Assembly (NCBI GenBank): GCA_014161675.1 | Contig: GCA_014161675.1_4760.2 | DNA: 53,227 nt | From: a phage | Direction: 5' to 3' (one strand) | Shown: piece after piece, positions 1 to 53,227 of the stretch | How positions within the stretch are numbered: the first letter of the stretch is position 1 | Layout: each line of letters opens with the position of its first letter | The notes under the pieces: generated by a model | Databases searched by the model: none | Told to the model about the DNA's origin: nothing | Seen by the model: only the letters and a program-made list of their open reading frames with translations | Made by a program: the position numbers and the translations under genes

Positions 1-293
1 GTTTCGGATATAGACAATTTTTTAGATATTCGTTTACCTTTACATTGTTTATGAGAACATCTTGTTCCTTTACTTACAAATTTATCTATCGAACATATCC
101 ATTCATGACCATGTTCGCAGATAAGTTTTATTTTTGTTTTGTTTCCTTCCCATTCCCCAACAAAGCCGACAAAAACTAAATTTTCTGTTTTACATATTTC
201 TAAAATTTTACCATAAAAATCTGTTGGGCTTTTCGCTCTACAATTATGTTTCTCCTTAGTCCATTCAATTTCATGCGCTTGACGTACTAACAT
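1..293 (-). CDS. Partial CDS (3' end runs off window): Cys/His-rich hypothetical protein downstream of gene 32
   Basis: Minus-strand ORF absent from the supplied track because it has no stop inside the window. ATG at 291-293 is preceded by GGAGGAT. Translation begins MLVRQAHEIEWTKEKHNCRAKSPTDF and contains ICEHGHEWICSIDKFVSKGTRCSHKQC, a zinc-ribbon-like Cys/His spacing. Confidence 0.35.
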   Translation of the reverse strand, partial: MLVRQAHEIEWTKEKHNCRAKSPTDFYGKILEICKTENLVFVGFVGEWEGNKTKIKLICEHGHEWICSIDKFVSKGTRCSHKQCKGKRISKKLSISE

Positions 294-374
294 ATTTTTA
301 TCCTCCATTGTTTCGATGTGTGCATTATACATTACCACATAAGCATGTCAACACCTTTTCATAAAATTTTAGGC

Positions 375-402
375 AATAAAAAAGCCTCCCCGGAGGGAGG
401 CT
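375..402 (-). terminator. Rho-independent terminator after gene 32
   Basis: Minus strand reads AGCCTCCC-TCCG-GGGAGGCT followed by TTTTTTATT, immediately downstream of the gene 32 stop at 413. Confidence 0.8.
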
Positions 403-412
403 GTAAAATTCA

Positions 413-1387
413 TTACATACCTAACAGAGCGTCAAGATCATCCAGATCAGAAGCGGAGGAAGTACCGCCACCCAGGTCCAGAGATGCCATCAGGTCATCA
501 GCGGAAGAATCTAACGCCGTGCTAGCTGCGTTAATACCAACTACAGTGCTAGCTGCGGTAGTACCAGCGTCGAATGCATTCATCTGTGCGTCAAAATCGT
601 CAAGCTGGCTGTTAATCGCTGCCGCAGCACTGGAAGCCGCAGCACCAGCTACCATAGACACGCCCATAGTTTTCTTAAATTTGGTTTCCAGTTCGTCAAA
701 CGGTTTAAACTGGCTAGGCGCTACAATCTCACTCAGATCAACCATGTTTTCCATCAGATATTTCTGATATGCTTCGTCTTCAATTTTCGGAAGCTGTGAT
801 TGCTGCATGAAACGAGAATCATCATAGTTCTGGTGTTTATCAACCTTCTTAGCTTTCAGGAGGAAGTTAGCACCGGAGAACACACAAGTTACATCTACCG
901 GAACTTCGCCCATATCGGTATTCACGTTCACCATTGCAACGATCTTATCATAAATTTTCTGACCGAAGCGGAATTTGAATACCTTACCTTCATTTTCTGG
1001 TGCTTGAGGATCTTTCAGTACCAGAATATTTGCGTAGTAAGAGGCTTTACGCTTAATCAGTTGCCATTCGGTTTTATCGGTATTGTACAGGTCTTTTTCG
1101 TTAATATATTTGCACACAGGGCAAGAATCAAAATCACCGTGGGTGCTGGAGCAGTTTTCCCAATACCATTTGCCATTAACTTTGAAGGAATGGTTTACCA
1201 GTTTCACAATCGGCAGACCGTCTTCTGTCTTAGACGGCAGGAAGCGAATCAGGGCTTCACCGTTACCTGCTGCATCAGTCTTAATCTTCCACTCTTTCGG
1301 ATCTTCTTTGGAGAAACCGTTGCCACCTTTCAGTGCGGCCAGTTGAGCTTGCAGTTTGGAAGAATCTTGGCGTTTAAACATATTCAC
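413..1387 (-). CDS. 32: Single-stranded DNA-binding protein gp32
   Basis: 324 aa; recalled T4 gp32 similarity across the core ([38 protein letters not shown]) and an acidic Ala/Ser/Asp-rich C-terminal tail. Confidence 0.95.
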
Positions 1388-1417
1388 TATTCCTTCTTTT
1401 GATTAATTTACTAGACT

Positions 1418-1445
1418 ATTATACAGATTTAAATTTACTTGTCAA
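1418..1445 (-). promoter_or_regulatory. Sigma70-type promoter upstream of gene 32
   Basis: Minus strand TTGACA (1440-1445), 16-bp spacer, TATAAT (1418-1423); followed by an AU-rich leader and the gene 32 start codon. Confidence 0.5.
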
Positions 1446-2122
1446 CTATTTGTTTCGGCTTTTAATTGAGATATTTCTTTACACTCTTTAACTACTTTAA
1501 CAAATAATGCTCTTGCTTTTGCGGCGTCAATAACAAGTAGTTTCTTGTACGCCTTCATTTTAACACTATAAGTTTGCCAAATCAAGTCTTTGGCTACCTT
1601 GTCGTGTTCGTCGATTATATTTAGAAAGCTATCTAACAACATAAACGACTCAAACGATATAATCCGATTTTGCAGTAGTTTAAAAATACCGCTTGTTTCG
1701 GTTGCGGGATTATATGTAATTAGCTCTTTAAGAGTAACCCCGCGTTTCTCGGAGAAGTATACCAGACTTTTAATGTCATCGTCAAATCGTGTTGCTGCAT
1801 CGGTTATCTTTCCTATGTATTCCATATAAAAGCCGTATGCGTCAACATCAGTGATTTCGCCTACCCATGCATCGGTATTAGCTACCAGATTGCTTAGGAA
1901 TAGGAAGTATAATTCTCTTAGATTGTATTTTTCCGCTAATTTAGCGAAATAATACTTATCTCTGCGTTTATTGAATGCGGCATCAGATAACCGCATCCTC
2001 CAATTATATTTTACGCAATCATAACGCCCGTTCATGTGAGCTTTCATCATGCAATATAACATATACACAGATTTAGCATTAATTCGCATATCTGGATCTG
2101 GAGGAAGACGGTTTCTGATCAT
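1442..2122 (-). CDS. 59: Helicase loader gp59
   Basis: 226 aa; recalled T4 gp59 similarity (KYNWRMRLSDAAF, NKRRDKYYF, IISFESFMLLDSFLNIID); located between 32 and 33 as in T4. Confidence 0.9.
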   Translation of the reverse strand: MIRNRLPPDPDMRINAKSVYMLYCMMKAHMNGRYDCVKYNWRMRLSDAAFNKRRDKYYFAKLAEKYNLRELYFLFLSNLVANTDAWVGEITDVDAYGFYMEYIGKITDAATRFDDDIKSLVYFSEKRGVTLKELITYNPATETSGIFKLLQNRIISFESFMLLDSFLNIIDEHDKVAKDLIWQTYSVKMKAYKKLLVIDAAKARALFVKVVKECKEISQLKAETNS

Positions 2123-2131
2123 ACATACCCC

Positions 2132-2401
2132 TTAAATATCGAGAGTGTTGGTCGGTTCGTCGATCACTCCCTTCCTGAGTGTTCTATTTACTATACATTC
2201 TTGTGTGATCTTGTCAATAATGGACACCGGAATATACTTCTGATAGTGACCATATTCTATAGAGTTTTCCTCTACAAACTGAGTGGTCGCTTCAAGATAA
2301 GTCAATCCCTCTTCAACAACCAGTTTTTCGATTGCAAGACCGTTTGCTGTTTTGTTCGCGGCTTTTACCGCATGTTCATTAAGCATTGAACACCCGATCA
2401 T
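2132..2401 (-). CDS. 33: Late transcription co-activator gp33
   Basis: 89 aa; recalled T4 gp33 similarity (IEKLVVEEGLTYLEATTQFVEENSI); T4 position after 59. The start may be the internal Met at 2386, which would remove the overlap with dsbA. Confidence 0.75.
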   Translation of the reverse strand: MIGCSMLNEHAVKAANKTANGLAIEKLVVEEGLTYLEATTQFVEENSIEYGHYQKYIPVSIIDKITQECIVNRTLRKGVIDEPTNTLDI

Positions 2402-2654
2402 AGAGTTCTACTGCTTCATCGCGTTCTGCTTCGAAGGTTTCGCGCTGTTGCTGGTGATACAGTTTAAACAGAATGCCCCACATTTTACCATCTACGCCTA
2501 ATTCTTCTTTAGCACGCTGTTTGATCTCTTTGATCTTATCGCCGTATGCTTCTTGAATGGTTTTCTGATCGCTGGCTTCTTTAATCAGTTGTGCCAGGGT
2601 ATTTCCGTGTACATTTTCGTCAAATACTACTTTTTCTTTTTTCTGTTCAGTCAT
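2379..2654 (-). CDS. dsbA: dsDNA-binding protein DsbA-like
   Basis: 91 aa, lysine-rich and helical; size and position between 33 and rnh match T4 dsbA. Sequence identity not verified from memory. Confidence 0.55.
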   Translation of the reverse strand: MTEQKKEKVVFDENVHGNTLAQLIKEASDQKTIQEAYGDKIKEIKQRAKEELGVDGKMWGILFKLYHQQQRETFEAERDEAVELYDRVFNA

Positions 2655-2658
2655 AATA

Positions 2659-3255
2659 TTAACCCTCTTTCGTCATTAATTGAAAACCACGTTCAGCTTT
2701 TGAAATTTCGCTAGGACTTAAATCGTCACCAACATATTCTAGCATCATTTCTCGGATAATGTCAAGTGCTTTTTCATCACCTGATTTTAACTCGAACTCA
2801 AGTTCATAGTGAGCCTCTCCCATTCTTTCGCCGACTTTGCAATAATAGAAAGTGTCTTTGCACATTTCCACTATAGCACCCTCAAGGTCAAGTGTCAATG
2901 ACTTGCGGTATGTCATTACTTGCAATAAAGGAACGATAAGGTCGGAGTTTACGCCTAGACTATCAACATAATGATAGAAATCATCCATTGTTGAAACAGT
3001 AATTTCTTCTCGGTTGAAGAGTCCAGATTCACTATCACCTATTTTGACCATGATCAATGATCTATTAACGTCAAGTCGAGCATAAATTCCTTTTCGACGC
3101 AGTGCATGATCTTCGGTATCATAATAAAATTCGTGTTTTAGAGTGTTAGCACGATCTACTAGATTGTATCCGTCATACATTGCTACCCACAAATCACAGA
3201 TTGTTTCGACGCCAATTTGTGAGTGTGCATAGTATTTTAATTCAAGTTCTTTCAT
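2659..3255 (-). CDS. CYTH-domain (triphosphate tunnel metalloenzyme) protein
   Basis: 198 aa carrying CYTH hallmarks in order: N-terminal ExExK (ELELK), EFYYDTED...LRRKG...RLD, NREEITV, TYRKSL, and acidic strand YELEFEL. No gene occupies this dsbA-rnh position in T4. Confidence 0.8.
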   Translation of the reverse strand: MKELELKYYAHSQIGVETICDLWVAMYDGYNLVDRANTLKHEFYYDTEDHALRRKGIYARLDVNRSLIMVKIGDSESGLFNREEITVSTMDDFYHYVDSLGVNSDLIVPLLQVMTYRKSLTLDLEGAIVEMCKDTFYYCKVGERMGEAHYELEFELKSGDEKALDIIREMMLEYVGDDLSPSEISKAERGFQLMTKEG

Positions 3256-3265
3256 ATATCAACCC

Positions 3266-4213
3266 TTAGAACTCACCAATTTTCTGCAACATTTTAACTA
3301 ACGCATTTGTTACAAAATAGTTATAAATTTTACCGCGTGGTGCTGGTTTAGATTTCTCCCATGCTAACAAAATTTCATATTCGATGTTATCAGGAATAAA
3401 TTCAAAATCAATAAGTTCGCGGTTTTCGTCAAAGCGTCGTGCTTCTTCCTCTGTCATCAAATACTTTGGATCTTCGGCATCGAAAATTTGCTCTAACCAT
3501 TTGGTTGCAATTGGTTTAGCTCGTTCTCCTTCCAGTCGTGAGATAATGAAATCACTACGGCACTTGATCGAAGCTACACCGTCTTTTGCGTCACCCTTAA
3601 CACATTTTACCATAAGGTCTTTGTAAGGGCTACCATATTTGCATTTCTTCCATGCTTTCTGTACTGGTGCCCACTGTTTCACATTTTTGTATTTGTGCAA
3701 CTGTGTGTAGTCACCATCGCCGGAGTTGATTAGCACCTGGCGACCTTCTACAGAAAACTTTTTAGTTAATACAGCGATTATATCATCCGCTTCAACTTTG
3801 TCAACCTTAATAACGTGATAAGGCATGTTCTCTTTAAACTCTTCGGTGATCTTATTGATCGCAGCAAAGATCATCTCCCAATCACGCGGATCTGCGTCTC
3901 GTTTTTCCTTACGGTTGCGTTTATAGTAAGGTGCGATATCACGTCGCCAGTAACCTTTGCTTGAATCAAAGGCAAGTACCGTAATTGGGTATTGCTCTTT
4001 GAATTTTGTCATATTATAACGCATGGTGTCAAGAATAAGATGACGGATCATGCCTTCACTAATAGGATCTTCCGGTTTAAAGGTATGCGAGATAGTAGCA
4101 ATCATAAGCTGCGACATATCAATCAAATGCACACCTTCCGGTAGTTTATCTTCTGGATCATCGAAGAAATCATTAAGTGTAGCGGTAGTTTTTGTAAACG
4201 GGTTATACGTCAT
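3266..4213 (-). CDS. rnh: RNase H (5'-3' exonuclease / flap endonuclease)
   Basis: 315 aa; recalled T4 RNase H similarity (GYWRRD, YYKRNR, MPYHVIKVDKVEADDIIAVL, SGDGDYTQLHKYKNVKQW, PPRGKIYNYF). Confidence 0.9.
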   Translation of the reverse strand: MTYNPFTKTTATLNDFFDDPEDKLPEGVHLIDMSQLMIATISHTFKPEDPISEGMIRHLILDTMRYNMTKFKEQYPITVLAFDSSKGYWRRDIAPYYKRNRKEKRDADPRDWEMIFAAINKITEEFKENMPYHVIKVDKVEADDIIAVLTKKFSVEGRQVLINSGDGDYTQLHKYKNVKQWAPVQKAWKKCKYGSPYKDLMVKCVKGDAKDGVASIKCRSDFIISRLEGERAKPIATKWLEQIFDAEDPKYLMTEEEARRFDENRELIDFEFIPDNIEYEILLAWEKSKPAPRGKIYNYFVTNALVKMLQKIGEF

Positions 4214-4215
4214 AA

Positions 4216-4401
4216 TTAAGTTCTCTCCACTCTCACAACAACATATTCGCCAAACGAGTTAGATACTTCACGATCATACCCGTATTTCTCCATAACTCGC
4301 AGAATTGCATTGTTTAATTCGGCACGGAAATAATTGTAATCCTTATCAGGGATTCTGTCAACTATCCATTTTGCACCTTCTGACAAATCAACTTTAACCA
4401 T
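4216..4401 (-). CDS. Hypothetical protein (61 aa)
   Basis: ORF preceded by AAAGAGGA; lies in the divergent region between rnh and gene 34. Confidence 0.45.
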   Translation of the reverse strand: MVKVDLSEGAKWIVDRIPDKDYNYFRAELNNAILRVMEKYGYDREVSNSFGEYVVVRVERT

Positions 4402-4439
4402 AATTTATCATCCTCTTTTGTTTCTATCAAGCCTCATTT

Positions 4440-4447
4440 TATAAATA
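4440..4447 (+). promoter_or_regulatory. T4-type late promoter (TATAAATA) for gene 34
   Basis: Exact TATAAATA about 28 bp upstream of the gene 34 ATG at 4476, followed by AAGGAG. Confidence 0.6.
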
Positions 4448-4475
4448 TGAACATACTATAAAAGGAGACCCAATA

Positions 4476-7400
4476 ATGGCAGATTTTTCTCAACATTTCA
4501 AGGCCACATTTGGCTTTGACGCTGGTAATGAAAAGGTCGTCAATGTAGCATTGGCTGATAAGAATGTCAACACCGATGCGGTCAACGTTGAATTTTTCAA
4601 TTACCATAATGGTATTACTCAGTATGACACAACTCGCGGTTATGATCAATACGGAACTACAATCTATCAAAACCGTCCGTATTATGCAAAAGAAGATATC
4701 ACAAAGCCAGCAGGAGATTTTGACCCGACTAAATGGCAAGCACTGCGCACGGACCCACGTTGGGATTATATTGCAGCAACTTCCGGTGATACTCCTTTAC
4801 AGTCTGGCGATTATATCGCAGCAGATGGTCAATTTGCAAACTTGACTTTCTCTATGCCAACTAAACCAGCAGAGGGAGACACTATAACAGTAAAAGATAT
4901 CGGTGGCAAGTGTGGTGTTAACGAATTATCGTTCTTGAGTACAGGACATGAGTTTTACCATAATGGTAATGTGTATAACAGAAAATGGTATTGCACTACC
5001 CCGTATGCAATGAACTATTTCATCTTTGTTCGGAATCGTTGGCATGTTTATCAGACAGGAACAGAGCCACGCGGTGTGTACGCACAGCCAGCGATTGATG
5101 CTATTCAAATGCAGAATGGTGATCAGGTATTTCGTCGTAGTTCGTTGGGTAATATTACCTTAGTGCTTCCTAAGTTTGCCAACAATGGCGACATGATCCA
5201 GACTACAGACCTTGACGGATTAACCGCAACCAACCACGTTACGGTTAAAGTTCATGAGCACGCAGAAGAACAATCAATTGGCACGTCCGGTCTAAAAGAG
5301 ATTATCGGTAAGCGTAGCGGTCATGGTGTATTCATCTTTGACAAGACGGAAAACTTATGGCGTTTGTGGGATGGTGATCAGTCTGTTCGTCTTAAACCGA
5401 TCATCAATGACACTCGCTTGCAACCTAATAGCTATGTTGCTGTATTTGGTGGTCGTGATGTTACTCTGACGCTGCCGACCAATGTCGAGCCGGGTGATCG
5501 TATTCAAGTTTCTATGCAGTATATGCACGGAAACCAGAATTGCCGTATTATCACCGCCACAGAGGATACAAAAATCCTTATGTCGAAAAACATGGTTCAG
5601 TTTCCGAAGCGTAGCGAGTACCCATTCAACGGGACCGACACATGGAAGGAAGTGTCTGAATTGTCGTTCAATGCGGCTAGTGATTATGTACCTTATCTGG
5701 AGTTCTCTTATTCAGAAGGTGATGATGGTAAGAAACATTGGCTGGTAGCACACGCTCATCCGATCGTAGAACGAGTAGATCCGACTCGTAAAGCGCGTGT
5801 CGGTGTAATTGCACTGGCTACCCAGACTGAAACGAATAAAAACCATGAAGAGAATCCTAGCGACGAAGTTGCAGTAACACCAAAAATGCTGGCTAATAAA
5901 ACCGCCAACGAAACTCGACGCGGTATTGCTCGCATTGCGACTCAGGCGGAAACGCATCAAGATACTGGTTCCATCTTCCTGGATGATGTTATCGTTACGC
6001 CTAAAAAGTTAAATGACTGTGTTGCTACCGAAGCCCGTCGTGGTGTGATGGAAATTGCAACCCAGCACGAAACCAATGAAGGTTTAGATGATACCCGCGC
6101 TATTACTCCTAAGAAATTAGAAGAACGTCGCGCTTCCGAAGATCTCGCTGGTATTGCTGAAATTGTTCAGGCTGGCGGTAGTGCTGCCGCTCGACGTGGC
6201 GAAGCTGGTACAGGGATCTATAACATCAACGACCATGTTAAAATTGTTACGCCACAAAACATCAACGAAGTCAAGGCGACCGAAACTTCCCGTGGTGTTG
6301 GCTATCTGGCAACTGACGCGGAAGTGCAAGGGGCTACAGAATCAACCCCGCAAGATGCTTTACTAATCACGACTCGCACGCTAACGAAACGTACTGCTAC
6401 AGAATCGCGTACTGGTATCGCTGAAATTGCAACTCAGGAAGAAACAAACTTAGGTCAAAGTGATAACCATATCATCACGCCTAAAAAGCTGCATACTCGC
6501 CGCGCAACGGAAACTTTACATGGTTTAGCAGAAATTGCAACTCAGACGGAATTTGACGCAGGTCTTGACGATTCTCGCATTTCTACCCCATTGAAGATTA
6601 AAACCTTCTTTGAGAATGCACAGCGTTTGAAAGTAGATCCGACTCAGGGGCTTAACCTTACTGGTGATTTGTGGCAAGGTATCATGATCAGCGGTCTGGA
6701 TGCAACCGAAGACACAAAAGGTGTCGCTAAAGTTGCTACTACTCAGCTTACGGATGCTGGTCAAGATGATACTACAATCATCACGCCTAAAAAGCTGCAA
6801 GGCAAAAAAGCCACCGAAGGTAAAGAAGGCATTATCCGAGTTGGTACTCAAGCCGAAACCGTGGCTGGTATTATGGACAATGTAGCAATTTCTCCGAAGA
6901 ACTTCAAATATGTTGTTCAGACAGAGGATACATGGAAAGCAACCGAAGCGCGTCGTGGCTTCTTGAAAGTTGCTACTCAGGAAAACTGTTTTGTTGGTGA
7001 TAATCTGCAAGGTTCTACTCAAGAACTAGGAAACTACCAGCATGACGGAATTGCTGTTACTCCGAAAGGATTAAACTACGCACTTGCTAATTTCTTACCT
7101 AAGATGGCAACCGCTCAGAATAGTTTGAAATTGGGTAACGTAGAGGCCGCTAAATGGGCGCGTAGAGACATTGACCAGACCATAGAGAGCAATTATACGT
7201 TTAATAAAAACGTTAACGTGAAGGGCGATTTAGAGTGCTTAAAATCTGGTTCCTTTGAAACTCTGTCTGTGACTAAGAACTCGACCGATGTTCCGAGTAA
7301 TGGTCATCTGGTATTGGGTGAGCGTGGAGTTGACGGTCACACCGGAATTACTCTGCATGGCACAACCGCATCGGAAGGCATGAAAAACTCTTGGTCTATT

Positions 7401-8216
7401 ATCGTTGGTGGTACTGGAACAGCGCAAGTTGTTGATAGTGATGCTATCGCTTTCGGTAAAATCAATGATGGTGGAGTCGTTGAGCATTACGCCTTTGCTA
7501 TGAAACACAATGGCGACGCGACAGCATATCGAGACTTTATTGCAGGTCGTAACCTGTATGCGAAACAAGGCGGTTTATACATTGTTGACCAGTCTAATCC
7601 GGCAATGACTCGTTCCCCAGATGGTATGCTGAATATCGGTCACGGTGGAAGTGTTAACATCAAGGCAGGGCATCAAACGTTAACTACAGAGATCGCCGGA
7701 CAGAAGTATCAGATCGTACATGCAGGAAACGCTGACGAAGTTCTTAACCGTCAGTTTGTTAAGAATGCTGGCGATACAATGGTCGGTAAGCTGACTATGG
7801 ATAATGCGCCTATTGTTTCTGTTAAGCATGAAGCTAGCGCGGCAACCGCTCCGGCAATCGGTAACATCGGTTTCTGGAATATGCGAGTTACTACCCAGAA
7901 CATCAAAGAAACTTATCCAGAGAAGAAAAACGGTACTCTGATGCAATGGGGTACTGACGCGGACGGGCTTACCCAGCTTTGGTCCCCTGATGGTACTCAT
8001 AAACATTATATCCGTTCCGGTACTGGTGGTCAATGGACCGCATGGGGTGAAATTTACACCAAACAGAACAAGCCTACCGCTCAGGAAATTGGGGCAGTGG
8101 TTGCCGAAGGTGGTTTGATGAACTCTATGACGGTTCGTGATTGGATCAAAGTTGGTAATGTTAAAATCATCGCCAATAATCTGACTCGTACCGTAGACTT
8201 TATCTGGGAAGACTAA
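4476..8216 (+). CDS. 34: Long tail fibre proximal subunit gp34
   Basis: 1246 aa; recalled T4 gp34 similarity (LPKFANNGD, FPKRSEYP, repeated ITPKKL / GIAEIATQ modules, C-terminal IGAVV...DFIWED). Confidence 0.93.
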   Translation: MADFSQHFKATFGFDAGNEKVVNVALADKNVNTDAVNVEFFNYHNGITQYDTTRGYDQYGTTIYQNRPYYAKEDITKPAGDFDPTKWQALRTDPRWDYIAATSGDTPLQSGDYIAADGQFANLTFSMPTKPAEGDTITVKDIGGKCGVNELSFLSTGHEFYHNGNVYNRKWYCTTPYAMNYFIFVRNRWHVYQTGTEPRGVYAQPAIDAIQMQNGDQVFRRSSLGNITLVLPKFANNGDMIQTTDLDGLTATNHVTVKVHEHAEEQSIGTSGLKEIIGKRSGHGVFIFDKTENLWRLWDGDQSVRLKPIINDTRLQPNSYVAVFGGRDVTLTLPTNVEPGDRIQVSMQYMHGNQNCRIITATEDTKILMSKNMVQFPKRSEYPFNGTDTWKEVSELSFNAASDYVPYLEFSYSEGDDGKKHWLVAHAHPIVERVDPTRKARVGVIALATQTETNKNHEENPSDEVAVTPKMLANKTANETRRGIARIATQAETHQDTGSIFLDDVIVTPKKLNDCVATEARRGVMEIATQHETNEGLDDTRAITPKKLEERRASEDLAGIAEIVQAGGSAAARRGEAGTGIYNINDHVKIVTPQNINEVKATETSRGVGYLATDAEVQGATESTPQDALLITTRTLTKRTATESRTGIAEIATQEETNLGQSDNHIITPKKLHTRRATETLHGLAEIATQTEFDAGLDDSRISTPLKIKTFFENAQRLKVDPTQGLNLTGDLWQGIMISGLDATEDTKGVAKVATTQLTDAGQDDTTIITPKKLQGKKATEGKEGIIRVGTQAETVAGIMDNVAISPKNFKYVVQTEDTWKATEARRGFLKVATQENCFVGDNLQGSTQELGNYQHDGIAVTPKGLNYALANFLPKMATAQNSLKLGNVEAAKWARRDIDQTIESNYTFNKNVNVKGDLECLKSGSFETLSVTKNSTDVPSNGHLVLGERGVDGHTGITLHGTTASEGMKNSWSIIVGGTGTAQVVDSDAIAFGKINDGGVVEHYAFAMKHNGDATAYRDFIAGRNLYAKQGGLYIVDQSNPAMTRSPDGMLNIGHGGSVNIKAGHQTLTTEIAGQKYQIVHAGNADEVLNRQFVKNAGDTMVGKLTMDNAPIVSVKHEASAATAPAIGNIGFWNMRVTTQNIKETYPEKKNGTLMQWGTDADGLTQLWSPDGTHKHYIRSGTGGQWTAWGEIYTKQNKPTAQEIGAVVAEGGLMNSMTVRDWIKVGNVKIIANNLTRTVDFIWED
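5868..7030 (+). repeat. Intragenic tandem repeat array in gene 34 (about 9-10 units of about 38-40 codons)
   Basis: Repeated protein unit TE.RRG.A.IATQ.E...G.DD..I.TPKKL. At DNA level an exact 23-nt copy ATCATCACGCCTAAAAAGCTGCA occurs at 6471-6493 and 6777-6799, with further GAAATTGCAAC(T/C)CAG copies. Confidence 0.8.
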
Positions 8217-8221
8217 TTAAA

Positions 8222-8244
8222 GGGGGCGAAAGCCCCCTATGGGG
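8222..8244 (+). promoter_or_regulatory. GC hairpin with GAAA tetraloop at the 34/35 junction, with an alternative pairing that could mask the gene 35 ribosome-binding site
   Basis: GGGGGC-GAAA-GCCCCC immediately after the gene 34 stop; the CCCCC arm can instead pair with the GGGG 6-9 nt upstream of the gene 35 ATG. No U-tract follows. Confidence 0.4.
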
Positions 8245-8249
8245 TTATT

Positions 8250-9389
8250 ATGACACAAGATATAGAATTACGCAATACTGGAATTAGGTTTGCGCATTTC
8301 GACGAAGACTCTGCGACATTTACCAGCATTTCAGAAAATAACTCTGTGATGTATAAGCTGGAAGTGCGCGGATCTAATGCGGATTCTACCAAACCAGCAA
8401 GGATTAGATTTAATGGAGTGGAGATCGTTGGCGCTGGCTATGAAAATGGCCTAAATTTGAAAGTTCTTACTCCAACTGGACAACTACACGAAGAAAAGGT
8501 ATTCTATGGTCGCGGTGCTGTTTTGGCAATGCGTGATTATCTTTCTTTGCTGAAAGGTGATTATATCATTGCGATGGCAACTCATGGAGAATTGTTTGCA
8601 GATCCGATAAGTGATGTTGTATTTTCTAAGATGGGATCTGTATCATTCCCGAATCATATTTTGTTACAGCAAATGCCTCGCGTATCCTATGCAGCAATTT
8701 ATTCTACTAAAATGGGTAAAATTGTGTGCGAAGGGATGCAAGCGACCAACGGGGAAGGACAAGATTCATCTATACAAATTGAGAAAGTCTATGATACTAT
8801 AGATGATCTTGCTATAACAGGAACACCACAACGATTTTTAGATTATCCGGTTGAGTATGTTAGCGAAGATGCCGAACATTTCGAGCTAATACAATGGCCT
8901 CATGATGAGACCAGCGCCCCACTTGAGGATTTTAACATAAAGGCAGGTGACAAACTATCAATATCATTTGAATTGTTCCGTGATAGTGCCGCAGCCGCAG
9001 CCAACGTAACAGCGCGTTTCTATCACAACTACTTCACCGATGGACAATATAAAACTGGTGTTCGATACAATGCCAGCAAAAAAGACCAATGGGAAAAGTT
9101 TGAAGCCGTCTATACCGTACCGGAAGGAGTTGATAGTGTAGTAACTGGTTGTATCAGATATCCAACCAACTCCAATGAAGGTATTGTTAAAATTAGAAAC
9201 ATACTAATAACGCCGATCAGTGGAGTCGTCAAAACTACTGGTCCTACTTCATTTGGTGTTAATGGTGTCAGAACAACTCATATTCAGGATAACGGTGATT
9301 TTACTAACCCTGTAATGAGTCTTCTTAAACTTCCTAGAGATAATAAACACATCACATCCAACAACTTTAAAGAGTTCGATGTTGATTAA
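8250..9389 (+). CDS. 35: Long tail fibre hinge connector gp35
   Basis: 379 aa; position after 34 and a C-terminal FGVNGVR motif recalled from T4 gp35. Confidence 0.8.
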   Translation: MTQDIELRNTGIRFAHFDEDSATFTSISENNSVMYKLEVRGSNADSTKPARIRFNGVEIVGAGYENGLNLKVLTPTGQLHEEKVFYGRGAVLAMRDYLSLLKGDYIIAMATHGELFADPISDVVFSKMGSVSFPNHILLQQMPRVSYAAIYSTKMGKIVCEGMQATNGEGQDSSIQIEKVYDTIDDLAITGTPQRFLDYPVEYVSEDAEHFELIQWPHDETSAPLEDFNIKAGDKLSISFELFRDSAAAAANVTARFYHNYFTDGQYKTGVRYNASKKDQWEKFEAVYTVPEGVDSVVTGCIRYPTNSNEGIVKIRNILITPISGVVKTTGPTSFGVNGVRTTHIQDNGDFTNPVMSLLKLPRDNKHITSNNFKEFDVD

Positions 9390-9400
9390 CATTTTTAACA

Positions 9401-9431
9401 AGCCGATCCTCGTGGTCGGCTTTATTTTTAT
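9401..9431 (+). terminator. Rho-independent terminator after gene 35
   Basis: AGCCGA-loop-TCGGCT followed by TTATTTTTAT. Confidence 0.75.
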
Positions 9432-9550
9432 ACAGTTGGTTAAAATGTAACCAAAACGAAGAAAGATCTTTAGAATAATAGAAAATTTGTTTCGGTTAAA
9501 AAATAGTCAGTGCCTACGGCACGTCGCGAAGCGATATTTTGTTAACATTC

Positions 9551-9558
9551 TATAAATA
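9551..9558 (+). promoter_or_regulatory. T4-type late promoter (TATAAATA) for gene 36
   Basis: Exact TATAAATA 35 bp upstream of the gene 36 ATG at 9593. Confidence 0.6.
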
Positions 9559-9592
9559 CTCGGAACTATAACTAATTTTTTGAGGTTACTTT

Positions 9593-11083
9593 ATGGCAGA
9601 TTTGAAATATGGATCTACTGTAGGTGGATCTCCCATTTGGACGCAAGGAAACTTGACGATCCAGCCAGCGGGGGATCAGCTTTTCTACAAAGGTCATAAA
9701 ATCTATACCGCTTTTGATAGACCTTCGGCTACCGATTTTGATGCTGTTAGTGCATCCGAAGGTGGCACATTTCAAAAGCAAGTTCATTTCGAGGAAGGTT
9801 TAAGCGTAGGTAGCGCATCGGCTGGAGAAACCAAAAAGAATGGTATCTTTAAAGGTCAGAGCGACGCTGCTAATTTTGACGGCGTAAGCTGGGGTTTGCA
9901 TTCATGGAAGTCAATCGGCTTTGTTAATGCCCGTGATGGCGTTATCATGGCGTATATTGACACCACAACGGGCGAATTTAAGTCTAAAGGGACTATCGAA
10001 GGGACAACCATTAAAGACACAGGTCAACGCGTCTATAGCCCTGTTAATAAACCAACGAATAATGATTTAGATTTGGTGTCTCGTCGCGGTGATACCCTAA
10101 CAGGAACATATAATTTAAACACTGTCACTGTTAAACTATCGGTTGATTCGAAATTAATTGCAAGGGAACGTGATTTAATTAATTTTGATGCGACTAAGAT
10201 CTATTATGGTAACGTTCTTGATACGTTGGTCTTCCGAAGTAAAGATGAGCCTACCATTTTTGTTAATGGCAGAGAAGGTCGTTTTTATCACACCAACAAT
10301 AAACCAACTAAAGCCGATGTTGGGCTAGGCAATGTCACCAATGATGCACAGGTTAAACGTGCTGGTGATATTATGGAAGGTAACTTGCAAGCGCCTAGAA
10401 TGTTGGCGACAAACGATCCTGCTGGTCCTAATGAATTGGTTCGTTTGAGCTACTTTGAGAGAAAATCAATGGTAGCAAATCCAACCATCATTGGAAACGT
10501 TGATTGGAACACTCTTATTAATCGCGGTATCTATCGTGTGGAAAATGCTGGGTCGGGTACTAATAAACCGTCCGATAGCTATTATAACGGCGTTTTGATG
10601 GTATATCGCCCAGAAGATGCGGTCGGTACTCGTCGAATTGTTCAGGTGTATTATCCTGAATCTATTGACCATCCGATGTGCTGGCGTTCGTGTTCTAATG
10701 AATCATGGACTGCATGGAACTATGTAGATCACCGTAAATTAGCAGATATTCGCTATGTTAACGTAACTGGCGATACCATGACAGGACCGTTAACTGTTCC
10801 GGCTGCAAACGGTGTTAGAACGGCTAGAGGTGCATATAATGGTGATAACTACTATGCCGGGTTAAATAGTGCTGATGGTACTGCTATGATTCACCGTATC
10901 AGCGATATTAAAGCCACCGAAAAATTGGGTATTACACATGATTCTAAAGCTGTTTTCATTAAATCGCGTGGAAATACTCAAGACACAGACCGCTATGAAC
11001 TTTACCACGAAGGCCATAAACCGACACCCGCAGAGGTCGGCGCGGTTCCACTTAATGCGGTGATTGATTTTGGTACTTTCTAA
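9593..11083 (+). CDS. 36: Long tail fibre distal subunit gp36 (enlarged)
   Basis: 496 aa; N-terminus MADLKYGSTVGGSPIWTQGNL resembles recalled T4 gp36 (MADLKVGSTTGGSVIWHQGN). Contains KPT..(D/E).G motifs. More than twice the T4 length. Confidence 0.8.
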   Translation: MADLKYGSTVGGSPIWTQGNLTIQPAGDQLFYKGHKIYTAFDRPSATDFDAVSASEGGTFQKQVHFEEGLSVGSASAGETKKNGIFKGQSDAANFDGVSWGLHSWKSIGFVNARDGVIMAYIDTTTGEFKSKGTIEGTTIKDTGQRVYSPVNKPTNNDLDLVSRRGDTLTGTYNLNTVTVKLSVDSKLIARERDLINFDATKIYYGNVLDTLVFRSKDEPTIFVNGREGRFYHTNNKPTKADVGLGNVTNDAQVKRAGDIMEGNLQAPRMLATNDPAGPNELVRLSYFERKSMVANPTIIGNVDWNTLINRGIYRVENAGSGTNKPSDSYYNGVLMVYRPEDAVGTRRIVQVYYPESIDHPMCWRSCSNESWTAWNYVDHRKLADIRYVNVTGDTMTGPLTVPAANGVRTARGAYNGDNYYAGLNSADGTAMIHRISDIKATEKLGITHDSKAVFIKSRGNTQDTDRYELYHEGHKPTPAEVGAVPLNAVIDFGTF

Positions 11084-11088
11084 TTTTA

Positions 11089-11113
11089 GCGGGGAGATAA
11101 TCCCCGCTTTTCT
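11089..11113 (+). terminator. Rho-independent terminator after gene 36
   Basis: GCGGGGA-GATAA-TCCCCGC followed by TTTTCT. Confidence 0.8.
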
Positions 11114-11153
11114 AAATAATATTATTCTAATAACCGTTTAAGGATTTTATACA

Positions 11154-13937
11154 ATGGCAGATTTAAGCAGAATCCAATTTAAACGCACTAGCACTAAAGG
11201 TCGTAAACCTGATGCTAGTGCGATGAATCCTGGGGAATTGGCAATCAACCTTGCGGATCAATATCTTCTTACTAAAAATGATTCCGGTACTATTATCAAT
11301 TTAAGTTGTCCTCCGGTTTATGACCGCGATGTTACAATGGCGGGTAAGGTTAAAGGTAATAATTATATCTTAAGTAAAACCGCTAACTATCTGGAAGATC
11401 AGACAGCGAGAGATCTTAACTACTTTGGCGCTTTCCGTACCAATGGTCTTGATGGTCTTCTCGAACTCACGCTAAACGTTCCTCACTCTTCCGGTGTCCA
11501 ACATGGTCGAGGATTTACTTTCCAGTATGGACATACTGGATCACGAGTAGAAACCTATGGATATAATAGAGAAGGTCAAAAAGCATTTAGCTATAAAATG
11601 TATCACGAAGGTGATAAACCAACTCCAGGAGAATTGAACGTCTATAGCAAACAAGAAATTGACCGTATGTTTGTTAAGAACGTTAAAATGGTTGTTCCTT
11701 CTGGTGGTGCAACCCGTGGTTATTTTAAAATTGCATCCGCAATAATCCCGCAGAGTGGTCGGATGGCGTTTCTGCGAATCTATGGTGGTAATGGATATAA
11801 TGTAAACTCATATGATCAAGTTGATTTTCTTGAAATTGTTATTCGTAGTGGTAATAATAACCCTAAAGGCGTTAGTATTGCTGCATATCGTCGAAATTCT
11901 TTGAACGTCCACGAAGTATTTGCAATTAATACTTCCGGGGATAACTATGACATTTATGTTAACTATGGTCGTTACACCGATAACGTTATTGTAGAGTTTG
12001 GAAAAACTGTTGATGTTGCATTGACTGTTCACGATGTTCCTGAATTTTCGGCGACTAAACCAGCAACCGGAACTAAATTTGATGCTCGTGTTATTACGAT
12101 GTTCAACACCGAAAACAAAGCCGGAACGTTGATGTTTGATAATAACAATCAGTTAACCTATGATATTGTTAGCCTTAGCAATGGTCCTGATGATGTTAGA
12201 AATTATCTGCGTAAATTCCGAAGTAAAGCGGGTGAAATGATTTGGCATGAAACAGTTCAGGGTGCTGTATATCGTCTTGCTACTGGAACTACTGATTCTA
12301 CGGAAGTTCTTAGAGTTGATTCTAATAGTGCTATACCCGGTAGTTATAAAGGATATGTAATTACTGGTAAAATGGAATTGCATGGTAGTGGTAATTCGAT
12401 GATTTTACATCGCCAGACTGCTCAAGCCGCGTACATGTCGTGGTGGGATCGTCGTGATGGCAAAAACCAACGTAGCGGTTATATCGGTCATGCAGATGGG
12501 ACTAGTGATGCTATTGTGTGGAATAATGATATTGGACAAAACAGTGTTGTTCTAGAAACATCTGGTCAAATATCTTTCAGAACAGGTGAAACCAAAATTG
12601 TATATACCAACGGACAATATTATTCCGCTAACTCTGATGCATACCGTATGATCTTTGGTAATTACGGTGCATTCTGGCGTAATGACGGCACTAAAGTTTA
12701 TCTTCTGTCTACTGCTGAAAACGATAAATTTGGTGGTTGGAATGGTTATCGTCCATTCATTTATGATTTAACTTCCGGTAACGTTCAATTAGGCGGTGAT
12801 GGTAACGAAGAAGCATTAACGTTAGAACGTGCTTCTCGTGCCGCTCGCTTTAGTAATGACGTTTACATTAAGAAAGGGCATTTGACTTTCGACGCTGGGC
12901 GATTAAATTCCCGCGATTACTTCCGGTTTAACCATTGGGGCGATAGCAATAACGGTCGTGATAACATTCTATATCTAGAAGACAGTAAAGGTCGACATTT
13001 TAGCACCGAGCGTAATATGGCAACGGGTGCATTAAAAGCCGACTTCTTAGGCGATCTTGAAGTTGGTGGTAAGTTGATATGGGGTAAGAATACCGGACAA
13101 TCTAGCTTCAATATTCGTGCATGGGGTAATGATTCTCGTAAGCAAGTATTAGAATGCGCGGATGAAAGTGGTTGGCATTGGTATACCGAACGTACTGCGG
13201 GTGGCACTGGTCCGATTAAGTTCTCTGTTGCAGGTTCTTTCCATAGCGCAAGTGATGTTAACGTAGGCGGTAGTCTGAATTTTGGTAATGCTATTCAACG
13301 CGGCGCTAGCGTCATTACTATAGCTTCTAGTTCTGCTGGTGCTGGTTCTTTTGCATCTCAACATGATGATAACGTCAAAGCACCTATTTTCCAACGTTTA
13401 GACCGTGGTGATGCGTCTACATATGTTCCTTTGATTAAGCAACGTTATGTTCAAGGTGCAGTAACATTCTCGTTGGGTATGCTTCTTAACGAAGGTTCAT
13501 GGCGAGTTCATGTTAAAGGTTCTGGTGTTGAATCTAATACTACCTTCTATAAAAACGGCGATTTCCAAGCTGGACGCAATGGTAACTTTAACGACGTTTA
13601 CATTCGCTCTGATGCTCGCCTTAAAATCAATAAGGAAGAGTATAAAGAGAATGCCACTGATAAAGTTAATCGCTTGACTGTATACACCTACGATAAGGTT
13701 AAATCTTTAACTGACCGTACTGTCATTGCTCATGAAGTTGGTATTATTGCTCAGGATCTTGAGAAAGAATTGCCGGAAGCAGTAACAACTTCTAACATCG
13801 GCGATCCTGATAAGCCAGAAGAGATCTTAACAATTTCTAACTCTGCTGTCAACGCTCTTTTAATTAAGGCGTTTCAGGAAATGAGCGAAGAACTTAAAGC
13901 CGTTAAAGCTGAACTAGCGGAACTTAAAAAGAATTAA
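11154..13937 (+). CDS. 37: Long tail fibre distal subunit gp37 with C-terminal intramolecular chaperone (peptidase S74-type) domain
   Basis: 927 aa; recalled T4 gp37 similarity (IQFKR...KGRKP, AGAGSFASQ, DVKAPIFQRLDRGDASTYVPLIKQRYVQG). C-terminus carries YIRS-DARLK and HEVGIIAQDLEKELPEAV, the signature of autoproteolytic fibre chaperone domains. Predicted cleavage after Ser819 (codon 13608-13610). Confidence 0.9.
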   Translation: MADLSRIQFKRTSTKGRKPDASAMNPGELAINLADQYLLTKNDSGTIINLSCPPVYDRDVTMAGKVKGNNYILSKTANYLEDQTARDLNYFGAFRTNGLDGLLELTLNVPHSSGVQHGRGFTFQYGHTGSRVETYGYNREGQKAFSYKMYHEGDKPTPGELNVYSKQEIDRMFVKNVKMVVPSGGATRGYFKIASAIIPQSGRMAFLRIYGGNGYNVNSYDQVDFLEIVIRSGNNNPKGVSIAAYRRNSLNVHEVFAINTSGDNYDIYVNYGRYTDNVIVEFGKTVDVALTVHDVPEFSATKPATGTKFDARVITMFNTENKAGTLMFDNNNQLTYDIVSLSNGPDDVRNYLRKFRSKAGEMIWHETVQGAVYRLATGTTDSTEVLRVDSNSAIPGSYKGYVITGKMELHGSGNSMILHRQTAQAAYMSWWDRRDGKNQRSGYIGHADGTSDAIVWNNDIGQNSVVLETSGQISFRTGETKIVYTNGQYYSANSDAYRMIFGNYGAFWRNDGTKVYLLSTAENDKFGGWNGYRPFIYDLTSGNVQLGGDGNEEALTLERASRAARFSNDVYIKKGHLTFDAGRLNSRDYFRFNHWGDSNNGRDNILYLEDSKGRHFSTERNMATGALKADFLGDLEVGGKLIWGKNTGQSSFNIRAWGNDSRKQVLECADESGWHWYTERTAGGTGPIKFSVAGSFHSASDVNVGGSLNFGNAIQRGASVITIASSSAGAGSFASQHDDNVKAPIFQRLDRGDASTYVPLIKQRYVQGAVTFSLGMLLNEGSWRVHVKGSGVESNTTFYKNGDFQAGRNGNFNDVYIRSDARLKINKEEYKENATDKVNRLTVYTYDKVKSLTDRTVIAHEVGIIAQDLEKELPEAVTTSNIGDPDKPEEILTISNSAVNALLIKAFQEMSEELKAVKAELAELKKN

Positions 13938-13978
13938 GGAAACTCCCAGGGAAGGGAACTACTAAGGAGAAAACGGCT

Positions 13979-14218
13979 ATGGTCTATAATATCGTCATTG
14001 GTGCTTTGTCTAATTTCGGAATGAAATTATTGTCAAAGTTAATTAGTGAAAAGATGCTCACTAAAATTTTCTTCTATTGCGCTCGTCGTCTTGCGGCTTA
14101 TACCAATACGCCAATTGATGATCGTTTTGTGGAAGAACTTTATAAGGAGTTTAATAAAGATCAGTCAGAAGATAGTAACGAGCAAGATAAACCTAGTGAT
14201 AGTCAACTACCTAAATAA
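13979..14218 (+). CDS. Hypothetical protein (79 aa) between gene 37 and holin t
   Basis: ORF with AAGGAGA upstream; occupies the slot where gene 38 sits in T4 but shows no recognisable gp38 similarity. Confidence 0.45.
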   Translation: MVYNIVIGALSNFGMKLLSKLISEKMLTKIFFYCARRLAAYTNTPIDDRFVEELYKEFNKDQSEDSNEQDKPSDSQLPK

Positions 14219-14251
14219 GAGTACACTGTCATAGTTATCTTAGGGCATTAT

Positions 14252-14908
14252 ATGCAAGTTTCTGAAAAAGAGAAAGACTTTGCTATCTCAAATGTCCTGC
14301 GCGCTATTTTCACAACTAAAAGCACGGAGTTGCTCGTACTTCGTGTTTTTGCTGCCGTCGTGTTGTCCATATTAGCATTTGTCGTTTATAGTAAAAACGA
14401 GTTATTTGCGCTTTATAAAGAGACTCGTTATGAGACTTATGCTCACATTCTCCAGGTAGAGAAAGACCGCAATTTTGATAATGCAGCACAGGAGCAGTTA
14501 CAGATAGTTCATGTGTCGGCTGATGCCGATTTTTCTGCTGTTTTTAGTTTTCGTCCGAAAAACCTAAACTATTTTGTTGATTTGGTGGCATATGAAGGAA
14601 AGCTACCGCATACAATCGATGAAAAAAATTTAGGCGGATTCCCTATCAATAAAACGAGTGAAGAATATCGTAGGCATCTTTTAGGTAAATCATATTTTAC
14701 CGATAAAGATTTCCAGTATATTCCATCAAGAGAAAAGAAATTAGAGAATATCGATATAGGTTTCATGTATTCTTGTCCTATATTCAATCTCGATAATGTC
14801 TATTCTGGTAGTATCGCCATTTCATGGAAGAATAAACCGGATATTGACATTGAGAATTTAGATACTCTTTGCAATCAATCTGCCAGAATCCTCGGAAGGA
14901 TTAGATAA
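14252..14908 (+). CDS. t: Holin T
   Basis: 218 aa; recalled T4 holin similarity (YETY, LQIVHVSADADFSAVFSFRPKNLNYFVDLVAYEGKLP, MYSCPIFNLDNVYSG, ARILGR). Confidence 0.9.
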   Translation: MQVSEKEKDFAISNVLRAIFTTKSTELLVLRVFAAVVLSILAFVVYSKNELFALYKETRYETYAHILQVEKDRNFDNAAQEQLQIVHVSADADFSAVFSFRPKNLNYFVDLVAYEGKLPHTIDEKNLGGFPINKTSEEYRRHLLGKSYFTDKDFQYIPSREKKLENIDIGFMYSCPIFNLDNVYSGSIAISWKNKPDIDIENLDTLCNQSARILGRIR

Positions 14909-14914
14909 CTTAAA

Positions 14915-14946
14915 GGGGAAGCCTTTCGGCCTCCCCTTCTTTTTAT
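14915..14946. terminator. Terminator hairpin between convergent genes (t and the 82-aa ORF)
   Basis: Imperfect GC-rich stem GGGGAAGCC-TTTC-GGCCTCCCC followed by TTCTTTTTATT on the plus strand; the minus-strand U-tract is weaker. Confidence 0.6.
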
Positions 14947-15191
14947 TGGCGCATAGAAGCCCCTGAATCACATTTTGACGCTGTATGATGAAAACATGTA
15001 GCGTACCAGTCATCGGCTTGCTTGTCTTCGTCAGAAAACGCGTAATTTCGTTGTACGCCGTTTTCTACTTTGACCAGTGCAATAGCTGTTTCTGGAAGAT
15101 CAATCAATCGGACAAAATCACCATCTTCCCACTCTACACGAGCAATATCATAGCCCATCTCAAAGTATACAATCGCTTGTTCTAATTTCAT
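14943..15191 (-). CDS. Hypothetical protein (82 aa)
   Basis: ORF convergent with t. N-terminus MKLEQAIVYFEMGYDIARVEW loosely resembles a small phage DUF family; not verified. Confidence 0.45.
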   Translation of the reverse strand: MKLEQAIVYFEMGYDIARVEWEDGDFVRLIDLPETAIALVKVENGVQRNYAFSDEDKQADDWYATCFHHTASKCDSGASMRQ

Positions 15192-15511
15192 TCTGGAAAC
15201 TTCCCGTAAACATTCTCTGCCAGCTTACGTGCATCTTTTACAATATCTTTCATGTAATGACTATAATTTTTAGCTAGATCAATGATGCAATCAACAAAGA
15301 AGTAATAGCGTCGCAGTGCTACCAGCTCAACATCTTCAAGATGACCATTTTCTCCAATCGCTGAAATATGTTTAAATTCCTTTCGGATCGCGTCCATCGC
15401 TACATTAACTTCTTTTATAATATCTTTCGTATTATATGCACCTCGACTAATCAAAATTTTGGTTAGGTCTTCTGCTTTTTCGTGAAAGTTGTCAATTTCA
15501 AACTCGATCAT
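15188..15511 (-). CDS. Hypothetical protein, tandem paralog A
   Basis: Start placed at the ATG after GAGAGGTGA (the track start is a GTG 6 nt upstream). The C-terminus ...KDARKLAENVYGKF parallels the neighbouring gene. Confidence 0.5.
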   Translation of the reverse strand: MIEFEIDNFHEKAEDLTKILISRGAYNTKDIIKEVNVAMDAIRKEFKHISAIGENGHLEDVELVALRRYYFFVDCIIDLAKNYSHYMKDIVKDARKLAENVYGKFPE

Positions 15512-15624
15512 AATCACCTCTCATAATTTCACGCTGTTGTGTCAACATTTTTCGTGGTTTGCTAATTCTATACATTGTAATAGCATAACCAGTGCAATTT
15601 TCAATGATTCATCATCTTTCATAA

Positions 15625-15957
15625 TCAAAATTTACCGAAAATATTCTCTGTCATAATTCTTGCTTCGTCGATTATTTTCGTCATGTTCATGGTGTAGTTA
15701 TGATCATTTAGCGCCTTAATGACAACGAGCAAGGAATCTAAAAACACTCGATACCGGGTATATTCTACACTATTTGTGAATACCGATGTTTTCTCTACTT
15801 TATCGATCAGATAGCCTAAAGCCGATAGCGCCTCGTTTACTTCCCTTGTTACTTTATCTGCGCTAAACAACACCGGATAAAGACGCGGTGTGATTAACCG
15901 CGCTGCCTCTTTCAATTCGGTCGCTTTCCATGATTCATATTTGTCATAGTTAAACAT
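15625..15957 (-). CDS. Hypothetical protein, tandem paralog B
   Basis: 110 aa; C-terminal ...IDEARIMTENIFGKF and the preceding Y..(F/Y)..D..(L/I) region align with paralog A. Confidence 0.5.
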   Translation of the reverse strand: MFNYDKYESWKATELKEAARLITPRLYPVLFSADKVTREVNEALSALGYLIDKVEKTSVFTNSVEYTRYRVFLDSLLVVIKALNDHNYTMNMTKIIDEARIMTENIFGKF

Positions 15958-15969
15958 TGTATAATCTCC

Positions 15970-16302
15970 TTACAGATGAAAACCTGTTACGATCACCGCA
16001 TCGATCTTACCGCTAGGAATAAACGGTTCGCCCTCTTTTATTTCAACTTTGAATTGATGCCATTTCGCTAATACTTCTTCCGGTACACCCAGCGATTCGG
16101 CGTCTGCTTTAGTTTCATCCATAATCCAACTAGGCTGCATGAGAGCATAGTTTACATAGTCCATTTCTGGGGTCATGTCATCAATGTTAATATATTTGCA
16201 ATTGACGCGTTTCAGAATTTCAAATTCTTTATTGTCAACCTGTACCATGTATAATTCAGTAGTTTCTGGAATCAGTTCCCACACAATCAGTACATTTTTC
16301 AT
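15970..16302 (-). CDS. Hypothetical protein (110 aa)
   Basis: ORF in the early-gene island; tight spacing with neighbours. Confidence 0.45.
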   Translation of the reverse strand: MKNVLIVWELIPETTELYMVQVDNKEFEILKRVNCKYINIDDMTPEMDYVNYALMQPSWIMDETKADAESLGVPEEVLAKWHQFKVEIKEGEPFIPSGKIDAVIVTGFHL

Positions 16303-16310
16303 AGTTCACC

Positions 16311-16679
16311 TCACTTAACAAAGATTTTCTTTAATGCTTTCAGGATCGTTGCTTCCGGCGCTTCTTCCGGTGGAGGAAGCAATTCTACAACTTCCTCTTC
16401 CAACTCGATATAGTCTACCAGATATTCTACATAGAATGCAAGTGCTTCCATGAAATTAAATGCTACATCCGATTCACCACAAGCGCCTACATGCATTGTA
16501 TAAACATCACTGCGATCAAGTTTGTGGATGCTTCCCAGATAGTTCCGGTTATACCAGACTTCCCACACTTTCAGCTTTCCAGTTTTGGTTGCTGTTTTAT
16601 AATCGGTTTCGTAGTTGTGCAATTGACGTTGCAAATCATTGATAATAACACATTTTTCGTAATTGTTTTGAATTTCCAT
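16311..16679 (-). CDS. Hypothetical protein (122 aa)
   Basis: ORF in the early-gene island. Confidence 0.45.
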   Translation of the reverse strand: MEIQNNYEKCVIINDLQRQLHNYETDYKTATKTGKLKVWEVWYNRNYLGSIHKLDRSDVYTMHVGACGESDVAFNFMEALAFYVEYLVDYIELEEEVVELLPPPEEAPEATILKALKKIFVK

Positions 16680-16689
16680 GATGTAATCC

Positions 16690-16881
16690 TCACTTATCGT
16701 TAAGAAGTTCTAAAACTTTCTGTCGTACTTTGTCAATATTAGTTGATTCAAAAACTGTACGGTATCCCCAGCTTTGACCGTATGATCGCGAGCAATCCCC
16801 ATATCCCCATTGTTCAACCTGATAGTATTCAAGGAATGGGTGCTGCCGAACTATGATACCATCGCGATTAAAAATTACCAT
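16690..16881 (-). CDS. Hypothetical protein (63 aa)
   Basis: ORF in the early-gene island. Confidence 0.4.
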   Translation of the reverse strand: MVIFNRDGIIVRQHPFLEYYQVEQWGYGDCSRSYGQSWGYRTVFESTNIDKVRQKVLELLNDK

Positions 16882-16904
16882 AATATAATCCTCACGTCAA
16901 CAAC

Positions 16905-17192
16905 TTATTTTCGGTTGTGGTCACGATATGTTTTAAAATATCCCTCGTACCACGGTAAAATATCTGGATTTTTACCACTATACAGACCTTTAACCATCAT
17001 GTCAATAAGGCCATCTGGTGTTTGATAGTTTCCAGCTTTTATAAGCTCTCTGATTAAAATCTCTCTGTATATGTCTTTCGGATCTTCGTAATCAACTTGT
17101 ATTGTGGTTGTTGTCTCGCTTAATTTGGTTTCTGGAGTATCTTGCATCGCCTTCCACCAATCTTTTGTAATCTTCATGTTATTGAATTGCAT
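16905..17192 (-). CDS. Hypothetical protein (95 aa)
   Basis: ORF in the early-gene island. Confidence 0.45.
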   Translation of the reverse strand: MQFNNMKITKDWWKAMQDTPETKLSETTTTIQVDYEDPKDIYREILIRELIKAGNYQTPDGLIDMMVKGLYSGKNPDILPWYEGYFKTYRDHNRK

Positions 17193-17203
17193 AATTTAAC
17201 CTC

Positions 17204-17962
17204 TTACTTGCAAACGTATTGATCTACATCAATTGCTCCACCGAATGTGGGATGACGTTTTTCAAATCGAATAGTTCCGTCGTTTGGTTCGAAAACGGAG
17301 TATTCATATAGATCTTTCTTGCCAACATTCTTATAAAACCCGCCTTTAGTCATAACGGTTTCTTGTACGTTTGCTTTGTGTACGTTGTATTCGTCAATGT
17401 ATACAAAATCAACCATCTTCCCATTTTTAATGGTTACTTTAAGATCTCCTGGTTGATTTCCATATTTGGCATACAGTGGCGCTTCTTTAATTTTTGTGGA
17501 AATTCCATCTTTCATACTCCACTCATAACGAACGGTGCATTGATAGGTAAAAGTTTCGACCTTCGGTTCTTCCACCACTTTTTCTTCCTGTTTCGGTTGT
17601 TCTTCGTCAACCTTCACGGAAGTCTCTGAATCGCTTTCTGACGCAGTTTCTTCTTTAGGTAATACATTCATCAAGTTTTGGATTTGAGCGTTGTATACAG
17701 CCTCCAGTGGCTGAATCTGCCCGATATTGATCATTGTATCACGAACAGTTTTATTCCAGTTGCGTTGCTCTTGTTTCAGAGACGGATCAATCTTAACAGC
17801 TTTAACATATACTTCATGAAGTTTAGAGTCCAGTGCGGAGATTGACTCATTAGCACAAATAAACTTCTCTGATTTGGTAGTAGCTTTAGCGCAATCAAAG
17901 GACGCAGCATTAGCACCGAAAGCAGTAGCGGAAAGAACGATAGCAGCGATAATGTTTTTCAT
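17204..17962 (-). CDS. Secreted LprI-like protein (DUF1311-like N-domain plus Cys-bracketed C-terminal domain)
   Basis: 252 aa. Signal peptide MKNIIAAIVLSATAFGANA. Then ASFDCAKATTKSEKFICANESISALDSKLHEVY...QEQRNWNKTVRD, matching the DUF1311/LprI N-domain pattern. Ser/Glu-rich linker, then a C-terminal domain bracketed by Cys (YQCTVRY...QYVCK). Confidence 0.7.
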   Translation of the reverse strand: MKNIIAAIVLSATAFGANAASFDCAKATTKSEKFICANESISALDSKLHEVYVKAVKIDPSLKQEQRNWNKTVRDTMINIGQIQPLEAVYNAQIQNLMNVLPKEETASESDSETSVKVDEEQPKQEEKVVEEPKVETFTYQCTVRYEWSMKDGISTKIKEAPLYAKYGNQPGDLKVTIKNGKMVDFVYIDEYNVHKANVQETVMTKGGFYKNVGKKDLYEYSVFEPNDGTIRFEKRHPTFGGAIDVDQYVCK

Positions 17963-17996
17963 AATATATTCCTCAATGTTTTGTCTTGATGGGAGT

Positions 17997-18025
17997 ATCT
18001 TACTACTCCCTTAATCCGGTGTCAA
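17997..18025 (-). promoter_or_regulatory. Sigma70-type early promoter
   Basis: Minus strand TTGACA (18020-18025), 17-bp spacer, TAAGAT (17997-18002). The -10 lies inside the inverted repeat GGGAGTA/TACTCCC. Followed by GAGGAA and the ATG at 17962. Confidence 0.6.
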
Positions 18026-18032
18026 CTACTTT

Positions 18033-18245
18033 TTAATTTTTACCCGCTCGTGCATTAATACGCATTTTCTGCATAGCCATGATCTGGCTTACAGCTTCTT
18101 CTTTACGTTCTTGCGTGATAACGTGACCAGATTCCGCAAACTCTCCCGCAACTTCTTCTACGATCTCGCGAACTTGAGAACGTCCAAAGATGCGGTTTCC
18201 TTCGTAGCTCATAAACTCTGTTACTACTTGCTCGATAGATTTCAT
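18033..18245 (-). CDS. Hypothetical protein (70 aa)
   Basis: ORF with AGGAGA upstream and its own promoter. Confidence 0.5.
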   Translation of the reverse strand: MKSIEQVVTEFMSYEGNRIFGRSQVREIVEEVAGEFAESGHVITQERKEEAVSQIMAMQKMRINARAGKN

Positions 18246-18275
18246 GTGATTCTCCTTTCGTTTGTTATGGGAGTA

Positions 18276-18304
18276 TGTTACTACTCCCTTATCTTTACGT
18301 CAAC
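18276..18304 (-). promoter_or_regulatory. Sigma70-type early promoter
   Basis: Minus strand TTGACG (18299-18304), 17-bp spacer, TAACAT (18276-18281), embedded in the same GGGAGTA/TACTCCC inverted repeat. Confidence 0.6.
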
Positions 18305-18310
18305 TAGTTT

Positions 18311-18553
18311 TTAGAAATTTTTCGCTTCTTCTTCGGTCATCATCACCGCGCATTCGTGCATAACTTTGAAAACCGGGTCAATCATATCGAATGCTTCGCG
18401 AGACAATTTACGAGAAGCGATTTTGATTGCTTCAACGTCTTCTACTACAGGAACAAAAACAGTTTTCAGTTCGTCGAGCACGGCAGCTTCTTTTTCATTC
18501 AGGAAGATTCCAGCGTCGTACAATGCAACTTCGATAACATTAACTTTAACCAT
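18311..18553 (-). CDS. Hypothetical protein (81 aa)
   Basis: Start placed at the ATG (MVKVNVIEV...) preceded by GGAGGAAAT. The track's longer ORF starts at a TTG inside the promoter and is rejected. Confidence 0.5.
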   Translation of the reverse strand: MVKVNVIEVALYDAGIFLNEKEAAVLDELKTVFVPVVEDVEAIKIASRKLSREAFDMIDPVFKVMHECAVMMTEEEAKNF

Positions 18554-18587
18554 TTTTATTTCCTCCAGTTCGTTTCGGTATGGGAGT

Positions 18588-18616
18588 ATAATACTACCGA
18601 TGACCTTTGGCGTCAA
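18588..18616 (-). promoter_or_regulatory. Sigma70-type early promoter
   Basis: Minus strand TTGACG (18611-18616), 17-bp spacer, TATTAT (18588-18593), then ACTCCCATACC. Confidence 0.6.
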
Positions 18617-18817
18617 CTAGTTTTTGTTATTTCCGTGAAAATTTTTCGTCGCCTCATGTGCTTTTCGCTTGGCTTCTTGTTGTGTTTGCTGGCGTGCTGC
18701 CTCTTGTGAAGCCATAACGGAAGCATTTGCAGCAGTTACAGCCGCTACCATCGCTGCGGTATTAGCATTTACAGTACATGCGCTCGCCAACAAAGCAATC
18801 GCAATCATTTTCTTCAT
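18617..18817 (-). CDS. Small secreted or lipoprotein-like peptide (66 aa)
   Basis: N-terminal signal sequence MKKMIAIALLASAC with a possible lipobox Cys; Ala/Gln-rich mature part; AAGGGGAAA upstream. Confidence 0.5.
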   Translation of the reverse strand: MKKMIAIALLASACTVNANTAAMVAAVTAANASVMASQEAARQQTQQEAKRKAHEATKNFHGNNKN

Positions 18818-18984
18818 AGTTTCCCCTTTAGGTTATCTTCGACCTTCACCCATTCCGCGTATTCTTGCGCGGCTACTTTCGGATTTAGGCCGTCTTCGTA
18901 CATTGCATCAAGTAATTCTTTGTCGGTGGGCTTATACCCTAGATAAGCCTCCACCTGATTTTTCCAAATTTTATACCAGTTCAT
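18814..18984 (-). CDS. Hypothetical protein (57 aa)
   Basis: Start trimmed to the ATG at 18984 (MNWYKIW...) to remove overlap with the upstream gene. Confidence 0.35.
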   Translation of the reverse strand: MNWYKIWKNQVEAYLGYKPTDKELLDAMYEDGLNPKVAAQEYAEWVKVEDNLKGKL

Positions 18985-18988
18985 ATTA

Positions 18989-19261
18989 TCACCAATCAAG
19001 AGCGCGTGTCTCTGCGTCTTCCCATGCTTGACCCATAACAGCCTTGAAAACATATTCTAGAGTATCATCTTTAGAGAATCCGAAGACCTTAGACGGGATA
19101 TCTTCAATTGCTACTCCCGCAACTTCTGCATTACGCGCTTGGCAATAATGCAACTCTAAGTTATCGAGATAGCGACCGCCTAATTTCTCCATATCATCCC
19201 AGCATTTCCAGTAACCTACTTTATCGGCAATTGCTAACACCTTGCTGTTTTTGTTGCTCAT
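18989..19261 (-). CDS. Hypothetical protein (90 aa)
   Basis: Start placed at the ATG (MSNKNSKVLAI...) preceded by AAGGAGA. The track's longer ORF runs through the promoter. Confidence 0.5.
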   Translation of the reverse strand: MSNKNSKVLAIADKVGYWKCWDDMEKLGGRYLDNLELHYCQARNAEVAGVAIEDIPSKVFGFSKDDTLEYVFKAVMGQAWEDAETRALDW

Positions 19262-19292
19262 CTTTGATTCTCCTTTTGTTTGGTATGGGTGT

Positions 19293-19321
19293 ATTATGCA
19301 ATGCTGGATTTGTGAAGTCAA
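19293..19321 (-). promoter_or_regulatory. Sigma70-type early promoter
   Basis: Minus strand TTGACT (19316-19321), 17-bp spacer, CATAAT (19293-19298), then the ACACCCATACC variant of the shared box. Confidence 0.5.
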
Positions 19322-19370
19322 CAACTTTTTAAAATAAAAAGCCGACCACAAGGATCGGCTTAATAATCAG

Positions 19371-19766
19371 TTACTTACTAAATTTCTTTTTGGCTTCGTC
19401 TACTGCATGAGATGCCAGCACCGCTGCCGCATGTGCACTTTTATCTGTGTTGCAGAGAACACCCAGATAAACATCACGCCAAAGTTTAATCATCTCGTAG
19501 ATCATATCAATATCATTTTCTTGTTTGTTGGCGATGCTATTCGTCGTTATCTGGTAAGGCAACGGCTTGATCTGTACTGGTTCAGCCATCGGGCTAATCG
19601 GTTTCGGATCAGTCATAATAGGTGCTGTTGTTGGTGGTGTTTTCCATACGCCATTATTCCACGGTTTAATCGTTGTGTCGTAAAGTTTATAAGGATTTTT
19701 GTCTGGGTCAACCATCCACGCATGATGAGTACCCAAACCATTTGAAGTGATGCGTCGTTCAGTCAT
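19371..19766 (-). CDS. Hypothetical protein (131 aa)
   Basis: ORF in the early region. Confidence 0.45.
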   Translation of the reverse strand: MTERRITSNGLGTHHAWMVDPDKNPYKLYDTTIKPWNNGVWKTPPTTAPIMTDPKPISPMAEPVQIKPLPYQITTNSIANKQENDIDMIYEMIKLWRDVYLGVLCNTDKSAHAAAVLASHAVDEAKKKFSK

Positions 19767-19769
19767 AAT

Positions 19770-19973
19770 TTATTTCCTCTCTGAAAATTCTTTCATCAAG
19801 CTGTCGATCTTTGCTCTGTGTTCTGGTGTGTTTGTCATCTCTGCTAATTTGCTCAGAGATTCAATAGTGATCCGGTTGGCTTCTTCCATAGTCTCAACGA
19901 CCATTGGCACAATCTTTTTATTGTTGTACACAAATGCAATATAACCGCCTTCTGGATATTCTTTCATAATCAA
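19770..19973 (-). CDS. Hypothetical protein (67 aa)
   Basis: ORF; its start overlaps the gene 52 stop (ATGA). Confidence 0.45.
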   Translation of the reverse strand: MIMKEYPEGGYIAFVYNNKKIVPMVVETMEEANRITIESLSKLAEMTNTPEHRAKIDSLMKEFSERK

Positions 19974-21331
19974 CCCTTCTTAAGTTCTTTAAGATCTTTC
20001 TTATATTCCTTCATTGCGGTCGTCTTTGTCCAATACTCATATTCACTATGATGTTTATCGGCATCTTTGACCAGTCGATCATACTCTTCTTGAGTAACGC
20101 TATACAATGGCATAGAAACTAGCTTATCGGCGTATGGACGCAGTTTTTCATGTCCATTGATGGATTGCATTACCTCGGCCTTTTTCTTGCCCTGTAGCTC
20201 GATTTCGCCCTTAATTACGCGGTCGATAAATTCGGCTTTAGCCATTGCATAATTGTATGCTTCCAGCGTTTCCGCTTGCATCAATTCAATGCGTTTATCG
20301 ACATACCCTAATCGGATTTCGACGAATCGACGGATCAGATCGCTCGCTTTCTCGAATACTTCTACTAAACCACGTTCATTAACCACTACGATATTCTGGG
20401 CTACTAACTGTGTTAGTTTAAAATCCTTCATGATTTGCTCATGTCGAGCGGATTCATCTTCGCTTTTGAAATAATCGCGTTTCAGTGTTACTTCAAATCT
20501 GAATCCATCCTTAGAGCAACGGTCATTATATGAGACAATCAGATCTTTTTCTTCCAGTGCATCCAGTACCGCTACATATTCTTCACGGTCGAACTTATAA
20601 GGAACTTCTGATATTGTCAGTTTAGTCTTGCCGTTTAGTTCATATGTACCCTCAAGAATCACACCATCGCGATCATCTCTCGGGATAACTTTACCCGTGA
20701 ATTTCGGGAATTGAACATTAGGTTCTTTATCCAGTTTTCCGGCAAGTGCTAGCTCTGTGCATTCAATGAGGCTTTCCAGTGAATGCGGTAAAATGTCAGT
20801 TTTATACCCTGAAGCAATACCACTAATACCATTAGCCAATACCATTGGCACAACTGGCAAGTAGAACGCTGGCGGGATGTGTTCCAGATCTTCGTGCTTA
20901 GGTGCGCAATTCATATCTTTATAGATTTTAAAGAAGTTTTCATGCACACGAGCAAAGATATAACGTGCCGCTCCTGCTTTCTGGACTAAACGCGATCCGA
21001 AGTTACCTTGACCGTCAAGTAGTGGAGTATTATTGCTCCATGTATTCGCCATGAGTGATCCGGCTTCTACGGCATTAGTTTCGCCGTGGTGATACCCCAA
21101 CTCAGCGACACCAGATCCAATATCTGCCATCTTACGGAATTTCTTACGGTCGCCTTTACTCTTTTGCAAAGCACATTCCATAACAAAGCGTTGCACTGGT
21201 TTAAGCCCATCCACTAATTGAGGAATCCCGCGTTCCTCGGCAGAATAGATCGCATATTCCTTAGCTTCATTATGTACAATGCTTTCAAGGCTGCGGTAAG
21301 TAACTGATTTATTCATCTTCACCTCATACAC
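19970..21331 (-). CDS. 52: DNA topoisomerase II medium subunit gp52
   Basis: 453 aa; recalled T4 gp52 similarity (DGLKPVQRF, GYHHGE, MANTW...PLLDGQGNFGSR, ARYIFAR, IPPAFYLP, KIMKDF). Confidence 0.92.
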   Translation of the reverse strand: MYEVKMNKSVTYRSLESIVHNEAKEYAIYSAEERGIPQLVDGLKPVQRFVMECALQKSKGDRKKFRKMADIGSGVAELGYHHGETNAVEAGSLMANTWSNNTPLLDGQGNFGSRLVQKAGAARYIFARVHENFFKIYKDMNCAPKHEDLEHIPPAFYLPVVPMVLANGISGIASGYKTDILPHSLESLIECTELALAGKLDKEPNVQFPKFTGKVIPRDDRDGVILEGTYELNGKTKLTISEVPYKFDREEYVAVLDALEEKDLIVSYNDRCSKDGFRFEVTLKRDYFKSEDESARHEQIMKDFKLTQLVAQNIVVVNERGLVEVFEKASDLIRRFVEIRLGYVDKRIELMQAETLEAYNYAMAKAEFIDRVIKGEIELQGKKKAEVMQSINGHEKLRPYADKLVSMPLYSVTQEEYDRLVKDADKHHSEYEYWTKTTAMKEYKKDLKELKKG

Positions 21332-21686
21332 GCTTACAAATCACATTCTTTACTTTATCAGATTTATCAGCCCAATCCAATAGCCATTTTAACGGAAGGA
21401 TTGACACAATAAACGGGGCAGCAATCAAAGCAAACATGATACACCTGATAATCAGGAAAACGCAAGTGACAAAACTAGCGATAGTGATCCCGACAAAACA
21501 AAATACCATAGAAAACAGAGTAATGATATAGAAAGGCCAGAATACCCACTCCCGCATCTTAACGCCTTTGTATTCTCTGAATTGCTTAAAATCTACAAAC
21601 AACTCTCGGATAGACGCGTACAGGACCGAAAAATCATCTTTCATTGCTCTGAATGAGCAATCTTCTATTTTAGAATGACCTAGCAT
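21324..21686 (-). CDS. Small integral membrane protein (120 aa)
   Basis: Two long hydrophobic segments (FWPFYIITLFSMVFCFVGITIASFV, IMFALIAAPFIVSILPL). Confidence 0.45.
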   Translation of the reverse strand: MLGHSKIEDCSFRAMKDDFSVLYASIRELFVDFKQFREYKGVKMREWVFWPFYIITLFSMVFCFVGITIASFVTCVFLIIRCIMFALIAAPFIVSILPLKWLLDWADKSDKVKNVICKRV

Positions 21687-21688
21687 TA

Positions 21689-21982
21689 TTAACCGCCTTT
21701 AACCATTGATACAGGAATTGTTTTCTGATTTGTGTATAAGTGGCCTACTTCAATTTTTTCTTGAATCACCACGACGTTACAATATCCACTGTCTTTAAGT
21801 TTTCTGATAATGACTCGCTTTTGTTCGTCGGTGATAGGATTGACTGTTCTCACCAATTCACCGCAAATAATAGCACCATCTTTACAATTACCAGTAACTT
21901 TCATGCTACGACCGTGAACAACAACCACGTCACCGTAAATCACATTTTCGTCGTCGTATTTGGTAATAACCGTGACCGTCAT
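21689..21982 (-). CDS. Hypothetical protein (97 aa)
   Basis: ORF with GAGGGAAT upstream, preceded by the GGCCGC-GCAAA-GCGGCC hairpin. Confidence 0.45.
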   Translation of the reverse strand: MTVTVITKYDDENVIYGDVVVVHGRSMKVTGNCKDGAIICGELVRTVNPITDEQKRVIIRKLKDSGYCNVVVIQEKIEVGHLYTNQKTIPVSMVKGG

Positions 21983-22027
21983 AATGTATTCCCTCTAAGA
22001 AAGGCCGCGCAAAGCGGCCTATGTTGA

Positions 22028-22354
22028 TTATTGTTCTACAGTATAACCGTTGTTTTCAAGCCATGCAATAACAGTCTTTTCGCCAATTTCATCGAGCATT
22101 TCATCAGCGCCATATTCTTTAATGAAAGTCGATGGATCATTATTGCTTACTACGTGCTGGATCACAACATGTTCAGGAATTGCGTCTAGTAGTTCGCTAT
22201 GATCATACTCATTAACGATATCTTCAACACTAACATTATTAACCAAATCAACATCATCCATAGTCACAGTAACGCGACCGGACGGACGCAATGAATATTG
22301 GCTACTTTCAACTTCAACATGTGCACTTTCGCAAGTAACTTTCATATCAACCAT
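22028..22354 (-). CDS. Hypothetical acidic protein (108 aa)
   Basis: ORF immediately downstream of rIIB. Confidence 0.45.
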   Translation of the reverse strand: MVDMKVTCESAHVEVESSQYSLRPSGRVTVTMDDVDLVNNVSVEDIVNEYDHSELLDAIPEHVVIQHVVSNNDPSTFIKEYGADEMLDEIGEKTVIAWLENNGYTVEQ

Positions 22355-22368
22355 AATTAATTCCTCTG

Positions 22369-23370
22369 TTAGTAATGGCTAAAACCTTCGGTTACATCTT
22401 CAACCACATAGTAACGATGACAGCGCATTTTGGCATTCGCATAATCTTTCGGGATACTTACAACGTGACGCGGATCAACTTTACATTTAATGATTCGGCC
22501 TCGTCCACCGCCATAGTGCGGAATATAGTGTTTAGCTGCAACGTGGAGGCCATTAGAGCAAGTGCGATCATCATCTGGGTCCACGTCTTTACGATTCATT
22601 TTAACCGTGCGACCTGGGCTATTATCAAACGTATGCGTAAAGAAATCTTTATAATCAACATCAACACGTTTCCATGCATAGAAACAACCATCTTCCACGA
22701 TCTCAATGTCGTTGTGCTCTAAGAAGTCAAATAGACGATCTACGGCCTTACGGCTAGGGTTTTTCTTGCACTTCTCAAAGAAGTTCAGATAGTGCGTATA
22801 TGGCTTATTCTCTTTAATCGACTCCACAACTCGACGAGTCAGATTATTATCAAGAACAATATTATGATAATACACAATACCATTTTCGATACGGAAAGCT
22901 CCGTGATAATATACTTCAACCGCTTTCTTAATGTCAATCAGCGTAATAGCTTTGATGAAATCATTATGTTTAATCGCTTCCAGTGCTTCATTAAAGTTAA
23001 CATGCGATGGATCAGCAGTATAAACAATGTCACCACATGTAATAGTAATAAACTTAGTTGAGGCTATTGCTACGATTTTTGAGGAAGTAGTCACGGGCTT
23101 TTTTGCGCGTTCACCGCCTTTTCCTTTACTGGTTTTACGGCGTGCTTTACGTTTTTCTAGTGCCTTGCGACCTTCCGCTACTGCGTCTTTCTGAATCAGT
23201 AATACACGGGAGGCAGTACGACGAGATACCCCAAATGCTGCCGCAAGTGCTTCGCGGGTAGTAAACTTACCTTCGCCCCACTGTTTAGCCAGTTTGATTT
23301 GTTTCGCAGAATCCAGGCATTGAACGTTACGGTCAGAGACGGTGATTTTTGCTTTAGTCATAGTATTCAT
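22369..23370 (-). CDS. rIIB: rIIB protein
   Basis: 333 aa; recalled T4 rIIB similarity (N-terminal HTH, RLFDFLEHNDIEI, FYAWK, TFDNSPG, CSNGLHV, HPRDVVSIP, YANAKMR, YVVEDVTE). Confidence 0.88.
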   Translation of the reverse strand: MNTMTKAKITVSDRNVQCLDSAKQIKLAKQWGEGKFTTREALAAAFGVSRRTASRVLLIQKDAVAEGRKALEKRKARRKTSKGKGGERAKKPVTTSSKIVAIASTKFITITCGDIVYTADPSHVNFNEALEAIKHNDFIKAITLIDIKKAVEVYYHGAFRIENGIVYYHNIVLDNNLTRRVVESIKENKPYTHYLNFFEKCKKNPSRKAVDRLFDFLEHNDIEIVEDGCFYAWKRVDVDYKDFFTHTFDNSPGRTVKMNRKDVDPDDDRTCSNGLHVAAKHYIPHYGGGRGRIIKCKVDPRHVVSIPKDYANAKMRCHRYYVVEDVTEGFSHY

Positions 23371-23423
23371 TCCTCTATTAGTTGGGCGACTCTCGCCGCC
23401 CGATTCACATCATTATACCAGAA

Positions 23424-23555
23424 TTATTTTGCTTCTACAACCTTGCGGATTGTGCGGTCTGATACATTATAGATTCGTGCCAGTTCGCCTTTAGTCAAGC
23501 CGCGAGCGTATTGTTTACGGATTGTTTCTTTCTGGATAGCGGTCAGTTTAGTCAT
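23424..23555 (-). CDS. 43-aa helix-turn-helix micro-ORF between rIIA and rIIB
   Basis: Below the track's 60-aa cutoff. ATG at 23553-23555 is preceded by AAGAGGTGA, which overlaps the rIIA stop. Translation MTKLTAIQKETIRKQYARGLTKGELARIYNVSDRTIRKVVEAK resembles the rIIB N-terminal HTH. Confidence 0.45.
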   Translation of the reverse strand: MTKLTAIQKETIRKQYARGLTKGELARIYNVSDRTIRKVVEAK

Positions 23556-23566
23556 AATATCACCTC

Positions 23567-25675
23567 TTAAAATTTAACATTCTTAACCAGTTTCATAAAG
23601 TCTTGTGCGCGTTTGTCATTATGCAGAATACGATACCAGTTATCTACAATATCATACAGTAACGGGCTATTCTCTTTAAACTTCGCACAAACTGCTTTAA
23701 TTCGTTCGTTTGCTACCGTGAATTTTTCATCACAAATCTTTTTAGTTTCTTCGTCCATAATCCAACGAGTACGAAGGAGTAACTTGGAAACCTCTTTATT
23801 ATAATGACGACCGTACAGTCTGTCAATAAATTCTGGAACACAGCGTTCTAGTTCATCGTCATGAAACAACATAGTGATCACACCCAGATATTCGCCATAC
23901 CCCAGATGATTGGTCTTAACCTTCTTAGCCAGACCAGCCAGCTTACCGCGAACAAATTCTAGCGCACATTCCAATTGTTCGTCAACGAGATATTTTTGTG
24001 TCTCGTTTCGAGTAATAATATACTTTGTTACCCCGAAGTAGTCAAGCGCCGTGTGTAATGTATTTTCACTATGGATCGATTTACGACTACGGCTTTCGAA
24101 TGCATCACCTACGCGGAACATGTGCAAGCCTGATAACTCGCGAATCTCTGCCGCTTTCATGTGATGGCTGGTTTTATGCCAACTGTCACCAATCTTTTCC
24201 ATGATATACACGTTAGGCAGCTTAGGAGTCGCTTCACGTTGTGTACGCTCGGTCTTCTCCGGTTTAACTGCTTTAGCACGCAGATCATCGGCCTCAGAAA
24301 CTTTAATCACGGTCATTTCAGAATCATCATAATACTGTTTGATGTACTCGAAAGTTTCCATATGTTTTTCGTTGCGCTGACGGAACACCAGTACCTTTTT
24401 ATTGATGCCGTATTCCTGGACCATACCGTTAAGAGTCAGTGCGCGTAGTTTCGGTTTATCGGTATCATCAATAAGACACATAATATCTTCTTTATGCATC
24501 CATACAAAATGCGTAATGTTGTATTGACTGCTAACGAAAGCAGGGCGCAATTTACTGATTGTGTGACGAGTACGATACAGAGTATACACCTGACCTTCTA
24601 CGTCATTAGGCGAATCTTTACCCGCATTCACAAACTTATTATAGATTGCTACCGGATCGTCCCATTGTCCGATCTTACCCATCTTGCTAATAATATTGCG
24701 TTGAGTCGATGAATACTCGCTCATAAATTGCGCAAGTTTACGCTCTGTTTTAATGTTGGCGATCTTCTCTTTAACCTTTTCCAACATCATTTCATTGATT
24801 TCTGCAATACGTTTTTCGATGTTCGCTTTAGTCTCAATTGACAAGTGAACTTCTTCACGCGATGGCATCAGGTCCAGATCACCCAACTCAAAATTAATGT
24901 AAATGGTCTGGTGCTGGCGGTTTACAGCTTCTAACCATGTTCCGCGAACATATTCATACGGGATCGGATACTGGATCTTACCCATGATTGCATATACTAC
25001 ATAGGAATCGTTATCACGCCCATTACAAACATAATAATTATCAAAGCTAGGGAAATAATTAATTTCGATTGCATTGATATTAGGTTTGTGTTCCCCAAAA
25101 TGACGCAGTACAAATTGCGCTTCTCGATGCCATGTCTGAATGTCTTTTTCTTTCACTGGAATAGTGATTTTCAGACCATTGTCTTCATAGGTCGGTTCGT
25201 CGAAAATCTGCACCATTTTCGGCATAGAGTTTTGCACAAATGCCGTAAAGCCATAAGCGCGACCATTGTAATAGTTTACGATTGTAAAGGTGTCAGTGTA
25301 GCTATAAGCAGATTTCGCACCTAAACCAAAAGACCCGATATAGTCATTAGTCTGGTCTTTTGTTGATTCAAAGTAAACCGTAAACAGTTGTTCTAATTCT
25401 TTCTTAGACGGAATACCAGTACCATAATCACGCACAGAGAAATACGGTTCGATTGCAGTCGGTAAATGAATGTCAAACGGACGATCTAAGGTTCCGGCTT
25501 CTTTGTGAGTGTCGGTAGCATTGCACGAATACTCACGGACGCAAGCACGCTCACAATATTGATAAGTGTTCTTAGAAAGCACCATAAAAGCCTTGCTACT
25601 TGCTTTCAGTGAAAAATCAACCGCACCGCTCAAGTCACTGCCAAATACTTCTTCATTATCAATATGCATTTTCAT
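23567..25675 (-). CDS. rIIA: rIIA protein (GHKL-type ATPase domain)
   Basis: 702 aa; GHKL-type motifs (VRDYGTGIP, GSFGLGAKSAY); size and position next to rIIB match T4 rIIA. Confidence 0.85.
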   Translation of the reverse strand: MKMHIDNEEVFGSDLSGAVDFSLKASSKAFMVLSKNTYQYCERACVREYSCNATDTHKEAGTLDRPFDIHLPTAIEPYFSVRDYGTGIPSKKELEQLFTVYFESTKDQTNDYIGSFGLGAKSAYSYTDTFTIVNYYNGRAYGFTAFVQNSMPKMVQIFDEPTYEDNGLKITIPVKEKDIQTWHREAQFVLRHFGEHKPNINAIEINYFPSFDNYYVCNGRDNDSYVVYAIMGKIQYPIPYEYVRGTWLEAVNRQHQTIYINFELGDLDLMPSREEVHLSIETKANIEKRIAEINEMMLEKVKEKIANIKTERKLAQFMSEYSSTQRNIISKMGKIGQWDDPVAIYNKFVNAGKDSPNDVEGQVYTLYRTRHTISKLRPAFVSSQYNITHFVWMHKEDIMCLIDDTDKPKLRALTLNGMVQEYGINKKVLVFRQRNEKHMETFEYIKQYYDDSEMTVIKVSEADDLRAKAVKPEKTERTQREATPKLPNVYIMEKIGDSWHKTSHHMKAAEIRELSGLHMFRVGDAFESRSRKSIHSENTLHTALDYFGVTKYIITRNETQKYLVDEQLECALEFVRGKLAGLAKKVKTNHLGYGEYLGVITMLFHDDELERCVPEFIDRLYGRHYNKEVSKLLLRTRWIMDEETKKICDEKFTVANERIKAVCAKFKENSPLLYDIVDNWYRILHNDKRAQDFMKLVKNVKF

Positions 25676-25689
25676 AATATAATCCTCAC

Positions 25690-25947
25690 TTAATTAAAAT
25701 CTTCTTTGTCCATCTCTGCGTAGATTACATCCCACGCCCATAAATCAATAAACGCATTATATGTCACGGTGCAATCGTTGTCAATCACTTCTTTCGCATA
25801 TTTCTTGATGTTTTCGTAGGAAACTTGCGGGTCAATTTTGTGTTTACGAAGGTGCGCATATTCATATCTCAGACATTTCATAAACAGGTCCATCGATTTC
25901 TTTTCTCGATGACACTTGGCGATCATAAAATCAAAACTTCGACTCAT
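25690..25947 (-). CDS. Hypothetical protein (85 aa)
   Basis: ORF downstream of rIIA. Confidence 0.45.
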   Translation of the reverse strand: MSRSFDFMIAKCHREKKSMDLFMKCLRYEYAHLRKHKIDPQVSYENIKKYAKEVIDNDCTVTYNAFIDLWAWDVIYAEMDKEDFN

Positions 25948-25958
25948 TTTTCTACTCC

Positions 25959-26153
25959 TTATACATTTTCAATTACCCATTGCAGATGGGCTTCTGCGTC
26001 AACCAGTTCAGCGCGGCTTTTCTCTAAGCACTTGCTGTATTCTTTACGTTCCCACTCGGCAATTTCGTTTTTCAGGACTTCTTCATAGTAAGCAATTACG
26101 CCTTTCAGGTCTGAAACTTTACGGCTTGCCAATTCGATGTAATGGTTACGCAT
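25959..26153 (-). CDS. Hypothetical protein (64 aa)
   Basis: ORF, probable coiled coil. Confidence 0.4.
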   Translation of the reverse strand: MRNHYIELASRKVSDLKGVIAYYEEVLKNEIAEWERKEYSKCLEKSRAELVDAEAHLQWVIENV

Positions 26154-26349
26154 TTTGATTCTCCTTTGTTACTAGATAACGAATTTGGTCTTGCATTGCG
26201 ATCAGTTCCCAGCGTGCTACTTTCATCATGGAAACTGACTCTTTGAACATAATATTAGCTTTTTCCTTCTCCCCTGTCAAGTAGATTTCTGCAATTTTTT
26301 CACAAAATTTTTGAGTTTCTTCATTCTTAAACGGTTTCATATAAGTCAA
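26146..26349 (-). CDS. Hypothetical protein (67 aa)
   Basis: ORF with its own promoter. Confidence 0.45.
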   Translation of the reverse strand: MTYMKPFKNEETQKFCEKIAEIYLTGEKEKANIMFKESVSMMKVARWELIAMQDQIRYLVTKENQNA

Positions 26350-26370
26350 CCTTTTGTTTTCGATGGGGAC

Positions 26371-26399
26371 ATTATGATATATCCCCGATCCAGTGTCAA
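26371..26399 (-). promoter_or_regulatory. Sigma70-type early promoter
   Basis: Minus strand TTGACA (26394-26399), 17-bp spacer, CATAAT (26371-26376). Confidence 0.55.
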
Positions 26400-26406
26400 C
26401 AGATTT

Positions 26407-26706
26407 TTAATCTTTTTTCAATGCATCCATTACTCGCTCTGCGATCAGTTCTCGTAAGCACTGATAACCATGATATTTGATGGCAATGTCACGCAGATCA
26501 TTAACCAGTTCCCGTACTTCATGGTCTTTCAGATCGTCTCTGTATTTCGATTTAACCGTGTCTTTAGGTGGATTGCGGATAACCTGAAAACCTTGTTCTG
26601 CAATCACTGCGGCTTCTCGCTGGCGTTCATGCTGTACTGTATTTTTGATCAGGTCTACTTCCATGAACTTTGTCATACTCATCATCATGTTATTCTTTTT
26701 GCTCAT
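26407..26706 (-). CDS. Hypothetical protein (99 aa)
   Basis: ORF with its own promoter. Confidence 0.45.
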   Translation of the reverse strand: MSKKNNMMMSMTKFMEVDLIKNTVQHERQREAAVIAEQGFQVIRNPPKDTVKSKYRDDLKDHEVRELVNDLRDIAIKYHGYQCLRELIAERVMDALKKD

Positions 26707-26740
26707 TATTCAATCCTCATAAAAGAAAAGGGAGACTCCC

Positions 26741-26768
26741 ATTATAGAGAATCTCCCTTGTATGTCAA
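26741..26768 (-). promoter_or_regulatory. Sigma70-type early promoter
   Basis: Minus strand TTGACA (26763-26768), 16-bp spacer, TATAAT (26741-26746), flanked by the GGGAGA/TCTCCC inverted repeat. The -35 overlaps the stop of the HNH gene. Confidence 0.6.
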
Positions 26769-27328
26769 CTAAAATTTAAAGATGCAAACTCCCCGTGATG
26801 AATTTTTGCATATTCATCATATGCTCTAGCGGCTTCCTCCTGAGTAGCAAACGATCCTATGTATTTTCTGTATCCGTTTATCCTTATTTGTGCTTGCCAC
26901 GGTCTTTTGCTAGATCCTTTGCGATGAGTAACACCATTATATATGCTCGTGCACCCGTCCATTTTCTTTTTATTGTACATGTTTTGTTGTTGTGTTGCCT
27001 CCCGTAAATTTGGTGGATTGTTGTTTTCTGGATTCCCGTCTATGTGGTCTATTACCTTAACCTGTGTTCCATATTCAAGAAACCAGACAATTCTATGTAC
27101 AAGATATGTAGATGTTCTCTTTTTAACCTTATTGTAAACATCTATTGCCAAATGACCGTAATTTAACTTTTTTGTTTTTACTTTATCACCGACTCGGTAG
27201 AAATATCCCTCTGGTAGACCATTAAAAGACGGACTATTTGTTTTGTGATATAGAACACCTTCCGTGTGTTCAAATCTGCGTTTTAATTCCTCTTGAATTT
27301 CAGTATTCCAAAATTTCGCACTTTTCAT
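26765..27328 (-). CDS. HNH homing-type endonuclease with C-terminal AP2 DNA-binding domain
   Basis: 187 aa; HNH motif region HRIVWFLEYG...VIDHIDGNPENNNPPNLREAT, then an AP2-like segment YNGVTHRKGSSKRPWQAQIRINGYRKYIGSFATQEEAARAYDEYA. Stop/start are adjacent to gene 39. Confidence 0.85.
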   Translation of the reverse strand: MKSAKFWNTEIQEELKRRFEHTEGVLYHKTNSPSFNGLPEGYFYRVGDKVKTKKLNYGHLAIDVYNKVKKRTSTYLVHRIVWFLEYGTQVKVIDHIDGNPENNNPPNLREATQQQNMYNKKKMDGCTSIYNGVTHRKGSSKRPWQAQIRINGYRKYIGSFATQEEAARAYDEYAKIHHGEFASLNFS

Positions 27329-27329
27329 A

Positions 27330-29153
27330 TTATGACGCCATCCATGCCTTCCTCATGTCTGAATCTTCGCTATAGAGCAAATCGAATAGCTCTTTATAGT
27401 TTTCCGGTAACGTGATGATTTCCATTACAGGATCGTTGATCACGCGATGATAATCTGATTCTGTAAGAGATGCTAACCCTTTGATATATCGAATGCTATA
27501 ACCTTTGATATTATCTCGGTCGTTCTCGAAATCTTCTAGGTCATAATACCATCGAACATCATCACCTTTCTTTGGTTCCGCAATGATAATAGGTGTTTTG
27601 ATAAACCGGATTCGTCCATCTTCGAACAATTCAGGCCAACGTGCAAAGAAAGAGATCAGACTAGGTTTAATAGACCCGATCCCGTCAGTATCAGCGTCTG
27701 TCATAATCGCAATATTTTTGTATTGCATAACTTCCAATGCATCAACACCAAATTGCAAACCAGTGATCGCCATGATGTTAAAAATTTCGGCGTTCTTAAC
27801 GATCTTTGCCTCCGGTTGTTCCCACGTTGTAAGAGTTTTGCCTCGCAACGGGAAACCTCCATGTAAATCTGGATCACGTACAGAGACCAGATAGTTGATC
27901 GCGGAATCACCTTCCGTCAAAAACAGGGTAGTTTCTGCGTCAGTTCCAATAAGGTTAGCTTTAACGTGTTTTGCTACCTTAGCCCGTTTCGCTGCTTTGG
28001 CTGCCTTAGTCGCTGCCGCTTTATCTGCTGCCTCTTTGCGTGCCAGGACTACAGCAATAATAGGCATGATAATGTTTTCTTTCTTCGCAATGACTTTAGC
28101 CAGCTTTTTAAAATCAAGATCAATATGACGCTTGATATCACCAGTTGGATTAGTCAATCGTTCTTTTGTCTGTGAATCAAAACGAAGGTTAGGCAATTCA
28201 CGAACAATAAGAATACAGGTCAATCCAGACTTAACCGCAGCTTTAGTAACATCAACCTTATGTTCTTTCTTGATTCGTTTTACAATCTCTTCACAAAGAT
28301 CATCTGTCACGTAGTCTACGTGTGTTCCCCCGTTTTTGGTAAACAGACCATTAGCAAAGGATACTGATTTAAAACCTTCTCCCTCGACCGCAGGAACTAG
28401 GGCAAGTGAAAAGTTTTTATCTTCAATGACAAACGGATCATCATTGTATAGTTTAGCATAATCCTTGAACTTACTAACAATACGTTTACCATTAAACTTA
28501 AACGTGATCTTAGGAAAGATTACGCTCAATGATTGCAGACGATCATGAACAATATCTAAAACAGAGTTGTCCATCATATAACCTTCGAAGTGGTCGAAGT
28601 CTGGACAAAATGTAACCTTCGTTCCCTTCAATTTTGATGGTTTTGATGACCATGTGATATTTTCAGCCCCGTTTGTGCATTGAACGGTCATTTCTGTTTC
28701 ACCGTCACAGGTCACACCAGTAAACCAATCGCTAAAGAAATTTGACAACGACGACCCCACACCGTTCATCCCTTGCGTTAATCGATTGGTATCATCAAAG
28801 TTAGACCCTGCTTTTGTTCGTGTCCATGCGGCTACAGGTTGCGGAATCTGCGTACCCTCTGGGGTAGTAACCATATGTTGAGGAATACCGCGACCATTGT
28901 CTGTTACCGTAACAATATTGTTTTGGATATCGACGCTAATCACATTGGCAAATTCAAAGTTAGTGCGGATCGCCTCGTCTACAGAGTTGTCGATGATCTC
29001 ATCAATGATTTTAACCAGTCCAGGAACATATGAAATTTTTGTCCACTTACCGAACAGGAAACGTTGATGTTCTTCGTAAGTTGTTGACCCTATATACATT
29101 CCTGCACGCTTAAGGACATGTTCACGATCAGATAAAATGCGAAACTCACTCAT
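27330..29153 (-). CDS. 39: DNA topoisomerase II large subunit (unsplit gp39 + gp60 equivalent)
   Basis: 607 aa; GyrB-like ATPase motifs (IIDNSVDEA, VTDNGRGIP, GVGSSLSNFFS) continuing into the gp60-equivalent C-terminal region with no interruption. Confidence 0.92.
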   Translation of the reverse strand: MSEFRILSDREHVLKRAGMYIGSTTYEEHQRFLFGKWTKISYVPGLVKIIDEIIDNSVDEAIRTNFEFANVISVDIQNNIVTVTDNGRGIPQHMVTTPEGTQIPQPVAAWTRTKAGSNFDDTNRLTQGMNGVGSSLSNFFSDWFTGVTCDGETEMTVQCTNGAENITWSSKPSKLKGTKVTFCPDFDHFEGYMMDNSVLDIVHDRLQSLSVIFPKITFKFNGKRIVSKFKDYAKLYNDDPFVIEDKNFSLALVPAVEGEGFKSVSFANGLFTKNGGTHVDYVTDDLCEEIVKRIKKEHKVDVTKAAVKSGLTCILIVRELPNLRFDSQTKERLTNPTGDIKRHIDLDFKKLAKVIAKKENIIMPIIAVVLARKEAADKAAATKAAKAAKRAKVAKHVKANLIGTDAETTLFLTEGDSAINYLVSVRDPDLHGGFPLRGKTLTTWEQPEAKIVKNAEIFNIMAITGLQFGVDALEVMQYKNIAIMTDADTDGIGSIKPSLISFFARWPELFEDGRIRFIKTPIIIAEPKKGDDVRWYYDLEDFENDRDNIKGYSIRYIKGLASLTESDYHRVINDPVMEIITLPENYKELFDLLYSEDSDMRKAWMAS

Positions 29154-29256
29154 TATTAAACCTCTTCATAACATAACCATAACTTACTGCAACCGCCACA
29201 AAGACGGCTGCAACAATCATATTAAAAATTGAGTGATTGTCAAGTATATGACTCAT
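29146..29256 (-). CDS. Candidate 36-aa hydrophobic micro-ORF
   Basis: ATG overlaps the FmdB-like stop (ATGA); hydrophobic core MIVAAVFVAVAVSYGYV; its stop overlaps the gene 39 start. Speculative; competes with the promoter call at the same place. Confidence 0.25.
   Translation of the reverse strand: MSHILDNHSIFNMIVAAVFVAVAVSYGYVMKRFNNE
29216..29243 (-). promoter_or_regulatory. Candidate sigma70-type promoter upstream of gene 39
   Basis: Minus strand TTGACA (29238-29243), 16-bp spacer, TATGAT (29216-29221); AAGAGG lies 9 nt upstream of the gene 39 ATG. Confidence 0.4.
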
Positions 29257-29426
29257 GACACGCGCACATTTTTATCATAGTACCCGCCATTAATCCCGCG
29301 CGGGGCAGTCAATCCCTGTTTGCATTCTTTACCACATTCAGGGCATTCTGCCTTTTCCCGCTCGGAAATTTTGCGGATTTTCTGAAATTGACCGTGTTCT
29401 TCACAAGAATAATCGTATAATGGCAT
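29253..29426 (-). CDS. FmdB-family zinc-ribbon protein
   Basis: Start placed at the internal Met (MPLYDYSCEEHGQF...CPECG...), the canonical FmdB-type start with CxxH and CxxC pairs. The track's N-terminal extension overlaps dexA. Confidence 0.55.
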   Translation of the reverse strand: MPLYDYSCEEHGQFQKIRKISEREKAECPECGKECKQGLTAPRGINGGYYDKNVRVS

Positions 29427-29427
29427 A

Positions 29428-30096
29428 TTATCCCCTTTGTTTCTTAACTGAATTTGGATCTGGATTTTCTGGTAGGTCTTCCAGACCCATAGCATAACGT
29501 TGTGCATAGATTAGCATAAGAATATCGCGAGCGCAATCATGAATTGCATCATGTGCGATAAAACCATCTAGCGTACCCATTGGTAACGGACACTCACACA
29601 TCCCGCGATGCATCAATGTACGCTCAATGGCGGTGCGAACATCTCGGATGTTCCAGAATCGCACAGGTTCAAGATTGAACGTCTCTCGTGTATTGTGTGC
29701 ACGGCGGATCATATCAACTAGTAACGGAATATCAAACGCATTACCGCGTGACCACATTACGGATTTAACCGGATCTACTCCTACGGCTTCACAGAATGCG
29801 TTAAAACGCGCTAAACCTTCTTTAGTTGATACTTCCGTACCATTTGTGATTAATTGCTTTCTCATGCCTTCTGAGGCGGTATTCTTCCACCATTCAACTA
29901 CACCATGATCAAACACCCTTACACCTTTCTGGGAAGGAATATCAAATTTTACCAGAAAGGAATTGTCAACCAGTTCTTTAAATGTAGGTGGGTTGTGCGG
30001 ATCTTCTTTAAATCCGATTGCCGCCATATTGATCACCGCCCCATCAGGCGGATAACCTAAACTTTCAAAGTCAATCATTAAATCCACTGGAAGCAT
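29428..30096 (-). CDS. dexA: Exonuclease A (DexA)
   Basis: Recalled T4 DexA similarity (IDFESLG, KFDIPSQKG, EWWKN, FDIPLLVDMIR, FNLEPVRFWNIRD, CPLPMGTLDGFIAHDAIHDCARDILM, RYAMGLED). Start set at the Met of MLPVDLMIDFE. Confidence 0.85.
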   Translation of the reverse strand: MLPVDLMIDFESLGYPPDGAVINMAAIGFKEDPHNPPTFKELVDNSFLVKFDIPSQKGVRVFDHGVVEWWKNTASEGMRKQLITNGTEVSTKEGLARFNAFCEAVGVDPVKSVMWSRGNAFDIPLLVDMIRRAHNTRETFNLEPVRFWNIRDVRTAIERTLMHRGMCECPLPMGTLDGFIAHDAIHDCARDILMLIYAQRYAMGLEDLPENPDPNSVKKQRG

Positions 30097-30097
30097 T

Positions 30098-30340
30098 TTA
30101 AATATCCTCCGCGATATGCCGGAACAACTCCAGATCGTTTTTATCCAGAATGAAACCGCTACAATCAATAATCCCGTTACCGTAATTATCGGTTAACAGT
30201 CGTTCCGTTGCCATGTATGCGCGTACTTTGTTGTTAAAATTCATTACATGTTGTGCATAGTCACAATGAATCTTTTGACGGTTCCACGCGACAATTGATT
30301 GTAGATGTATTACATTAGCCACATTATTAATAACAACCAT
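30098..30340 (-). CDS. Hypothetical protein (80 aa)
   Basis: ORF abutting the dexA start. Confidence 0.4.
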   Translation of the reverse strand: MVVINNVANVIHLQSIVAWNRQKIHCDYAQHVMNFNNKVRAYMATERLLTDNYGNGIIDCSGFILDKNDLELFRHIAEDI

Positions 30341-30341
30341 A

Positions 30342-30509
30342 TCAAAACCCTCGCTTAGTGAAATGCTCGATCATTTTATTGATACATGCAGCTTCACTAT
30401 CGCCGGACACGTTCCAGCCGTATAGACCCCATCTAAAGCACATGGTAACAGTTCCATTGTGACGGCTTACCGTCACATCATTAAATTCTGGGATACTTCG
30501 CATAATCAT
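30342..30509 (-). CDS. Candidate 55-aa micro-ORF
   Basis: AGGAAATT upstream; MIMRSIPEFNDVTVSRHNGTVTMCFRWGLYGWNVSGDSEAACINKMIEHFTKRGF. Below the track cutoff. Confidence 0.3.
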   Translation of the reverse strand: MIMRSIPEFNDVTVSRHNGTVTMCFRWGLYGWNVSGDSEAACINKMIEHFTKRGF

Positions 30510-30519
30510 AATAATTTCC

Positions 30520-31911
30520 TCAAATATAGTCTACTCGATACCGCGCACGGGTAACACCCACATATAATAACTGCATTGCCAGTTCAAAGTCAACATTGTC
30601 TGTACACATGCAAGGAGTATACAGGAACACGCGGTCTACGCTGATCCCTTGTGACTTATGAATGGTGCAAGCTGGTAATGCTTTTACATTCAAGAACATA
30701 CGCTTCATCGTCCAGAAGGAATCCCAATCTGGTTTAAATTTTGGATTCTCTTTCTTCATTTCGCGATATTGTCCGGCGACCGTATTCAGATAGATAGAGA
30801 AAATGTTCTTCTGACGTTGTTCTGTCAGAATGTTGATTTCTACTAAATCTGGTTTATCTGTAGTGATTCCGACTGCATCTAAACCGACTTTCTGATTTAG
30901 GATTTCTTTGTCTTCGTCATCATCGACGCTTTCCACTTTCAGAGTATATCCTAAAACTGGTTGCGGATCTACCCCCGTGCAACGTAATGTAAATTCACGC
31001 GGGATGACCTCTTTAACTCGGATCATCTCACCATTGTTAAAAATAACATTGGGAATCTTCTTCCCGCGTTCATCTCGCAGATATTCGATCAATGGTTCCT
31101 GAGTAACCAGAATTTCATCTACAATCACTGGTTCATCGGTGTTATAAACGCGCTTACGCACAATTTCATTGAGTTTTTCGACGCTCTTGTTAGTGTAGGC
31201 CAGAATACGGTTTTCTAGAAGGTCTTCCGGCGTTTTAACGGTTTCGAAATAATGCTTCATAAACTCCGGCAGAGTTGAGCTATGGAATACACCCTCGTTA
31301 CCGCACTGCTTTTCGAATACCCATTTACCATTACGGACAGCGGTCGCCACATCAATGATCGGTGCATTAGATCGTTTAATTTCTGTGAGTTCTACATTCT
31401 GGAATCTTTCATCGGTGAAGAAAGGAGAGATCGACGTTGCACCGCTCGGATCAACTGGTCGTAACTGGTGCGGATCGCCCACGGCAATAATAACAATTCG
31501 ACCGTTGATACTCTTCATGAGAATATCAAATAGTTTCTTATCGACCATACTCGCTTCATCAACAATGATGATCTGAACATCATCTAGCTTAGGAGTATCT
31601 TTTTGCTCAAATACTTGAGTATCTTCATAGTTGGTCGGGTTTAGTCGCAGTAGTGCATGTAAAGTAAATGCTTGACGACCTACCGCTTTACTCAAAACTT
31701 TTTTAGCCTGGTGGGTAGGCGTTGCCAAAACCACACCAGTTACACCACGGCGGACCATTTCCTGAACAATGAATTTCATCATTGCGGTTTTACCAGTACC
31801 CGCCGCACCACGGACAGTTGTATGCTTCTTTTGTTCAATGCGTTTCATTAGAACATCAAAAGCATGTTTTTGCCCGTCTGTTAACATATCGAAAGTTAAT
31901 ACTCTGCTCAT
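30520..31911 (-). CDS. dda: Dda DNA helicase (SF1B)
   Basis: 463 aa; recalled T4 Dda similarity (LTDGQKHAFD, GAAGTGKT, ATPTHQAKKVLSK, VDEASM, EIKRSNAPIIDVATAVRNGKW, LPACTIHKSQG, LLYVGVTR). Confidence 0.92.
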   Translation of the reverse strand: MSRVLTFDMLTDGQKHAFDVLMKRIEQKKHTTVRGAAGTGKTAMMKFIVQEMVRRGVTGVVLATPTHQAKKVLSKAVGRQAFTLHALLRLNPTNYEDTQVFEQKDTPKLDDVQIIIVDEASMVDKKLFDILMKSINGRIVIIAVGDPHQLRPVDPSGATSISPFFTDERFQNVELTEIKRSNAPIIDVATAVRNGKWVFEKQCGNEGVFHSSTLPEFMKHYFETVKTPEDLLENRILAYTNKSVEKLNEIVRKRVYNTDEPVIVDEILVTQEPLIEYLRDERGKKIPNVIFNNGEMIRVKEVIPREFTLRCTGVDPQPVLGYTLKVESVDDDEDKEILNQKVGLDAVGITTDKPDLVEINILTEQRQKNIFSIYLNTVAGQYREMKKENPKFKPDWDSFWTMKRMFLNVKALPACTIHKSQGISVDRVFLYTPCMCTDNVDFELAMQLLYVGVTRARYRVDYI

Positions 31912-32225
31912 TATCCTAAAATCCTCACCTTGCGAACACAGATAGTATTGAGTTCTCGCCGTACCCGTTCTTTTTCATATTCAGGAATTTTATATTCGAT
32001 ACCATCCCGAACAATTTCAGAAGACCGGATTATGCCAAATTTTCGTTTAGGTACAACCTTGTATTTCGGTTCACCCGCCAATAGACTCTCACAATAATCT
32101 ATCTGATCACACATTGACGCTAACGCAGCATCATGTGTTTCGCAAGTTAGGACGCGACCTTTCGCGTCCACTGAGTATTGAAAGAATCCGTCTTTATCAC
32201 GATAACATACAGCAAATACATGCAT
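31911..32225 (-). CDS. Hypothetical Cys-rich protein (104 aa)
   Basis: ORF with ATGA-type coupling to dda. Confidence 0.45.
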   Translation of the reverse strand: MHVFAVCYRDKDGFFQYSVDAKGRVLTCETHDAALASMCDQIDYCESLLAGEPKYKVVPKRKFGIIRSSEIVRDGIEYKIPEYEKERVRRELNTICVRKVRILG

Positions 32226-32980
32226 TATAAACCTACCTTCGCTTTCATCAATTCAATCCACGACGCATCAATCGGAAGCCCGTATTTCACGCGTTCTTTT
32301 TGTGCTGGCGTTAAGTTCTCATACTTAGAAAGAGATTCAATCAAAACGCTGGTATATTTTAGCACGATTTCGGTATTGTTTGCAATAGCCTTAAGTTTTT
32401 CCTCTTTCTTGTTGATTTCGCTAAGTGCTTGCTTGAGATCTGCAATTTTCTGATAACGTTCTTCCATACGGAAGAGAGTATTTTTAATCGCTCGCTCGGC
32501 TGCCTCTGCTTTCTCCGGTTCGTTGTGCTTTTTGTGGCGCTCGATTGCTAATTTCTTTTCTTCGATTGCCATTTCCTGATTTTTGATGCGATTCTCGTTA
32601 AGTTCGATCCACTCGATGTACTTCGCACGTAGGGCAATTTCATCATCAGAAAGTTTACCTTTAGTTCCCAGTTCCTGGATCTCTTTAAGAGATTCGATAG
32701 TGTGATTGCCACGGAAAGAATTGTATTTCAGTTTAACCGGAATTACATTGCCATCAACATATCCCAGATTGCAATCAATGCGCTCTAAGGAGAGTCCGTC
32801 ATCACCTTCACCGAAAGCCTCACCTGAATAGGCACAATGAGTCTGACGGTAAATGTTACGAACAGTGACTAAGCTCATAGAGAAGTCTTTGTTGCGACGT
32901 GAAGCACCAGCCATGATAGAGTTCAGCCGGAAAACAACCAGCGCCAATTCTTCGTTAGATTTAAAAGCAAACAGTTTCAT
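32225..32980 (-). CDS. Hypothetical protein with degenerate HNH-like N-terminal signature and coiled-coil C-terminus (positional counterpart of T4 srd)
   Basis: 251 aa; N-terminal CAYSGEAFGEGDDGLSLERIDCNLGYVDGNV resembles an HNH core with the catalytic His replaced; the C-terminal half is Glu/Lys-rich. Position after dda matches T4 srd, but identity is not verified. Confidence 0.4.
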   Translation of the reverse strand: MKLFAFKSNEELALVVFRLNSIMAGASRRNKDFSMSLVTVRNIYRQTHCAYSGEAFGEGDDGLSLERIDCNLGYVDGNVIPVKLKYNSFRGNHTIESLKEIQELGTKGKLSDDEIALRAKYIEWIELNENRIKNQEMAIEEKKLAIERHKKHNEPEKAEAAERAIKNTLFRMEERYQKIADLKQALSEINKKEEKLKAIANNTEIVLKYTSVLIESLSKYENLTPAQKERVKYGLPIDASWIELMKAKVGL

Positions 32981-33009
32981 AATTGATTCTCCTTAGTTGG
33001 TATGTGTGT

Positions 33010-33039
33010 ATTATTGTCTATCTGGTTTGTGCTGTCAAC
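33010..33039 (-). promoter_or_regulatory. Candidate sigma70-type promoter
   Basis: Minus strand TTGACA (33034-33039), 18-bp spacer, AATAAT (33010-33015), then ACACACATACC resembling the shared early-promoter box. Confidence 0.4.
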
Positions 33040-33041
33040 AC

Positions 33042-33545
33042 TTAAATTAAAGAAAATTTGTAAATCTCTATCAGATCGCCGTTACACGCGTAAACTTCCT
33101 CGATCTCATCAAGGATCATGGTCGTCCCTGTCTTGTATATGCACTCGCGCTCATCTGCCAACATAGCATACAAAGACAGTCGAGTAGTCGGATTGTCATA
33201 CTCTTTAGACACCACTCGGTCAATAGCATGTTCGTAATAATTCATGCAAGGCTTGGTAGGTTTTATTGCAATAATCTTTCCTGTTGCATAAACATCGGTC
33301 GCAAAGTCCTCTGCTGTTGATTGCAGTGGCGTAAAGCTCATAGGACGCTCTACAACGAAAGAATCACCTACAATTAAGGTATCCAGCTTACGGCCTTCTC
33401 TTTTGCTCACACCGCGATACAAGGCTTCATGATGCACTAACCGCTCAGTCTTTTCAATCAATCCATTAAGGATCGACATATCGATATTTTCTTTAGAGTT
33501 CATCACTTCATCAATGATGTTAAGTTCTTCTGGTGTAAATTGCAT
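33042..33545 (-). CDS. Putative ADP-ribosyltransferase-like protein (positional counterpart of T4 modA/modB)
   Basis: 167 aa with R-S-ExE-like spacing (ALYRG, SFTPLQST, ADERE); position between the srd-like gene and gene 56. Weak assignment. Confidence 0.35.
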   Translation of the reverse strand: MQFTPEELNIIDEVMNSKENIDMSILNGLIEKTERLVHHEALYRGVSKREGRKLDTLIVGDSFVVERPMSFTPLQSTAEDFATDVYATGKIIAIKPTKPCMNYYEHAIDRVVSKEYDNPTTRLSLYAMLADERECIYKTGTTMILDEIEEVYACNGDLIEIYKFSLI

Positions 33546-33547
33546 AA

Positions 33548-33577
33548 TAAAAAAGCCTCCAATCTTTCGACGGGAGG
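33548..33577 (-). terminator. Terminator-like hairpin that contains the ribosome-binding site of the next gene
   Basis: Minus strand GCCTCC-12 nt loop-GGAGGC followed by TTTTTTATT and then the ATG at 33545; the downstream arm GGAGG doubles as the Shine-Dalgarno. Confidence 0.5.
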
Positions 33578-33614
33578 CATAATAAAACCATTATAGAGTA
33601 TTGTCAACTAATTT

Positions 33615-34139
33615 TTAGTAGCCGCGTTCTTGACGGGCGAAGTTTTCAGCATTTTTCAGATAGTACAGAATAAAGAGTTCTTGAGCGTCAATACCCAGCG
33701 GGATCATCTTTGACAGAATGAAGTGGATCGCGTCCACAAATTCAAATTTCACTTCAAGCTGATCTTCCGGTGACAGTTCAGAGAATTTACGCGCTCGCGC
33801 TTCCCCGTGGTTCTTTTTCCACATTTTCCAGATTGCACTTGCATCTTTACCATTGGACATTCCACCCAGCGATGTGTAAAGCTCTCGTGTTTCGTCTGCG
33901 ATAGCGTCATCCATCCGTTGCATCCAATCCAGCATTTCACCGCAAGTCTCTAGCTTAGTTGGATTTGGGACCCAATCAAATTTTTCGGATAATGCAACCT
34001 GCAAACCAGTTTGCATTTCGAGCATCACCTGAAACGGATCTTTACCTTCTGCAATAGCGTGATGATATGCGGCGATAGCCGCGTTAATATCTTTTTCGTT
34101 AACCAGACCAGCACAAGAATTAAATTCTGACATATTCAC
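33615..34139 (-). CDS. 56: dCTP pyrophosphatase gp56 (MazG-like)
   Basis: 174 aa; recalled T4 gp56 similarity (EGKDPFQVMLEMQ, PTKLETCGEMLDWM, SPEDQLEVKFEFVDAIHFIL, LYYLKNAENFARQERGY). Confidence 0.8.
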   Translation of the reverse strand: MNMSEFNSCAGLVNEKDINAAIAAYHHAIAEGKDPFQVMLEMQTGLQVALSEKFDWVPNPTKLETCGEMLDWMQRMDDAIADETRELYTSLGGMSNGKDASAIWKMWKKNHGEARARKFSELSPEDQLEVKFEFVDAIHFILSKMIPLGIDAQELFILYYLKNAENFARQERGY

Positions 34140-34147
34140 CTCATTAA

Positions 34148-35176
34148 TTAAAATTTACAATATTTCATAAACCGCATTTTAGCCATCAGACCTTGTACGG
34201 TGTTCTCTTTGATATATTCCATGATCTGGTCGCGTGTAGCACCCTCATCCTGAATCATGGCGTTAACGTCTTTAGAATGCCACGGGCAACGATCCCACAA
34301 AACAATCTTTTCCCCTGCATTGATAAACTTTTCCAGTCGGTGCATTGTATCGGCAGACCGTGGTTCCGCATCAAGTACAAACACTCGCTGATCAGGGAAA
34401 GGTATTTCATCTAATCCCAAAGTACCGCCAGTAATTGCACACCCGTTATCAATAAACAATGAATCGATCGGACCTTCTAAGAAATACACTGGTTTACTCG
34501 GATCGGCGCGTTCAATACCATAGACCTTACTCGCTAACTCATGAGTTTTAATCGTCATATATTTGGTCTTTCCGTAATCCTTTCTCAATGCTCGCCCCTG
34601 AATGGATTCTATCTTGTTCTCGCGGTTAAAGATAGGAATCACTAAACGAGGTTCAGGTTGCGGATTCTTGAAGGTATCCGCTTTAATGTGATTTGCTACC
34701 TTTTGCCATTCTCTCGTGAAATACAGAAGATCCCATTTATCGTGGGGAATGCAACGATCACTGACATACTTTATTATAGGATGATTAGCCGGAAGAGTGT
34801 CTAATCTCTCGCAGAAAGGCAATGTTTGCACTTTCTTAATCTCCGGCTTTTCTACCTTTTTCAGTGGCTTGAACGTGGTGTTCTTGTGGTCGCCTTGTTC
34901 CTTCCGACGTTCCATAAGCCATTCCCTGAATAAGTCCGGCTTATACTGTTTGAGAAATTCACCTAACGGCTGATTGTAGTTACAGTTGAAACAGCCGCAA
35001 CGCAAACTATCCTTATAGGTATAGATACGGAATCGCGCTTGAGTATGATTTTTCTTTGAGTCACCGCAGATCGGACAACTACAGACCAGCGTAAATGAGC
35101 TAGTATGCAACCGTTTAAAATTTCGTTCGCCGTATATGGCTTTTTCCGCTATTTCATAATCTGCGTAGTAAATCAT
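34148..35176 (-). CDS. 61: DNA primase gp61
   Basis: 342 aa; recalled T4 gp61 similarity (zinc ribbon CPICGDSK...CFNCNY, HPIIKYV, EPRLVIPIFN, QGRAL, LEGPIDSLFIDNGCAITGG, IMEYIKENTVQGLMAKMR). Confidence 0.92.
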   Translation of the reverse strand: MIYYADYEIAEKAIYGERNFKRLHTSSFTLVCSCPICGDSKKNHTQARFRIYTYKDSLRCGCFNCNYNQPLGEFLKQYKPDLFREWLMERRKEQGDHKNTTFKPLKKVEKPEIKKVQTLPFCERLDTLPANHPIIKYVSDRCIPHDKWDLLYFTREWQKVANHIKADTFKNPQPEPRLVIPIFNRENKIESIQGRALRKDYGKTKYMTIKTHELASKVYGIERADPSKPVYFLEGPIDSLFIDNGCAITGGTLGLDEIPFPDQRVFVLDAEPRSADTMHRLEKFINAGEKIVLWDRCPWHSKDVNAMIQDEGATRDQIMEYIKENTVQGLMAKMRFMKYCKF

Positions 35177-35185
35177 AATAACCTC

Positions 35186-35389
35186 TTATAGCTCAAATTT
35201 CATGAAAGTTCCTACACTTTCATTTTCATTCTCTCCGTTCTCATCTAAGCCAAATTTGTAGACACTACCATCTGGCGATGTGTAAGAGAATACACGAAAA
35301 CGGCCTACCGGATCAAGTTCTGTAAATTCATATTCTTTTCCGGCTTCAAAAAGTGCATATGTGCTTTTAAGACATTTCATCGTAATCAT
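35186..35389 (-). CDS. Hypothetical protein (67 aa)
   Basis: ORF; its ATG overlaps the stop of the upstream micro-ORF (ATGA). Confidence 0.45.
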   Translation of the reverse strand: MITMKCLKSTYALFEAGKEYEFTELDPVGRFRVFSYTSPDGSVYKFGLDENGENENESVGTFMKFEL

Positions 35390-35544
35390 TTAAGCGCCAC
35401 CGATAACAGAATGAGAACTACACCAACATACATTGTGATCTCGGACAACTTTTCTGTTTTTGTTTTGTGTCCAGATAATCCGAAAACAACAACACCGATA
35501 ATAGCGGACAGCAAGCCAACGATAAACATGATGATACTAAGCAC
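35386..35544 (-). CDS. Candidate two-helix membrane micro-protein (52 aa, GTG start)
   Basis: AAGGAGAAAGAC upstream of the GTG; translation LSIIMFIVGLLSAIIGVVVFGLSGHKTKTEKLSEITMYVGVVLILLSVALK shows two hydrophobic helices. Below the track cutoff. Confidence 0.4.
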   Translation of the reverse strand: MLSIIMFIVGLLSAIIGVVVFGLSGHKTKTEKLSEITMYVGVVLILLSVALK

Positions 35545-35713
35545 CGTCTTTCTCCTTTTTGCGTTTTTCTTTACCCGCTACACTAGGTCCACGATTGGTA
35601 ATAGATCCGCTCGTTTCACCTGCTGCGATCTTCTCAGGATTGCCGCCAGCATCGCCAGCGGTCATATCTTCTTTGAGTTTATTTTCTTCAACAAACTGTT
35701 TAAAGCCAATCAT
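35537..35713 (-). CDS. Candidate 58-aa micro-ORF
   Basis: ATG overlaps the stop of the upstream gene (ATGA); hydrophilic Gly/Lys-rich product MIGFKQFVEENKLKEDMTAGDAGGNPEKIAAGETSG... Confidence 0.35.
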   Translation of the reverse strand: MIGFKQFVEENKLKEDMTAGDAGGNPEKIAAGETSGSITNRGPSVAGKEKRKKEKDGA

Positions 35714-36087
35714 AGAATAATCTCTTTCAGTAAGTCAACAATCTGGTCTTTCGTCAGTTTATCCTGATTCTCTACAATCTTGATAACACAAGCGTTAACA
35801 TCTTTTCGAGTCACACGGGAGATCGTTTTAATACGATGAAACGGTTCGTAGAAATATACTGCTTCATTATAGAGCGCAGCAATTTTTCGACGCATTTGAT
35901 CTTTATCTGACAAGAAAACAAGTGCTGTTTTATGACCTTCTACACCCGCCACGTTATATAGTTCAGCAACACCCCAGCGACCTTCCGGTTCAATCATTCC
36001 TGCGTGTTTACCGTCGATAAAAATAAGAATATCTCCGTTGAATGCGGTTTTGAATGCTACATCTTCCGGCGTAATCATATTTTTCAT
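35710..36087 (-). CDS. Hypothetical protein (125 aa)
   Basis: ORF with AAGGAGA upstream. Confidence 0.5.
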   Translation of the reverse strand: MKNMITPEDVAFKTAFNGDILIFIDGKHAGMIEPEGRWGVAELYNVAGVEGHKTALVFLSDKDQMRRKIAALYNEAVYFYEPFHRIKTISRVTRKDVNACVIKIVENQDKLTKDQIVDLLKEIIL

Positions 36088-36117
36088 AATATAGTCTCCT
36101 TAGAGTTTCATTATAGA

Positions 36118-36753
36118 TCAAGCGAATGTAGAAAGCAAACGTTTTGTTTCTTTCAGTTGTCGTTCAAGATCTTTGCGTTTCTCTTTAAGTTGCATTTTAG
36201 CATTATTTCGCTGTTTTTCAACATCTTTATCAATATGCTTAGTCCAATTATCAATATCAGAATAAGTTGGCATACCCAATTCTAGACCTAATGCGGTTGG
36301 GTGCAGGGTAACAGTCCATAAACCGCTAATCTTCTTAAATAGGTCGGGGTGTAGTGTACTATCTACATCTTCCGGTGTCAACTCTTTTTCTTCTTTCAGT
36401 GGTGGGATCTCGTCATATGGTTCCAGTGCATTTACTTTAATATCAGATACCTCATCAAAGAATCCGCGTACATCCGCAGGAAATACACAAGCAATTTCCC
36501 AACCGTGATCACGCAGAGAAGTAATATTTTTCACTCCCCCACCATGTGTGATGATTGATGTGACATTGCCATCAAGGTCCACCGAATTTACGAGAAATGG
36601 CTTATCGTCTGTCAGATCATTATAAAACTGTGCTTCGGCTGTAGTCATCTCCAGAAACAGATCTCGGATCGGACGACCATCAGGTGCGTTACCTTCCTTG
36701 AGAGTATAAAAGCGACTTACGATCCATTTTGGCGGTAAAGCATTAGCGATCAT
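36118..36753 (-). CDS. Hypothetical protein (211 aa) with basic coiled-coil C-terminus
   Basis: ORF with GGAGAT upstream; the C-terminus is KR-rich (QRNNAKMQLKEKRKDLERQLKETKR). Confidence 0.5.
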   Translation of the reverse strand: MIANALPPKWIVSRFYTLKEGNAPDGRPIRDLFLEMTTAEAQFYNDLTDDKPFLVNSVDLDGNVTSIITHGGGVKNITSLRDHGWEIACVFPADVRGFFDEVSDIKVNALEPYDEIPPLKEEKELTPEDVDSTLHPDLFKKISGLWTVTLHPTALGLELGMPTYSDIDNWTKHIDKDVEKQRNNAKMQLKEKRKDLERQLKETKRLLSTFA

Positions 36754-36803
36754 GTTATATCTCCTATCAAATCATTCACCAGCGCCCCGCAGGGCGCATT
36801 TTA

Positions 36804-38216
36804 TTAGAAAGTCATGTTATTTGCTAGCTCGTCGAGTTTTTCTCGTTTCTCGGCTTGCTGTGCGCTTTGTGGTTTAACTTGTGCATTCTCCTGATCTGCG
36901 ATCTGGTTTGGGACTTCATACCAACGCTGATTGCCTTTTTTCACACCAACGTTAAACCGTGAATAATAGTTCTTATCACCGTAACGAGACTTGATCTGCT
37001 TCATGAGTTGGACGCCCATTTTAGCCAGGTCTTCGGTTTCGATAACACCCAACATAAAGTCGGCAGTAGCCGGAAGACCTGCTGATTCAGCGGTATCACT
37101 CATGTTAAGGTCGGAAGCATCCCAACCCGCGCGGGTAGTCTGTGCCGCAGTCCAACCAACAACATCCCACTTAACAAAAAATCCTCGCAGTTCTTCCGCA
37201 ATCGCCTTAACTAGTGTGTAACTATTTTCAGAGTATACACGCAAGCGAGACGATGCGCAAATCCCCAGATAGTCAACAATCACAACATCAGGTTTAAACT
37301 GTTTCTTGAGTCGCAATTCATTCATTAACGCCTCAAAGTGATTGGAGTTCGCGCCACCAGTCGGATACTGCTTGATCATCAATTTTCCAACCGGACGATC
37401 TCCGATCTTCTTATTCTTAACACGCTTCATACGTGCGGAATATTCCGCAAAAGAAACATTACCATTATCCAATTCATCTAATGTAATGTCAAGCAAGTTT
37501 GCGTCGATACGTTTGGCTACGACATGCTCTGCCATCTCCATTGAGATATACAATACATCATAACCACATTCCATATAATCCGCAGCAAGAGAACATAATC
37601 CAAGCGATTTACCAACATTTACACCAGCAAGCAACACATTTAGCGTTTTTCTTTCCGCACCTCCTTTCGTGATTTTATTCAACATCGGCAGCTTAAACGG
37701 GATCTTATTCGCCTTAGTCTGATATAGCAAGAATCGTTTTTCAAAGTCATTAAACCAGTCATGACCTACATCAGAATCAAACGTAATGGATAGTGCTTCC
37801 TGCATGATCTCAGGAATAGCACCCTCACTCGGCAATTTCTTATTCTGTTTCTCTTTTGGTAGTTGTGCGTTCGCCTGAATCTCTAGCGCCCGTGACATTG
37901 CATTATACATGGCACGGTCACGAATAAATTTTTCTGTTTCCTTCATTAACCAATCAAGGTCTTCCGGTGTATTCTCCAGCGAATCGAGAAGAGTTTTAGC
38001 CCCTTCATATGTTGTCTGATTGCCTCTCTCCTTGTCTAAAGCAATCTGTAATGCAGTTGGCGTAGGAATGTTGGAATATTCGTCTACGTGCTTTTTAATC
38101 AGTTTATAAATCAGTTTTTCTTCGTCTTCGGTGAAGTAGTCCGCTTTAAGGTGAGGCCATACATTCGTAAAGAATGCGCCATTGTAAATCAACTGTGAAA
38201 AGATAGTTTTAATCAT
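36804..38216 (-). CDS. 41: Replicative DNA helicase gp41 (DnaB-like)
   Basis: 470 aa; DnaB/RecA-fold motifs (LNVLLAGVNVGKS, YISMEMAE, VVIVDYLGI) and T4 position between 61 and uvsX. Confidence 0.92.
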   Translation of the reverse strand: MIKTIFSQLIYNGAFFTNVWPHLKADYFTEDEEKLIYKLIKKHVDEYSNIPTPTALQIALDKERGNQTTYEGAKTLLDSLENTPEDLDWLMKETEKFIRDRAMYNAMSRALEIQANAQLPKEKQNKKLPSEGAIPEIMQEALSITFDSDVGHDWFNDFEKRFLLYQTKANKIPFKLPMLNKITKGGAERKTLNVLLAGVNVGKSLGLCSLAADYMECGYDVLYISMEMAEHVVAKRIDANLLDITLDELDNGNVSFAEYSARMKRVKNKKIGDRPVGKLMIKQYPTGGANSNHFEALMNELRLKKQFKPDVVIVDYLGICASSRLRVYSENSYTLVKAIAEELRGFFVKWDVVGWTAAQTTRAGWDASDLNMSDTAESAGLPATADFMLGVIETEDLAKMGVQLMKQIKSRYGDKNYYSRFNVGVKKGNQRWYEVPNQIADQENAQVKPQSAQQAEKREKLDELANNMTF

Positions 38217-38530
38217 ACATAGCCCCCAACTACACGCATAACAAAGGTCTTGAGTTTATACCAGAAAGTTTCTTTTTTCAACTTTTCTTCTGCTTCTTTG
38301 ATCTGCGCGGTTAACGCCTTAATGACGTGTGGATATACCACATCACGATCTGACGGCGTGGAGTAGTCGACCACAATACCTTTAGTGTCTGGATCGTATT
38401 CAACATTATGAATATAGACAATATGATGTTCTCCCTCTTCATCAACAATTATCAGTTCCTGAATAACTGTCTTCATTGCTTCTTGAATCAAGCTGTGTGC
38501 TTCTTCTAAACTTGTTGGTTTCTTATCCAT
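38213..38530 (-). CDS. Hypothetical protein (105 aa), positional counterpart of T4 gene 40
   Basis: ORF between 41 and uvsX with a hydrophobic C-terminus. Assignment by position only. Confidence 0.4.
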   Translation of the reverse strand: MDKKPTSLEEAHSLIQEAMKTVIQELIIVDEEGEHHIVYIHNVEYDPDTKGIVVDYSTPSDRDVVYPHVIKALTAQIKEAEEKLKKETFWYKLKTFVMRVVGGYV

Positions 38531-38550
38531 AATATAATCCTCTCTAGATA

Positions 38551-38575
38551 TGAAAAAGGGGCACGTAGCCCCTTT
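38551..38575 (-). terminator. Rho-independent terminator after uvsX
   Basis: Minus strand AAAGGGGC-TACGT-GCCCCTTT followed by TTTTTC; the ribosome-binding site of the next gene follows directly, so read-through is likely. Confidence 0.7.
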
Positions 38576-38585
38576 ACTACCATTG

Positions 38586-39656
38586 TTATGCTAACATATC
38601 TTCGATTTCTTTGTCAACTGCTTCGTCGCTGATCACTTGCCCCAGCTTATAATGATCGTTGATTGCTTCGTTAAACTTATCGTTTGTCAGAAGTGGTTTC
38701 CAGAACTCAATGCTATTGGTTTCTTTAGCACGGAACTTGCGTTCTTCGGTTTCCATCTCTCCGGTCTCGGTATTTAGGATTGAACGAGAATACCAGCCGT
38801 TTGACGGTTTCACTACCCAGCCTAACTCTACAGCCAATTCCAGCAAGCCGGAATAAGGATCGATGCCACCGCTAAATGTTACGCTAATCGGGAACTTCGA
38901 TTTTTCTTTAACGGTTCGTGATTTTTCCGCATTCAGGATAAAATCATAACCAGTAATTTCGGTTCCTTCTTTCTGCTGACGACGACCAATAATGAAAACT
39001 TCATTGGCTGAATACATCGCGCCCGTACCGCCGGACATAACGGTCTTACTAAACATTTCTTGCGTTTCGTAAGTGTGGTTAATAGCGATGCACGGGATAT
39101 CATTCATAGTCAGATACGGTGTCACCATACGGAACAAGCCTTTAAGTGCTTTAGCTCGCGTCATATCCTGTGCGGATTTCTCATTAATCGCGTCTTCAAC
39201 TTCTTTTTTACTTGCTAAGTTACCGATTGAGTCAATAAAGATGATCACTTTATCTTCACGGGTAATTTGCTCAAGCTGGTTCATGATTTCAAATTTAAGT
39301 TCTTCGATGTTCTTGATTGGAACATGCACCACGCGATCAGGATCTACACCCATAGATTCAAGATAAGCGGATGTAATACCGAACTCAGAATCAAAGAACA
39401 AACACGCCGCATCAGGATTCTGTTTCATGTATGCACTAACACAGGTTAATCCCATGTTTGATTTAAAGTGCTTAGACGGACCAGCAAAGAAAATCAGACC
39501 AGATTGAAAGCCTTTTTTAAGATCACCCGAAAACGCAATATTCAGCATCGGGATCTTAGTGCGAGTATTTGTTTTTTCGTTAAAGAAGCTGGATTTAGAC
39601 AGTACCGCAGTAGTTTTCAGGGTAGAGTTCTTTTTCAGTTTTTCCAGTACAGACAT
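38586..39656 (-). CDS. uvsX: UvsX recombinase (RecA-like)
   Basis: 356 aa; recalled T4 UvsX similarity (KIPMLNIAFSGD, FAGPSKHFKSN, FFDSEFGIT, FIDSIGNLASKKE, IAINHTYETQEMFSKTVMSGGTG, KSRTVKEKSKF). Confidence 0.93.
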   Translation of the reverse strand: MSVLEKLKKNSTLKTTAVLSKSSFFNEKTNTRTKIPMLNIAFSGDLKKGFQSGLIFFAGPSKHFKSNMGLTCVSAYMKQNPDAACLFFDSEFGITSAYLESMGVDPDRVVHVPIKNIEELKFEIMNQLEQITREDKVIIFIDSIGNLASKKEVEDAINEKSAQDMTRAKALKGLFRMVTPYLTMNDIPCIAINHTYETQEMFSKTVMSGGTGAMYSANEVFIIGRRQQKEGTEITGYDFILNAEKSRTVKEKSKFPISVTFSGGIDPYSGLLELAVELGWVVKPSNGWYSRSILNTETGEMETEERKFRAKETNSIEFWKPLLTNDKFNEAINDHYKLGQVISDEAVDKEIEDMLA

Positions 39657-39667
39657 TATTAATACCT

Positions 39668-39856
39668 CTATTCAGTTAATCCGTAATACTTTAATTGCTT
39701 CATTGTTATTCGATCTTTGTAGTGCTCTTGAATTAACTTTTTCATCGCATCAACATCGATCGTCACAAATACTTCGTTGCTGTGATTTCCGTGAACTTTC
39801 TTGAAATGCTCTATGCCTTCCTCACGTTCACGTTTAATCTTTTCAATGTCTCTCAT
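39668..39856 (-). CDS. Hypothetical protein (62 aa) in the uvsX-43 gap
   Basis: Start set at the ATG (MRDIEKIKRER...) after GAGAAAT. This is the only ORF where T4 carries beta-gt, 42 and imm. Confidence 0.4.
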   Translation of the reverse strand: MRDIEKIKREREEGIEHFKKVHGNHSNEVFVTIDVDAMKKLIQEHYKDRITMKQLKYYGLTE

Positions 39857-39900
39857 CGTATATTTCTCACGTTGGCGGGTATCGTCACCCAACACCCGCC

Positions 39901-39928
39901 ATTATACACACTTTATCTTAAATGTCAA
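39901..39928 (-). promoter_or_regulatory. Sigma70-type promoter overlapping the end of gene 43
   Basis: Minus strand TTGACA (39923-39928), 16-bp spacer, TATAAT (39901-39906); the leader contains the hairpin GGCGGGT-13 nt-ACCCGCC. Confidence 0.5.
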
Positions 39929-42596
39929 ACAGGTCAGTCAGAGAAGCAACTTTCTCATATTGCAGCTTTGCAGCCGTGGTAATGTTCTCCAGTGGTTTGA
40001 CGAAAGTCTTATTAAACAACAAAGGCCAGTCCAACCACTTCAACACCTCTGATTCAATTTCTGGTGGAATACGAGTACCGGACAACCAACCAAAACAGAT
40101 TTCTCCAAACGGATTTCGATCTTTAAGCGGTACAATCATAACCTTCTCGCCCTCACGAATCGGATCTAGTCCGAATTTTCGAGCATTACGATTATAACAC
40201 AATACACTCTTAACCGCATACGGACAGCCCTTAATCGGATACCCGTTTGAATCGCTGTATTTCTGTAGGTTGTTTGCAGATGATACCGCAGCAACCTCAA
40301 GATAATCAAGTTTTCTAAATTCTTGCTCAAAAATACCGTAGTATTCCTGCAATGACTCTTCACCTTCCTGCAACATACGGCGAATACATTCTTTCAGTGA
40401 TTTCTGACATGCTTTAGGGGTGGAGCTACGTTGCGTTTCCAAGCCCATGATTTTTAGCTTAGGTTCAGCAAAGCGCGTTCCTTCCATATCCCAAACATTA
40501 AGAGCATAACGCTTTTTGCCAGTCCAGAATCCACCGATACCCGCAGATTTCAACGGAGGACCAGCAATTGCCTCACGGTCCATAAACATCAAGTGCTCAT
40601 AGTTGTTCATGTACTCGCATAACTCGCGATATCCCTTGTCGATAATAGGTTCCATTCGATGTTTACCGAAATTATCAAGGAAGTCAACAAGTTTTTCGGT
40701 ATCGTCGAAACGGTCTTCCCCGCCAACCTTATCAACAACATTGTTAACCAGCACATAAACGGAGTCAGTATCACAATAACGAACATATGCAAAATCGGTT
40801 GTTCCGCAAAGCTCGTTTAAGTATTCGTTAATCTTACGCTCAATCCACTGAATTGCAAGCTGACCAAACAAGGTGATCGCACTAGCGTTACGGAGATCAT
40901 AAAAACGGAATTTAGGATTCCCCAACGCACCATAAAGGGAGTTGATCAAAACTTTACGAGAAAGCTGGTTTGTATTGCACAAGATCGACTCGTCTTTACA
41001 TTCTTCCAGCAATTTCTCTAAGGCATCTTTACTTAATTCAGAAAGCATCGATTTAAACGCTTCATCAAAGTCGTGACGCACTTCAACGCTATAGCTAATG
41101 GTCCCCCCATAAACATGATTTTCATCGTGTAGAATCGCTTTACATAGTTCAGCATTGCGATCACATGCCAACATCATGTTTTTGTACTGCTTACGCTGAT
41201 CGAATACCTTTTTAATCTCAATCGGTACGATACCATGAATATCTTTTCGATACATCCATCCGTTAGGCGAGCAAGAATACTCATCACTCGGACGTGGTGC
41301 AGTTTTATTGATATACTCGTGCATCGGTGCAGCATCAAAAGATCCGGCGATTGTTTCAGGCGAAATATTAACCTGTCGAATAATAGATGGATACAGACTT
41401 GTTAAGTCAAAGCTCATCATCCAACGGTAAGCATTAGGTACTGGCTCTTTTACAAATGCGCCCGGATAAGTCTGCTTAGGCTGTATCTTGTTCTCCGGTA
41501 CTACTTTACCCTCAGCTTTCAGAGATCCGAAAATAATAGCATCCCATACTTTCATCGGGTTATAAACATGGTTAAATTTAATCTTTGCATAGAAACATAG
41601 ACTATACACAAGATCGATAAATCCACGCTTTTTATCAATCGCCAGCACACGATCAACGTCGCCGATGTTATAATCGATGTAAAGTTGATGGTTATCATCA
41701 CGCAATTTCTTTAACGGACCATCATAATCAACCTTACCGATTCCTGTCTCATATTCAGCAACATAATCTAACGCATATGTTGGTTGAGTCGTAAAGCTAA
41801 ATTTCTTGTACAGGTCAATATAATCAAGGCTTTCGATCCCCATGATCGTAAATGCTTCACGCTCGTTACCAAAATCATCCTGTGAGATTCGGGATTTAAT
41901 CTTACCGCACGGGCTTAGACGGTTAGCGGTTCTACTTCCGAACTTATTACTGATACGTTTAATGATATATGGAATATCGAATGTTTCTGTGTTCCAGCCA
42001 GTGAAACCAACGGGTCGGTTTTCCTCAAAGAATCGGATGTATTCTAACAGCAATTCATCTTCTGTGTCATAGACGTTATAAACAACGCGCTCTACAATAT
42101 CAGGTCGAAGAATAGACTTGCTAGATTCCCAGATTTCACCGTTTTTTCCTTTCAAATCAAATACAAAGAAACGATCATGTACGGAATCATAATGCGTAAT
42201 TGCATCGATAGGATATTTCGCTTCTTCTGGTTTAGGAAATTCTGGGGCAGTGACCTCGATATCAACCCATGCTACACGGATTTTATTTCGGTCATATCGA
42301 ATCTCGCCTTTATACGTATCAGACAGATAGGAGATGATAAAATCATCCATCCCTAGCGCCTCTTGCCCCATTTCTCCCATCTTTTTACGCCATTTGTTGG
42401 CCTCGTTCATAGAGGGGAATTTTTTAGCAATGCAAGGCTTGCCATAGATATCTTTATAATTCGTAACCATACCAGGCGCGGCATGATGAAATAAAGTTGG
42501 CGTATATTCAACGTAACGCTCTTGTTCTTGTCCAGCATCATCAATATAACGCTCGTAGATCTTATCACCTACTCGCTCACATGACAGAAAATACAT
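39918..42596 (-). CDS. 43: DNA polymerase gp43 (family B)
   Basis: Recalled T4 gp43 similarity throughout (ERYID, KFPSM, DIEVT, FTGWN, SLYPSIIRQVNISPETI, YCDTDSVYV, KKRYALNV). Start set at the ATG at 42596 preceded by GAAGGAG; the track's GTG extension is rejected. Confidence 0.95.
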   Translation of the reverse strand: MYFLSCERVGDKIYERYIDDAGQEQERYVEYTPTLFHHAAPGMVTNYKDIYGKPCIAKKFPSMNEANKWRKKMGEMGQEALGMDDFIISYLSDTYKGEIRYDRNKIRVAWVDIEVTAPEFPKPEEAKYPIDAITHYDSVHDRFFVFDLKGKNGEIWESSKSILRPDIVERVVYNVYDTEDELLLEYIRFFEENRPVGFTGWNTETFDIPYIIKRISNKFGSRTANRLSPCGKIKSRISQDDFGNEREAFTIMGIESLDYIDLYKKFSFTTQPTYALDYVAEYETGIGKVDYDGPLKKLRDDNHQLYIDYNIGDVDRVLAIDKKRGFIDLVYSLCFYAKIKFNHVYNPMKVWDAIIFGSLKAEGKVVPENKIQPKQTYPGAFVKEPVPNAYRWMMSFDLTSLYPSIIRQVNISPETIAGSFDAAPMHEYINKTAPRPSDEYSCSPNGWMYRKDIHGIVPIEIKKVFDQRKQYKNMMLACDRNAELCKAILHDENHVYGGTISYSVEVRHDFDEAFKSMLSELSKDALEKLLEECKDESILCNTNQLSRKVLINSLYGALGNPKFRFYDLRNASAITLFGQLAIQWIERKINEYLNELCGTTDFAYVRYCDTDSVYVLVNNVVDKVGGEDRFDDTEKLVDFLDNFGKHRMEPIIDKGYRELCEYMNNYEHLMFMDREAIAGPPLKSAGIGGFWTGKKRYALNVWDMEGTRFAEPKLKIMGLETQRSSTPKACQKSLKECIRRMLQEGEESLQEYYGIFEQEFRKLDYLEVAAVSSANNLQKYSDSNGYPIKGCPYAVKSVLCYNRNARKFGLDPIREGEKVMIVPLKDRNPFGEICFGWLSGTRIPPEIESEVLKWLDWPLLFNKTFVKPLENITTAAKLQYEKVASLTDLFDI

Positions 42597-42628
42597 AATA
42601 TAAACTCCTTCATTTACGAAAGACACTC

Positions 42629-42657
42629 ATTATAGGGGAATCGACCTAGTTTGTCAA
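42629..42657 (-). promoter_or_regulatory. Sigma70-type promoter upstream of gene 43
   Basis: Minus strand TTGACA (42652-42657), 17-bp spacer, TATAAT (42629-42634), in the regA-43 intergenic region. Confidence 0.55.
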
Positions 42658-42678
42658 TACCCCTATCCCATCAGTATC

Positions 42679-43041
42679 TTAGCGTCCGATTTGATATTTC
42701 TCTATAAGTGTCCATTCTTCTTTCTGTTTGAAAGACAGTACACGGAAATTATTAACTTCGGTAGTTTCAAAATCACTATCAATCAGGGTACACAGATTCC
42801 ACTGCGCCAGAAGTTTTGCAATGTTATTGCGGCGTAATTCATCTTCCCACGTCATTTTAACACTACGACCATCTAATTTCAACAACTCCTTGAAATGAAC
42901 GATGTAATAGCGCCCTTTCTTCTGGAGAATATGACAAGACTGATACAGTGTCTTGTCACGATTGTTGGCAATGCCGCAGCGGGTTAAAGTCTCCTTAATT
43001 TTAAGGAAGTTTTCAGGACTAATCAAATTAATTTCAATCAT
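42679..43041 (-). CDS. regA: Translational repressor RegA
   Basis: 120 aa; near-identical to recalled T4 RegA over the N-terminus (MIEI.L..PE.FLK.KETLTR.GIANN.DK.LYQSCHILQKKG.YYIVHFKE). Confidence 0.92.
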   Translation of the reverse strand: MIEINLISPENFLKIKETLTRCGIANNRDKTLYQSCHILQKKGRYYIVHFKELLKLDGRSVKMTWEDELRRNNIAKLLAQWNLCTLIDSDFETTEVNNFRVLSFKQKEEWTLIEKYQIGR

Positions 43042-43042
43042 T

Positions 43043-43621
43043 TTACCACCTTTCTATAATCTTTTTAAGTCGTTTCCTTTCTGTCTGATTCTTAGTAACA
43101 CCCGCCAAAAGTTCATCGGTCGCATACGGTTTAATGTGCTTCAATAACTTGTCCATATATCCCTTTTCATTAGCCAAATCGAGATAAAACCGGGCGTCAT
43201 CCATATTTACACAATATGCTTTCGCCACTGCCATTAAAACCAATTTTTGGTCCAATTCTTCTGTTAGTTTAGCCCATTTACCGTATCGTTTCCCCTTAGA
43301 AATACTCTGTAAGAGATAATCAAAATGCATTTGATCTGGGAGGCCATGACCGATTAAATTCATCACATACGCGCTATATAGGCAATCTGCGTGCTGGGAA
43401 AGAGCGGTGTTAATCCATCTCTGGTTATATGCAGAATTGTTTCCCACATTAACGCGCTGTTTATCTAAGGTGATATGATCCATCAGAGCAAATAATGCAT
43501 TGTCGGTTTTCTCGGTGAATGTATCCGCTAATTCAGACACCTTTTCCCAATCACGAGAGCGCCATGCAATTTCATGCTCGTTTAATTGTGTATCATCTTC
43601 ACCGAAAAATTGACCTAACAT
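43043..43621 (-). CDS. 62: Clamp loader small subunit gp62
   Basis: 192 aa; recalled T4 gp62 similarity (QLNEH..AW.S.DW, KGKRYGKWAKL); position between regA and 44. Confidence 0.85.
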   Translation of the reverse strand: MLGQFFGEDDTQLNEHEIAWRSRDWEKVSELADTFTEKTDNALFALMDHITLDKQRVNVGNNSAYNQRWINTALSQHADCLYSAYVMNLIGHGLPDQMHFDYLLQSISKGKRYGKWAKLTEELDQKLVLMAVAKAYCVNMDDARFYLDLANEKGYMDKLLKHIKPYATDELLAGVTKNQTERKRLKKIIERW

Positions 43622-44595
43622 TATACGAACTCCAATTCAACCATTAATTGCATTAACAAAAAGACAATGTGAATCTCTTTATCAGCCGCGTGTGCAAACA
43701 TCTGATTATTTTCACCGATAATCTCGGTCAGACGGATAATCGACGCTGGCTTAACTTGAGTATACAACTCATTATAAAGTTTCTTGACAAATTGAGCGTA
43801 TGTATTGGTATATCGCGGTGCAAGTTTACGCACATTAGCAAACTGTTTAGTTTTAAGTGCTTCCACCACATCGGTTACTTCGGTATTGCTACTTTCGATA
43901 ACCATGCTCAATACGCCAGCATCAATTTTACCGTGTTTAGCGTAGCGGTCCAAAAGTTTCATTACGCGCCGGAAGTCTGGAAAGTTCTGCTTAACCAGTT
44001 CCGCTAATACGCGCATTTCTTCTACTGGCACACCTTCTTTATCAAGAATTGCTTTACACCGGACGATCATTTCTTTCATCATGCGAAGCTGATCATCTTT
44101 AGTCGGAGATCCAAACGTGATGGGGTCAAAACGAGATCGTAACGCTGGGATAATACCTTCTAGATCGTTTGCTGTGATAATGAATGTTACATTGTTTGAG
44201 TATGCCTCAGAGAAACTACGCAAGTGTCTTTGAGCGTCAGCCAACCCCGCTCGGTCATACTCATCGATAATAACAACTTTGCCTTTTTCTCGTTTTTCTT
44301 CATCGAGTGATACACTCTGCGCAAAGCGTGTAATCTCATCGCGGATAAAATCAATCTTACAATCTGCGCCGTTAACAAACAGATAATCGACACCCACATC
44401 TTCGCAAAGCGCCTTAGCAACGGTTGTTTTACCAGTACCCGGCGATGGGCTATGCAGAATCATTGAAGGGATTCGGCCCTGCTTAACAATCTGCGCGAAG
44501 ATCTTTTTATCTGCTTCCGGCAGAATACATTCAGAAATTGATTTCGGACGATATTTCTGTTCCCACTGAAACTCATTTTCATTAACACTCAGCAT
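43621..44595 (-). CDS. 44: Clamp loader large subunit gp44 (AAA+)
   Basis: Walker A SPSPGTGKTT, VIIDEYDR, sensor region; recalled T4 gp44 similarity. Start set at the ATG (MLSVNENEF) after GAGAGGTGA. Confidence 0.92.
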   Translation of the reverse strand: MLSVNENEFQWEQKYRPKSISECILPEADKKIFAQIVKQGRIPSMILHSPSPGTGKTTVAKALCEDVGVDYLFVNGADCKIDFIRDEITRFAQSVSLDEEKREKGKVVIIDEYDRAGLADAQRHLRSFSEAYSNNVTFIITANDLEGIIPALRSRFDPITFGSPTKDDQLRMMKEMIVRCKAILDKEGVPVEEMRVLAELVKQNFPDFRRVMKLLDRYAKHGKIDAGVLSMVIESSNTEVTDVVEALKTKQFANVRKLAPRYTNTYAQFVKKLYNELYTQVKPASIIRLTEIIGENNQMFAHAADKEIHIVFLLMQLMVELEFV

Positions 44596-44626
44596 ATAAT
44601 CACCTCTCACAAATTACATCATTAAA

Positions 44627-44646
44627 ACGGGGAGTATTTACACTCC
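44627..44646 (-). promoter_or_regulatory. 5'-leader hairpin of the 44/62/regA transcript
   Basis: Minus strand GGGGAGT-GTAAAT-ACTCCCC between the promoter at 44655-44683 and the gene 44 ribosome-binding site. Confidence 0.4.
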
Positions 44647-44654
44647 CCACAAAC

Positions 44655-44683
44655 ATTATATTAGTCGGTGTAGCTGGAGTCAA
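44655..44683 (-). promoter_or_regulatory. Sigma70-type promoter at the end of gene 45
   Basis: Minus strand TTGACT (44678-44683), 17-bp spacer, TATAAT (44655-44660). Confidence 0.55.
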
Positions 44684-45350
44684 GGTCACACGCGATCATA
44701 TAAGATACGGTTTCACTTGCCAGCCATACAGCCTTACGGCGAGTGAAGCTCAGTTTGTAATCGCCGAAGTCAGTAGCAACCAGTTTCATGTTATCTTTAC
44801 GAATAAAGAAATGGAAGTCGGCGGTTCCGGCATATTCGCCCATGTCAAGACAAAACATCTCATTAGGATTATTTTTGTCAATCTCTTCCCAACCTTTGAT
44901 CATCAGACGACCATCAATCGGAAGAAATTCAAGGCGATCCACTTTAAGCTGGTTGCTCATTTTCATAAGCTGTTTCAGATCGTCGTTGCTCAGTTCGTAA
45001 TCTACATCACTTGCAGGTGGAGTAACTCGGCCTTTCGGTGATACGATAGCAGCAGCACTAGCACCAGGATAATTAATTTTCAGACGATCATTAGACACAC
45101 GAATGTTACCAGTGCGGTTATCAACCGTAATATCTGCTTCATCGCCTACCAGATTCAGAATACCCAAGAAAGAGTTAAGATCATAGATCCCGATTTCGTG
45201 TTCCAGTTCTTGATTCAGAGTCGCTTCACCATATACAACGTTTGTCATGTTTTTGGTGATCAGGACGTTTCCTTTTTTCAGGATGATACCTGGGTTAATA
45301 GCGGAAAAGTTTTTAAGGGTAGCAATGGTTTCTTTAGTCAGTTTCATCAA
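44661..45350 (-). CDS. 45: Sliding clamp gp45
   Basis: 229 aa; recalled T4 gp45 similarity (LKNFS.IN.GI.LK, IYDLN.FLGIL.LV); position between 44 and rpbA. Confidence 0.9.
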   Translation of the reverse strand: MMKLTKETIATLKNFSAINPGIILKKGNVLITKNMTNVVYGEATLNQELEHEIGIYDLNSFLGILNLVGDEADITVDNRTGNIRVSNDRLKINYPGASAAAIVSPKGRVTPPASDVDYELSNDDLKQLMKMSNQLKVDRLEFLPIDGRLMIKGWEEIDKNNPNEMFCLDMGEYAGTADFHFFIRKDNMKLVATDFGDYKLSFTRRKAVWLASETVSYMIACDLDSSYTD

Positions 45351-45377
45351 ATCACCTTTATCATGTTAATCAATTAA

Positions 45378-45755
45378 TTATGGGTTTACTGCGTGTTCGT
45401 TACGAATCTTGAGCATTTTGTTTTGGAAGTTTTCCGCAGCTTGCTCATCAATAGTATGAGTATATCTGAATCCAATGTATGCCGTCAAGTATTGTTGCAG
45501 AGCATAGACAGTAACAGGATTCTTTGCGGTCTTCTTGCCTTCGAGATATACCAGATCCCCGCAAGGTTCAAAAGCAAGTTTACGACGAATCACATTATCA
45601 ACAAACTCATCAACAACAAAATGCCAAATGTTGCTATCGGTTCCAATATCAAAATTAACCACACTGCCACGTTTGACATAATCAAACGGTATCGGGAATA
45701 GTTTATAGTCAAGTTCGATAAACATTAATTGTTCTTTTAAGCTCATACGTTTCAT
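45378..45755 (-). CDS. Hypothetical protein, positional counterpart of T4 rpbA
   Basis: Start trimmed to the Met of MKRMSL to avoid overlap with the upstream gene. Assignment by position and size only. Confidence 0.45.
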   Translation of the reverse strand: MKRMSLKEQLMFIELDYKLFPIPFDYVKRGSVVNFDIGTDSNIWHFVVDEFVDNVIRRKLAFEPCGDLVYLEGKKTAKNPVTVYALQQYLTAYIGFRYTHTIDEQAAENFQNKMLKIRNEHAVNP

Positions 45756-45759
45756 TCTA

Positions 45760-46152
45760 TCACTTCCCATCAGCAATTGCGATCAGACGAGTTACTACTA
45801 CGCTAGCGGCTTCAATCAGCAGTTCATCAGTGTCAATCTGATAACCTTTTTCGAGAATATCTTTACCTCGAATAGTTTTAGCGCCTTTAGCAATTGAATC
45901 ATCGTAATACTTGCGCATTGCAGCGATCCATTCTTTTTGCACCATATCATCAATATGCGCGTACAGTTCAAAGCGTGCTTGCTGCGGGATAACCTTCATT
46001 TTAGCTTTCTCGCTTTCTGGCATTTGTAGTACCCACGCTTTACGGATCTTGTTCATTGCTCTGTCAAATTCGAGACTGGTTTTCTTGTTCTGAATGTCTG
46101 CTACAGTAATTTTAGCCAGGTTTGCGGAAGTAGTCATAATATTAATCTCCAA
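45760..46152 (-). CDS. Hypothetical protein (130 aa)
   Basis: ORF between 46 and 45. Confidence 0.45.
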   Translation of the reverse strand: MEINIMTTSANLAKITVADIQNKKTSLEFDRAMNKIRKAWVLQMPESEKAKMKVIPQQARFELYAHIDDMVQKEWIAAMRKYYDDSIAKGAKTIRGKDILEKGYQIDTDELLIEAASVVVTRLIAIADGK

Positions 46153-46167
46153 AATAAAATCAGTATA

Positions 46168-46398
46168 TCACGTTCTAAAGTTTGTTGCAACCCCAGCATC
46201 AGGGTAATCAAGTTTATCAAAGTTGGGGACCAGCATAAACTCATGATGACGGCAAGACAACATTTTTGTTATGTCTTCATCGCTGTATATGCTGTTTTTC
46301 ATATCCCCCATACTAACTACATATTCTTCACCGGAATATAGATTGATTAAGGTATACAATTCTAACTCCGGCTGCGTTACTCTGTCAAATGTTAACAT
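46168..46398 (-). CDS. Hypothetical protein (76 aa)
   Basis: ORF; its start overlaps the gene 46 stop. Confidence 0.4.
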   Translation of the reverse strand: MLTFDRVTQPELELYTLINLYSGEEYVVSMGDMKNSIYSDEDITKMLSCRHHEFMLVPNFDKLDYPDAGVATNFRT

Positions 46399-48082
46399 TC
46401 ATTTCAGTGAATCGCCCACGTTTAACCATCTTGAGATGACGGCTAAAATCATCAGGGTTATGGTCACGATGGCTGATAATATACACGTTATCATCTAACT
46501 TGTCAATGATGGAATCAAGTGCTTTTACGCCTTGAACGTCCGTAGCCCCATCATAAATTTCGTCGAGTACCAACAAAGAAATATTAGTACCAGATACTTT
46601 ACCAGCAACATCACGCCATGTAAAGAGCATCGCAAGGTCAATACGTGCTTTTTCGCCTTGACTGAATGATGTATACGAAAACGATTCACGCCCCCGTGAT
46701 TTGATTGTTTCGTTAAACTCTTCATCTAGCGTAAAGATATAATCCGCTTCCATGATATCAAGATAATACGCAATCCGATCATTGAAATATGGAATATATT
46801 TCTTGACGATAGACGCCTTAACACCGGAATCCTTCAACATTTCTGTTACAAATCCACGATGATATTTTTCAAGAACTAGCTTTGATTTTTCATTAGTAAT
46901 CTCTACCAGTTCGTGTTCCAGTTTAGCAAGTTCTTCGGAATTGTCAACCCTTTCTTTTTGTAATTCCTGAATTGCTTTCTGGATCTGTTTAGCCCGACCT
47001 ACAGATGCCGTTAAATTCGCTCGCTGCGACTCTATAGCGCGTTTAATTTCCAAGACCTTAGTTTGTGCTGCCTGGAAAGAATTGGCTTTCTCTGCGTATT
47101 CTACGCGTTTCTCGTCAATCAGAGACAGTTTATGTTCCGCTTGTGCCTTTTGTTCGCGTACAGCCTGATCATTACCCTGAATGATTGGTTGTGTGCACGT
47201 AGGACAGATCCCGCCTTTCTCGTGCATATGGATAACACGGTCAAAGTTCTGGATCTGCGCACCAATCTGTGCGATAGCAGTATTAATTTTAGCCAATGCT
47301 GCGCTAGGATCTTCCGGCATAACAACAGCCAATAGCTCATCGGTCAAGCGAGTTTCTTCGGCTTTAAATGCTTTAGCCGATTCCACCTCTTTATCATACA
47401 TATTCTGTAAACGCTGGAGATTCTCGGCACTCGCCTTGCTAGCGTCTTCTATGTACTTTTTATGAGTGTTGATTTGTTGCTGAACGTGATTAGCTTTCAT
47501 TTCCTGCATTTGGATATTCTGGGTAATCTCTCGCACATACGCTTTATTCAGTTTATCCATTTCGCCTAGCGTAGCAATGTCAAGCAAATCCTCGACCAGT
47601 TTACGGCGACCCGCTGCCGGAAGACTCATAAACGGAACATAACCAGCAGTGCCTAAAACAACGATCTGTTTAAAGCTGGCTAGGTTCATTCCTATGATAC
47701 CTTCAAAATATTCCTGAAAGTCTTTGGTGCTTGCGCTCTCGTCGATCTTTTGACCGTCGCGATGCACTTCGAATACTTCCGGTTTTTGACCACGTTTGAT
47801 ATAAAACTCTTTCCCGTCCAGTTCAAACCAGACTTCGACTAACAGTTTCTTTTTGTTGACGCTGTTAATCAATTGGCCTTTCTTGATACTACGAAACGGT
47901 TTACCGAACAACACAAAGCAAAGCGCCTCGATCATTGTTGATTTACCAGCACCGTTAACACCAGTGATTAGTGTCTTTTTGAATCCGTCTAGCTGAATCT
48001 CTACAGGTTCAGCACCCACGCTCATTATATTTTGATAGCGCAAGGTTTTAAAATTTAACTTTGCCATTAATCCACTCCGCAA
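46385..48082 (-). CDS. 46: Recombination endonuclease subunit gp46 (Rad50/SbcC-like ATPase)
   Basis: 565 aa; Walker A GVNGAGKST, central coiled coil with a CxxC zinc hook (CPTCTQ), C-terminal signature and Walker B (LLVLDE). Confidence 0.92.
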   Translation of the reverse strand: MRSGLMAKLNFKTLRYQNIMSVGAEPVEIQLDGFKKTLITGVNGAGKSTMIEALCFVLFGKPFRSIKKGQLINSVNKKKLLVEVWFELDGKEFYIKRGQKPEVFEVHRDGQKIDESASTKDFQEYFEGIIGMNLASFKQIVVLGTAGYVPFMSLPAAGRRKLVEDLLDIATLGEMDKLNKAYVREITQNIQMQEMKANHVQQQINTHKKYIEDASKASAENLQRLQNMYDKEVESAKAFKAEETRLTDELLAVVMPEDPSAALAKINTAIAQIGAQIQNFDRVIHMHEKGGICPTCTQPIIQGNDQAVREQKAQAEHKLSLIDEKRVEYAEKANSFQAAQTKVLEIKRAIESQRANLTASVGRAKQIQKAIQELQKERVDNSEELAKLEHELVEITNEKSKLVLEKYHRGFVTEMLKDSGVKASIVKKYIPYFNDRIAYYLDIMEADYIFTLDEEFNETIKSRGRESFSYTSFSQGEKARIDLAMLFTWRDVAGKVSGTNISLLVLDEIYDGATDVQGVKALDSIIDKLDDNVYIISHRDHNPDDFSRHLKMVKRGRFTEMNVNI

Positions 48083-48311
48083 TCACACATTCCATAATAT
48101 TAAATGCTAACACATCTTCATCAATGTTGTAAACACTTGCCGCCTTCACTTTAACTAATGTGTCTCTGCGATCTGGCAACATGATCACATAATCCAGTGT
48201 CGCAGGATCATATGTCATAAAGGGATCAACATAAATCCCTTTATTCAATGCCAGATATTCGCGAAGACCTTCTATAACCCTGTGTCTAAGGTAGGTCATC
48301 GATAGAATCAT
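48048..48311 (-). CDS. Hypothetical protein (87 aa)
   Basis: ORF in the 46-47 gap. Confidence 0.4.
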   Translation of the reverse strand: MILSMTYLRHRVIEGLREYLALNKGIYVDPFMTYDPATLDYVIMLPDRRDTLVKVKAASVYNIDEDVLAFNIMECVIAEWINGKVKF

Positions 48312-48892
48312 TTTAGTTTATGTTCCTCTAAAAATTCTTCAATTTCACCTTGCAGGTCTTCCGCTTGCTGTTCCAGAATATCGCGAAATTCACCTACAGT
48401 CAAGCGGTAATCACATTTCACCAGTCGATGTGGGAGAATATACCCTTTATACATCGTCTCTGACGCTTCCAGGAATACCCCGCTATGCATGACAGAGACC
48501 CAACCTGTTAGCGTCAATGGAGTATTAGGAAAATAATATTTGCTGGATTGTTTCCACTGGACGAAAGCACCATATACAATCGGATTATATTCACCAACCA
48601 CACTCTTAATAATGGATTCTACTTTGTCTTTTACAAAGTCGCCAATATCCATAGTTATCATCAACTCTTTTGGATTAATGATTTTAAGGTAACGACGGTA
48701 GCCGTCATCATACCACATCTTAACAACTGACCGATCAATATTCGCTTTCAGATAGCCATAGATCGGATTCTTGTAATATGATTGTTTTAGTGTGTAGGTG
48801 TGCACCAATTTAATAAAATGTTCCATTACCAACAAATCAGAATCAGCCGCGACCATAGTCGTATTCATAATATGTTCCTCGTTCAATCTCAT
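48308..48892 (-). CDS. Hypothetical protein (194 aa)
   Basis: ORF in the 46-47 gap. Confidence 0.45.
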   Translation of the reverse strand: MRLNEEHIMNTTMVAADSDLLVMEHFIKLVHTYTLKQSYYKNPIYGYLKANIDRSVVKMWYDDGYRRYLKIINPKELMITMDIGDFVKDKVESIIKSVVGEYNPIVYGAFVQWKQSSKYYFPNTPLTLTGWVSVMHSGVFLEASETMYKGYILPHRLVKCDYRLTVGEFRDILEQQAEDLQGEIEEFLEEHKLK

Positions 48893-49160
48893 ATTGTTTC
48901 AGGTCTTCTAAAAGTTCATCCACTGCTTGTTTCAGCACATGACGCAGCGTAAAGTAATAGCTTTCATCAAATTCTATTTCCGCGCGAGGAATAGAACGAA
49001 ACTTACACTTAACAGTAGTATCAGTGAGTCGCTTTTCGACCATCATCCGAACTTCTTCATGCTCTTTGGAATACCATACATCAACGGAGATCCCCTTACG
49101 TCGAGCAAACATAGGCAATGCCGCATTAAATTCCATTACCTTTTGTGCAAGTGTTTTCAT
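48843..49160 (-). CDS. Hypothetical protein (105 aa)
   Basis: ORF in the 46-47 gap; the start may be further downstream because of overlap with the upstream gene. Confidence 0.4.
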   Translation of the reverse strand: MKTLAQKVMEFNAALPMFARRKGISVDVWYSKEHEEVRMMVEKRLTDTTVKCKFRSIPRAEIEFDESYYFTLRHVLKQAVDELLEDLKQYEIERGTYYEYDYGRG

Positions 49161-49420
49161 CGTACAGACCCCATAGATCCACGCGCAATAACATTCTGGG
49201 TAATATCAGCAACCTTACGGGATACAATGTTTGTTAGCCCCTCTTTGGTGATATGTTCACGATCAAATGGGATTTCGTCATGAGTCCACAAACCATAGTT
49301 AGACCGAAATGATAGCATATACTGACCATCTCGCACAACCTCAAATACATGGATCTTAGTGAATTTCGATAAACCTTCGTTGATTTCTTTCAATGCATTA
49401 GTAATCATAACAACCTCCAA
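49157..49420 (-). CDS. Hypothetical protein (87 aa)
   Basis: ORF with GGAGG upstream and its own promoter. Confidence 0.45.
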   Translation of the reverse strand: MEVVMITNALKEINEGLSKFTKIHVFEVVRDGQYMLSFRSNYGLWTHDEIPFDREHITKEGLTNIVSRKVADITQNVIARGSMGSVR

Positions 49421-49433
49421 TCAATTTTTAGAG

Positions 49434-49462
49434 AGTATAACGGGGATTTCTCCCCGCGTCAA
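49434..49462 (-). promoter_or_regulatory. Sigma70-type promoter downstream of gene 47
   Basis: Minus strand TTGACG (49457-49462), 17-bp spacer containing the palindrome CGGGGA-GAAA-TCCCCG, TATACT (49434-49439). Confidence 0.5.
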
Positions 49463-50488
49463 CTAACTTTTTGCGCTATTTACCTCGGCTAAAAGTTCAT
49501 CAGAAATACGCTTGACCGCCGCAAGTTCTTCCGGTTCTAGGTTTTGTTCTTCCAGATATTCATAGACCATCTGAATAGTGCTTTTAACTTCAATAACACC
49601 TGTTTCCTGTGATGCGCTACTCTCCAGCTTATGGACCACTTTTAGCTTGTGTACAACGGCCTCTAACGCGCTTTCTAACTTAGTTAACCCATTATCAGCG
49701 ACCGTTGCGATAAGACGCACACTAAGCCCCTTAAAGCGTTCTACATCGATTTTATCATCTGACGGGTAAGTGATACGCACATGATAAGTTTTCTCATTCT
49801 GGATAAACTCCTTTTTGTGTGTATCGGTATCGAATACCCAAAAACCACGCGGATCGTTTTCGTCACCAGCCGTTAGTGTGTATGGTGTACCAATATACGT
49901 TACGTTACCGCCATCACTGATAGTATGAAAGTGACCAGAAAACACTTCACGGTATTTCTTGAGGAAGTCCGCGCTATAACCTTCTGATTTTAGCCCTTTA
50001 TAGAAATAGTAACCGGACAATTCCCAATGGCCTACACAATATTCGCTGAATGAGTTTTGAATAAACTCTAAAATCTCTGATTTATTGTCATCACAAAACC
50101 ACGGGAACAGATCAAATGATACACCATCAAAGGTAACTGTTTCCGGTTTATCGATAACCTTAATGCAATCATACTGGCTTAACACTTCACGCGGTGCGTT
50201 AGGCTGGATCTTATTGCGCTTAAACATATCATGATTCCCGACCGTGATATAACAAGTAATACCAGCCTCTTCCAGTAACGGAATGACCTTAGTGCGGTTA
50301 AATTTCATGGTTTCATGGGTAATTGCTTTTCGGCAATCAAACCAATCTCCTGTTTGAATCCATGTCTTAATATTATGCTCTTTGGAGTATTCAACCGCTT
50401 TCTTGATGGTATCAAGAATATACTCGTGCACCCACGGATCATCGCCACCGATACCAGTATGCAGATCACCTAAAAGCAAAATTTTCAT
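49463..50488 (-). CDS. 47: Recombination nuclease gp47 (Mre11/SbcD-like)
   Basis: 341 aa; calcineurin-like phosphoesterase motifs (LLLGDLHTG, QTGDWFD, GNHD, GHFH). Confidence 0.92.
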   Translation of the reverse strand: MKILLLGDLHTGIGGDDPWVHEYILDTIKKAVEYSKEHNIKTWIQTGDWFDCRKAITHETMKFNRTKVIPLLEEAGITCYITVGNHDMFKRNKIQPNAPREVLSQYDCIKVIDKPETVTFDGVSFDLFPWFCDDNKSEILEFIQNSFSEYCVGHWELSGYYFYKGLKSEGYSADFLKKYREVFSGHFHTISDGGNVTYIGTPYTLTAGDENDPRGFWVFDTDTHKKEFIQNEKTYHVRITYPSDDKIDVERFKGLSVRLIATVADNGLTKLESALEAVVHKLKVVHKLESSASQETGVIEVKSTIQMVYEYLEEQNLEPEELAAVKRISDELLAEVNSAKS

Positions 50489-50532
50489 AGTCTCTTCCTC
50501 TCTTCGTTTTCGATGCTCTCACTATATCACAG

Positions 50533-50560
50533 AAAAATAAAAAGGGAAACCCTTTTCAGA
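50533..50560 (-). terminator. Rho-independent terminator upstream of gene 47
   Basis: Minus strand GAAAAGGG-TTTC-CCTTTTT followed by ATTTTTCT. Confidence 0.7.
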
Positions 50561-50578
50561 GTCTCCCTTATAAAGCCA

Positions 50579-50866
50579 TTACAGCATACTTAATACCGTT
50601 TGCCGTGTACTAATCCACATAGCAGAAAGCAGTTCTGGCGTGTGTGGCTGTTTGTAGATATCACGTAATTTTCCGATAGCGTAGATATACGCATCACGGT
50701 TATCATCGATGATAGCTTGTTCAGCCCACCGCTTAAGGCGTGCAATCTCTTGCGAGTTCTTACGCAAGATCTTTTCCGCTTTCTTAGCGGCTTTAGCCTC
50801 TAGTTCTGCTTGTACTTTGTCTACTTCATTCACCGCAATCTGGTCATGCTGTTCATCGTAAGTCAT
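50579..50866 (-). CDS. Hypothetical protein (95 aa)
   Basis: ORF between 55 and 47. Confidence 0.45.
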   Translation of the reverse strand: MTYDEQHDQIAVNEVDKVQAELEAKAAKKAEKILRKNSQEIARLKRWAEQAIIDDNRDAYIYAIGKLRDIYKQPHTPELLSAMWISTRQTVLSML

Positions 50867-50867
50867 G

Positions 50868-51101
50868 TTATTTTCCTTCTGGGATATAGTCGATGATTAA
50901 AGAAAATTCATCTTCTGATACATTATAGCTATGTGAGATTGTACCCGTCAAGACCTCAAGATCCGGTGATTTGATATTGCACGGATCGATAATCACCGGA
51001 ACGCCGCAATCTCTCAAAAATAATTTGGCGAAATACGGCACGAGGTCAGTTTCAAACTCTGCTTCTTCCAGCAAACGGGAAATGTTAATTTTCAATCTCA
51101 T
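50868..51101 (-). CDS. Hypothetical protein (77 aa)
   Basis: ORF occupying the slot where T4 carries alpha-gt. Confidence 0.4.
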
Positions 51102-51618
51102 AAAATTGGTCCAGGCTAGGCAATTCCTCGGTCAATACATCTTCAACCTTTGGCGCTTTCGGTTTATTGACCGATTCCTCGTAGTTGTTGATTTTATCGT
51201 AAATGTCCTGTATGAATGCCTCATCAGCAATCTGGCACATATCAGCGTCGCGTTCGTCATATACATGATGCACAAAATATTTGTATTTTGCGGCTGTCGC
51301 TGTTCTCTCTTTTTTAATGCGCTGTACAAAAGCATTAAAGCACGCTTGCGTGATGTAAGCATGAGGATTTTTATACTTTGTCTCGTCAAAATTAATCAAA
51401 CCCTTGACCGCCGCTTCGATTCCGTCGTCGATCATTTCTTCGCGCCATGTTTGACTATAACCAGAAAAGTTAAAACGACGTGATAGATTTTTGGAGATTT
51501 GCATAATTGCTAGGCCGATTTGATCGCTCATTGGAACTTGCCGACCTTCTGCTGCAATTTGTTGTTTCCAACGGCAAATTTCTTCGTAAAGCTCTTTATT
51601 GTTTACATAATCAGACAC
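51085..51618 (-). CDS. 55: Late-transcription sigma factor gp55
   Basis: 177 aa; recalled T4 gp55 similarity ([51 protein letters not shown]). Confidence 0.92.
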
Positions 51619-51658
51619 TTCGCACCCTCGCTATTATTTAGGAAATAACCCTTTCGGG

Positions 51659-53128
51659 CTATTCCCCATTGCCATTATACTTTCTTTGCTTAGTTATCCA
51701 CACTCTAACCATCTCTACAGATTCGCCGTCAGACGGATCAAGAGTTTTTCCTTTTTTCTTCATGCGGTACTTAAATCCGTTAAATCTTGCATTCTCTTGC
51801 TCGTTAAAGTCGAACATCTTTTTAAATGATTTTCGCCCTTTACGCTCACCACATTCTAGCGGAATCATTCGGTCTGTTATTACATTGGCATTAGGTAGAA
51901 ACGTTTTTAGATAATCCACCAACGCCCAATCAGGAACATATAGATTAACATTCTCCTTGCTCTCGTTGTCTCTCAGGTTACAACGCAAACATAATTGAAA
52001 TGCTGGTTCCAGATAATCAGACACATGACGCGCTTTCAAAAACTCGTTTGTCGGGAGATCACAACTATTAGCAAGACCTTTTAAAATATCAATCTCCCAT
52101 CGTTGAGGGTTAAAGCTGAACATCACAGCAACATTTTTATGATGAATGTAAGAGTTAAGACCATAAGATCCGTAAGGTATCCGCTCACCAATACCATTTG
52201 TGCACGCTTCACGGTCCCGATTCACGGTATAAATGAAGTCATCACCACATTCATTTTTAACCATATCAACAAGACGTTCAAAGGTATTGTTTGTTTCTGA
52301 CTGGTGACGCGACCATCGTTCGGAGTCCGTCATAAGGATGATGTTAACTCTATCTGTATTTTTATACTCTTTGAAATATAGTCTGGATTCTAGCGCACTC
52401 GGAACAAAATCGCAATTTGCATAGTATCGTAGATACTTCCCACTATATGTATCAAAGAGATTTGCACATGCTATCGTAACCTTTTTAAAGTCTCCCCACG
52501 TACCGTGTTTGTTATCGTTCAAGAAAACAATTTTCGACCCATTCTTCCGGTGTCCTTCGTTATGTTTTACCATAACGTTGATTTTCTTCTCTAATAACGC
52601 CTCATAAAGCCCTCTAAGAGAAGAATCGATCATATCAGTACCATCCTTCGCACTTTCTATCTTTTCTTTGATAGCGGCCTTCTCAGAGTCTTTTAGAACT
52701 AAGTTCTGTAGGCATTCCGATTCGTCGGCGATTGGTTCGCAATGCTTCGTGATAAGTTCAAGATTAGACTTAAACGGATACTCATTAAATTCAACCAGTT
52801 GAGGAACTTCATCAATGTAAAGAGCATAATCACCAAACATTTTTGAACGTTCCATATTAGATAACGCTGTATGTGTAATGAATATCACATCAGCACCGTC
52901 TTTAACTGATTGCATTATCGACGCTTGCACTGTCTTAAGGCTTCTTAGTCGTGTGCTATCAATCAAGACAGCACGACCGCCCATTCTTTTAAACTTATTG
53001 TAAGATTGTTCACTTAAAACACGAGATGGCGAAGCAATAACCGCTTTTTCTTTTGTCTCTAGGACGTGGGAAAGTATAGCATCAGTTTTCCCCGCCGCTG
53101 GCAATGCGATTAATGTTTCAATCTTCAT
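51659..53128 (-). CDS. Uncharacterised P-loop NTPase (489 aa)
   Basis: N-terminal Walker A LPAAGKTDAIL and Walker B-like ALYIDEVPQ about 95 residues later; the large C-terminal region has no motif I recognise. Its ATG overlaps the stop of the upstream gene (TAATG). Confidence 0.55.
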   Translation of the reverse strand: MKIETLIALPAAGKTDAILSHVLETKEKAVIASPSRVLSEQSYNKFKRMGGRAVLIDSTRLRSLKTVQASIMQSVKDGADVIFITHTALSNMERSKMFGDYALYIDEVPQLVEFNEYPFKSNLELITKHCEPIADESECLQNLVLKDSEKAAIKEKIESAKDGTDMIDSSLRGLYEALLEKKINVMVKHNEGHRKNGSKIVFLNDNKHGTWGDFKKVTIACANLFDTYSGKYLRYYANCDFVPSALESRLYFKEYKNTDRVNIILMTDSERWSRHQSETNNTFERLVDMVKNECGDDFIYTVNRDREACTNGIGERIPYGSYGLNSYIHHKNVAVMFSFNPQRWEIDILKGLANSCDLPTNEFLKARHVSDYLEPAFQLCLRCNLRDNESKENVNLYVPDWALVDYLKTFLPNANVITDRMIPLECGERKGRKSFKKMFDFNEQENARFNGFKYRMKKKGKTLDPSDGESVEMVRVWITKQRKYNGNGE

Positions 53129-53227
53129 TAGAAACCCTTACGTCGTGCTTTCTGGCATTTCTTGATCATTTTATCAGAAATTTCGCGCTTAGGTGCAATC
53201 TCTTTCACACCGAAAGCACTAATGCCA
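53128..53227 (-). CDS. Partial CDS (C-terminal 32 codons; 5' end beyond window)
   Basis: Minus-strand frame ending ...KMIKKCQKARRKGF-stop with TAATG overlap to the next gene; identity not assignable. Confidence 0.3.
   Translation of the reverse strand, partial: GISAFGVKEIAPKREISDKMIKKCQKARRKGF

Follow-up and report, generated by a model that had tools for sequence, protein, structure and literature searches.

A putative CapR-repeat/T5orf172-type homing endonuclease gene downstream of gene 32 in an RB49-like coliphage

The first 293 positions of the window, i.e., the whole stretch of 53,227 nt of phage DNA analysed here, most probably represent the N-terminal quarter of a gene of the homing-endonuclease type, free-standing and belonging to the CapR-repeat/T5orf172 class (1-293, minus strand), a reading to which we assign a probability of about 80%. 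An earlier note, made from the sequence alone, had proposed a nuclease-associated zinc-finger protein for this region, which agrees well with our analysis: a CapR module is present here, it is fused in orthologues to a domain of the GIY-YIG superfamily, and the gene is distributed as patchily as a mobile endonuclease gene.

Reading frame, expression signals and full-length orthologues

Translation of 1-293 revealed a minus-strand frame of 97 sense codons without a stop, running from the ATG at 293-291 to the window edge and encoding MLVRQAHEIEW...ICEHGHEWIC...CSHKQCKGKRISKKLSISE, and many stops in all five other frames. At 31% G+C, the chance of a 97-codon open frame is P ~8e-5, and only two of 20,000 shuffled sequences stayed open. 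A ribosome-binding site (GGAGGA, 301-306, minus), rightly called strong in the earlier note, is located 7 nt 5' of the ATG, and the promoter scan detected a sigma-70-type early promoter (TTGACA-N16-TATAAT, 324-351, minus) with a 12/12 match. The frame is missing from the ORF list, as had been stated, because it runs off the window. Altogether, the truncated Cys/His-rich frame is confirmed as real and correctly located.

The upstream neighbour on the same strand, outside the element itself, is gene 32 for the single-stranded DNA-binding protein (413-1387, minus; ORF list and annotation of the FL04, JSE, and RB49 orthologues), so that the position downstream of gene 32 given beforehand was correct. 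Terminator scan and RNA folding identified its intrinsic terminator, AGCCTCCC-TCCG-GGGAGGCT followed by a T-run (377-402, minus), with an 8-bp G/C stem in the hairpin at 402-383 just past the gene 32 stop codon and a fold of -17.9 kcal/mol (z = -3.7). The local order is truncated ORF, 32, 59, 33, dsbA, an unnamed ORF, and rnh (minus), then 34 (plus). Two side observations concern gene 32: a second perfect 12/12 sigma-70 promoter is located just upstream of it (1418-1445, minus), and its start is GTG 1387 in the ORF list versus ATG 1381 (322 aa) in annotated relatives.

Window positions 1-1400 matched 66 related phage records, nearly all of them Krischvirus, and by these matches the source of the window is a Krischvirus, that is, an RB49/JSE-like T4-type coliphage. 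The whole of 1-293 was matched by three of the 66, namely FL04, FL37, and PTE-Eco09 (~99% identity), where GenBank labels this allele 'hypothetical protein', and assembly GCA_958303905.1 harbors the same gene in the same place. The ORF of FL04 encodes 404 aa, the first 97 of which are identical to the window product, and 96 of the 97 window residues are identical in P0001. Based on the translation, on these identities, and on a match to phrog_681, 1-293 was assigned as the 5' part of a free-standing endonuclease gene (codons 1-97 of ~404), and, judging from the relatives, the remaining codons are located past the first position of the window. An interruption shortly past the edge, which the earlier note had considered, does not occur in the four closest genomes (FL04, FL37, PTE-Eco09, and GCA_958303905.1), all of which carry this allele with an intact 404-aa frame. 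A word-indexed protein search returned no relatives with the 97-aa fragment versus 124 with the full-length orthologue, so that negative results of this type of search with a short query are untrustworthy.

CapR-type repeats and the C-terminal domain of the orthologues

Residues 31-79 of the 97-aa fragment (nt 57-203, minus) matched the Pfam family CapR (PF21817) with 40.2 bits (E=4e-10; curated gathering cut-off 24.2 bits), and the fragment also matched phrog_681, labelled 'endonuclease' (E=1e-12). According to Pfam, repeat HMM boundaries, and AlphaFold, the first CapR-type repeat unit spans residues 22-90 (24-230, minus); it was modelled with a pLDDT of 87.7 and is preceded by a conserved 20-residue N-terminal leader (MLVRQAHEIEW...). 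The FL04 protein contains four such units of ~67 aa in tandem (residues 22-89, 96-161, 162-226, and 227-292), PF21817 scoring 114.8 bits over four stretches of the orthologue, and the window unit shares 53-60% identity with units 2 and 3.

Alignment of the window unit with 38 other repeat units (39 in total) revealed C59, C79, and C84 as the sole invariant columns, while most units supply the fourth ligand as a His at C+3 or C+4, which is H63 (C+4) in the window unit. The predicted zinc ligands (42-119, minus) are C59 (117-119), H63 (105-107), C79 (57-59), and C84 (42-44). They form two pairs, C59/H63 and C79/C84, as is characteristic of the CapR domain with its pairs ~20-26 residues apart, and the first pair has a His in place of the second Cys of CapR. 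The second knuckle of this repeat (nt 42-59, minus) reads C-S-H-K-Q-C and hence C-x4-C instead of the family norm C-x2-C, a two-residue expansion found solely in this allele among the 39 units. If this odd knuckle still binds metal, it possibly does so through H81. Concerning the Cys/His arrangement described in the earlier note, the motif is present and C59, H63, C79, and C84 are conserved, but C67, which had been counted as part of it, is not. The term zinc-ribbon-like was probably not the best description either, since DUF4379, the second Pfam family matching the orthologue, is a 'probable treble clef zinc finger' and the model displays a larger helix-sheet-helix unit, for which a comparison with solved structures found none similar.

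In CapR, the four conserved cysteines were found to be needed for DNA binding using Cys-to-Ser mutants in EMSA (PMC8096241), and by analogy with these equivalent cysteines the window repeat presumably binds zinc. The sequence data support a reading of the fragment as a zinc-finger type DNA-binding module.

Outside the window, the last ~120 residues of the 404-aa orthologue form a separate, strongly conserved domain (~200 bits in ~35 clusters). Across 38 C-terminal domains, K32, R43, E73, G95, and E98 (domain alignment numbering) are invariant, and Y18, G34, I35, K77, T97, and T99 nearly so. The full protein displays the T5orf172/MUG113 signature Y301, K315-x-G317, R326, E356, and G378-x-T-E381, in which R326 and E356 are the R43 and E73 found in all 38 sequences. 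Putative catalytic roles were assigned to both by analogy with E180 of Odn and E75 of I-TevI. Biochemical proof of DNA cleavage by this type of domain comes from the T5orf172 protein Odn of phage ICP1, whose in vitro activity is lost when the Glu aligned with the catalytic Glu of I-TevI is mutated (PMC8263062).

In this allele, the C-terminal domain scored 17.5 bits with MUG113 (PF13455) and 17.3 bits with T5orf172 (PF10544), both just below the gathering cut-offs of 22.3 and 20 bits. It is linked by phmmer (up to 1e-60) to homologous domains of the family, 18 of 38 of which matched MUG113 (best 1e-9), 12 of 38 T5orf172 (best 5e-8), and two of 38 GIY-YIG. The domain was modelled with confidence, the model shows the GIY-YIG core fold (beta-beta-alpha-beta-alpha), and its best structural matches were SLX1 GIY-YIG nucleases. 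Based on the Pfam matches across the family, the invariant Arg and Glu, and the confident model, we judge this domain to be a probable member of the T5orf172/MUG113 branch of the GIY-YIG superfamily, and we infer from the orthologues that the window gene encodes it too. Homologues of the nuclease domain were identified in 254 records of phages whose hosts include Escherichia, Vibrio, Salmonella, Aeromonas, and Klebsiella, and a search of the 53,227-nt window found no paralogue of the gene. As a side observation, T5p137 of phage T5 (1045-1857 of the retrieved T5 locus, 270 aa), shares 39% identity with the nuclease domain; its annotation reads 'similar to phage RB49 RB49p240 protein'.

The slot between gene 32 and frd

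Comparison of the related phages revealed three states of the slot between gene 32 and frd. JSE, FL20, KMB43, LF73P4, and PHB13 have an empty slot, in which the promoter directly drives a 109-aa ORF; the slot holds one or two extra ORFs of ~110 aa in many phages; and it carries a CapR/T5orf172 gene in ~30 records, including RB49 (ORF239c, 485 aa) and Delraymugoa (542 aa). The T4 counterpart of the slot holds frd.3, frd.2, and frd.1. Among the 66 related records, the gene is thus present sporadically next to intact empty sites, and this patchy occupancy is, as far as the sequences tell, the pattern of a free-standing homing endonuclease gene. Between alleles, the first ~13 and last ~110 codons are ~90% identical in DNA, and the repeat arrays comprise 2-6 units with ~50% protein identity that were not seen by megablast.

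A naming conflict was noticed for RB49: records AY343333.1/NC_005066.1 carry the 485-aa ORF239c in the slot, whereas in OZ035808.1 ('Krischvirus RB49') the slot aligns in two pieces without an endonuclease gene, and this record was absent from the nuclease-domain DNA matches among the matches listed. Either a stock difference or a labelling issue separates it from the original RB49 record.

A mismatch hotspot was detected at window positions 294-493, comprising the promoter and stem-loop region and the 3' end of gene 32, which encodes the acidic C-terminal tail of gp32. Most relatives differ there by 9-14 mismatches per 200 nt, compared to 0-6 per 200 nt in the rest of gene 32 (494-1293) for the five relatives profiled. 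In these adjacent 200 nt, 13 differences were also counted for a genome carrying the same allele, and no allele-linked co-conversion tract was evident in the mismatch profile of the five genomes. The hotspot is a candidate area for the target of the endonuclease. Mosaicism was also observed around ~2700-3500 (ORF 2659-3255 and the start of rnh), where the window resembles JSE (0-4 mismatches per 200 nt) and differs from FL04, Delraymugoa, and GCA_958303905.1 by up to 40 mismatches per 200 nt, though FL04 is the closest relative around gene 32. The ORF at 2659-3255 showed a weak CYTH-like match in a relative.

A promoter-leader module (308-351, minus) with the core GTATAATGCACACATCGAAACAA (308-330, minus) is found in front of each of the ORFs inserted in this slot in FL04, Delraymugoa, JSE, and the window. 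The core occurs once in the window, once in JSE (4020-4042), twice in Delraymugoa (2382-2404 and 4054-4076), and three times in FL04 (2664-2686, 3047-3069, and 4308-4330; coordinates of the retrieved loci), with an expected number by chance of 0, and the FL04 gene is flanked by module copies sharing 42 of 53 bases. Together with the terminator hairpin, this region (324-402) has the G/C stem-loop, AT-rich tract, and consensus early promoter of a PeSL, and a PeSL-type stretch is conserved in JSE, FL04, and Delraymugoa. PeSLs (promoter-early plus stem-loop) were defined for RB49, Phi1, and JSE, in which recombination between these cassettes shuffles ORFs and excises mini-circles (PMC2839356). The three slot states and the repeated modules fit such PeSL-type cassette shuffling.

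At the other end of the gene, the downstream module copy of FL04 and Delraymugoa starts within the endonuclease gene, whose last codons (K-E-L-T-A-stop, AAA GAG TTG ACA GCG TAA) contain the downstream -35 hexamer, formed by L-T; these codons are located at 3079-3096 in FL04 and ~2414-2431 in Delraymugoa (retrieved loci). Since the hexamer lies inside the last codons of the endonuclease, the cassette would restore transcription of the gene it displaces. Free-standing endonuclease genes of T4 commonly restore transcription of the displaced neighbour. The downstream module lacks a stem-loop because its promoter overlaps these last codons. The C-terminal peptide ...FEKELTA is kept across alleles, perhaps because of the promoter overlap.

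These modules also allow for another reading, in which homologous recombination of the flanking PeSL-type modules with each other accounts for gain and loss of the gene, and its protein is not involved in its own spread. The layout of 324-402, the occurrence of the same module before each slot ORF, the 42 identical bases of 53 on both sides of the FL04 gene, and the mini-circle excision shown experimentally in RB49 and Phi1 (PMC2839356) all argue for it. It leaves unexplained, however, why a conserved nuclease with a DNA-binding array would be the cargo, and one of the two flanking modules has no stem-loop; moreover, it is compatible with homing, as a break could stimulate such recombination. 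We consider this reading to be a possible but rather improbable account of the slot.

Domestication of a homing-endonuclease relative, either as an anti-competitor or anti-satellite nuclease (as ICP1 Odn) or as a DNA-binding regulator (as CapR), appears unlikely. Both kinds are documented for this domain family (PMC8096241, PMC8263062), and homing is not decidable from bioinformatics alone, as stated by Barth et al. (PMC10448857). About half of the genus keeps a slot member, a nuclease domain of ~90% nucleotide identity beside diverging arrays would fit selection for changing targets, and the strong early promoter drives expression. In turn, PADLOC defence families gave no match, the invariant catalytic-type residues speak against a pure repressor role, and the slot is empty in several otherwise near-identical phages, so that the gene is dispensable.

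Decay in the window genome, with a gene interrupted past the edge or catalytically dead, is very unlikely. Homing endonuclease genes commonly decay after fixation (PMC13405050), and among the 97 visible codons the knuckle of repeat 1 is non-canonical; but these 97 residues are the same as in FL04, whose gene is intact, the 404-aa frame is present in all four genomes found with this allele, and the orthologue has the catalytic-type residues.

Finally, a homing endonuclease of the seg family with a canonical N-terminal GIY-YIG domain, in line with the T4 analogy of the earlier note, or of the HNH type can practically be dismissed: apart from the GIY-YIG superfamily affinity of the C-terminal domain and a match of the protein to phrog_559 ('HNH endonuclease'), which is restricted to the zinc-finger repeats (residues 37-223), Seg proteins have the opposite domain order, PF01541 did not match the orthologue, and no HNH family was found among the Pfam matches of fragment and orthologue. 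A seg-family identity is refuted by the architecture, with its N-terminal CapR repeat, C-terminal T5orf172-type domain, and lack of PF01541. The positional analogy to T4 did not hold up either, as SegG is located between genes 59 and 32 and the ORF studied here between 32 and frd.

As a homing endonuclease gene, the element would be expressed early from its consensus promoter and strong ribosome-binding site just past the gene 32 terminator. The string of repeats, each relying on its Cys/His ligands, would bind a long DNA site, and the C-terminal domain would cut nearby DNA via its conserved Arg and Glu. In a mixed infection, cutting of a related genome that has no such gene would trigger recombinational repair with the carrier genome as template, by which the cassette would be copied in. 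Homology would be provided by gene 32 and the PeSL on one side and by the duplicated promoter-leader module and downstream ORF on the other. The replacement promoter of the cassette would keep the neighbour gene from being silenced by the insertion. It is doubtful, yet conceivable, that the allelic series at this one locus, with a near-constant nuclease domain and promoter joined to arrays of 2-6 CapR repeats too divergent to be recognised in DNA comparisons, constitutes a modular DNA-recognition system. Equally speculative is the idea that each ~67-residue repeat reads a few base pairs and that repeat shuffling retargets the nuclease, a logic comparable to that of zinc-finger and TALE arrays; if this were true, a recognition code could emerge from a comparison of the alleles and the sites that they cleave.

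Comparison with known systems

The gene is an ordinary, uncharacterised member of a class described in 2023; it leaves current understanding unchanged and should not surprise a specialist. The practical gain lies in annotation, as a reader of the window only could assume a small zinc-binding protein where a CapR-repeat/T5orf172 endonuclease gene begins. With this gene, a class known best from Vibrio phage ICP1 also includes RB49-like coliphages, some of them in use for phage therapy, and the junction of gene 32 and frd emerges as a hot spot at which cassettes are exchanged. Alleles that differ in their arrays but not in their nuclease, together with natural empty sites, would be convenient for testing homing and target specification by tandem CapR repeats.

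Barth, Dunham & Seed (2023, PMC10448857) described proteins combining several CapR, DUF723, or DUF4379 zinc fingers with T5orf172 as one class of homing endonucleases in phages, which bind DNA through a 'beads-on-a-string' region; the class includes ICP1 gp174, gp165, gp121, and others, and members in Vibrio phage Helene. The protein family studied here shares with them the tandem N-terminal CapR-type repeats followed by a C-terminal T5orf172/MUG113 domain, the free-standing position beside an essential gene, the number of repeats varying by allele, and the patchy presence among close relatives. In contrast to the ICP1/Helene class, the gene sits in an RB49-like coliphage, a lineage without mention in the available parts of the text and supplements of PMC10448857, repeat 1 of this allele has C-x4-C, and the cassette embeds a promoter for the downstream gene.

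CapR, the capsid-operon repressor of the Vibrio cholerae PLE satellite, is described as a domesticated DNA-binding domain of a homing endonuclease (Netter et al. 2021, PMC8096241). As the Pfam namesake it shares the DNA-binding domain and the spacing of ~20-26 residues between metal-ligand pairs, but it is a single-domain repressor without a nuclease, while the orthologues of the gene described here have four repeats and a nuclease domain; in addition, the first knuckle is mostly C-x3-H in repeats of the RB49-like protein family and C-x2-C in CapR. Odn (ICP1 gp88; Barth et al. 2021, PMC8263062) has a nuclease domain of the same type, in which Arg and Glu are likewise conserved. Unlike the protein described here, Odn is an origin-directed anti-satellite weapon with a RepA_N DNA-binding domain and no CapR repeats.

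Genes for GIY-YIG-superfamily endonucleases of T4-type phages, such as T4 SegG, other Seg proteins, and I-TevI, are likewise free-standing, with the exception of the intron-borne I-TevI. SegG also neighbours gene 32, and I-TevI also has a small zinc finger. In Seg proteins and I-TevI, however, the N-terminus harbors a GIY-YIG domain of the canonical form, as opposed to the C-terminal T5orf172-type domain found here. The layout of the locus, for its part, resembles the PeSL cassettes of RB49, Phi1, and JSE (Arbiol et al. 2010, PMC2839356, in which the locus of gene 32 and frd is not mentioned), with stem-loop, AT-rich region, and early promoter directly upstream of an ORF and with repeated promoter modules flanking variable ORFs in a hyperplastic slot. 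Typical PeSL cargo, however, consists of small ORFans, while the cargo here is a 404-aa endonuclease followed by a downstream module without a stem-loop.

Follow-up and report, generated by a model that had tools for sequence, protein, structure and literature searches.

We consider it probable, with moderate confidence, that the gene between rnh and dsbA in phages of the genus Krischvirus is an accessory gene for a stand-alone, YgiF-like hydrolase of the triphosphate-tunnel (TTM) class, transcribed early together with its neighbours, dispensable, and evolving in such a way that the exterior of the protein changes fast around a constant tunnel. The window analysed here is a stretch of 53,227 nucleotides of phage DNA (contig GCA_014161675.1_4760.2), and the gene that it carries at this place is known from phage RB49 as RB49ORF244c. 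That the product belongs to the CYTH family is already published: the GenBank record of RB49 (AY343333) notes it as 'similar to ... HI1598, ygiF', and Nolan et al. 2006 entered it as a CYTH domain (PMC1524935). The assignment is thus not new, and the impression of novelty conveyed by the preliminary description of this DNA was overstated. What the present analysis adds is the typing of the enzyme as a hydrolase and not a cyclase, a Y-x-R-x-D variant of the strand that bears the catalytic Arg, and an allelic hypervariability that is sharply localised within the gene.

An insertion between rnh and dsbA

The open reading frame comprises 198 codons on the minus strand, from ATG to TAA (Table 1). 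Its product scores 28.0 bits against the Pfam CYTH model (PF01928; gathering cut-off 23.2) over residues 41-190 and matches, end to end, the PHROGs family phrog_14893, a family without known function. Pfam gave no CHAD domain in this single-domain protein, and NCBIfam gave no meaningful match. The labels 'inorganic triphosphatase' or 'adenylate cyclase' appear in a few GenBank phage records.

Over the 3.1-kb region around the gene, Krischvirus genomes such as JSE and RB49 match the window at 96-98.5% identity. A tblastn search of the GenBank phage set found the protein in 59 phage records (58 at 82-99.5% identity, Skers at 58%) and gave no match in that set outside these Krischvirus records, all 59 of which have the gene order rnh-CYTH-dsbA. 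In T4, as the preliminary description had stated, no gene lies between rnh and dsbA, which are separated by 8 nt, and the two genes likewise adjoin directly in six other genera (Biquartavirus, Jiaodavirus, Bragavirus, Schizotequatrovirus, Pseudotevenvirus and that of Acinetobacter phage 133). Relative to T4, the CYTH gene is an insertion in the rnh-dsbA block. The neighbours named in that description, gene 33, dsbA and rnh, are confirmed by Pfam together with gene 59, and the Shine-Dalgarno sequence of dsbA, AAAGAGGG, falls within the last CYTH codons, ahead of the dsbA ATG.

Metagenomic relatives at 30-35% identity have the gene directly upstream of dsbA-33 in all three contigs, which are too short to include rnh, and a relative that is 46% identical is located between rnh and dsbA. 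Given that every relative that can be placed, down to 30-46% identity, lies directly upstream of dsbA-33 in T4-type contigs, the slot appears to have long been occupied in Krischvirus and its uncultured kin. The outgroup relatives P0044 and P0045 had no match in IMG/VR or the JGI metagenomes, and as tblastn queries against GenBank phages they recovered Krischvirus only. The family stands apart in sequence: among 1.84 billion representatives, a profile search gave only six proteins below 1e-10, trailed by a long series of ordinary CYTH proteins that stand alone and of ~500-aa proteins of CYTH-CHAD length. The GC content of the gene equals that of its flanks, and there is no compositional trace of a recent foreign origin.

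The reading frame is a real gene, and as an accessory gene it is specific to the Krischvirus lineage. The preliminary description had allowed that it might prove to be a core gene with a known function; it is found throughout the genus, yet the literature gives it no function. Scattered CYTH triphosphatases of jumbo phages have been remarked upon in one comparative paper (PMC7824862), and a literature search for functional work on RB49ORF244c or any phage CYTH protein found none.

Table 1. Position of the gene, its neighbours and the sequence features discussed in the text (coordinates of the window)
Feature	Position	Strand	Remarks
CYTH/TTM gene (RB49ORF244c, phrog_14893)	2659..3255	-	198 aa
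rnh (T4-type RNase H / 5'-3' exonuclease)	3266..4213	-	upstream neighbour; stop 10 nt before CYTH ATG; Pfam
dsbA	2379..2654	-	downstream neighbour; ATG 4 nt past CYTH stop; Pfam
gene 33 (Trans_coact)	2132-2401		Pfam
gene 59	1442-2122		Pfam
Hypervariable cassette, codons 10-148	2812..3228	-	~50% nt identity vs 95-100% in flanks
Conserved 3' quarter, codons 149-198	2659..2811	-	93-100% nt identity across alleles; holds promoter-like site and dsbA RBS
ExExK (E3, E5, K7)	3235..3249	-	invariant, 21/21; YgiF Glu-4/Glu-6 (PMC4641920); two of the three acidic-patch Glu, metal site 2
Y58-A-R60-L-D62 strand	3070..3084	-	R60 catalytic Arg; Asp in place of second Arg; profile alignment, hhalign
K71, tunnel Lys (YgiF Lys-69)	3043..3045	-	family and profile alignments, hhalign
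R82-E83-E84, tunnel strand	3004..3012	-	R82 and E84 invariant; R in 142/151, E in 143/151
R117, tunnel Arg	2905..2907	-	invariant; R in 140/151
E151-L-E153-F-E155 strand	2791..2805	-	E153 metal 1 Glu (YgiF E160), E155 metal 2 Glu (YgiF E162)
S185-K-A-E-R-G190, C-terminal plug helix	2686..2703	-	K186 in 143/151, R189 in 129/151
Perfect sigma70 consensus (12/12, TG-extended), within rnh	3777..3804	-	nearest strong candidate promoter upstream of CYTH
Sigma70-like match TTGACA-17-TATAGT (TG-extended), in cassette	2870..2898	-	recurs in diverged alleles
Sigma70-like match TTGACA-18-TAGAAT (TG-extended), in ORF	2736..2765	-	111 nt upstream of dsbA

An AF2 model built on a 21-sequence family alignment (mean pLDDT 91.8, pTM 0.85) predicts an eight-stranded antiparallel beta-barrel tunnel (strands at residues 2-10, 31-46, 57-62, 67-76, 79-87, 108-123, 127-140 and 148-159) with a C-terminal plug helix (186-195). 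A Foldseek search of the PDB with this model placed YgiF first (E 4e-13, TM 0.77, 25% identity), and all matches down to E 1e-6 are TTM proteins. YgiF is followed, in order, by plant TTM3, Bacillus 'putative adenylate cyclases', thiamine triphosphatases, SaTTM, class IV adenylate cyclases and, last, Cet1-like RNA triphosphatases. The likeness in sequence to characterised TTMs is low (24-25% identity to YgiF; phmmer against the PDB, E 0.009), and hhalign against YgiF-like proteins gives a probability of 99.6%. The Pfam score, the fold and an intact catalytic set bear out the initial identification of the product as a CYTH/triphosphate-tunnel enzyme.

A hypervariable cassette between conserved ends

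In DNA comparisons of the window with Skers, L005, L007 and L014, all of them Krischvirus genomes or contigs, nucleotide identity was 95-100% over genes 32, 59, 33, dsbA and rnh, ~50% at positions 2850-3150, and 93-100% again in the last 120 nt of the reading frame. For the adjoining tail-fibre gene 34, identity is 91-100% with L014 and 80-95% with the other three. Between phages that are otherwise nearly identical, the divergence of the cassette is roughly on a par with that of a tail-fibre gene. Compared with Skers over the whole window, where the median identity of reading frames is 97.4%, the CYTH protein (57.8% aa) is among the four to five most divergent real genes, the others being a gp37-like tail fibre and three small genes without known function. 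More distant relatives repeat the pattern, with 69-81% identity in the neighbours and 30-46% in the CYTH protein.

At the protein level, even pairs with an overall identity of 55% are almost the same in residues 1-9 and 149-198. When clustered on residues 10-148, the proteins fall into at least three deep allele groups, as well as intermediate lineages, with 38-42% amino-acid identity between groups and 96-100% in the C-termini. Synonymous differences between groups (pS) are ~0.77 in the cassette, and thus saturated, versus 0.03-0.2 in the 3' quarter, a contrast that points to old alleles, or to imported cassettes joined by recombination, and goes beyond relaxed constraint. The dN/dS ratio of the cassette within lineages, 0.27-0.38, indicates purifying selection.

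The tunnel-lining residues are invariant across all alleles. Along the strands the invariant residues alternate (Y58/R60/D62, F80/R82/E84, T115/R117, C132/D134/F136/Y138 and E151/E153/E155), and it is in the helices and loops that the protein varies. This alternation fits a tunnel interior that would be conserved and an exterior that would be free to change or driven to do so.

Two disrupted copies suggest that the gene is dispensable. In the metagenomic Krischvirus contig L014, a CAA codon at position 106 has become the nonsense codon TAA, and in the plaque-forming isolate vB_EcoM_G2494 the CYTH gene is split into two reading frames. Unless these are sequencing errors, the gene would be non-essential.

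The gene lies in a tightly packed cluster of genes on the same strand that contains many sigma70-type promoter matches, about twice as many on the gene strand as expected from shuffled sequence. These matches include the annotated RB49 early promoter ahead of gene 32, and the canonical T4 late promoter, TATAAATA, is absent on the gene strand near the CYTH reading frame. Early expression is plausible from these promoter-like matches. Strong matches also fall inside the CYTH reading frame, ahead of dsbA (Table 1). The diverged loci L009 and L011-L013 have matches like these at much the same distances, and this recurrence suggests that internal promoters are a maintained feature of the locus; they may contribute to the conservation of the 3' quarter. 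We suspect that the gene shares a transcript with rnh-dsbA-33-59, probably an early one, and that the exterior of its product is changed either by very fast evolution or by recombinational exchange between the conserved ends that encode the motifs, with the tunnel held constant throughout.

It is possible, although we lean against it, that the hypervariability is non-adaptive, and that a weakly constrained, dispensable gene has repeatedly imported cassettes by homologous recombination at its conserved ends, with ExExK as the anchor on the 5' side and ExE plus dsbA on the 3' side, as elsewhere in mosaic T4-type genomes. The breakpoints coincide with both conserved stretches that encode catalytic motifs, and a saturated cassette next to a backbone-like 3' quarter is a signature of recombination; the existence of null alleles and a GC content equal to that of the flanks agree with such a history. 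Yet the pattern is confined to a handful of the ~75 shared genes, with the receptor-binding tail fibre as the clearest example besides this one, and the comparison of cassettes revealed no donor phage with a closer one. Furthermore, every allele keeps all the catalytic residues, and dN/dS lies at 0.15-0.38, which argues that the gene is not drifting.

We regard as unlikely, though compatible with hydrolase chemistry, a role in counter-defence or host takeover, in which the enzyme would hydrolyse a triphosphate-bearing immune or stress molecule. Candidate substrates would be pppGpp/pppApp, the linear pppNpN intermediates of signalling by CD-NTase or Cas10, and (d)NTPs that terminate chains or are deaminated, such as ddhNTP or (d)ITP; the hypervariable exterior would then be the mark of an arms race in which a host sensor or inhibitor recognises the protein. 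Such a role would account for a sharp island of divergence in which the tunnel is kept and the surface varies, for a gene that outpaces its neighbours by far in all comparisons and ranks beside the gp37-like tail fibre in divergence from Skers, and for its place as an accessory, dispensable member of a probable early cluster. However, PADLOC models and other defence-related families gave no match to this CYTH protein or to four relatives, the literature searched holds no anti-defence report for any phage CYTH protein, overall dN/dS is below 1, and neutral import of diverged cassettes can also saturate synonymous sites. A more specific version, in which the conserved tunnel would destroy an immune or stress nucleotide early in infection and ancient alleles would be kept because a host factor recognises or inhibits the exterior, is slightly less likely again.

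A dispensable gene that is restricted to one lineage and varies like a receptor-binding protein is typical of genes at the interface between phage and host. If the counter-defence role were true, this would be the first phage TTM with an assigned function and a new class of anti-defence enzyme. If the role is instead the housekeeping of triphosphate or polyphosphate, it would be an ordinary accessory metabolic gene.

Active site and probable chemistry

Residue columns were taken from a profile alignment of 151 CYTH representatives, from hhalign against YgiF-like proteins and from the 21-member family alignment; the roles of residues were read from these alignments and the AF2 model, and tunnel-facing positions from the alternation along the strands. 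In YgiF, metal site 2 is made up of Glu-4, Glu-6 and Glu-162, and metal site 1 is completed by Glu-160; Arg-56 donates the proton in catalysis, and Lys-69 is a substrate and positioning residue (Martinez 2015, PMC4641920). The phage protein has a counterpart for each of these (Table 1). E153 and E155 are invariant in the family and are Glu in 144 and 145 of the 151 representatives, respectively; YYDT (residues 44-47) is also invariant in the family, and D134 is likewise conserved. From the motif list of the preliminary description, ExExK, YYDT, R-E-E and the acidic strand hold and are invariant. Two other entries do not: the 'paired basic residues' R53, R54 and K55 lie in a variable helix and are not conserved, and K-x-R is absent, the conserved basic residues being R60, K71, R117 and, in the plug helix, K186/R189.

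The strand that bears R60 departs from the usual pattern. The R60 column itself is Arg in 146 of 151 representatives and aligns with R56 of YgiF-like proteins, and the spacing from YYD to this first Arg is 14 residues in the phage protein, YgiF and P0047. A pairwise phmmer alignment with YgiF had placed Tyr58 on the position of the catalytic Arg, which the profile alignment and hhalign reveal to be a register error of two residues. Column 62, where 109 of 151 representatives have Arg, is invariably Asp in Krischvirus and is Asp or Asn in distant relatives. Since the equivalent substitution in AtTTM3, R54A, has little effect (PMC4641920), the second Arg is not strictly required. Column 58 is usually Ala, Ser, Gly or Thr, with Tyr in five of the 151. 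In thiamine triphosphatase (ThTPase) the stacking Trp occupies the position of Tyr58, but the replacement of Tyr58 by Val or Ile in the most distant relatives weakens the case for aromatic stacking.

Sequence determinants that separate the activities of this fold have been described (Vogt 2021, PMC8233210). HFxxxxExExK is found in class IV cyclases only, and W/Y-x-R-x-R marks thiamine triphosphatases, with a small first residue in other hydrolases; in cyclases the first Arg of the RxR strand gives way to a small residue (V/C/L), and hydrolases have ExE versus ExA in cyclases. Judged by its motifs, the phage protein is of the two-metal TTM hydrolase type, with ExExK, the catalytic Arg, the Lys, ExE and the plug-helix K/R. 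The second Arg expected in the RxR strand of TTM hydrolases is replaced by Asp62, and the full thiamine triphosphatase motif is incomplete in the same place, the aromatic residue and the first Arg being present and the second Arg absent. An earlier suggestion that the enzyme might hydrolyse or cyclise triphosphates agrees with the motifs in its first half; cyclisation is unlikely, and the further idea that the enzyme might act on nucleotide pools or signalling nucleotides of the host is speculative.

We suggest that the enzyme catalyses Mg2+/Mn2+-dependent hydrolysis of a terminal phosphate by a two-metal mechanism, as established for YgiF, AtTTM3 and ThTPase. A triphosphate-bearing substrate would be bound in the basic tunnel by K7, R60, K71, R82, R117 and K186/R189, E153 would complete metal site 1 on the triphosphate, and R60 would serve as the proton donor. 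The products would be orthophosphate and a diphosphate compound, as expected for a hydrolase and not for a cyclase. As substrate, inorganic triphosphate or a short polyphosphate is probable, or else a small organic or nucleoside triphosphate. By analogy with YgiF, inorganic triphosphate or short polyphosphate would be the default, and Tyr58 and Asp62 weakly hint at a substrate with an organic moiety. Given this Tyr58/Asp62 variant and the lack of CHAD, a simple transfer of the specificity of YgiF is disfavoured, and the substrate may be a nucleoside triphosphate or another organic one.

Quite improbable, in our judgement, is a polynucleotide 5'-triphosphatase that would take the gamma-phosphate off pppRNA, either on lagging-strand primers, which the adjacent RNase H would process, or on host transcripts, which would then decay faster. 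The tunnel fold is common to the RNA triphosphatases of Cet1, mimivirus and poxvirus type, and the gene adjoins rnh in a cluster of replication genes; neither a match to the Cet1-like family HMM (PF02940) nor close structural similarity to Cet1-like enzymes was found. A class IV (CyaB-type) adenylate cyclase, which would make cAMP to manipulate host regulation through CRP, is hardly credible, because all three AC-IV determinants fail (ExExK begins at residue 3, in M-K-E-L-E-L-K, which leaves no room for the HF motif; R60 is kept; and the acidic strand reads E153-F-E155, not ExA; PMC8233210) and because YgiF and other phosphatases are much closer in structure.

Comparison with known systems

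In the literature searched, there is no bacteriophage CYTH/TTM enzyme with an assigned function, and cellular TTMs too, YgiF included, are without a clear physiological role. The phage protein is a small, soluble and well-predicted enzyme in easily manipulated coliphages.

The genes RB49ORF244c and phrog_14893 of published Krischvirus genomes are the same gene as the one described here and differ from it in nothing. Among class IV adenylate cyclases, CyaB and YpAC-IV have the CYTH fold in common with the phage protein and are where some phage records take their 'adenylate cyclase' label from; in contrast to them, the phage protein lacks HF, keeps the gatekeeper Arg and has ExE, not ExA. The mammalian 25-kDa thiamine triphosphatase has, like the phage protein, the TTM hydrolase motifs and, two positions ahead of the catalytic Arg, an aromatic side chain (W53 in mouse, Tyr58 in the phage). 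However, ThTPase requires both Arg residues of W/Y-x-R-x-R, the second of which is Asp in the phage protein, and the identity between the two is 14-18%.

Bacterial and archaeal TTMs with one domain (NeuTTM, CthTTM, SaTTM and the BH2851 cluster) share with the phage protein a single domain of ~150-200 aa, the two-metal motif set and the hydrolase-type ExE. The phage protein most resembles the tunnel domain of the inorganic triphosphatase of its host, the CYTH-CHAD protein YgiF of E. coli (PDB 5a60/5a61). YgiF has 433 aa, whereas the phage protein has 198 aa and no CHAD; its second Arg, R58, corresponds to Asp62, and it has Gly where the phage protein has Tyr. Given that the second Arg is Asp and that CHAD is absent, a YgiF-like substrate specificity should not be assumed for the phage enzyme. 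RB49ORF244c is a further member of a known enzyme superfamily, and not a new kind of system.

Divergent genes outside the CYTH locus

The CYTH gene is not the only gene of the window that departs from its counterpart in the Krischvirus phage Skers. Two small paralogous ORFs, both assigned to phrog_9457 and neither matched in Pfam, share just 53% and 32% identity with their Skers counterparts, against a median of 97.4% for the window ORFs, and by this measure of sequence divergence the pair is a further hypervariable early-region locus besides the CYTH gene. The phrog_16137 ORF, at 67% identity, is also far below the backbone level; its counterpart is labelled 'putative RNA polymerase binding protein' in the Skers record. 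The 927-aa ORF and its best match share only 40.6% identity, a divergence expected for a receptor-binding protein and one that provides a yardstick for the variability of the CYTH gene.

Features of the window and related loci (phrog numbers are PHROGs entries without functional annotation)
Feature	Sequence	Coordinates	Strand	Remarks
ORF, 107 aa	window	15188-15511	-	phrog_9457
ORF, 110 aa	window	15625-15957	-	phrog_9457
ORF, 130 aa	window	45378-45770	-	phrog_16137
ORF, 927 aa	window	11154-13937	+	best Skers match in tail-fibre gene region
ORF, 61 aa	window	4216-4401	-	phrog_3594; between rnh and gene 34
Sigma70 match	window	3777-3804	-	
Sigma70 match	window	2870-2898	-	
Sigma70 match	window	2736-2765	-	
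Sigma70 match	window	2190-2217	-	
Sigma70 match	window	1418-1445	-	
Disrupted CYTH copy	L014 (metagenomic Krischvirus contig)	6759-7361		single CAA-to-TAA nonsense codon, position 106
Disrupted CYTH copy	L021 (cultured isolate vB_EcoM_G2494)	401-996		split into 66-aa and 130-aa ORFs
Gene 59/32 slot	window	~1388-1441		
Gene 59/32 slot	L002	6802-7398		
Gene 59/32 slot	L014	8562-9158		
HNH_3 + AP2 domain ORF	L014	5043-5606		between gene 34 and 61-aa ORF

Disrupted copies and promoter-like sites

Either the disrupted CYTH copies in L014 and vB_EcoM_G2494 are null alleles that occur in nature, or they stem from errors in sequencing. Along the rnh-CYTH-dsbA-33-59 cluster, five near-consensus sigma70 promoter matches (11-12/12) lie within coding sequence, most of them TG-extended, and the one at 1418-1445 falls at the same place as the early promoter annotated in RB49. 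In diverged relatives, too, the CYTH ORF contains comparable matches.

Neighbouring insertion slots

The 61-aa ORF upstream of rnh is conserved in Krischvirus; T4, in which rnh and gene 34 face each other with nothing in between, lacks an equivalent. Next to this ORF, L014 carries the HNH_3 + AP2 insertion, a putative homing endonuclease that is missing from the window. Between genes 59 and 32, Skers and L014 have an HNH homing endonuclease gene, and the window and RB49 have none. Judging from split alignments and feature names, several isolates (FL15, PHB13, E26 and others) share this HNH gene. In T4 the same slot is occupied by the GIY-YIG endonuclease SegG.

Follow-up and report, generated by a model that had tools for sequence, protein, structure and literature searches.

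A T4-type fibre repeat array in gene 34 of a Krischvirus, and a 23-nt direct repeat as a probable weak substrate for its shortening

Gene 34 of an RB49-like Krischvirus, a T4-type Escherichia coli phage, encodes a proximal tail fibre subunit that carries ten diverged repeat units, two of which share an exact 23-nt stretch of DNA. We analysed this gene within a contig of 53,227 nucleotides (GCA_014161675.1_4760.2, hereafter the window). The reading that we favour, with a probability of about 0.8, is that the units form a known T4-type array whose DNA copies have diverged, that deletion can use the 23-nt repeat as a weak substrate, and that the shortened gene 34 of Escherichia phage E26 is the product of such a deletion. 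The locus itself is not dynamic, and at the DNA level its tandem units are not near-identical.

The repeat units of the proximal fibre subunit

The ORF at 4476-8216 (plus strand, as are all features below unless stated otherwise) encodes 1246 residues. The ORF listing together with DNA and protein homology confirmed its earlier assignment as gene 34, the proximal subunit of the long tail fibre. At the DNA level it is 96.9-98.4% identical to the best 40 of 59 matching records, which include FL38, RB49, Phi1 and JSE (98% for RB49, FL38 and others), and all 59 are annotated as Krischvirus phages. A phmmer comparison with T4 gp34 (PDB 9x3r_M) gave E=1.3e-239, residues 1-929 being collinear with T4 residues 1-931 and the C-terminus (1149-1245) aligning to T4 residues 1185-1288. 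The crystallised T4 gp34 fragments 5nxh and 5nxf were matched as well, and phrog_972 ('tail fiber protein proximal subunit') covered residues 1-1246 of 1246. Pfam held no family for gp34 at E<=0.1 and no model for the repeat. Upstream of the gene lies a 315-aa ORF on the minus strand (3266-4213), whose counterpart in E26 carries 5'-3' exonuclease and RNaseH_C Pfam domains, and downstream follow plus-strand ORFs of 379, 496 and 927 aa. The order rnh - 34 - 35 - 36 - 37 is found here, with genes 35-37 putatively assigned by position. Judging from these similarities, gp34 of this phage would form a T4-type parallel homotrimer that links the baseplate to the distal half-fibre.

[quoted passage not shown] The start of each unit was set eight residues ahead of a conserved glycine, which is present in all ten units (residues 443, 483, 523, 559, 607, 647, 683, 749, 785 and 828). 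Units R1 (5778-5897), R2 (5898-6017) and R5 (6270-6389) measure 40 residues and R3 (6018-6125), R6 (6390-6497) and R8 (6696-6803) 36 residues; R4 (6126-6269) has 48, R7 (6498-6695) 66, R9 (6804-6932) 43 and R10 (6933-7079) 49. The preliminary description had proposed about 9-10 tandem units of a uniform 38-40 codons at 5868-7030. The number of units agrees with ours, while the uniform length gives way to units of 36, 40, 43, 48, 49 and 66 codons and the proposed extent proves slightly too narrow. The internal periodicity at the protein level is real. When scored with an HMM built from the other nine, each of the ten units exceeded all 200 of its own shuffles; eight units reached 31-62 bits, and R4 (7.9) and R5 (11.8) were weak. 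The common motif reads ATE-x-x-x-G-hydrophobic-x-x-hydrophobic-A-T-Q, then a variable loop, then [IV]-[TS]-P-K-K-L. The Ser/Thr-Pro pair occurs in nine of the ten units, the exception being R5 with Thr-Thr (ITTRTL). The HMM domain of R7 ends at residue 710, and a 30-codon extension of its core (TFFENAQRLKVDPTQGLNLTGDLWQGIMISG, 6606-6695), delimited by the unit alignment, the end of this domain and the T4 alignment, interrupts the array; it has a matching place in T4 gp34 in the collinear alignment. No other ORF within the window carries the repeat, and no gp12-like gene bearing it was found there.

Three such repeats of T4 gp34, at residues 744-776, 780-812 and 823-868, have been solved by Granell et al. 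2017 (PMC5537660), where an extra repeat is listed at 552-598 and residues 182-215 of gp12 are superimposed on the gp34 units. As described there, a tight turn comes first, a beta-strand then begins at a conserved Gly (consensus position 9), and a short helix and a variable loop lead to a Ser/Thr-Pro pair (positions 43-44) that caps the central helix; the three chains make a three-helix bundle along the fibre axis. In a 121-sequence alignment R1 to R7 of the window map to T4 residues 433-475, 476-515, 516-551, 552-600, 601-640, 641-676 and 677-742, and R8, R9 and R10 map to 743-778, 779-821 and 822-870, so that R8-R10 and R4 coincide with the four published units. In T4 gp34 the units that match R4, R7 and R10 carry their long loops at equal positions. 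Each window unit is 33-69% identical to its own T4 counterpart, compared with 38% on average for pairs of units inside the window. Since the T4-matched units are on average more alike than the window units are among themselves, the array predates the split between T4 and RB49 and has not been homogenised. Residues 586-709 of the window protein also match the gp12 repeats (PDB 5IV5, 5LYE) with E=4.9e-10 to 2.5e-07. On the strength of these alignments, the units are the mixed alpha-beta fibrous repeat already known from the published T4 gp34 and gp12 structures, and the presence of the array is textbook T4 fibre architecture rather than news. The preliminary description had not linked the array to this structural repeat. 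By homology to solved T4 gp34, each small alpha-beta domain would be a trimer built from one unit of each of three chains, and the domains would be stacked into a fixed-length rod that serves as the shaft of the long tail fibre's proximal half.

Divergence of the DNA and constancy of array length

Pairwise comparison of aligned codons gave nucleotide identities of 35-62% between units (mean 49%) and amino-acid identities of 19-58% (mean 38%). Tandem Repeats Finder, run on positions 4000-9000, returned no rows, so that the array is undetectable as a tandem repeat of DNA; gapless repeat families were 60-73% alike. The near-identical nucleotide repeats that had been proposed for this gene are therefore not borne out, with the sole exception of one 23-nt stretch. 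The next longest exact repeats in gene 34 measure 15, 14 and 12 nt. The 15-nt repeat, GAAATTGCAACTCAG, stands at 6423-6437 and 6531-6545, at a spacing of 108 nt or one unit, and is a potential, weaker substrate for recombination. A search among gp34 homologues for the 36-aa indel that corresponds to its spacing found none, and thus no natural variant that used this repeat.

Array length was compared across phages at several levels. Among 120 cluster representatives, at identities of 37-98%, the array stretch (window residues 430-875) measured 444-467 aa, except in E26 (344 aa), in a partial protein and in a protein that lacks 14 aa of a loop. The remaining indels of at least 8 aa were insertions of 10-16 aa in the R10 loop. 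When the 445-aa array was compared by tblastn with 50,697 phage records, 1474 gave a match; a single match covered at least 80% of the array in 1459 of them, and coverage fell below 80% in 15. Spans ranged from 1323 to 1479 nt, for a query of 1335 nt, among the matches listed with full coverage, and full-length arrays were found in phages of Escherichia, Acinetobacter, Aeromonas and Vibrio. The full array was present in 58 of the 59 Krischvirus records, E26 being the one with a gap. In three large Krischvirus protein clusters the full-length-looking members listed had 1242-1246 aa, and three short members (937, 323 and 203 aa) came from contigs of less than 4 kb. A duplication variant of the array was found neither in the 120 homologue clusters nor by a junction scan of IMG/VR, a collection that held one Krischvirus contig. 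Copy number in relatives, which had been put forward as a point of comparison, varied in one of the 59 Krischvirus records, that of E26 with its shortened array.

These lengths bear directly on the proposal that the array is a dynamic, contingency-like tandem DNA repeat, whose unit number shifts often and tunes the length of the fibre. All units are in frame, short exact repeats of 23, 15 and 12 nt lie in register and one deletion variant is known, as such an array would have it. However, the divergence of the units and the silence of Tandem Repeats Finder, the full length of nearly all Krischvirus records, the narrow range among the cluster representatives, the coverage of the array in nearly all matching records from Escherichia to Vibrio and Acinetobacter phages, and duplication variants that were not seen make this proposal extremely improbable. 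The near-constant length suggests instead that the fibre is under strong purifying selection for length, as far as can be judged from comparison of the sequences, and the need of the proximal half-fibre to fit the tail, sheath and whiskers may be the reason for this constraint.

The 23-nt repeat and the shortened gene 34 of phage E26

The 23-nt repeat, ATCATCACGCCTAAAAAGCTGCA, stands as exact matches at the end of R6 (copy 1, 6471-6493) and at the end of R8 (copy 2, 6777-6799). It encodes IITPKKL followed by CA of a His codon in copy 1 and of a Gln codon in copy 2, and so covers in both units the Thr-Pro that caps the central helix, the structural element with the best conservation. The two copies are 306 nt (102 codons) apart, their identity stops at 23 nt on either side, and the sequence occurs exactly twice in the window, with no third site even when three mismatches are allowed. 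In 300 codon shuffles of gene 34 the longest exact repeat was 10-16 nt, so that the 23-mer exceeds what chance would give in random sequence of like composition; 100 dinucleotide shuffles of the window likewise held 0 matches to it, again with 3 mismatches allowed. The exact repeat noted earlier at these two places is thus real and above chance in both tests.

At least 32 of the 58 full-length Krischvirus records have the exact sequence at both places: 30-base probes around both copies were matched at 100% in 31 records, and JEP8 also has the exact pair. Elsewhere the copies differ at synonymous sites. Copy 2 carries ATT ACT in G5211, UPWr_E1 and one metagenome contig, ATC ACT in FL04, FL15, G2494 and Makalu_001, and ATC ACG in the RB49 group; this last is the form of copy 1, hence the 23-nt identity. 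Copy 1 of FL04 differs too, at three synonymous sites, and copy 2 of PHB13 has CTA in place of CTG. Such changes lower the in-register identity to 2-20 nt.

We considered whether the 23-nt identity was made or kept not by chance but by gene conversion between the units, as a local form of concerted evolution at the TPKKL motif. Given the peptide IITPKKL and the codon usage of gene 34, all seven codons would match with P ~0.0014. This value hints at local conversion, but is post hoc because the site was chosen as the longest repeat. The same codon is used at 78-81% of the identical residues in the pairs R6/R8 and R2/R8, compared with 51% overall, and the number of synonymous differences between copy 2 and copy 1 falls from two in divergent Krischviruses to one in others and none in the RB49 group. 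However, these are two separate steps in different genomes, and two point substitutions fit them equally well. The flanks of the 23-mer have diverged on both sides, and general homogenisation is contradicted by the closer average similarity of the T4-matched units. Conversion as the origin of the identity is therefore somewhat unlikely.

The shortened gene 34 belongs to Escherichia phage E26 (MN655998.1), recorded as a complete genome of 164,572 bp from sewage in China with enterotoxigenic E. coli as host. E26 gp34 has 1144 aa, exactly 102 aa (306 nt) fewer than the window gp34. Protein and DNA alignment place the absent segment, 306 nt or 102 codons, at 6495-6800 of the window; it comprises the last codon of R6, R7 in full together with its 30-aa extension, and almost the whole of R8. 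In the protein, the gap runs from just past IITPKKLH in R6 to just past IITPKKLQ in R8. Its length equals the spacing of the 23-mers, and a single 23-mer copy is kept at the junction. The remainder of E26 gene 34 is 97.6% identical to the window, and PHB13, the nearest relative of E26 over this stretch (98.7%), has the gene at full length. Because both 23-mer copies share the unit register, R6 and R8 are fused in the E26 product into one intact hybrid unit, 36 residues long, which leads into R9. With the repeat HMM, 8 domains were found in E26 gp34, the last ending at residue 766, and the genes adjoining gene 34 in E26 are of normal length.

At the base level the junction departs slightly from the simplest expectation. 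For the repeat pair of this phage, the deletion junction would be AACCATATCATCACGCCTAAAAAGCTGCA-GGCAAAAAA and the reciprocal duplication junction ACTACAATCATCACGCCTAAAAAGCTGCA-TACTCGCC. In relatives, copy 1 continues as CAT ACT and copy 2 as CAA GGC, so that a crossover strictly within the 23-mer predicts CTGCAA-GGC. E26 has a T instead and reads CTGCAT-GGC (CTGCAT-GGCAAAAAA) within its junction-spanning sequence, CTGCATGGC. This T was found at the copy 2 position in 0 of the 11 relatives read at the DNA level (nine phage records and two database contigs); at the protein level, His occurs at that position in more distant relatives. The T may stem from a 24-nt repeat in the progenitor, from a later A-to-T change or from joining one base beyond the homology.

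The same base matters for the possibility that the deletion is an artefact of assembly or consensus calling, in which the assembly skipped between the copies across the shared 23-mer; the repeat would then have no demonstrated effect through recombination and be a local coincidence within a conserved motif. E26 is one record and one contig, and small assembly k-mers do not exceed a 23-nt repeat in length. But the k-mers of modern assemblers are well above 23, and a mis-join would yield CTGCAA-GGC, whereas CTGCAT-GGC is absent from all full-length relatives read. The junction string should therefore stem from real reads, unless copy 2 of E26 itself had CAT, and the odd base is a mild argument for a real E26 molecule. 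The deletion is also in frame, its hybrid unit still scores as a repeat and the neighbouring genes keep their normal length. On balance an artefact appears unlikely, and we return to E26 as the probable product of deletion at the 23-nt repeat.

Searches for further examples gave no second independent E26-like deletion, in scanned collections that held one or two Krischvirus contigs. Neither the deletion nor the duplication junction was found in IMG/VR, and these nulls say little because the control scan with the 23-mer itself met one Krischvirus contig there. A 23-mer scan of JGI metagenomes found no deletion variant and one full-length contig, whose copy 2 has two synonymous differences. An 80-aa E26 junction peptide compared with a collection of 5.8 billion proteins returned one fragment of unrelated length and missed E26 itself, the query evidently being too short for the index. 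We found in the literature no published account of phage E26 or MN655998, and nothing relevant on in-frame deletions of gene 34 in T4. The E26 deletion is the only mildly new element here, one natural example in a single record. The suggestion that the repeats offer a recombination substrate that alters fibre length is thus upheld in that the E26 deletion ends at both 23-mers, and is to be qualified in that the event is rare and rests on that record.

We propose that the 23-nt direct repeat would serve as a weak substrate for short-homology recombination, single-strand annealing or replication slippage. Efficient homologous recombination in T4 reportedly needs about 50 bp, and deletion at a repeat of 23 nt should therefore be rare. 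Deletions between short direct repeats are also said to occur in phage T4. With the two copies in register, the event would leave a hybrid R6/R8 unit, which would presumably fold normally, and a shaft 102 residues shorter per chain, as in E26; by a rough estimate from the residue fraction (102 of 1246), such a shaft would lose several nm. Citing Tetart 1996 and 1998, PMC3157838 reports that tail-fibre genes of T4-type phages undergo crossovers inside small conserved motifs.

If the E26 record is correct, nature has here put to the test how much of its proximal shaft a phage can do without: infectivity would require neither two of the units nor the conserved R7 extension, and the modularity of the shaft would suffice for shortening it by design. 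A bolder version holds that the R6/R8 repeat is a recurrent length switch, by which short-shaft variants like E26, devoid of two units and the R7 extension, arise repeatedly in Krischvirus populations and are favoured on some hosts or in some conditions, such as a given thickness of the surface layer or an altered retraction of the fibres. The length of the proximal fibre would then vary heritably and adaptively instead of acting as a fixed ruler. Across about 1,460 phage records array length is conserved almost without exception, which points the opposite way, to a proximal fibre length that is apparently tightly constrained, and we regard such a switch as highly unlikely.

Comparison with known fibre repeats and rearrangements

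Variable-number (VNTR) or contingency-type repeats were considered as a model for this locus. Neither of their marks, high identity of neighbouring units and copy-number polymorphism among close relatives, was found, and the model is largely refuted. The closest known system is T4 gp34 itself (PDB 5NXH, 5NXF, 9X3R), a collinear orthologue that shares the ten unit positions, the conserved Gly, the Ser/Thr-Pro pair and the loop-bearing units R4, R7 and R10. It differs in sequence, with about 50% identity to the window protein within the array, and the 23-nt DNA identity of R6 and R8 is confined to a subset of Krischvirus genomes. The short tail fibre protein gp12 of T4 shares the repeat with the window gp34, but is a separate protein with fewer units and another C-terminal receptor-binding part.

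As for the event in E26, it resembles the deletions between short direct repeats of T4 in that its length equals the spacing of the repeats and one copy is retained. It differs from them in that it is inferred from a natural isolate and was not selected in the laboratory, and in that the T at its junction is not predicted by a crossover inside the repeat. With the gp37/gp38 rearrangements in distal fibre and adhesin genes of T4-type phages (Tetart et al. 1996, 1998, as cited in PMC3157838) it has in common an exchange at a short motif that leaves a changed fibre in frame. The gp37/gp38 events, however, duplicate or swap receptor-recognition segments and change host range, whereas the E26 event deletes shaft units of gp34.

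Conservation of the IITPKKL-coding DNA

The proximal long-tail-fibre subunit gp34 carries ten alpha-beta fibrous repeat units, R1 to R10 (array, 5778-7079), and an exact 23-nt repeat encoding IITPKKL lies at the ends of R6 (copy 1, 6471-6493) and R8 (copy 2, 6777-6799). No other DNA in the array comes close to the conservation of the IITPKKL motif. The 30-nt stretches that code for it and its flanks (6468-6497 and 6774-6803) share 90-95% DNA identity with several hundred records from outside Krischvirus, phages T2, EC.W14-2, ZCEC15, Shigella phage sb4 and Enterobacter phage EcL8g being among those listed, despite a protein identity of only about 50% between the whole array and the same phages. 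Within the genus, copy 2 displayed graded synonymous states, ATT ACT, ATC ACT and ATC ACG, among the window and loci L003, L006-L009, L011 and L012. The last of these states is identical to copy 1, and the gradation could reflect either two point changes or a short-tract conversion.

Other sequence features of the array

Another exact repeat, the 14-nt AGTAGATCCGACTC, which codes for VDPT, occurs at 5774-5787, directly ahead of R1, and at 6632-6645, within the 30-codon R7 extension (6606-6695) just before R8. This arrangement hints that the array may perhaps consist of a pair of sub-arrays introduced by similar sequences, but the repeat itself may be due to chance, as about 7% of codon shuffles gave exact repeats of at least 14 nt. 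The array also contains, on the minus strand and thus antisense to gene 34, a 165-aa ORF with a TTG start (6525-7022), which is probably a by-product of the codon composition of the repeat.

Homologues of gp34 and the distal fibre

The window gp34 (4476-8216) returned no match against Pfam-A at E ≤ 0.1. Precomputed annotations place PF21560 on many homologues from outside Krischvirus and PF21446 (Gp34_trimer) on T4-like ones; none of the families listed demonstrably models the alpha-beta repeat. P0125, a 1244-aa Krischvirus gp34 in the cluster of protein P0001, is recorded under Bacillus atrophaeus as a hypothetical protein, partial; its contig measures 3.75 kb, and the bacterial label is most likely owing to contamination of that assembly. 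P0101 and P0163 are likewise labelled Escherichia coli (166-kb contig) and Salmonella enterica, respectively.

Downstream of two ORFs of 379 and 496 aa, the gp37 position of the window is occupied by a large ORF of 927 aa (11154-13937), whereas its counterpart in Escherichia phage E26 (locus L001, from 9372 onward) reaches 981 aa. The distal fibre is therefore not alike in these two close relatives.

Follow-up and report, generated by a model that had tools for sequence, protein, structure and literature searches.

Which protein selects the receptor in a phage whose distal tail-fibre gene encodes its own chaperone and is not followed by gene 38? This question is raised by the tail-fibre locus of a 53,227-nt stretch of phage DNA (the window, which is the whole stretch analysed). 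An earlier note on this DNA proposed that gp38 is missing, that a 79-aa ORF fills its slot, and that the receptor is chosen by the part of gp37 immediately preceding a self-cleavage site. Our analysis suggests a different answer. We estimate a probability of about 90% that the locus encodes a long-tail-fibre tip of the T2/S16 type in the gene arrangement of RB49 (Krischvirus).

Sequence comparison identifies the window as DNA of an RB49-like Krischvirus coliphage. Over 25 kb, its identity to Krischvirus genomes is 98.0–98.5% (98.5% for phage FL38), and the stretch from gene 37 to the 79-aa ORF (orf79) has 92% DNA identity to FL38. As in RB49, the gene order is 34-35-36-37-small ORF-t, with no gp38 at the canonical position, and the locus includes a 496-aa gp36 and the 79-aa ORF. 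The features flanking gene 37 are:

9551..9558, + strand: TATAAATA, a late promoter motif of T4 type, preceding gene 36
9593..11083, + strand: gp36, distal hinge connector, 496 aa; full-length match to phrog_16472
13979..14218, + strand: 79-aa ORF (RB49 'Dc5' region), probable PM2 gp l family; phrog_402, E=5e-20
14252-14908, + strand: holin t; Pfam Phage_holin_T, E=5e-61

The window has two exact copies of TATAAATA, one ahead of gene 34 (position 4440) and one ahead of gene 36 (position 9551). By analogy with T4 biology, both may act as promoters, and a late transcript covering 36-37-orf79-t probably begins at the second. The earlier note was right that gp36 is more than twice the size of its T4 counterpart (~221 aa; 219 aa in T2). 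The 496-aa form is the norm for the genus, gene 36 being 1491 bp in RB49, FL38 and FL15, and its match to Pfam Phage_T4_gp36 is weak and below the cut-off (E=2.6e-4). There are no NCBIfam names for gp36, gp37, orf79 or gp38.

The ORF at 11154-13937 encodes gp37 (927 aa), which matches phrog_1699, “long tail fiber protein distal subunit” (E=1e-156), and is 81% identical to RB49 gp37 at the protein level. We divide it as follows:

11154..13607, + strand: predicted mature gp37, distal half-fibre shaft, residues 1-818, 90.5 kDa
12429..12764, + strand: Gp34_trimer-like domain, residues 426-537; Pfam PF21446, E=3e-33
13221..13544, + strand: polymorphic distal module, residues ~690-797, “type B” short form
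13545..13607, + strand: terminal block F798-R818 (FYKNGDFQAGRNGNFNDVYIR), conserved; predicted to be exposed by cleavage and to dock gp38
13608..13937, + strand: intramolecular chaperone / Peptidase_S74, residues 819-927, 12.2 kDa, with a C-terminal helix after the dyad, plus the stop codon

The Gp34_trimer-like domain matches the T4 gp34 structures 4uxe and 5nxf, and gp34-type shaft domains are the only solved T4 fibre structures that gp37 matches.

Several lines of evidence support the claim that gp37 carries a chaperone domain of the self-cleaving type. At the profile level, residues 819-878 match Pfam Peptidase_S74 (PF13884) over the entire model (1-58 of 58; E=1.5e-11), with a score of 44.8 bits against a curated cut-off of 22, which is far beyond chance. 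At the sequence level, the S-D-x-R-x-K motif is present as S819-D-A-R-L-K824, with Lys five residues after Ser; as the earlier note had it, codon 13608-13610 (TCT) encodes Ser819, in the context NFNDVYIR-SDARLK. S819 and K824, a putative catalytic dyad, are invariant in alignments of 15 and of 39 sequences. Asp820, Arg822 and Leu823 are, like these two, strictly conserved, and the domain as a whole is 97–100% identical within the genus, RB49 included. A signature further downstream, E861-V-G863-I-I865-A866-Q867-DLEKEL-P874-E875-A-V877, had also been reported; it is there, with the trivial correction that six residues rather than four separate Q from P. The alignment to characterised chaperone domains suggested by the earlier note shows homology to phage S16 gp37 (E=1.2e-5), and the fold of the C-terminal domain agrees with solved chaperone domains. 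Among these is the chaperone of the endosialidase endoNF (PDB 3GW6; PF13884 / MEROPS S74), which has the Pfam family, motif and fold in common with gp37 but a tailspike enzyme rather than a tail fibre as its passenger. A T4-type gp37, with an uncleaved needle tip and gp38 acting solely as a chaperone, is at odds with the Peptidase_S74 C-terminus.

Cleavage of the fibre protein gp37 has been demonstrated in T2. In S16, it has been mapped to the position before the conserved Ser (PMC7917993), and because of the homology with S16 we would place the cut in the window's gp37 between Arg818 and Ser819. We propose that gp37 would be produced as a 927-aa precursor, and that its 109-residue C-terminal chaperone would drive trimerisation of the distal beta-structure and cut itself off between these two residues by means of the Ser819/Lys824 dyad. 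The conserved trimer end exposed in this way (...NGNFNDVYIR) would be capped by one gp38 adhesin monomer, whose hypervariable loops would bind the receptor in the outer membrane (in RB49, OmpA). Both gp37 cleavage and gp38 docking are thus predicted for the window's phage. The S16/T2-type tip (PDB 6F45) is the closest model: the chaperone is removed by a cut at the conserved Ser, as predicted here, and in S16 a gp38 monomer caps the freed trimer end by means of its N-terminal, Trp-bearing helices. The N-terminal domain of Krischvirus gp38 likewise has three Trp at comparable spacing. There are differences too. S16 gp37 is unrelated to the window's gp37 upstream of the last ~five residues before the cut, and in S16 and T2, unlike in Krischvirus, gene 38 directly follows gene 37.

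Where, then, is gp38? The gene 37 stop codon is followed by a 41-bp gap and the 79-aa ORF, such that gene 38 is not directly after gene 37, as the earlier note had observed. A six-frame tblastn search of the window at relaxed settings, with RB49 gp38 and a prophage Gp38_N protein as queries, gave a best E value of 0.4, and a Pfam scan of mid-sized window ORFs detected no GP38 domain. However, RB49 is known to carry gene 38 away from gene 37 (Trojet 2011), and in five Krischvirus phages the two genes are ~55 kb apart (bioRxiv 10.64898/2026.04.02.716166). We located the distant RB49 gp38 as RB49p079 (45367-46143, between RB49p078 and RB49p080) and that of FL38 at 161725-162510 (Pfam GP38, E=4e-70; Gp38_N, E=4e-18). 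By tblastn, distant gp38 is also found in kaaroe and MIZ2/3/6. All five records with the tip type of the window (5/5) have a gp38 at least 99.6% identical to that of FL38. More broadly, gp38 is found in 25 of the 25 best gp37 matches, with gene 38 ~55 kb from gene 37 where coordinates were compared. No TATAAATA late promoter is found near the distant gp38, upstream of it, in FL38 or RB49. The equivalent position for the window's phage is ~15.5 kb past the window end, outside the 53,227 nt, and by comparison with its relatives we infer that gp38 is encoded in that unseen part of the genome. Hence, “missing” correctly describes the position after gene 37 and the window, but not the genus: all close relatives have a distant copy. 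A gp38 homologue elsewhere, which the earlier note had itself set against its proposal, was found in every close relative examined.

The alternative location is also represented in the genus. FL15 and L035 have the order 37-38-orf79-t, and in FL15, where a T2-like gp37 is followed by gp38, the distant site is empty. Each inspected genome has gp38 at exactly one of the two loci, adjacent or distant. Outside Krischvirus, prophage-like loci with this chaperone-bearing fibre have a Gp38_N gene ~0.7 kb downstream in 23 of 23 cases. The adhesins that accompany the fibre in these prophage-like elements are Gp38_N-capped but of another type.

The part of gp37 just upstream of the predicted cut consists of two very different segments. 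The distal module (residues ~690-797) is essentially identical in FL38 and kaaroe, and has only 22–30% identity to RB49 and ECD7, whose modules are different and both ~50 aa longer. The full-length type B form is found in five phage records only (FL38, kaaroe and MIZ2/3/6). There are two or three module types, sharply different from each other (~25% identical), within flanks that are 90–100% identical. A resemblance of the window's tip (residues 682-819) to the T2 gp37 tip was considered and set aside: the match is near the T2 N-terminus, to a repeated shaft-type domain, and is uninformative on the tip. The informative comparison is with the T2-like gp37 of FL15, to whose C-terminus residues 741-921 (tip plus chaperone) are 52% identical by BLASTP. 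The second segment, the terminal block, is conserved: F798, G802, N809, G810 and F812-R818 are invariant in 15 fibres representing three tip types, and the DVYIR^SD junction is identical in the window's gp37 and in T2-like, gp38-carrying fPS phages. Conservation of the 21 residues that precede the cut is what a gp38 dock would be expected to show, and by analogy with the S16 structure we suggest that residues 798-818 dock gp38.

Krischvirus gp38 adhesins decide the receptor used. RB49 gp37 has been described as having a chaperone and being capped by gp38, and RB49 host-range mutations, E230K and Y231S, map to gp38 (PMC9569957). Together with the conservation of the last 21 residues across tip types, this argues against the proposal that specificity lies immediately upstream of Ser819.

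Not every known fibre with a tip of this general kind has a cap. In the T5 pb1 fibre (PDB 4UW8), the tip itself binds the receptor, with no separate adhesin. If the window's phage were of this sort, it would have no gp38 at all, the freed trimeric end of gp37 would bind the receptor, and specificity would lie in residues ~600-818. We consider this very unlikely. In contrast to T5, the window's relatives have a gp38 cap: gp38 is encoded elsewhere in every close relative, including all five that share the window's tip, and the sole inspected member of the genus without a distant copy has an adjacent one. Moreover, residues 798-818 are conserved rather than variable, the RB49 host-range mutants lie in gp38, and a Gp38_N gene is linked to all 23 homologous fibres outside Krischvirus. 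It would be similarly surprising for this particular phage to lack any gp38 and use its type B gp37 end as a trimeric adhesin, a T-even-like fibre having reverted to the T5 pb1 mode. We give still less credence to a chaperone domain that is present but inactive in cleavage, such that the fibre retains its C-terminal domain. Our literature search found no report of cleavage for any Krischvirus gp37; it has been demonstrated for S16. Nonetheless, the conservation of S819, D820, R822, L823 and K824, in a domain 97–100% identical across the genus, points to selection on the catalytic motif, and a retained domain would obstruct the gp38 dock.

A somewhat less improbable alternative, although still a doubtful one, is that host range has two determinants. 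gp38 would be the main adhesin, and the gp37 module at residues 690-797, in its long type A or short type B form, would also influence host range, whether by touching LPS or O-antigen laterally or by altering how far the tip reaches. The module might in this way supply a second receptor specificity beside that of gp38. It is striking that such different modules, ~25% identical, are set between flanks that are 90–100% identical, and a view of gp37 as purely a shaft plus a dock leaves this polymorphism unexplained. One gp38 allele is shared by FL37, W115 and Delraymugoa, whose gene 37 matches that of the window over only 79–80% of its length, and by FL38 and kaaroe; gp38 and the gp37 tip would thus assort independently if the tips of the first three differ. 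To the authors of the RB49 study, too, recognition of several O-antigens in addition to OmpA by a small gp38 seemed counter-intuitive (PMC9569957). However, part of the module resembles repeated T-even gp37 shaft domains (matching near the T2 gp37 N-terminus), and recombination commonly produces mosaic fibres, whose mosaicism does not have to serve a function.

What is the function of the 79-aa ORF? The earlier note had it filling the gp38 slot. The order 37-38-orf79-t in FL15 and L035 places both genes in one locus, and the ORF is therefore no substitute for gp38. It has a strong Shine-Dalgarno sequence (TAAGGAG, 13963-13969). It immediately precedes holin t at all loci, even where gp38 is adjacent or the fibre gene is a different one; the search for close-relative loci recovered Krischvirus loci only. 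Its homologues (61–92% identical) carry a precomputed PF26925 Phage_PM2_Gpl assignment. The direct comparisons are mixed: hhalign against PM2 gp l aligned 41 gapless columns (E=1.6e-4) with a probability of only 51%, the pairwise BLASTP was not significant (E=0.5), and a Pfam scan of the ORF gave no match. PM2 gp l (P18), in whose family the ORF probably belongs, is an outer-membrane-disrupting lysis factor. Its gene adjoins holin gene k, just as the 79-aa ORF adjoins holin gene t; the Krischvirus protein differs in having an extra acidic tail. Given its probable membership of the PM2 gp l family and its constant place beside the holin, the 79-aa ORF is more likely a lysis gene; on these sequence comparisons it is probably an accessory lysis gene rather than a fibre component. 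T4-type spanins are also present in RB49, which would leave the ORF at most an accessory role in lysis. The constant pairing of a PM2 gp l-like ORF with a holin is an observation in its own right.

The T2/S16-type tip in the RB49 gene arrangement is not a new finding. Descriptions of it for RB49 date from 2002–2011, with re-confirmation in 2022–2026, and our analysis leaves current understanding unchanged. Its consequence is that RB49-like phages encode their receptor-binding protein away from their tail-fibre genes. A reading limited to the window, or an automated receptor-binding-protein caller, would wrongly credit gp37 with specificity. Host-range prediction for RB49-like phages that are candidates for therapy, and their engineering, must target the distant gene 38.

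By megablast, the window belongs to Krischvirus, the RB49-like genus of the Straboviridae. Over 25 kb of replication genes, it shares 98.0–98.5% identity with FL38, kaaroe, RB49 and others, and the region from gene 37 to orf79, a 79-aa ORF, is 92% identical to FL38 and 90.5% identical to RB49. No record is identical; hence, the window comes from a new isolate, in a genus that is already well sampled. Its fibre genes and their downstream neighbours are as follows.

4476-8216, +, gp34, T-even-type long-tail-fibre operon
8250-9389, +, gp35, T-even-type long-tail-fibre operon
9593-11083, +, gp36, 496 aa
11154-13937, +, gp37, 927 aa
13979-14218, +, orf79, 79-aa ORF
14252-14908, +, holin t

As previously remarked, gp36 is large by T-even standards (219 aa in T2). 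The T4 late-promoter motif TATAAATA has only two exact copies in the window, directly upstream of genes 34 and 36. The gp37 residues encoded at 12429-12764 (+) match the Gp34_trimer family (E=3e-33), whose name comes from the proximal half-fibre C-terminus. This domain also matches Mu tail fibre S (5yvq), and is a shared shaft module, not specific to gp34.

Pfam Peptidase_S74 (“chaperone of endosialidase”) covers gp37 residues 819–878 with the full model (E=1.5e-11). The sole solved structure that matches the chaperone part by sequence is gp37 from Salmonella phage S16 (6f45_A, E=1.2e-5), in which the motif SSDRRIKK aligns with RSDARLKI of the window gp37. Codon 13608-13610 is TCT, encoding Ser819 in the context ...NFNDVYIR-SDARLKINKEEY..., and S819, D820, R822 and K824 are invariant in alignments of 15 and 39 sequences. 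Together, the two matches and the invariant residues establish that the C-terminal chaperone described in the earlier note is real. The downstream chaperone signature is also present, with six residues rather than four between IAQ and PE, an immaterial difference. In S16, the 113-residue chaperone is cut off before the conserved Ser, exposing the surface where gp38 docks by inserting three tryptophans of its N-domain. Homology predicts a cut in the window gp37 at Arg818^Ser819, which would give a 90.5-kDa mature gp37 and a 12.2-kDa released domain (computed masses).

Is gp38 missing, as the earlier note proposed? There is nothing but orf79 between gene 37 and the holin, and six-frame tblastn of the window with RB49 gp38 and a prophage Gp38_N protein found no gp38 (best E=0.4). 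This absence is limited to the window. RB49 gene 38 is RB49p079 (45367-46143, minus strand), and the last window position corresponds to RB49 position 29673; hence, gene 38 is expected ~15.5 kb further on. In the closest genome, that of FL38, the window would end at 146230, and an “adhesin protein” at 161725-162510 matches Pfam GP38 (E=4e-70) and Gp38_N (E=4e-18). All of the best 25 gp37 matches also appear among the gp38 matches. The phages with the same short (“type B”) gp37 distal module as the window (FL38, kaaroe and MIZ2/3/6) encode gp38 in 5/5 cases, at least 99.6% identical to that of FL38, and it lies ~55 kb from gene 37 in the three whose coordinates were compared (FL38, kaaroe and MIZ6). 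Displacement of gene 38 away from gene 37 in RB49 was described by Trojet et al. (2011). For five Krischvirus phages, a 2026 preprint places gene 38 ~55 kb downstream of gene 37; it also gives OmpA as the RB49 receptor (bioRxiv 10.64898/2026.04.02.716166). RB49 gp37 has been described as having a self-cleaving chaperone, with a gp38 monomer attaching once the chaperone is removed (Golomidova et al. 2022; PMC9569957). The gp37-gp38 arrangement is already in the literature for Krischvirus. Judging from these relatives, gp38 is probably not missing and would be encoded beyond the window end.

A stronger argument for gp38 in the window phage is its arrangement in FL15, a Krischvirus whose gene 37 is of another, T2-like kind. 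There the order is 37-38-orf79-t and the distant site is empty, the flanking ORFs being 62 bp apart; FL38 has a gp38 cassette at that site. Wherever both loci were inspected, there is exactly one gp38 per genome, at one locus or the other. These alternative loci are seen in FL15 (PP400778.1; L040 7051-11621 and L041 4128-4701) and in locus L035 (2264-4427), from a 150-kb contig in which gp38 adjoins gene 37 in the FL15 order, 37-38-orf79-t. Just past the FL15 gp38 stop codon lies AAAAAGAATTAA, identical to the final 12 nt of gene 37 in RB49-type genomes, and its retention suggests recombination of a T2-like 37C-38 module into a backbone of the RB49 type. The displaced cassette sits between the stop codon of an upstream ORF and an early-type promoter (TTGACA-N17-TATAAT), flanked by two terminator-like hairpins, GCCCCTTAATTGGGGC-TTTT upstream and GGGCTATCCTTCGGGGTAGCC-TTTTTT downstream (RB49, L002 46130-46230; FL38, L003 15560-16640). 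No late motif was found near the displaced gp38 in RB49 or FL38; the nearest in RB49 is 2.6 kb upstream, before rI.

Fibres ending in the window-type chaperone appear to be invariably paired with a Gp38_N protein, since a Gp38_N-domain gene lies ~0.7 kb downstream in 23/23 prophage-like IMG/VR loci with a same-chaperone fibre (57–66% identical overall to the window gp37). Loci L004-L028 (contigs of ~20–45 kb; e.g. L005 2086-7817) are prophage-like and enterobacterial, with lambda-like tail-tube genes. Their ~1200-aa fibre matches gp37 residues 4–925, chaperone included, with 57–66% overall identity to Krischvirus gp37 and 59–73% in the best segment. Upstream of it is a protein whose C-terminus resembles that of gp36; downstream, a 168-aa protein combines a Gp38_N domain with a C-terminal domain that is not polyglycine. 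We read these sequence similarities as evidence of fibre-module exchange between T4-like and temperate phages. A single predicted protein, P0039 (303 aa; from a 25.7-kb E. coli contig), joins the N-terminal attachment domain, beta-helix and first glycine-rich motifs of a gp38 to a ...NDVYIR-SDRRLK chaperone domain (precomputed Pfam GP38, Gp38_N and Peptidase_S74); it may be a genuine chimera, or else an artefact of assembly or of a frameshift.

The earlier note was right that only orf79 stands where gene 38 would be expected. It does not fill a gp38 “slot”, because gp38 stands between gene 37 and orf79 in FL15 and L035. In more distant T4-like relatives (L036-L038; L036 149-4286), a 524-aa fibre protein with a Gp10_C domain follows gp36, replaces the gp37-type fibre and precedes the orf79 homologue, and this gp l-like small ORF is still directly upstream of holin t. 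orf79 matches phrog_402 (E=5e-20) and nothing in a local Pfam copy; for its homologues, the precomputed Pfam assignment is PF26925, Phage_PM2_Gpl. The family profile aligns with PM2 gp l over 41/51 residues without gaps (hhalign E=1.6e-4, probability 51%), and plain BLASTP of orf79 found no significant match to it. PM2 gp l (P18) aids outer-membrane disintegration at lysis, and its gene, like orf79, adjoins a holin gene. orf79 has a strong Shine-Dalgarno sequence and, by sequence analysis, no clear transmembrane segment. Our best guess is that it is a candidate accessory lysis protein, with moderate to low confidence because RB49 also has T4-type spanins.

Elsewhere in the window, a 252-aa protein (17204-17962, −) has a signal-peptide-like N-terminus, MKNIIAAIVLSATAFGANA, and a Pfam LprI “lysozyme inhibitor” domain (E=3e-5); its RB49 counterpart, RB49p262, is hypothetical. 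An HNH_3 + AP2 homing-endonuclease gene (26765-27328, −) lies directly downstream of gene 39, where RB49 has only a 66-bp gap, and the window has no room for a counterpart of the RB49 HNH gene beside gene 47 (gap 50488-51085). Hence, mobile endonucleases occupy different sites in the two genomes.

Where does receptor specificity lie? The earlier note placed it just upstream of Ser819. The final 21 residues show the reverse: F798, G802, N809, G810 and F812-R818 do not vary among three tip types (15-sequence alignment). The DVYIR^SD junction is the same as in T2-like Yersinia phages, where gp38 adjoins, and residues 741–921 (tip plus chaperone) share 52% identity, in a BLASTP segment, with the C-terminus of the T2-like FL15 gp37, whose cap is the gp38 encoded next door. 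Three Trp residues are kept at comparable spacing in RB49 and FL38 gp38. RB49 host-range mutants are substituted only in gp38, E230K and Y231S (Golomidova et al. 2022; PMC9569957), and Krischvirus gp38 variants decide the receptor used (PMC12032242). Specificity probably does not sit in gp37.

Further upstream, residues ~690–797 of the window gp37 are ~50 aa shorter than in RB49 and 22–30% identical, between flanks that are 90–100% identical. This type B module is common to only five database phages, FL38, kaaroe and MIZ2/3/6. The variable block could reflect neutral mosaicism or be a secondary host-range determinant. The FL38-type gp38 allele is also carried by phages with only a partial gene 37 match to the window, which hints that the gp37 distal module and gp38 assort independently. 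The original observation is confirmed and its interpretation half right, correct for the chaperone and unsupported for a missing gp38 and specificity in gp37. The fibre tip in the window is of the ordinary RB49 type, and the new isolate carries the rarer short gp37 distal module.

Follow-up and report, generated by a model that had tools for sequence, protein, structure and literature searches.

Genes and signals between holin t and gene 52

The stretch of phage DNA analyzed here, called the window (53,227 nucleotides), belongs to an RB49-like Krischvirus with 98% DNA identity to RB49 and ~60 Krischvirus genomes. Like T4, it has the gene order t ... gene 52 ... rIIB. Seven minus-strand ORFs (14943–17192; O1 to O7) occupy the slot that holds asiA, arn, and motA in T4, flanked by t and gene 52 as conserved anchors; they are convergent with holin t and correspond to RB49 genes RB49p255–p261. 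These ORFs, their neighbors, and the associated signals are as follows.

14252–14908, plus strand: holin t (Pfam Phage_holin_T, E = 5e-61; 49% identity to T4 t)
14912–14939, bidirectional: terminator hairpin between O1 and t (12-bp GC-rich stem, GAAA loop)
14943–15191, minus strand: O1, 82 aa, candidate Tad2-like (DUF2829) domain (Pfam PF11195; phrog_1048, E = 3e-19)
15188–15511, minus strand: O2, 107 aa from ATG (109 from a GTG at 15517), phrog_9457, O2 type
15542–15622, minus strand: small ORF, a doubtful gene and remnant of RB49p256.1 (26 aa here vs 41 aa in RB49)
15625–15957, minus strand: O3, 110 aa, phrog_9457, O3 type, an optional extra copy
15970–16302, minus strand: O4, 110 aa, acidic (pI 4.5), phrog_4658, 95–100% conserved
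16311–16679, minus strand: O5, 122 aa, homolog of T4 Arn.4 (long reading frame)
16690–16881, minus strand: O6, 63 aa, phrog_6957, 98% conserved
16905–17192, minus strand: O7, 95 aa, phrog_15915, a second allelic hot spot
16977–17005, minus strand: candidate internal sigma-70-like promoter within O7 (TTGACA-17-TATAGT, 11/12 consensus positions)
17204–17962, minus strand: O8, 252 aa, N-terminal LprI-like domain (Pfam LprI, 24.8 bits vs a cut-off of 22)
17997–18025, minus strand: early promoter of the PeSL type (TTGACA-17-TAAGAT with an A-tract; the –10 is flanked by the inverted repeat GGGAGTA/TACTCCC)

All seven minus-strand ORFs between 14943 and 17192 are genuine genes, as judged from their tight packing (intergenic gaps of 8–23 nt within the block, and an ATGA overlap between the O2 stop and the O1 start), a GAGG-type ribosome-binding site on each, dN/dS values of 0–0.5 (mostly <0.25) in comparison with six related phages, and their presence with intact frames in ~60 genomes. 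The remnant of RB49p256.1 is shifted in frame relative to RB49 and SSG23 by an A6-to-A5 homopolymer difference. At O7, the alleles of SSG23 and Makalu have 39–48% identity, with dS values of 1.4–1.5, and in O8 a hydrophobic leader ahead of the LprI-like domain is read as a putative signal peptide. An NCBIfam scan of the O1 to O8 proteins gave no matches, and we found no published account of the RB49 locus tags, of anti-defense in Krischvirus, or of Tad2 in T4-like coliphages.

A block of this kind might be neutral cargo, composed of orphan genes without a current role whose variation reflects drift together with PeSL- or homology-mediated shuffling. In keeping with this idea, ORFan shuffling is known from the hyperplastic regions of RB49 and phi1 (PMC2839356); the neighboring cassette RB49p263, which has flanking PeSLs in RB49, is missing from the window; and RB49p256.1 is frameshifted. 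The low dN/dS values, however, hold for all seven ORFs even at saturated dS, the reading frames are whole across the genomes surveyed, and the translationally coupled O2–O1 pair is preserved in a divergent lineage. We thus consider neutral cargo improbable, and the main reading developed below instead treats these genes as non-core "ORFans" that are probably maintained by purifying selection.

PeSL-type sites occur on the minus strand at 18025 and 18303, with the pattern AAAAA.TAG-TTGAC(A/G)-N17-TAAGAT/TAACAT and a 7-bp inverted repeat (GGGAGTA/TACTCCC); the hairpin at 18025 has a predicted stability of –11.9 kcal/mol (z = –2.0). Both sites combine an intergenic sigma-70 promoter, an A-rich tract, and a stem-loop upstream of ORFans, as described for the PeSL motif class of the phages phi1 and RB49 (Arbiol et al., 2010; PMC2839356). 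The promoter at 17997–18025 most likely drives the genes from O8 to O1. O8, separated from O7 by only 11 nt, is the first gene of this operon and lies outside the seven-ORF interval outlined by the first-pass annotation. The candidate promoter inside O7 has no UP-like A-tract, and a promoter in the 107-nt spacer between O3 and O2 was rejected, as the TTGACA found there is followed by no acceptable –10 element at 16–18 nt. At the other end, the hairpin at 14912–14939, read on the minus strand, has a ΔG of –23.6 kcal/mol (z = –5.0); read on the plus strand, it has –17.5 kcal/mol and a 3' U-run. Its counterpart in phage Ec_Makalu_001 is annotated as a terminator. An early, sigma-70-driven accessory operon would therefore run from the PeSL at 18025 through O8, O7, O6, O5, O4, O3, O2, and O1 to this terminator, and the seven-ORF block would form its promoter-distal part within a hyperplastic region. 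From the promoter motifs and published work on RB49, we infer that the genes of the block are expressed early.

MotA, AsiA, and the retained Arn.4 homolog

In the T4 interval, MotA is the middle-mode activator, AsiA is a co-activator and anti-sigma factor, and Arn is an anti-McrBC protein. The first-pass annotation had suggested that the phage studied here does not use MotA/AsiA middle mode, on the grounds that no such pair was recognizable and that canonical TTGACA promoters were present. These promoters exist, and 25 of the 27 sigma-70-like sites (TTGAC(A/G)-N17-TAnnnT) in the window lie on the minus (transcribed) strand. The missing pair was borne out as well when the search was widened to the window plus the complete RB49 genome. 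Here, tblastn returned nothing for T4 AsiA (best E 0.07–3.1) or T4 MotA (best E 1.8–1.9) and recovered the controls t, gp52, and rIIB at E ≤ 1e-66. A phmmer --max search of all 2079 stop-to-stop segments was likewise empty (best E 1.4 for AsiA and 0.31 for MotA). A Pfam scan of 144 small early-strand ORFs (48 in the window and 96 in RB49) found no AsiA, MotA_activ, or MotCF domains, and the AsiA family phrog_1166, which T4 AsiA itself matches at E = 1e-41, was matched by none of O1 to O8. Promoters of the Mot-box type (TGCTTnA, 11–13 nt, TAnnnT) were no more frequent than expected in 53 kb (2 seen vs 2.33 ± 1.41), and neither match stands upstream of an early gene. The RefSeq annotation of RB49 also names neither motA nor asiA.

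These results support the conclusion that this phage lacks the T4 MotA/AsiA middle-mode switch. Such a phage would use early and late promoters only, and transcript mapping in RB49 in 2002 reportedly gave just these two promoter classes. That RB49-type phages lack MotA and AsiA is already known from work published in 2002–2006: Nolan et al. (2006; PMC1524935) found no motA ortholog or middle-promoter consensus in RB49, credited the same failure in RB49 earlier to Desplats et al. (2002), and listed AsiA only for RB69, 44RR, Aeh1, and KVP40. Our finding agrees with Nolan et al. (2006), who cite Desplats et al. (2002), and is thus correct but not new; even so, a T4-like phage of E. coli without the MotA/AsiA middle switch is a real and instructive contrast to T4.

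A further claim, that the T4 neighborhood had been replaced at this locus, holds only in part. None of the seven ORFs resembles AsiA, Arn, or MotA, and tblastn, phmmer, and Pfam found no Arn homolog in either the window or the complete genome of RB49. O5, however, matches phrog_1594 (E = 6e-25), as does the long reading frame of T4 arn.4 (E = 1e-53), and direct comparison of O5 with T4 arn.4 gave E = 1.8e-4 by tblastn and E = 1.3e-5 by phmmer. The two genes occupy equivalent places in the interval from t to gene 52, and the RB49 annotation of the O5 gene notes similarity to a T4 12.8 kD protein of the AsiA–MotA region. O5 is, by these sequence matches, a retained homolog of Arn.4, and thus the T4 neighborhood has not been wholly replaced.

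The O2/O3 paralogs and their alleles

O2 and O3 had been described from the sequence as tandem paralogs with shared motifs near the C-terminus, and both observations proved sound. Pairwise alignment by BLASTP gave E = 8e-8 with 26% identity over 87 aa, and the phrog_9457 HMM was matched over its full length by O2 (E = 8e-57) and by O3 (E = 2e-43), both of which contain the motifs EVN, RY..F.D, and AR..(A/T)EN..G. In an alignment of 11 distinct members, RY..F.D and (D/E)AR..(A/T)EN(V/I)(Y/F)GKF were kept throughout. AF2 modeled O3 as four helices (pLDDT 84; 4 of 5 AF2 models were of low confidence), and the BFVD model of the O2-type protein of ECD7 superposes on it with TM 0.69–0.73. O2 and O3 are thus true, ancient, and diverged paralogs of a predicted four-helix family. 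This family is confined to Krischvirus in the data searched: only three real clusters emerged when 1.84e9 representatives were searched exhaustively with an HMM, a word-indexed search for remote homologs returned close relatives only, and tblastn returned only Escherichia/Shigella Krischvirus records. A fourth candidate cluster, P0027, was rejected as a spurious ankyrin-repeat protein. Neither the paralog family nor its alleles appear in the searched passages of Arbiol et al. (2010; PMC2839356).

Structural comparison offered no functional analogy for the paralogs, as no informative neighbor was present in the PDB or BFVD: Foldseek of the paralog model against the PDB returned only generic helical or designed proteins (TM ≤ 0.46), and a BFVD search returned family members only. 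A sequence-profile search of the PDB with the O2/O3 family found nothing below E = 0.18, and kinship of the paralogs with AsiA, Arn, or Arn.2 was rejected at hhalign probabilities <1%. These results bear on the idea that O2 and O3 are functional substitutes for AsiA and MotA, binding to sigma-70 or to the RNA polymerase of the host and redirecting transcription, which would give RB49-like phages an unrecognized regulatory step. AsiA is a small all-helical protein, and O2 and O3 are small, predicted to be helical, non-secreted, probably early, and close to t, where T4 has asiA. The paralogs nevertheless do not resemble AsiA in sequence or profile (hhalign probability 0.3%), no sigma-binding protein matches the fold of their model, and transcript mapping in RB49 reportedly found early and late promoter classes only. 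Moreover, divergence of 50% or loss of a copy within one phage species that infects one host species, as described below, is hard to square with an invariant target such as sigma-70 or RNA polymerase. A functional replacement of AsiA/MotA by the paralogs thus finds no support, and we consider it the least probable of the readings weighed here.

The paralogs vary sharply among phages that are otherwise nearly identical. O2 is present in 59 of the 59 Krischvirus records that carry the family, tblastn found O3 in 49 records, and of the 59 records, 42 gave two family copies in a search with P0026. In a comparison that took in seven loci, at least five O2 alleles had 48–54% identity to the copy of the window or RB49, with ~91% DNA identity conserved over the last 41 codons; an O3 allele with 69% identity occurs in kvi, FL38, and AV108, and O3 is absent from ECD7-like phages, from Makalu, and from the divergent contig L011. 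The flanking genes O1, O4, O5, and O6 remain 95–100% identical in phages whose O2/O3 diverge, and dS is 0.9–2.3 in the variant alleles vs 0.0–0.29 in these flanks. The variable segment has the following limits.

15313–15967, no strand: variable cassette segment (O3, the spacer, and the N-terminal two thirds of O2), delimited by blastn breakpoints

At ~15967, immediately past the O4 stop, the alignments to the loci of ECD7-like phages, Makalu, and IMG/VR are lost, and they return inside O2 at ~15313; the kvi alignment continues through a diverged O3 to ~15625 before it breaks, and that of SSG23 is unbroken over the segment at 91%. Breakpoints at the O4 stop and within the conserved 3' codons of O2, with no PeSLs, point to exchange through coding-sequence homology. 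Positive selection was considered and rejected, as dN/dS in the variants is 0.15–0.39 with saturated dS. Saturated dS and low dN/dS favor old alleles exchanged by recombination over rapid diversification in situ, and with dN/dS <0.4 an "arms race" reading would draw only on allele diversity and presence/absence. Thus, O3 together with the first two thirds of the O2 protein forms an allelic hot spot with old alleles under purifying selection, and in few other places do near-identical isolates show such sharp differences. The segment would be swapped between phages by homologous recombination, presumably anchored on one side in the terminal part of O4 and on the other in the conserved C-terminal codons of O2.

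Non-essential early phage proteins often trigger defense systems, and the hot spot might accordingly reflect proteins that are sensed by host abortive-infection or other defenses, or that act in phage–phage competition or superinfection exclusion, so that allele change and O3 loss would be routes of escape. Deep allelic diversity, presence/absence, and conserved flanks fit this possibility as well as they fit our main reading. O2, however, is never lost in 59 genomes, and every allele is under purifying selection, which together suggest that the gene brings its own benefit; we regard sensing or competition as unlikely, although less so than neutral cargo. Under the main reading, O2 would always be present and translationally coupled to O1, with O3 as an optional second copy. 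Consistent with this arrangement, an O2-type gene and a Tad2-like gene with a stop/start overlap are also paired in a divergent relative (holin identity, 88%).

O1, the operon as a whole, and known systems

O1 matches PF11195 with 28.4 bits (cut-off 25, E = 2.4e-6), residues 1–63 aligning with profile positions 1–71 of 73, and PF11195 is also the precomputed label of P0028, which represents its cluster, and of P0030, a divergent homolog. The protein is 97–99% conserved among Krischvirus and 57% in the divergent relative; attempts to widen the family beyond Krischvirus-like phages had no success, and the O1 subfamily is confined to them. Against all PDB sequences, a set assumed to include the solved Tad2 proteins, phmmer and two shallow profile searches (3 sequences) with O1 found no Tad2 at E ≤ 10. 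An AF2 model from a three-sequence alignment had a pLDDT of only 59.5, with the N-terminal part modeled as a strand, and Foldseek of this low-confidence model against the PDB gave no meaningful matches. O1 is thus a candidate divergent DUF2829/Tad2-like protein by Pfam's curated cut-off for one HMM at 28.4 bits. Tad2 (DUF2829) proteins are phage sponges for immune signals (Yirmiya et al., bioRxiv 10.1101/2023.05.01.538930; bioRxiv 10.1101/2025.08.24.671296), and O1 may by analogy sequester a nucleotide immune signal.

Taken together, the locus is best explained as an early sigma-70 accessory operon without MotA/AsiA, in which O5 is an Arn.4 homolog, O1 a Tad2-like protein, and O2/O3 swapped alleles; we give this explanation as a whole a probability of about 0.55. 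Its new points are modest, namely O1 as a Tad2-like candidate sponge and the paralogs as a swap-in/swap-out hot spot among sister phages. As a guess, O2 and O3 would bind a variable host or defense target that differs between E. coli strains, for example a component encoded by a defense system or prophage; a function common to all members would reside in the conserved C-terminal helix (DAR.LAEN.YGKF), and specificity in the variable helices of the N-terminal part. A bolder version, which we hold to be doubtful and about as improbable as sensing by host defenses, makes the O2-type proteins a new Krischvirus-specific modular class of counter-defense that acts with the coupled O1, the N-terminal helices choosing the defense or prophage factor and O3 serving as an optional second specificity. 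If this version were true, the O2/O3 locus would be a swappable "specificity cassette" that tunes the host range of near-identical therapeutic-type coliphages. RB49-like Krischvirus phages are frequent in phage-therapy collections, and should the permissiveness of E. coli strains depend on the O2/O3 differences, this locus could hypothetically serve as both a useful marker and an engineering site.

Three known systems invite comparison. Like Tad2, O1 is a short single-domain protein (82 aa vs 89 aa) that PF11195 covers over nearly the whole domain, and its gene is set among early accessory genes. Unlike Tad2, it has no detectable sequence similarity to the solved proteins, which form homotetramers with a fold of an N-terminal helix and a five-stranded antiparallel sheet, and its subfamily occurs only in Krischvirus-like phages. 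With the hyperplastic regions of RB49 and phi1, in which ORFans are shuffled and PeSL cassettes occur (Arbiol et al., 2010, PMC2839356; Comeau et al., 2014, PMC4122927), the locus shares an ORFan-rich early region, PeSLs at 18025 and 18303, and a PeSL-flanked cassette, RB49p263, that is present in RB49 and absent from the window; it differs from the PeSL cassettes in that the variable O3/O2 segment has no PeSL boundaries. Finally, the T4 interval from t to gene 52 and the block described here share their genomic position, flanked by convergent holin t on one side and by gene 52/rIIB on the other, the strand and early orientation, a content of small non-core genes, and an Arn.4 homolog. In contrast to T4, the window phage has no homologs of AsiA, AsiA.1, Arn, Arn.1–3, MotA, or MotA.1 and no Mot-box promoters, and the six proteins of the block other than O5 fall in other PHROG families.

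Anatomy and promoters of the early-gene island

Megablast of positions 14000-18300 matched 64 phage records, all Escherichia or Shigella Krischvirus, with identities of 98.8% for the closest record, phage FL37, and 98.1% for RB49. Here, seven minus-strand ORFs (O1-O7) are convergent with the holin gene t.

13979-14234 (+): 79-aa Dc5 ORF flanked by the distal tail-fibre gene and t, where RB49 annotates a second, overlapping ORF (RB49p252/p253)
14252-14908 (+): t, holin gene
14912-14939: strong hairpin (-23.6 kcal/mol) closing the O1-O7 block, common to t
14943-15191 (-): O1, Tad2-like
15188-15511 (-): O2, paralog of O3
15542-15622 (-): small ORF RB49p256.1
15625-15957 (-): O3
15970-16302 (-): O4
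16311-16679 (-): O5, Arn.4 homolog
16690-16881 (-): O6
16905-17192 (-): O7
17204-17962 (-): O8, 11 nt upstream of O7
18025-17997: sigma-70-like promoter, intergenic, upstream of O8
18275-18303, 18588-18616, 19293-19321 (-): near-identical promoter cassettes upstream of successive small ORFs

Intergenic gaps in the O1-O7 block are 8-23 nt, apart from the 107 nt that separate O3 from O2; the O2 stop and O1 start overlap as ATGA, every ORF has a GAGG-type ribosome-binding site, and GC content is unremarkable. Nei-Gojobori dN/dS between the window and each of six relatives (RB49, kvi, SSG23, Makalu, and two IMG/VR contigs, the first ECD7-like) was 0-0.5 at every ORF, indicating true protein-coding genes. 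The RB49 counterparts, RB49p255-p261, are each annotated 'hypothetical protein'. The island is a real, well-delimited feature.

The small ORF RB49p256.1 encodes 41 aa in RB49, 36 aa in SSG23, and 26 aa in the window, where a one-base A-run difference (A6 to A5) shortens it, and is missing from kvi; it is probably a non-functional gene or else phase-variable. O8 (252 aa) opens with a hydrophobic leader that reads by eye as a putative signal peptide. An N-terminal domain matching Pfam LprI (lysozyme-inhibitor-like; 24.8 bits, cut-off 22) and an acidic linker rich in Lys and Glu come next, and O8 is a likely early, periplasmic protein.

The promoter upstream of O8 is of the TTGACA type noted in the first-pass annotation. 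The 18025 and 18303 promoters combine an A-tract, a consensus -35, and the inverted repeat GGGAGTA/TACTCCC around -10. The cassettes follow the pattern AAAAA.TAG-TTGAC(G/T)-N17-TAnnAT-ACTCCCAT/ACACCCAT; among those at 18303, 18616, and 19321, only 18303 has the 7-bp repeat around -10 found at 18025. Across the window, 25 of 27 matches to TTGAC-N17-[TC]AnnnT lie on the minus strand.

MotA, AsiA, and the T4 neighborhood

Using AsiA, AsiA.1, Arn, Arn.1-3, MotA, and MotA.1 from the T4 record NC_000866 as queries, we found no tblastn match in the window or the complete RB49 genome, a search that recovered the controls t, gp52, and rIIB; phmmer --max with T4 queries against all 2079 stop-to-stop segments likewise gave none. 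Pfam searches of 48 small minus-strand ORFs in the window and 96 hypothetical ORFs in the rest of RB49 revealed no AsiA, MotA_activ, or MotCF domain, and Mot-box promoter patterns in the window occurred at chance frequency (2 matches, 2.3 expected). Nolan et al. 2006 (PMC1524935) found neither a motA ortholog nor a middle-promoter consensus in RB49, cite Desplats et al. 2002 for the same earlier result, and list AsiA only for RB69, 44RR, Aeh1, and KVP40. The first-pass annotation was therefore right in suggesting that this phage may not use the T4 MotA/AsiA middle mode, yet the point had already been published.

Its related claim, that the asiA-arn-motA neighborhood had been replaced, held for AsiA, Arn, and MotA but not for Arn.4. 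Both O5 (E=6e-25) and the long reading frame of T4 arn.4 (E=1e-53), the gene directly downstream of motA, match phrog_1594, and direct comparisons gave E=1e-4 to 1e-5, indicating that the neighborhood was remodeled rather than replaced outright. RB49p259 carries the annotation 'similar to an hypothetical T4 protein 12.8kD in AsiA-MotA region'.

Separately, among 42 hypothetical ORFs of RB49 (100001-148800), one early ORF matches Pfam GmrSD_N, the N-terminal domain of type IV restriction endonucleases (E=6e-20), and another has a WYL_2 domain (E=1e-9); these ORFs, located outside the window, could possibly encode nuclease or defense-related functions.

Paralogy and allelic exchange at O2/O3

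As proposed from their shared motifs, which are kept throughout the family, O2 and O3 are paralogs: they align by BLASTP (E=8e-8, 26% identity) and both match phrog_9457 over their full lengths. AlphaFold2 predicted four helices for O3 (top model pLDDT 84.2; remaining four 50-69), on which BFVD models of the JEP8 ortholog (TM 0.95) and the ECD7 O2-type protein (TM 0.69-0.73) superpose, so the paralogs are predicted to have one common fold. Structure comparison found no informative PDB neighbor of the O3 model (TM ≤0.46). The family is very small: in an exhaustive HMM search of 1.84 billion representatives it formed just three real clusters, namely the O3 type, the O2 type, and one further type represented by P0026, and tblastn matches to the family were confined to Krischvirus.

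The new part is the allelic variation of this locus among sister phages.

Protein identity to the window copy at five related loci.
kvi: O1 98%; O2 51%; O3 69%; O4-O6 98%; O7 95%; O8 98%
ECD7-like contig: O1 99%; O2 53%; O3 absent; O4-O6 98-100%; O7 94%; O8 98%
Second IMG/VR contig: O1 99%; O2 53%; O3 absent; O4-O6 95-99%; O7 94%; O8 68%
SSG23: O1 99%; O2 50-53%; O3 97%; O4-O6 98-99%; O7 39%; O8 no comparable copy recorded
Makalu: O1 98%; O2 49%; O3 absent; O4-O6 97-98%; O7 46-48%; O8 100% (partial)

At the three loci without O3, DNA alignment stops at ~15967, directly past the O4 stop, and restarts at ~15313 within O2, whose final 41 codons are still ~91% identical. The kvi alignment runs across its diverged O3 and breaks at ~15625; SSG23, with an RB49-type O3, aligns throughout. 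Variant alleles have dS of 0.9-2.3, compared to 0.0-0.29 for flanking genes, with dN/dS of 0.15-0.39, values that point to old alleles moved through recombination rather than to fast evolution in place. Across the collection, 44 records carry an RB49-type O2 and 15 a copy <60% identical; by tblastn, 46 carry an RB49-type O3, 3 carry the 69% allele, and the others gave no O3 match. With P0026 as query, 42 of 59 records had two family copies. The metagenomic contig encoding P0026 has the order O4-end, P0026, Tad2-like gene (57% identical to O1, stop and start overlapping), and holin (88%); the O2-type and Tad2-like pair therefore forms a conserved unit to which O3 is an add-on.

The O7 alleles of SSG23 and Makalu are also deeply diverged, at 39-48% identity and dS of ~1.4-1.5, and O8 has a 68% allele in the second IMG/VR contig; counting O2/O3, the island thus has three or more allelic hot spots that are independent of one another.

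Possible functions and relation to known systems

O1 is a member of the Tad2-like family PF11195 (formerly DUF2829) at the Pfam level only (28.4 bits, cut-off 25, nearly the whole domain); sequence and profile searches linked it to no solved Tad2, and its AlphaFold2 model was too weak for fold comparison. Tad2 proteins, of about 89 aa, are phage sponges for Thoeris signals, and members of the family also inhibit CBASS, Pycsar, and other Thoeris types (bioRxiv 10.1101/2023.05.01.538930; 10.1101/2025.08.24.671296). O1 is a candidate immune-signal sponge.

We assign a probability of about 85% to the descriptive account of the island, comprising operon anatomy, coding status, paralogy, lack of MotA/AsiA, Arn.4 homology, Pfam Tad2-like membership, and allele structure. 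In the proposed mechanism, the promoter/stem-loop (PeSL) cassette at 18025 would drive early expression, O1 would sequester an immune signal, and O2/O3 might, as a tentative guess from their variation, bind a strain-variable host or defense target. Proteins that are half-diverged or dispensable among phages of a single species infecting the same host would be unlikely to act on invariant machinery such as sigma-70, an argument that also counts against the paralogs as an AsiA substitute.

The island is of a known type, the hyperplastic accessory region of RB49-like phages, and its paralog/Tad2-like locus would not surprise specialists. Arbiol et al. 2010 (PMC2839356) described PeSL cassettes as the elements by which ORFans are shuffled in RB49 and phi1 hyperplastic regions, and the 18025 and 18303 promoters fit that description. 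In RB49 and kvi, an additional cassette of ~210 nt, flanked by PeSLs and containing the 51-aa ORF RB49p263, lies between O8 and the next upstream gene, whereas the window (17963-18032, compared to 9965-10260 of the RB49 segment L001) has a single PeSL and no RB49p263, a textbook case of PeSL-mediated insertion or deletion. The O3/O2 exchange boundaries, in contrast, are not PeSLs and differ from those of the RB49/phi1 cassettes; the residual novelty lies in a Krischvirus-only paralog family, its cassette-like allelic exchange, and the adjoining Tad2-like gene.
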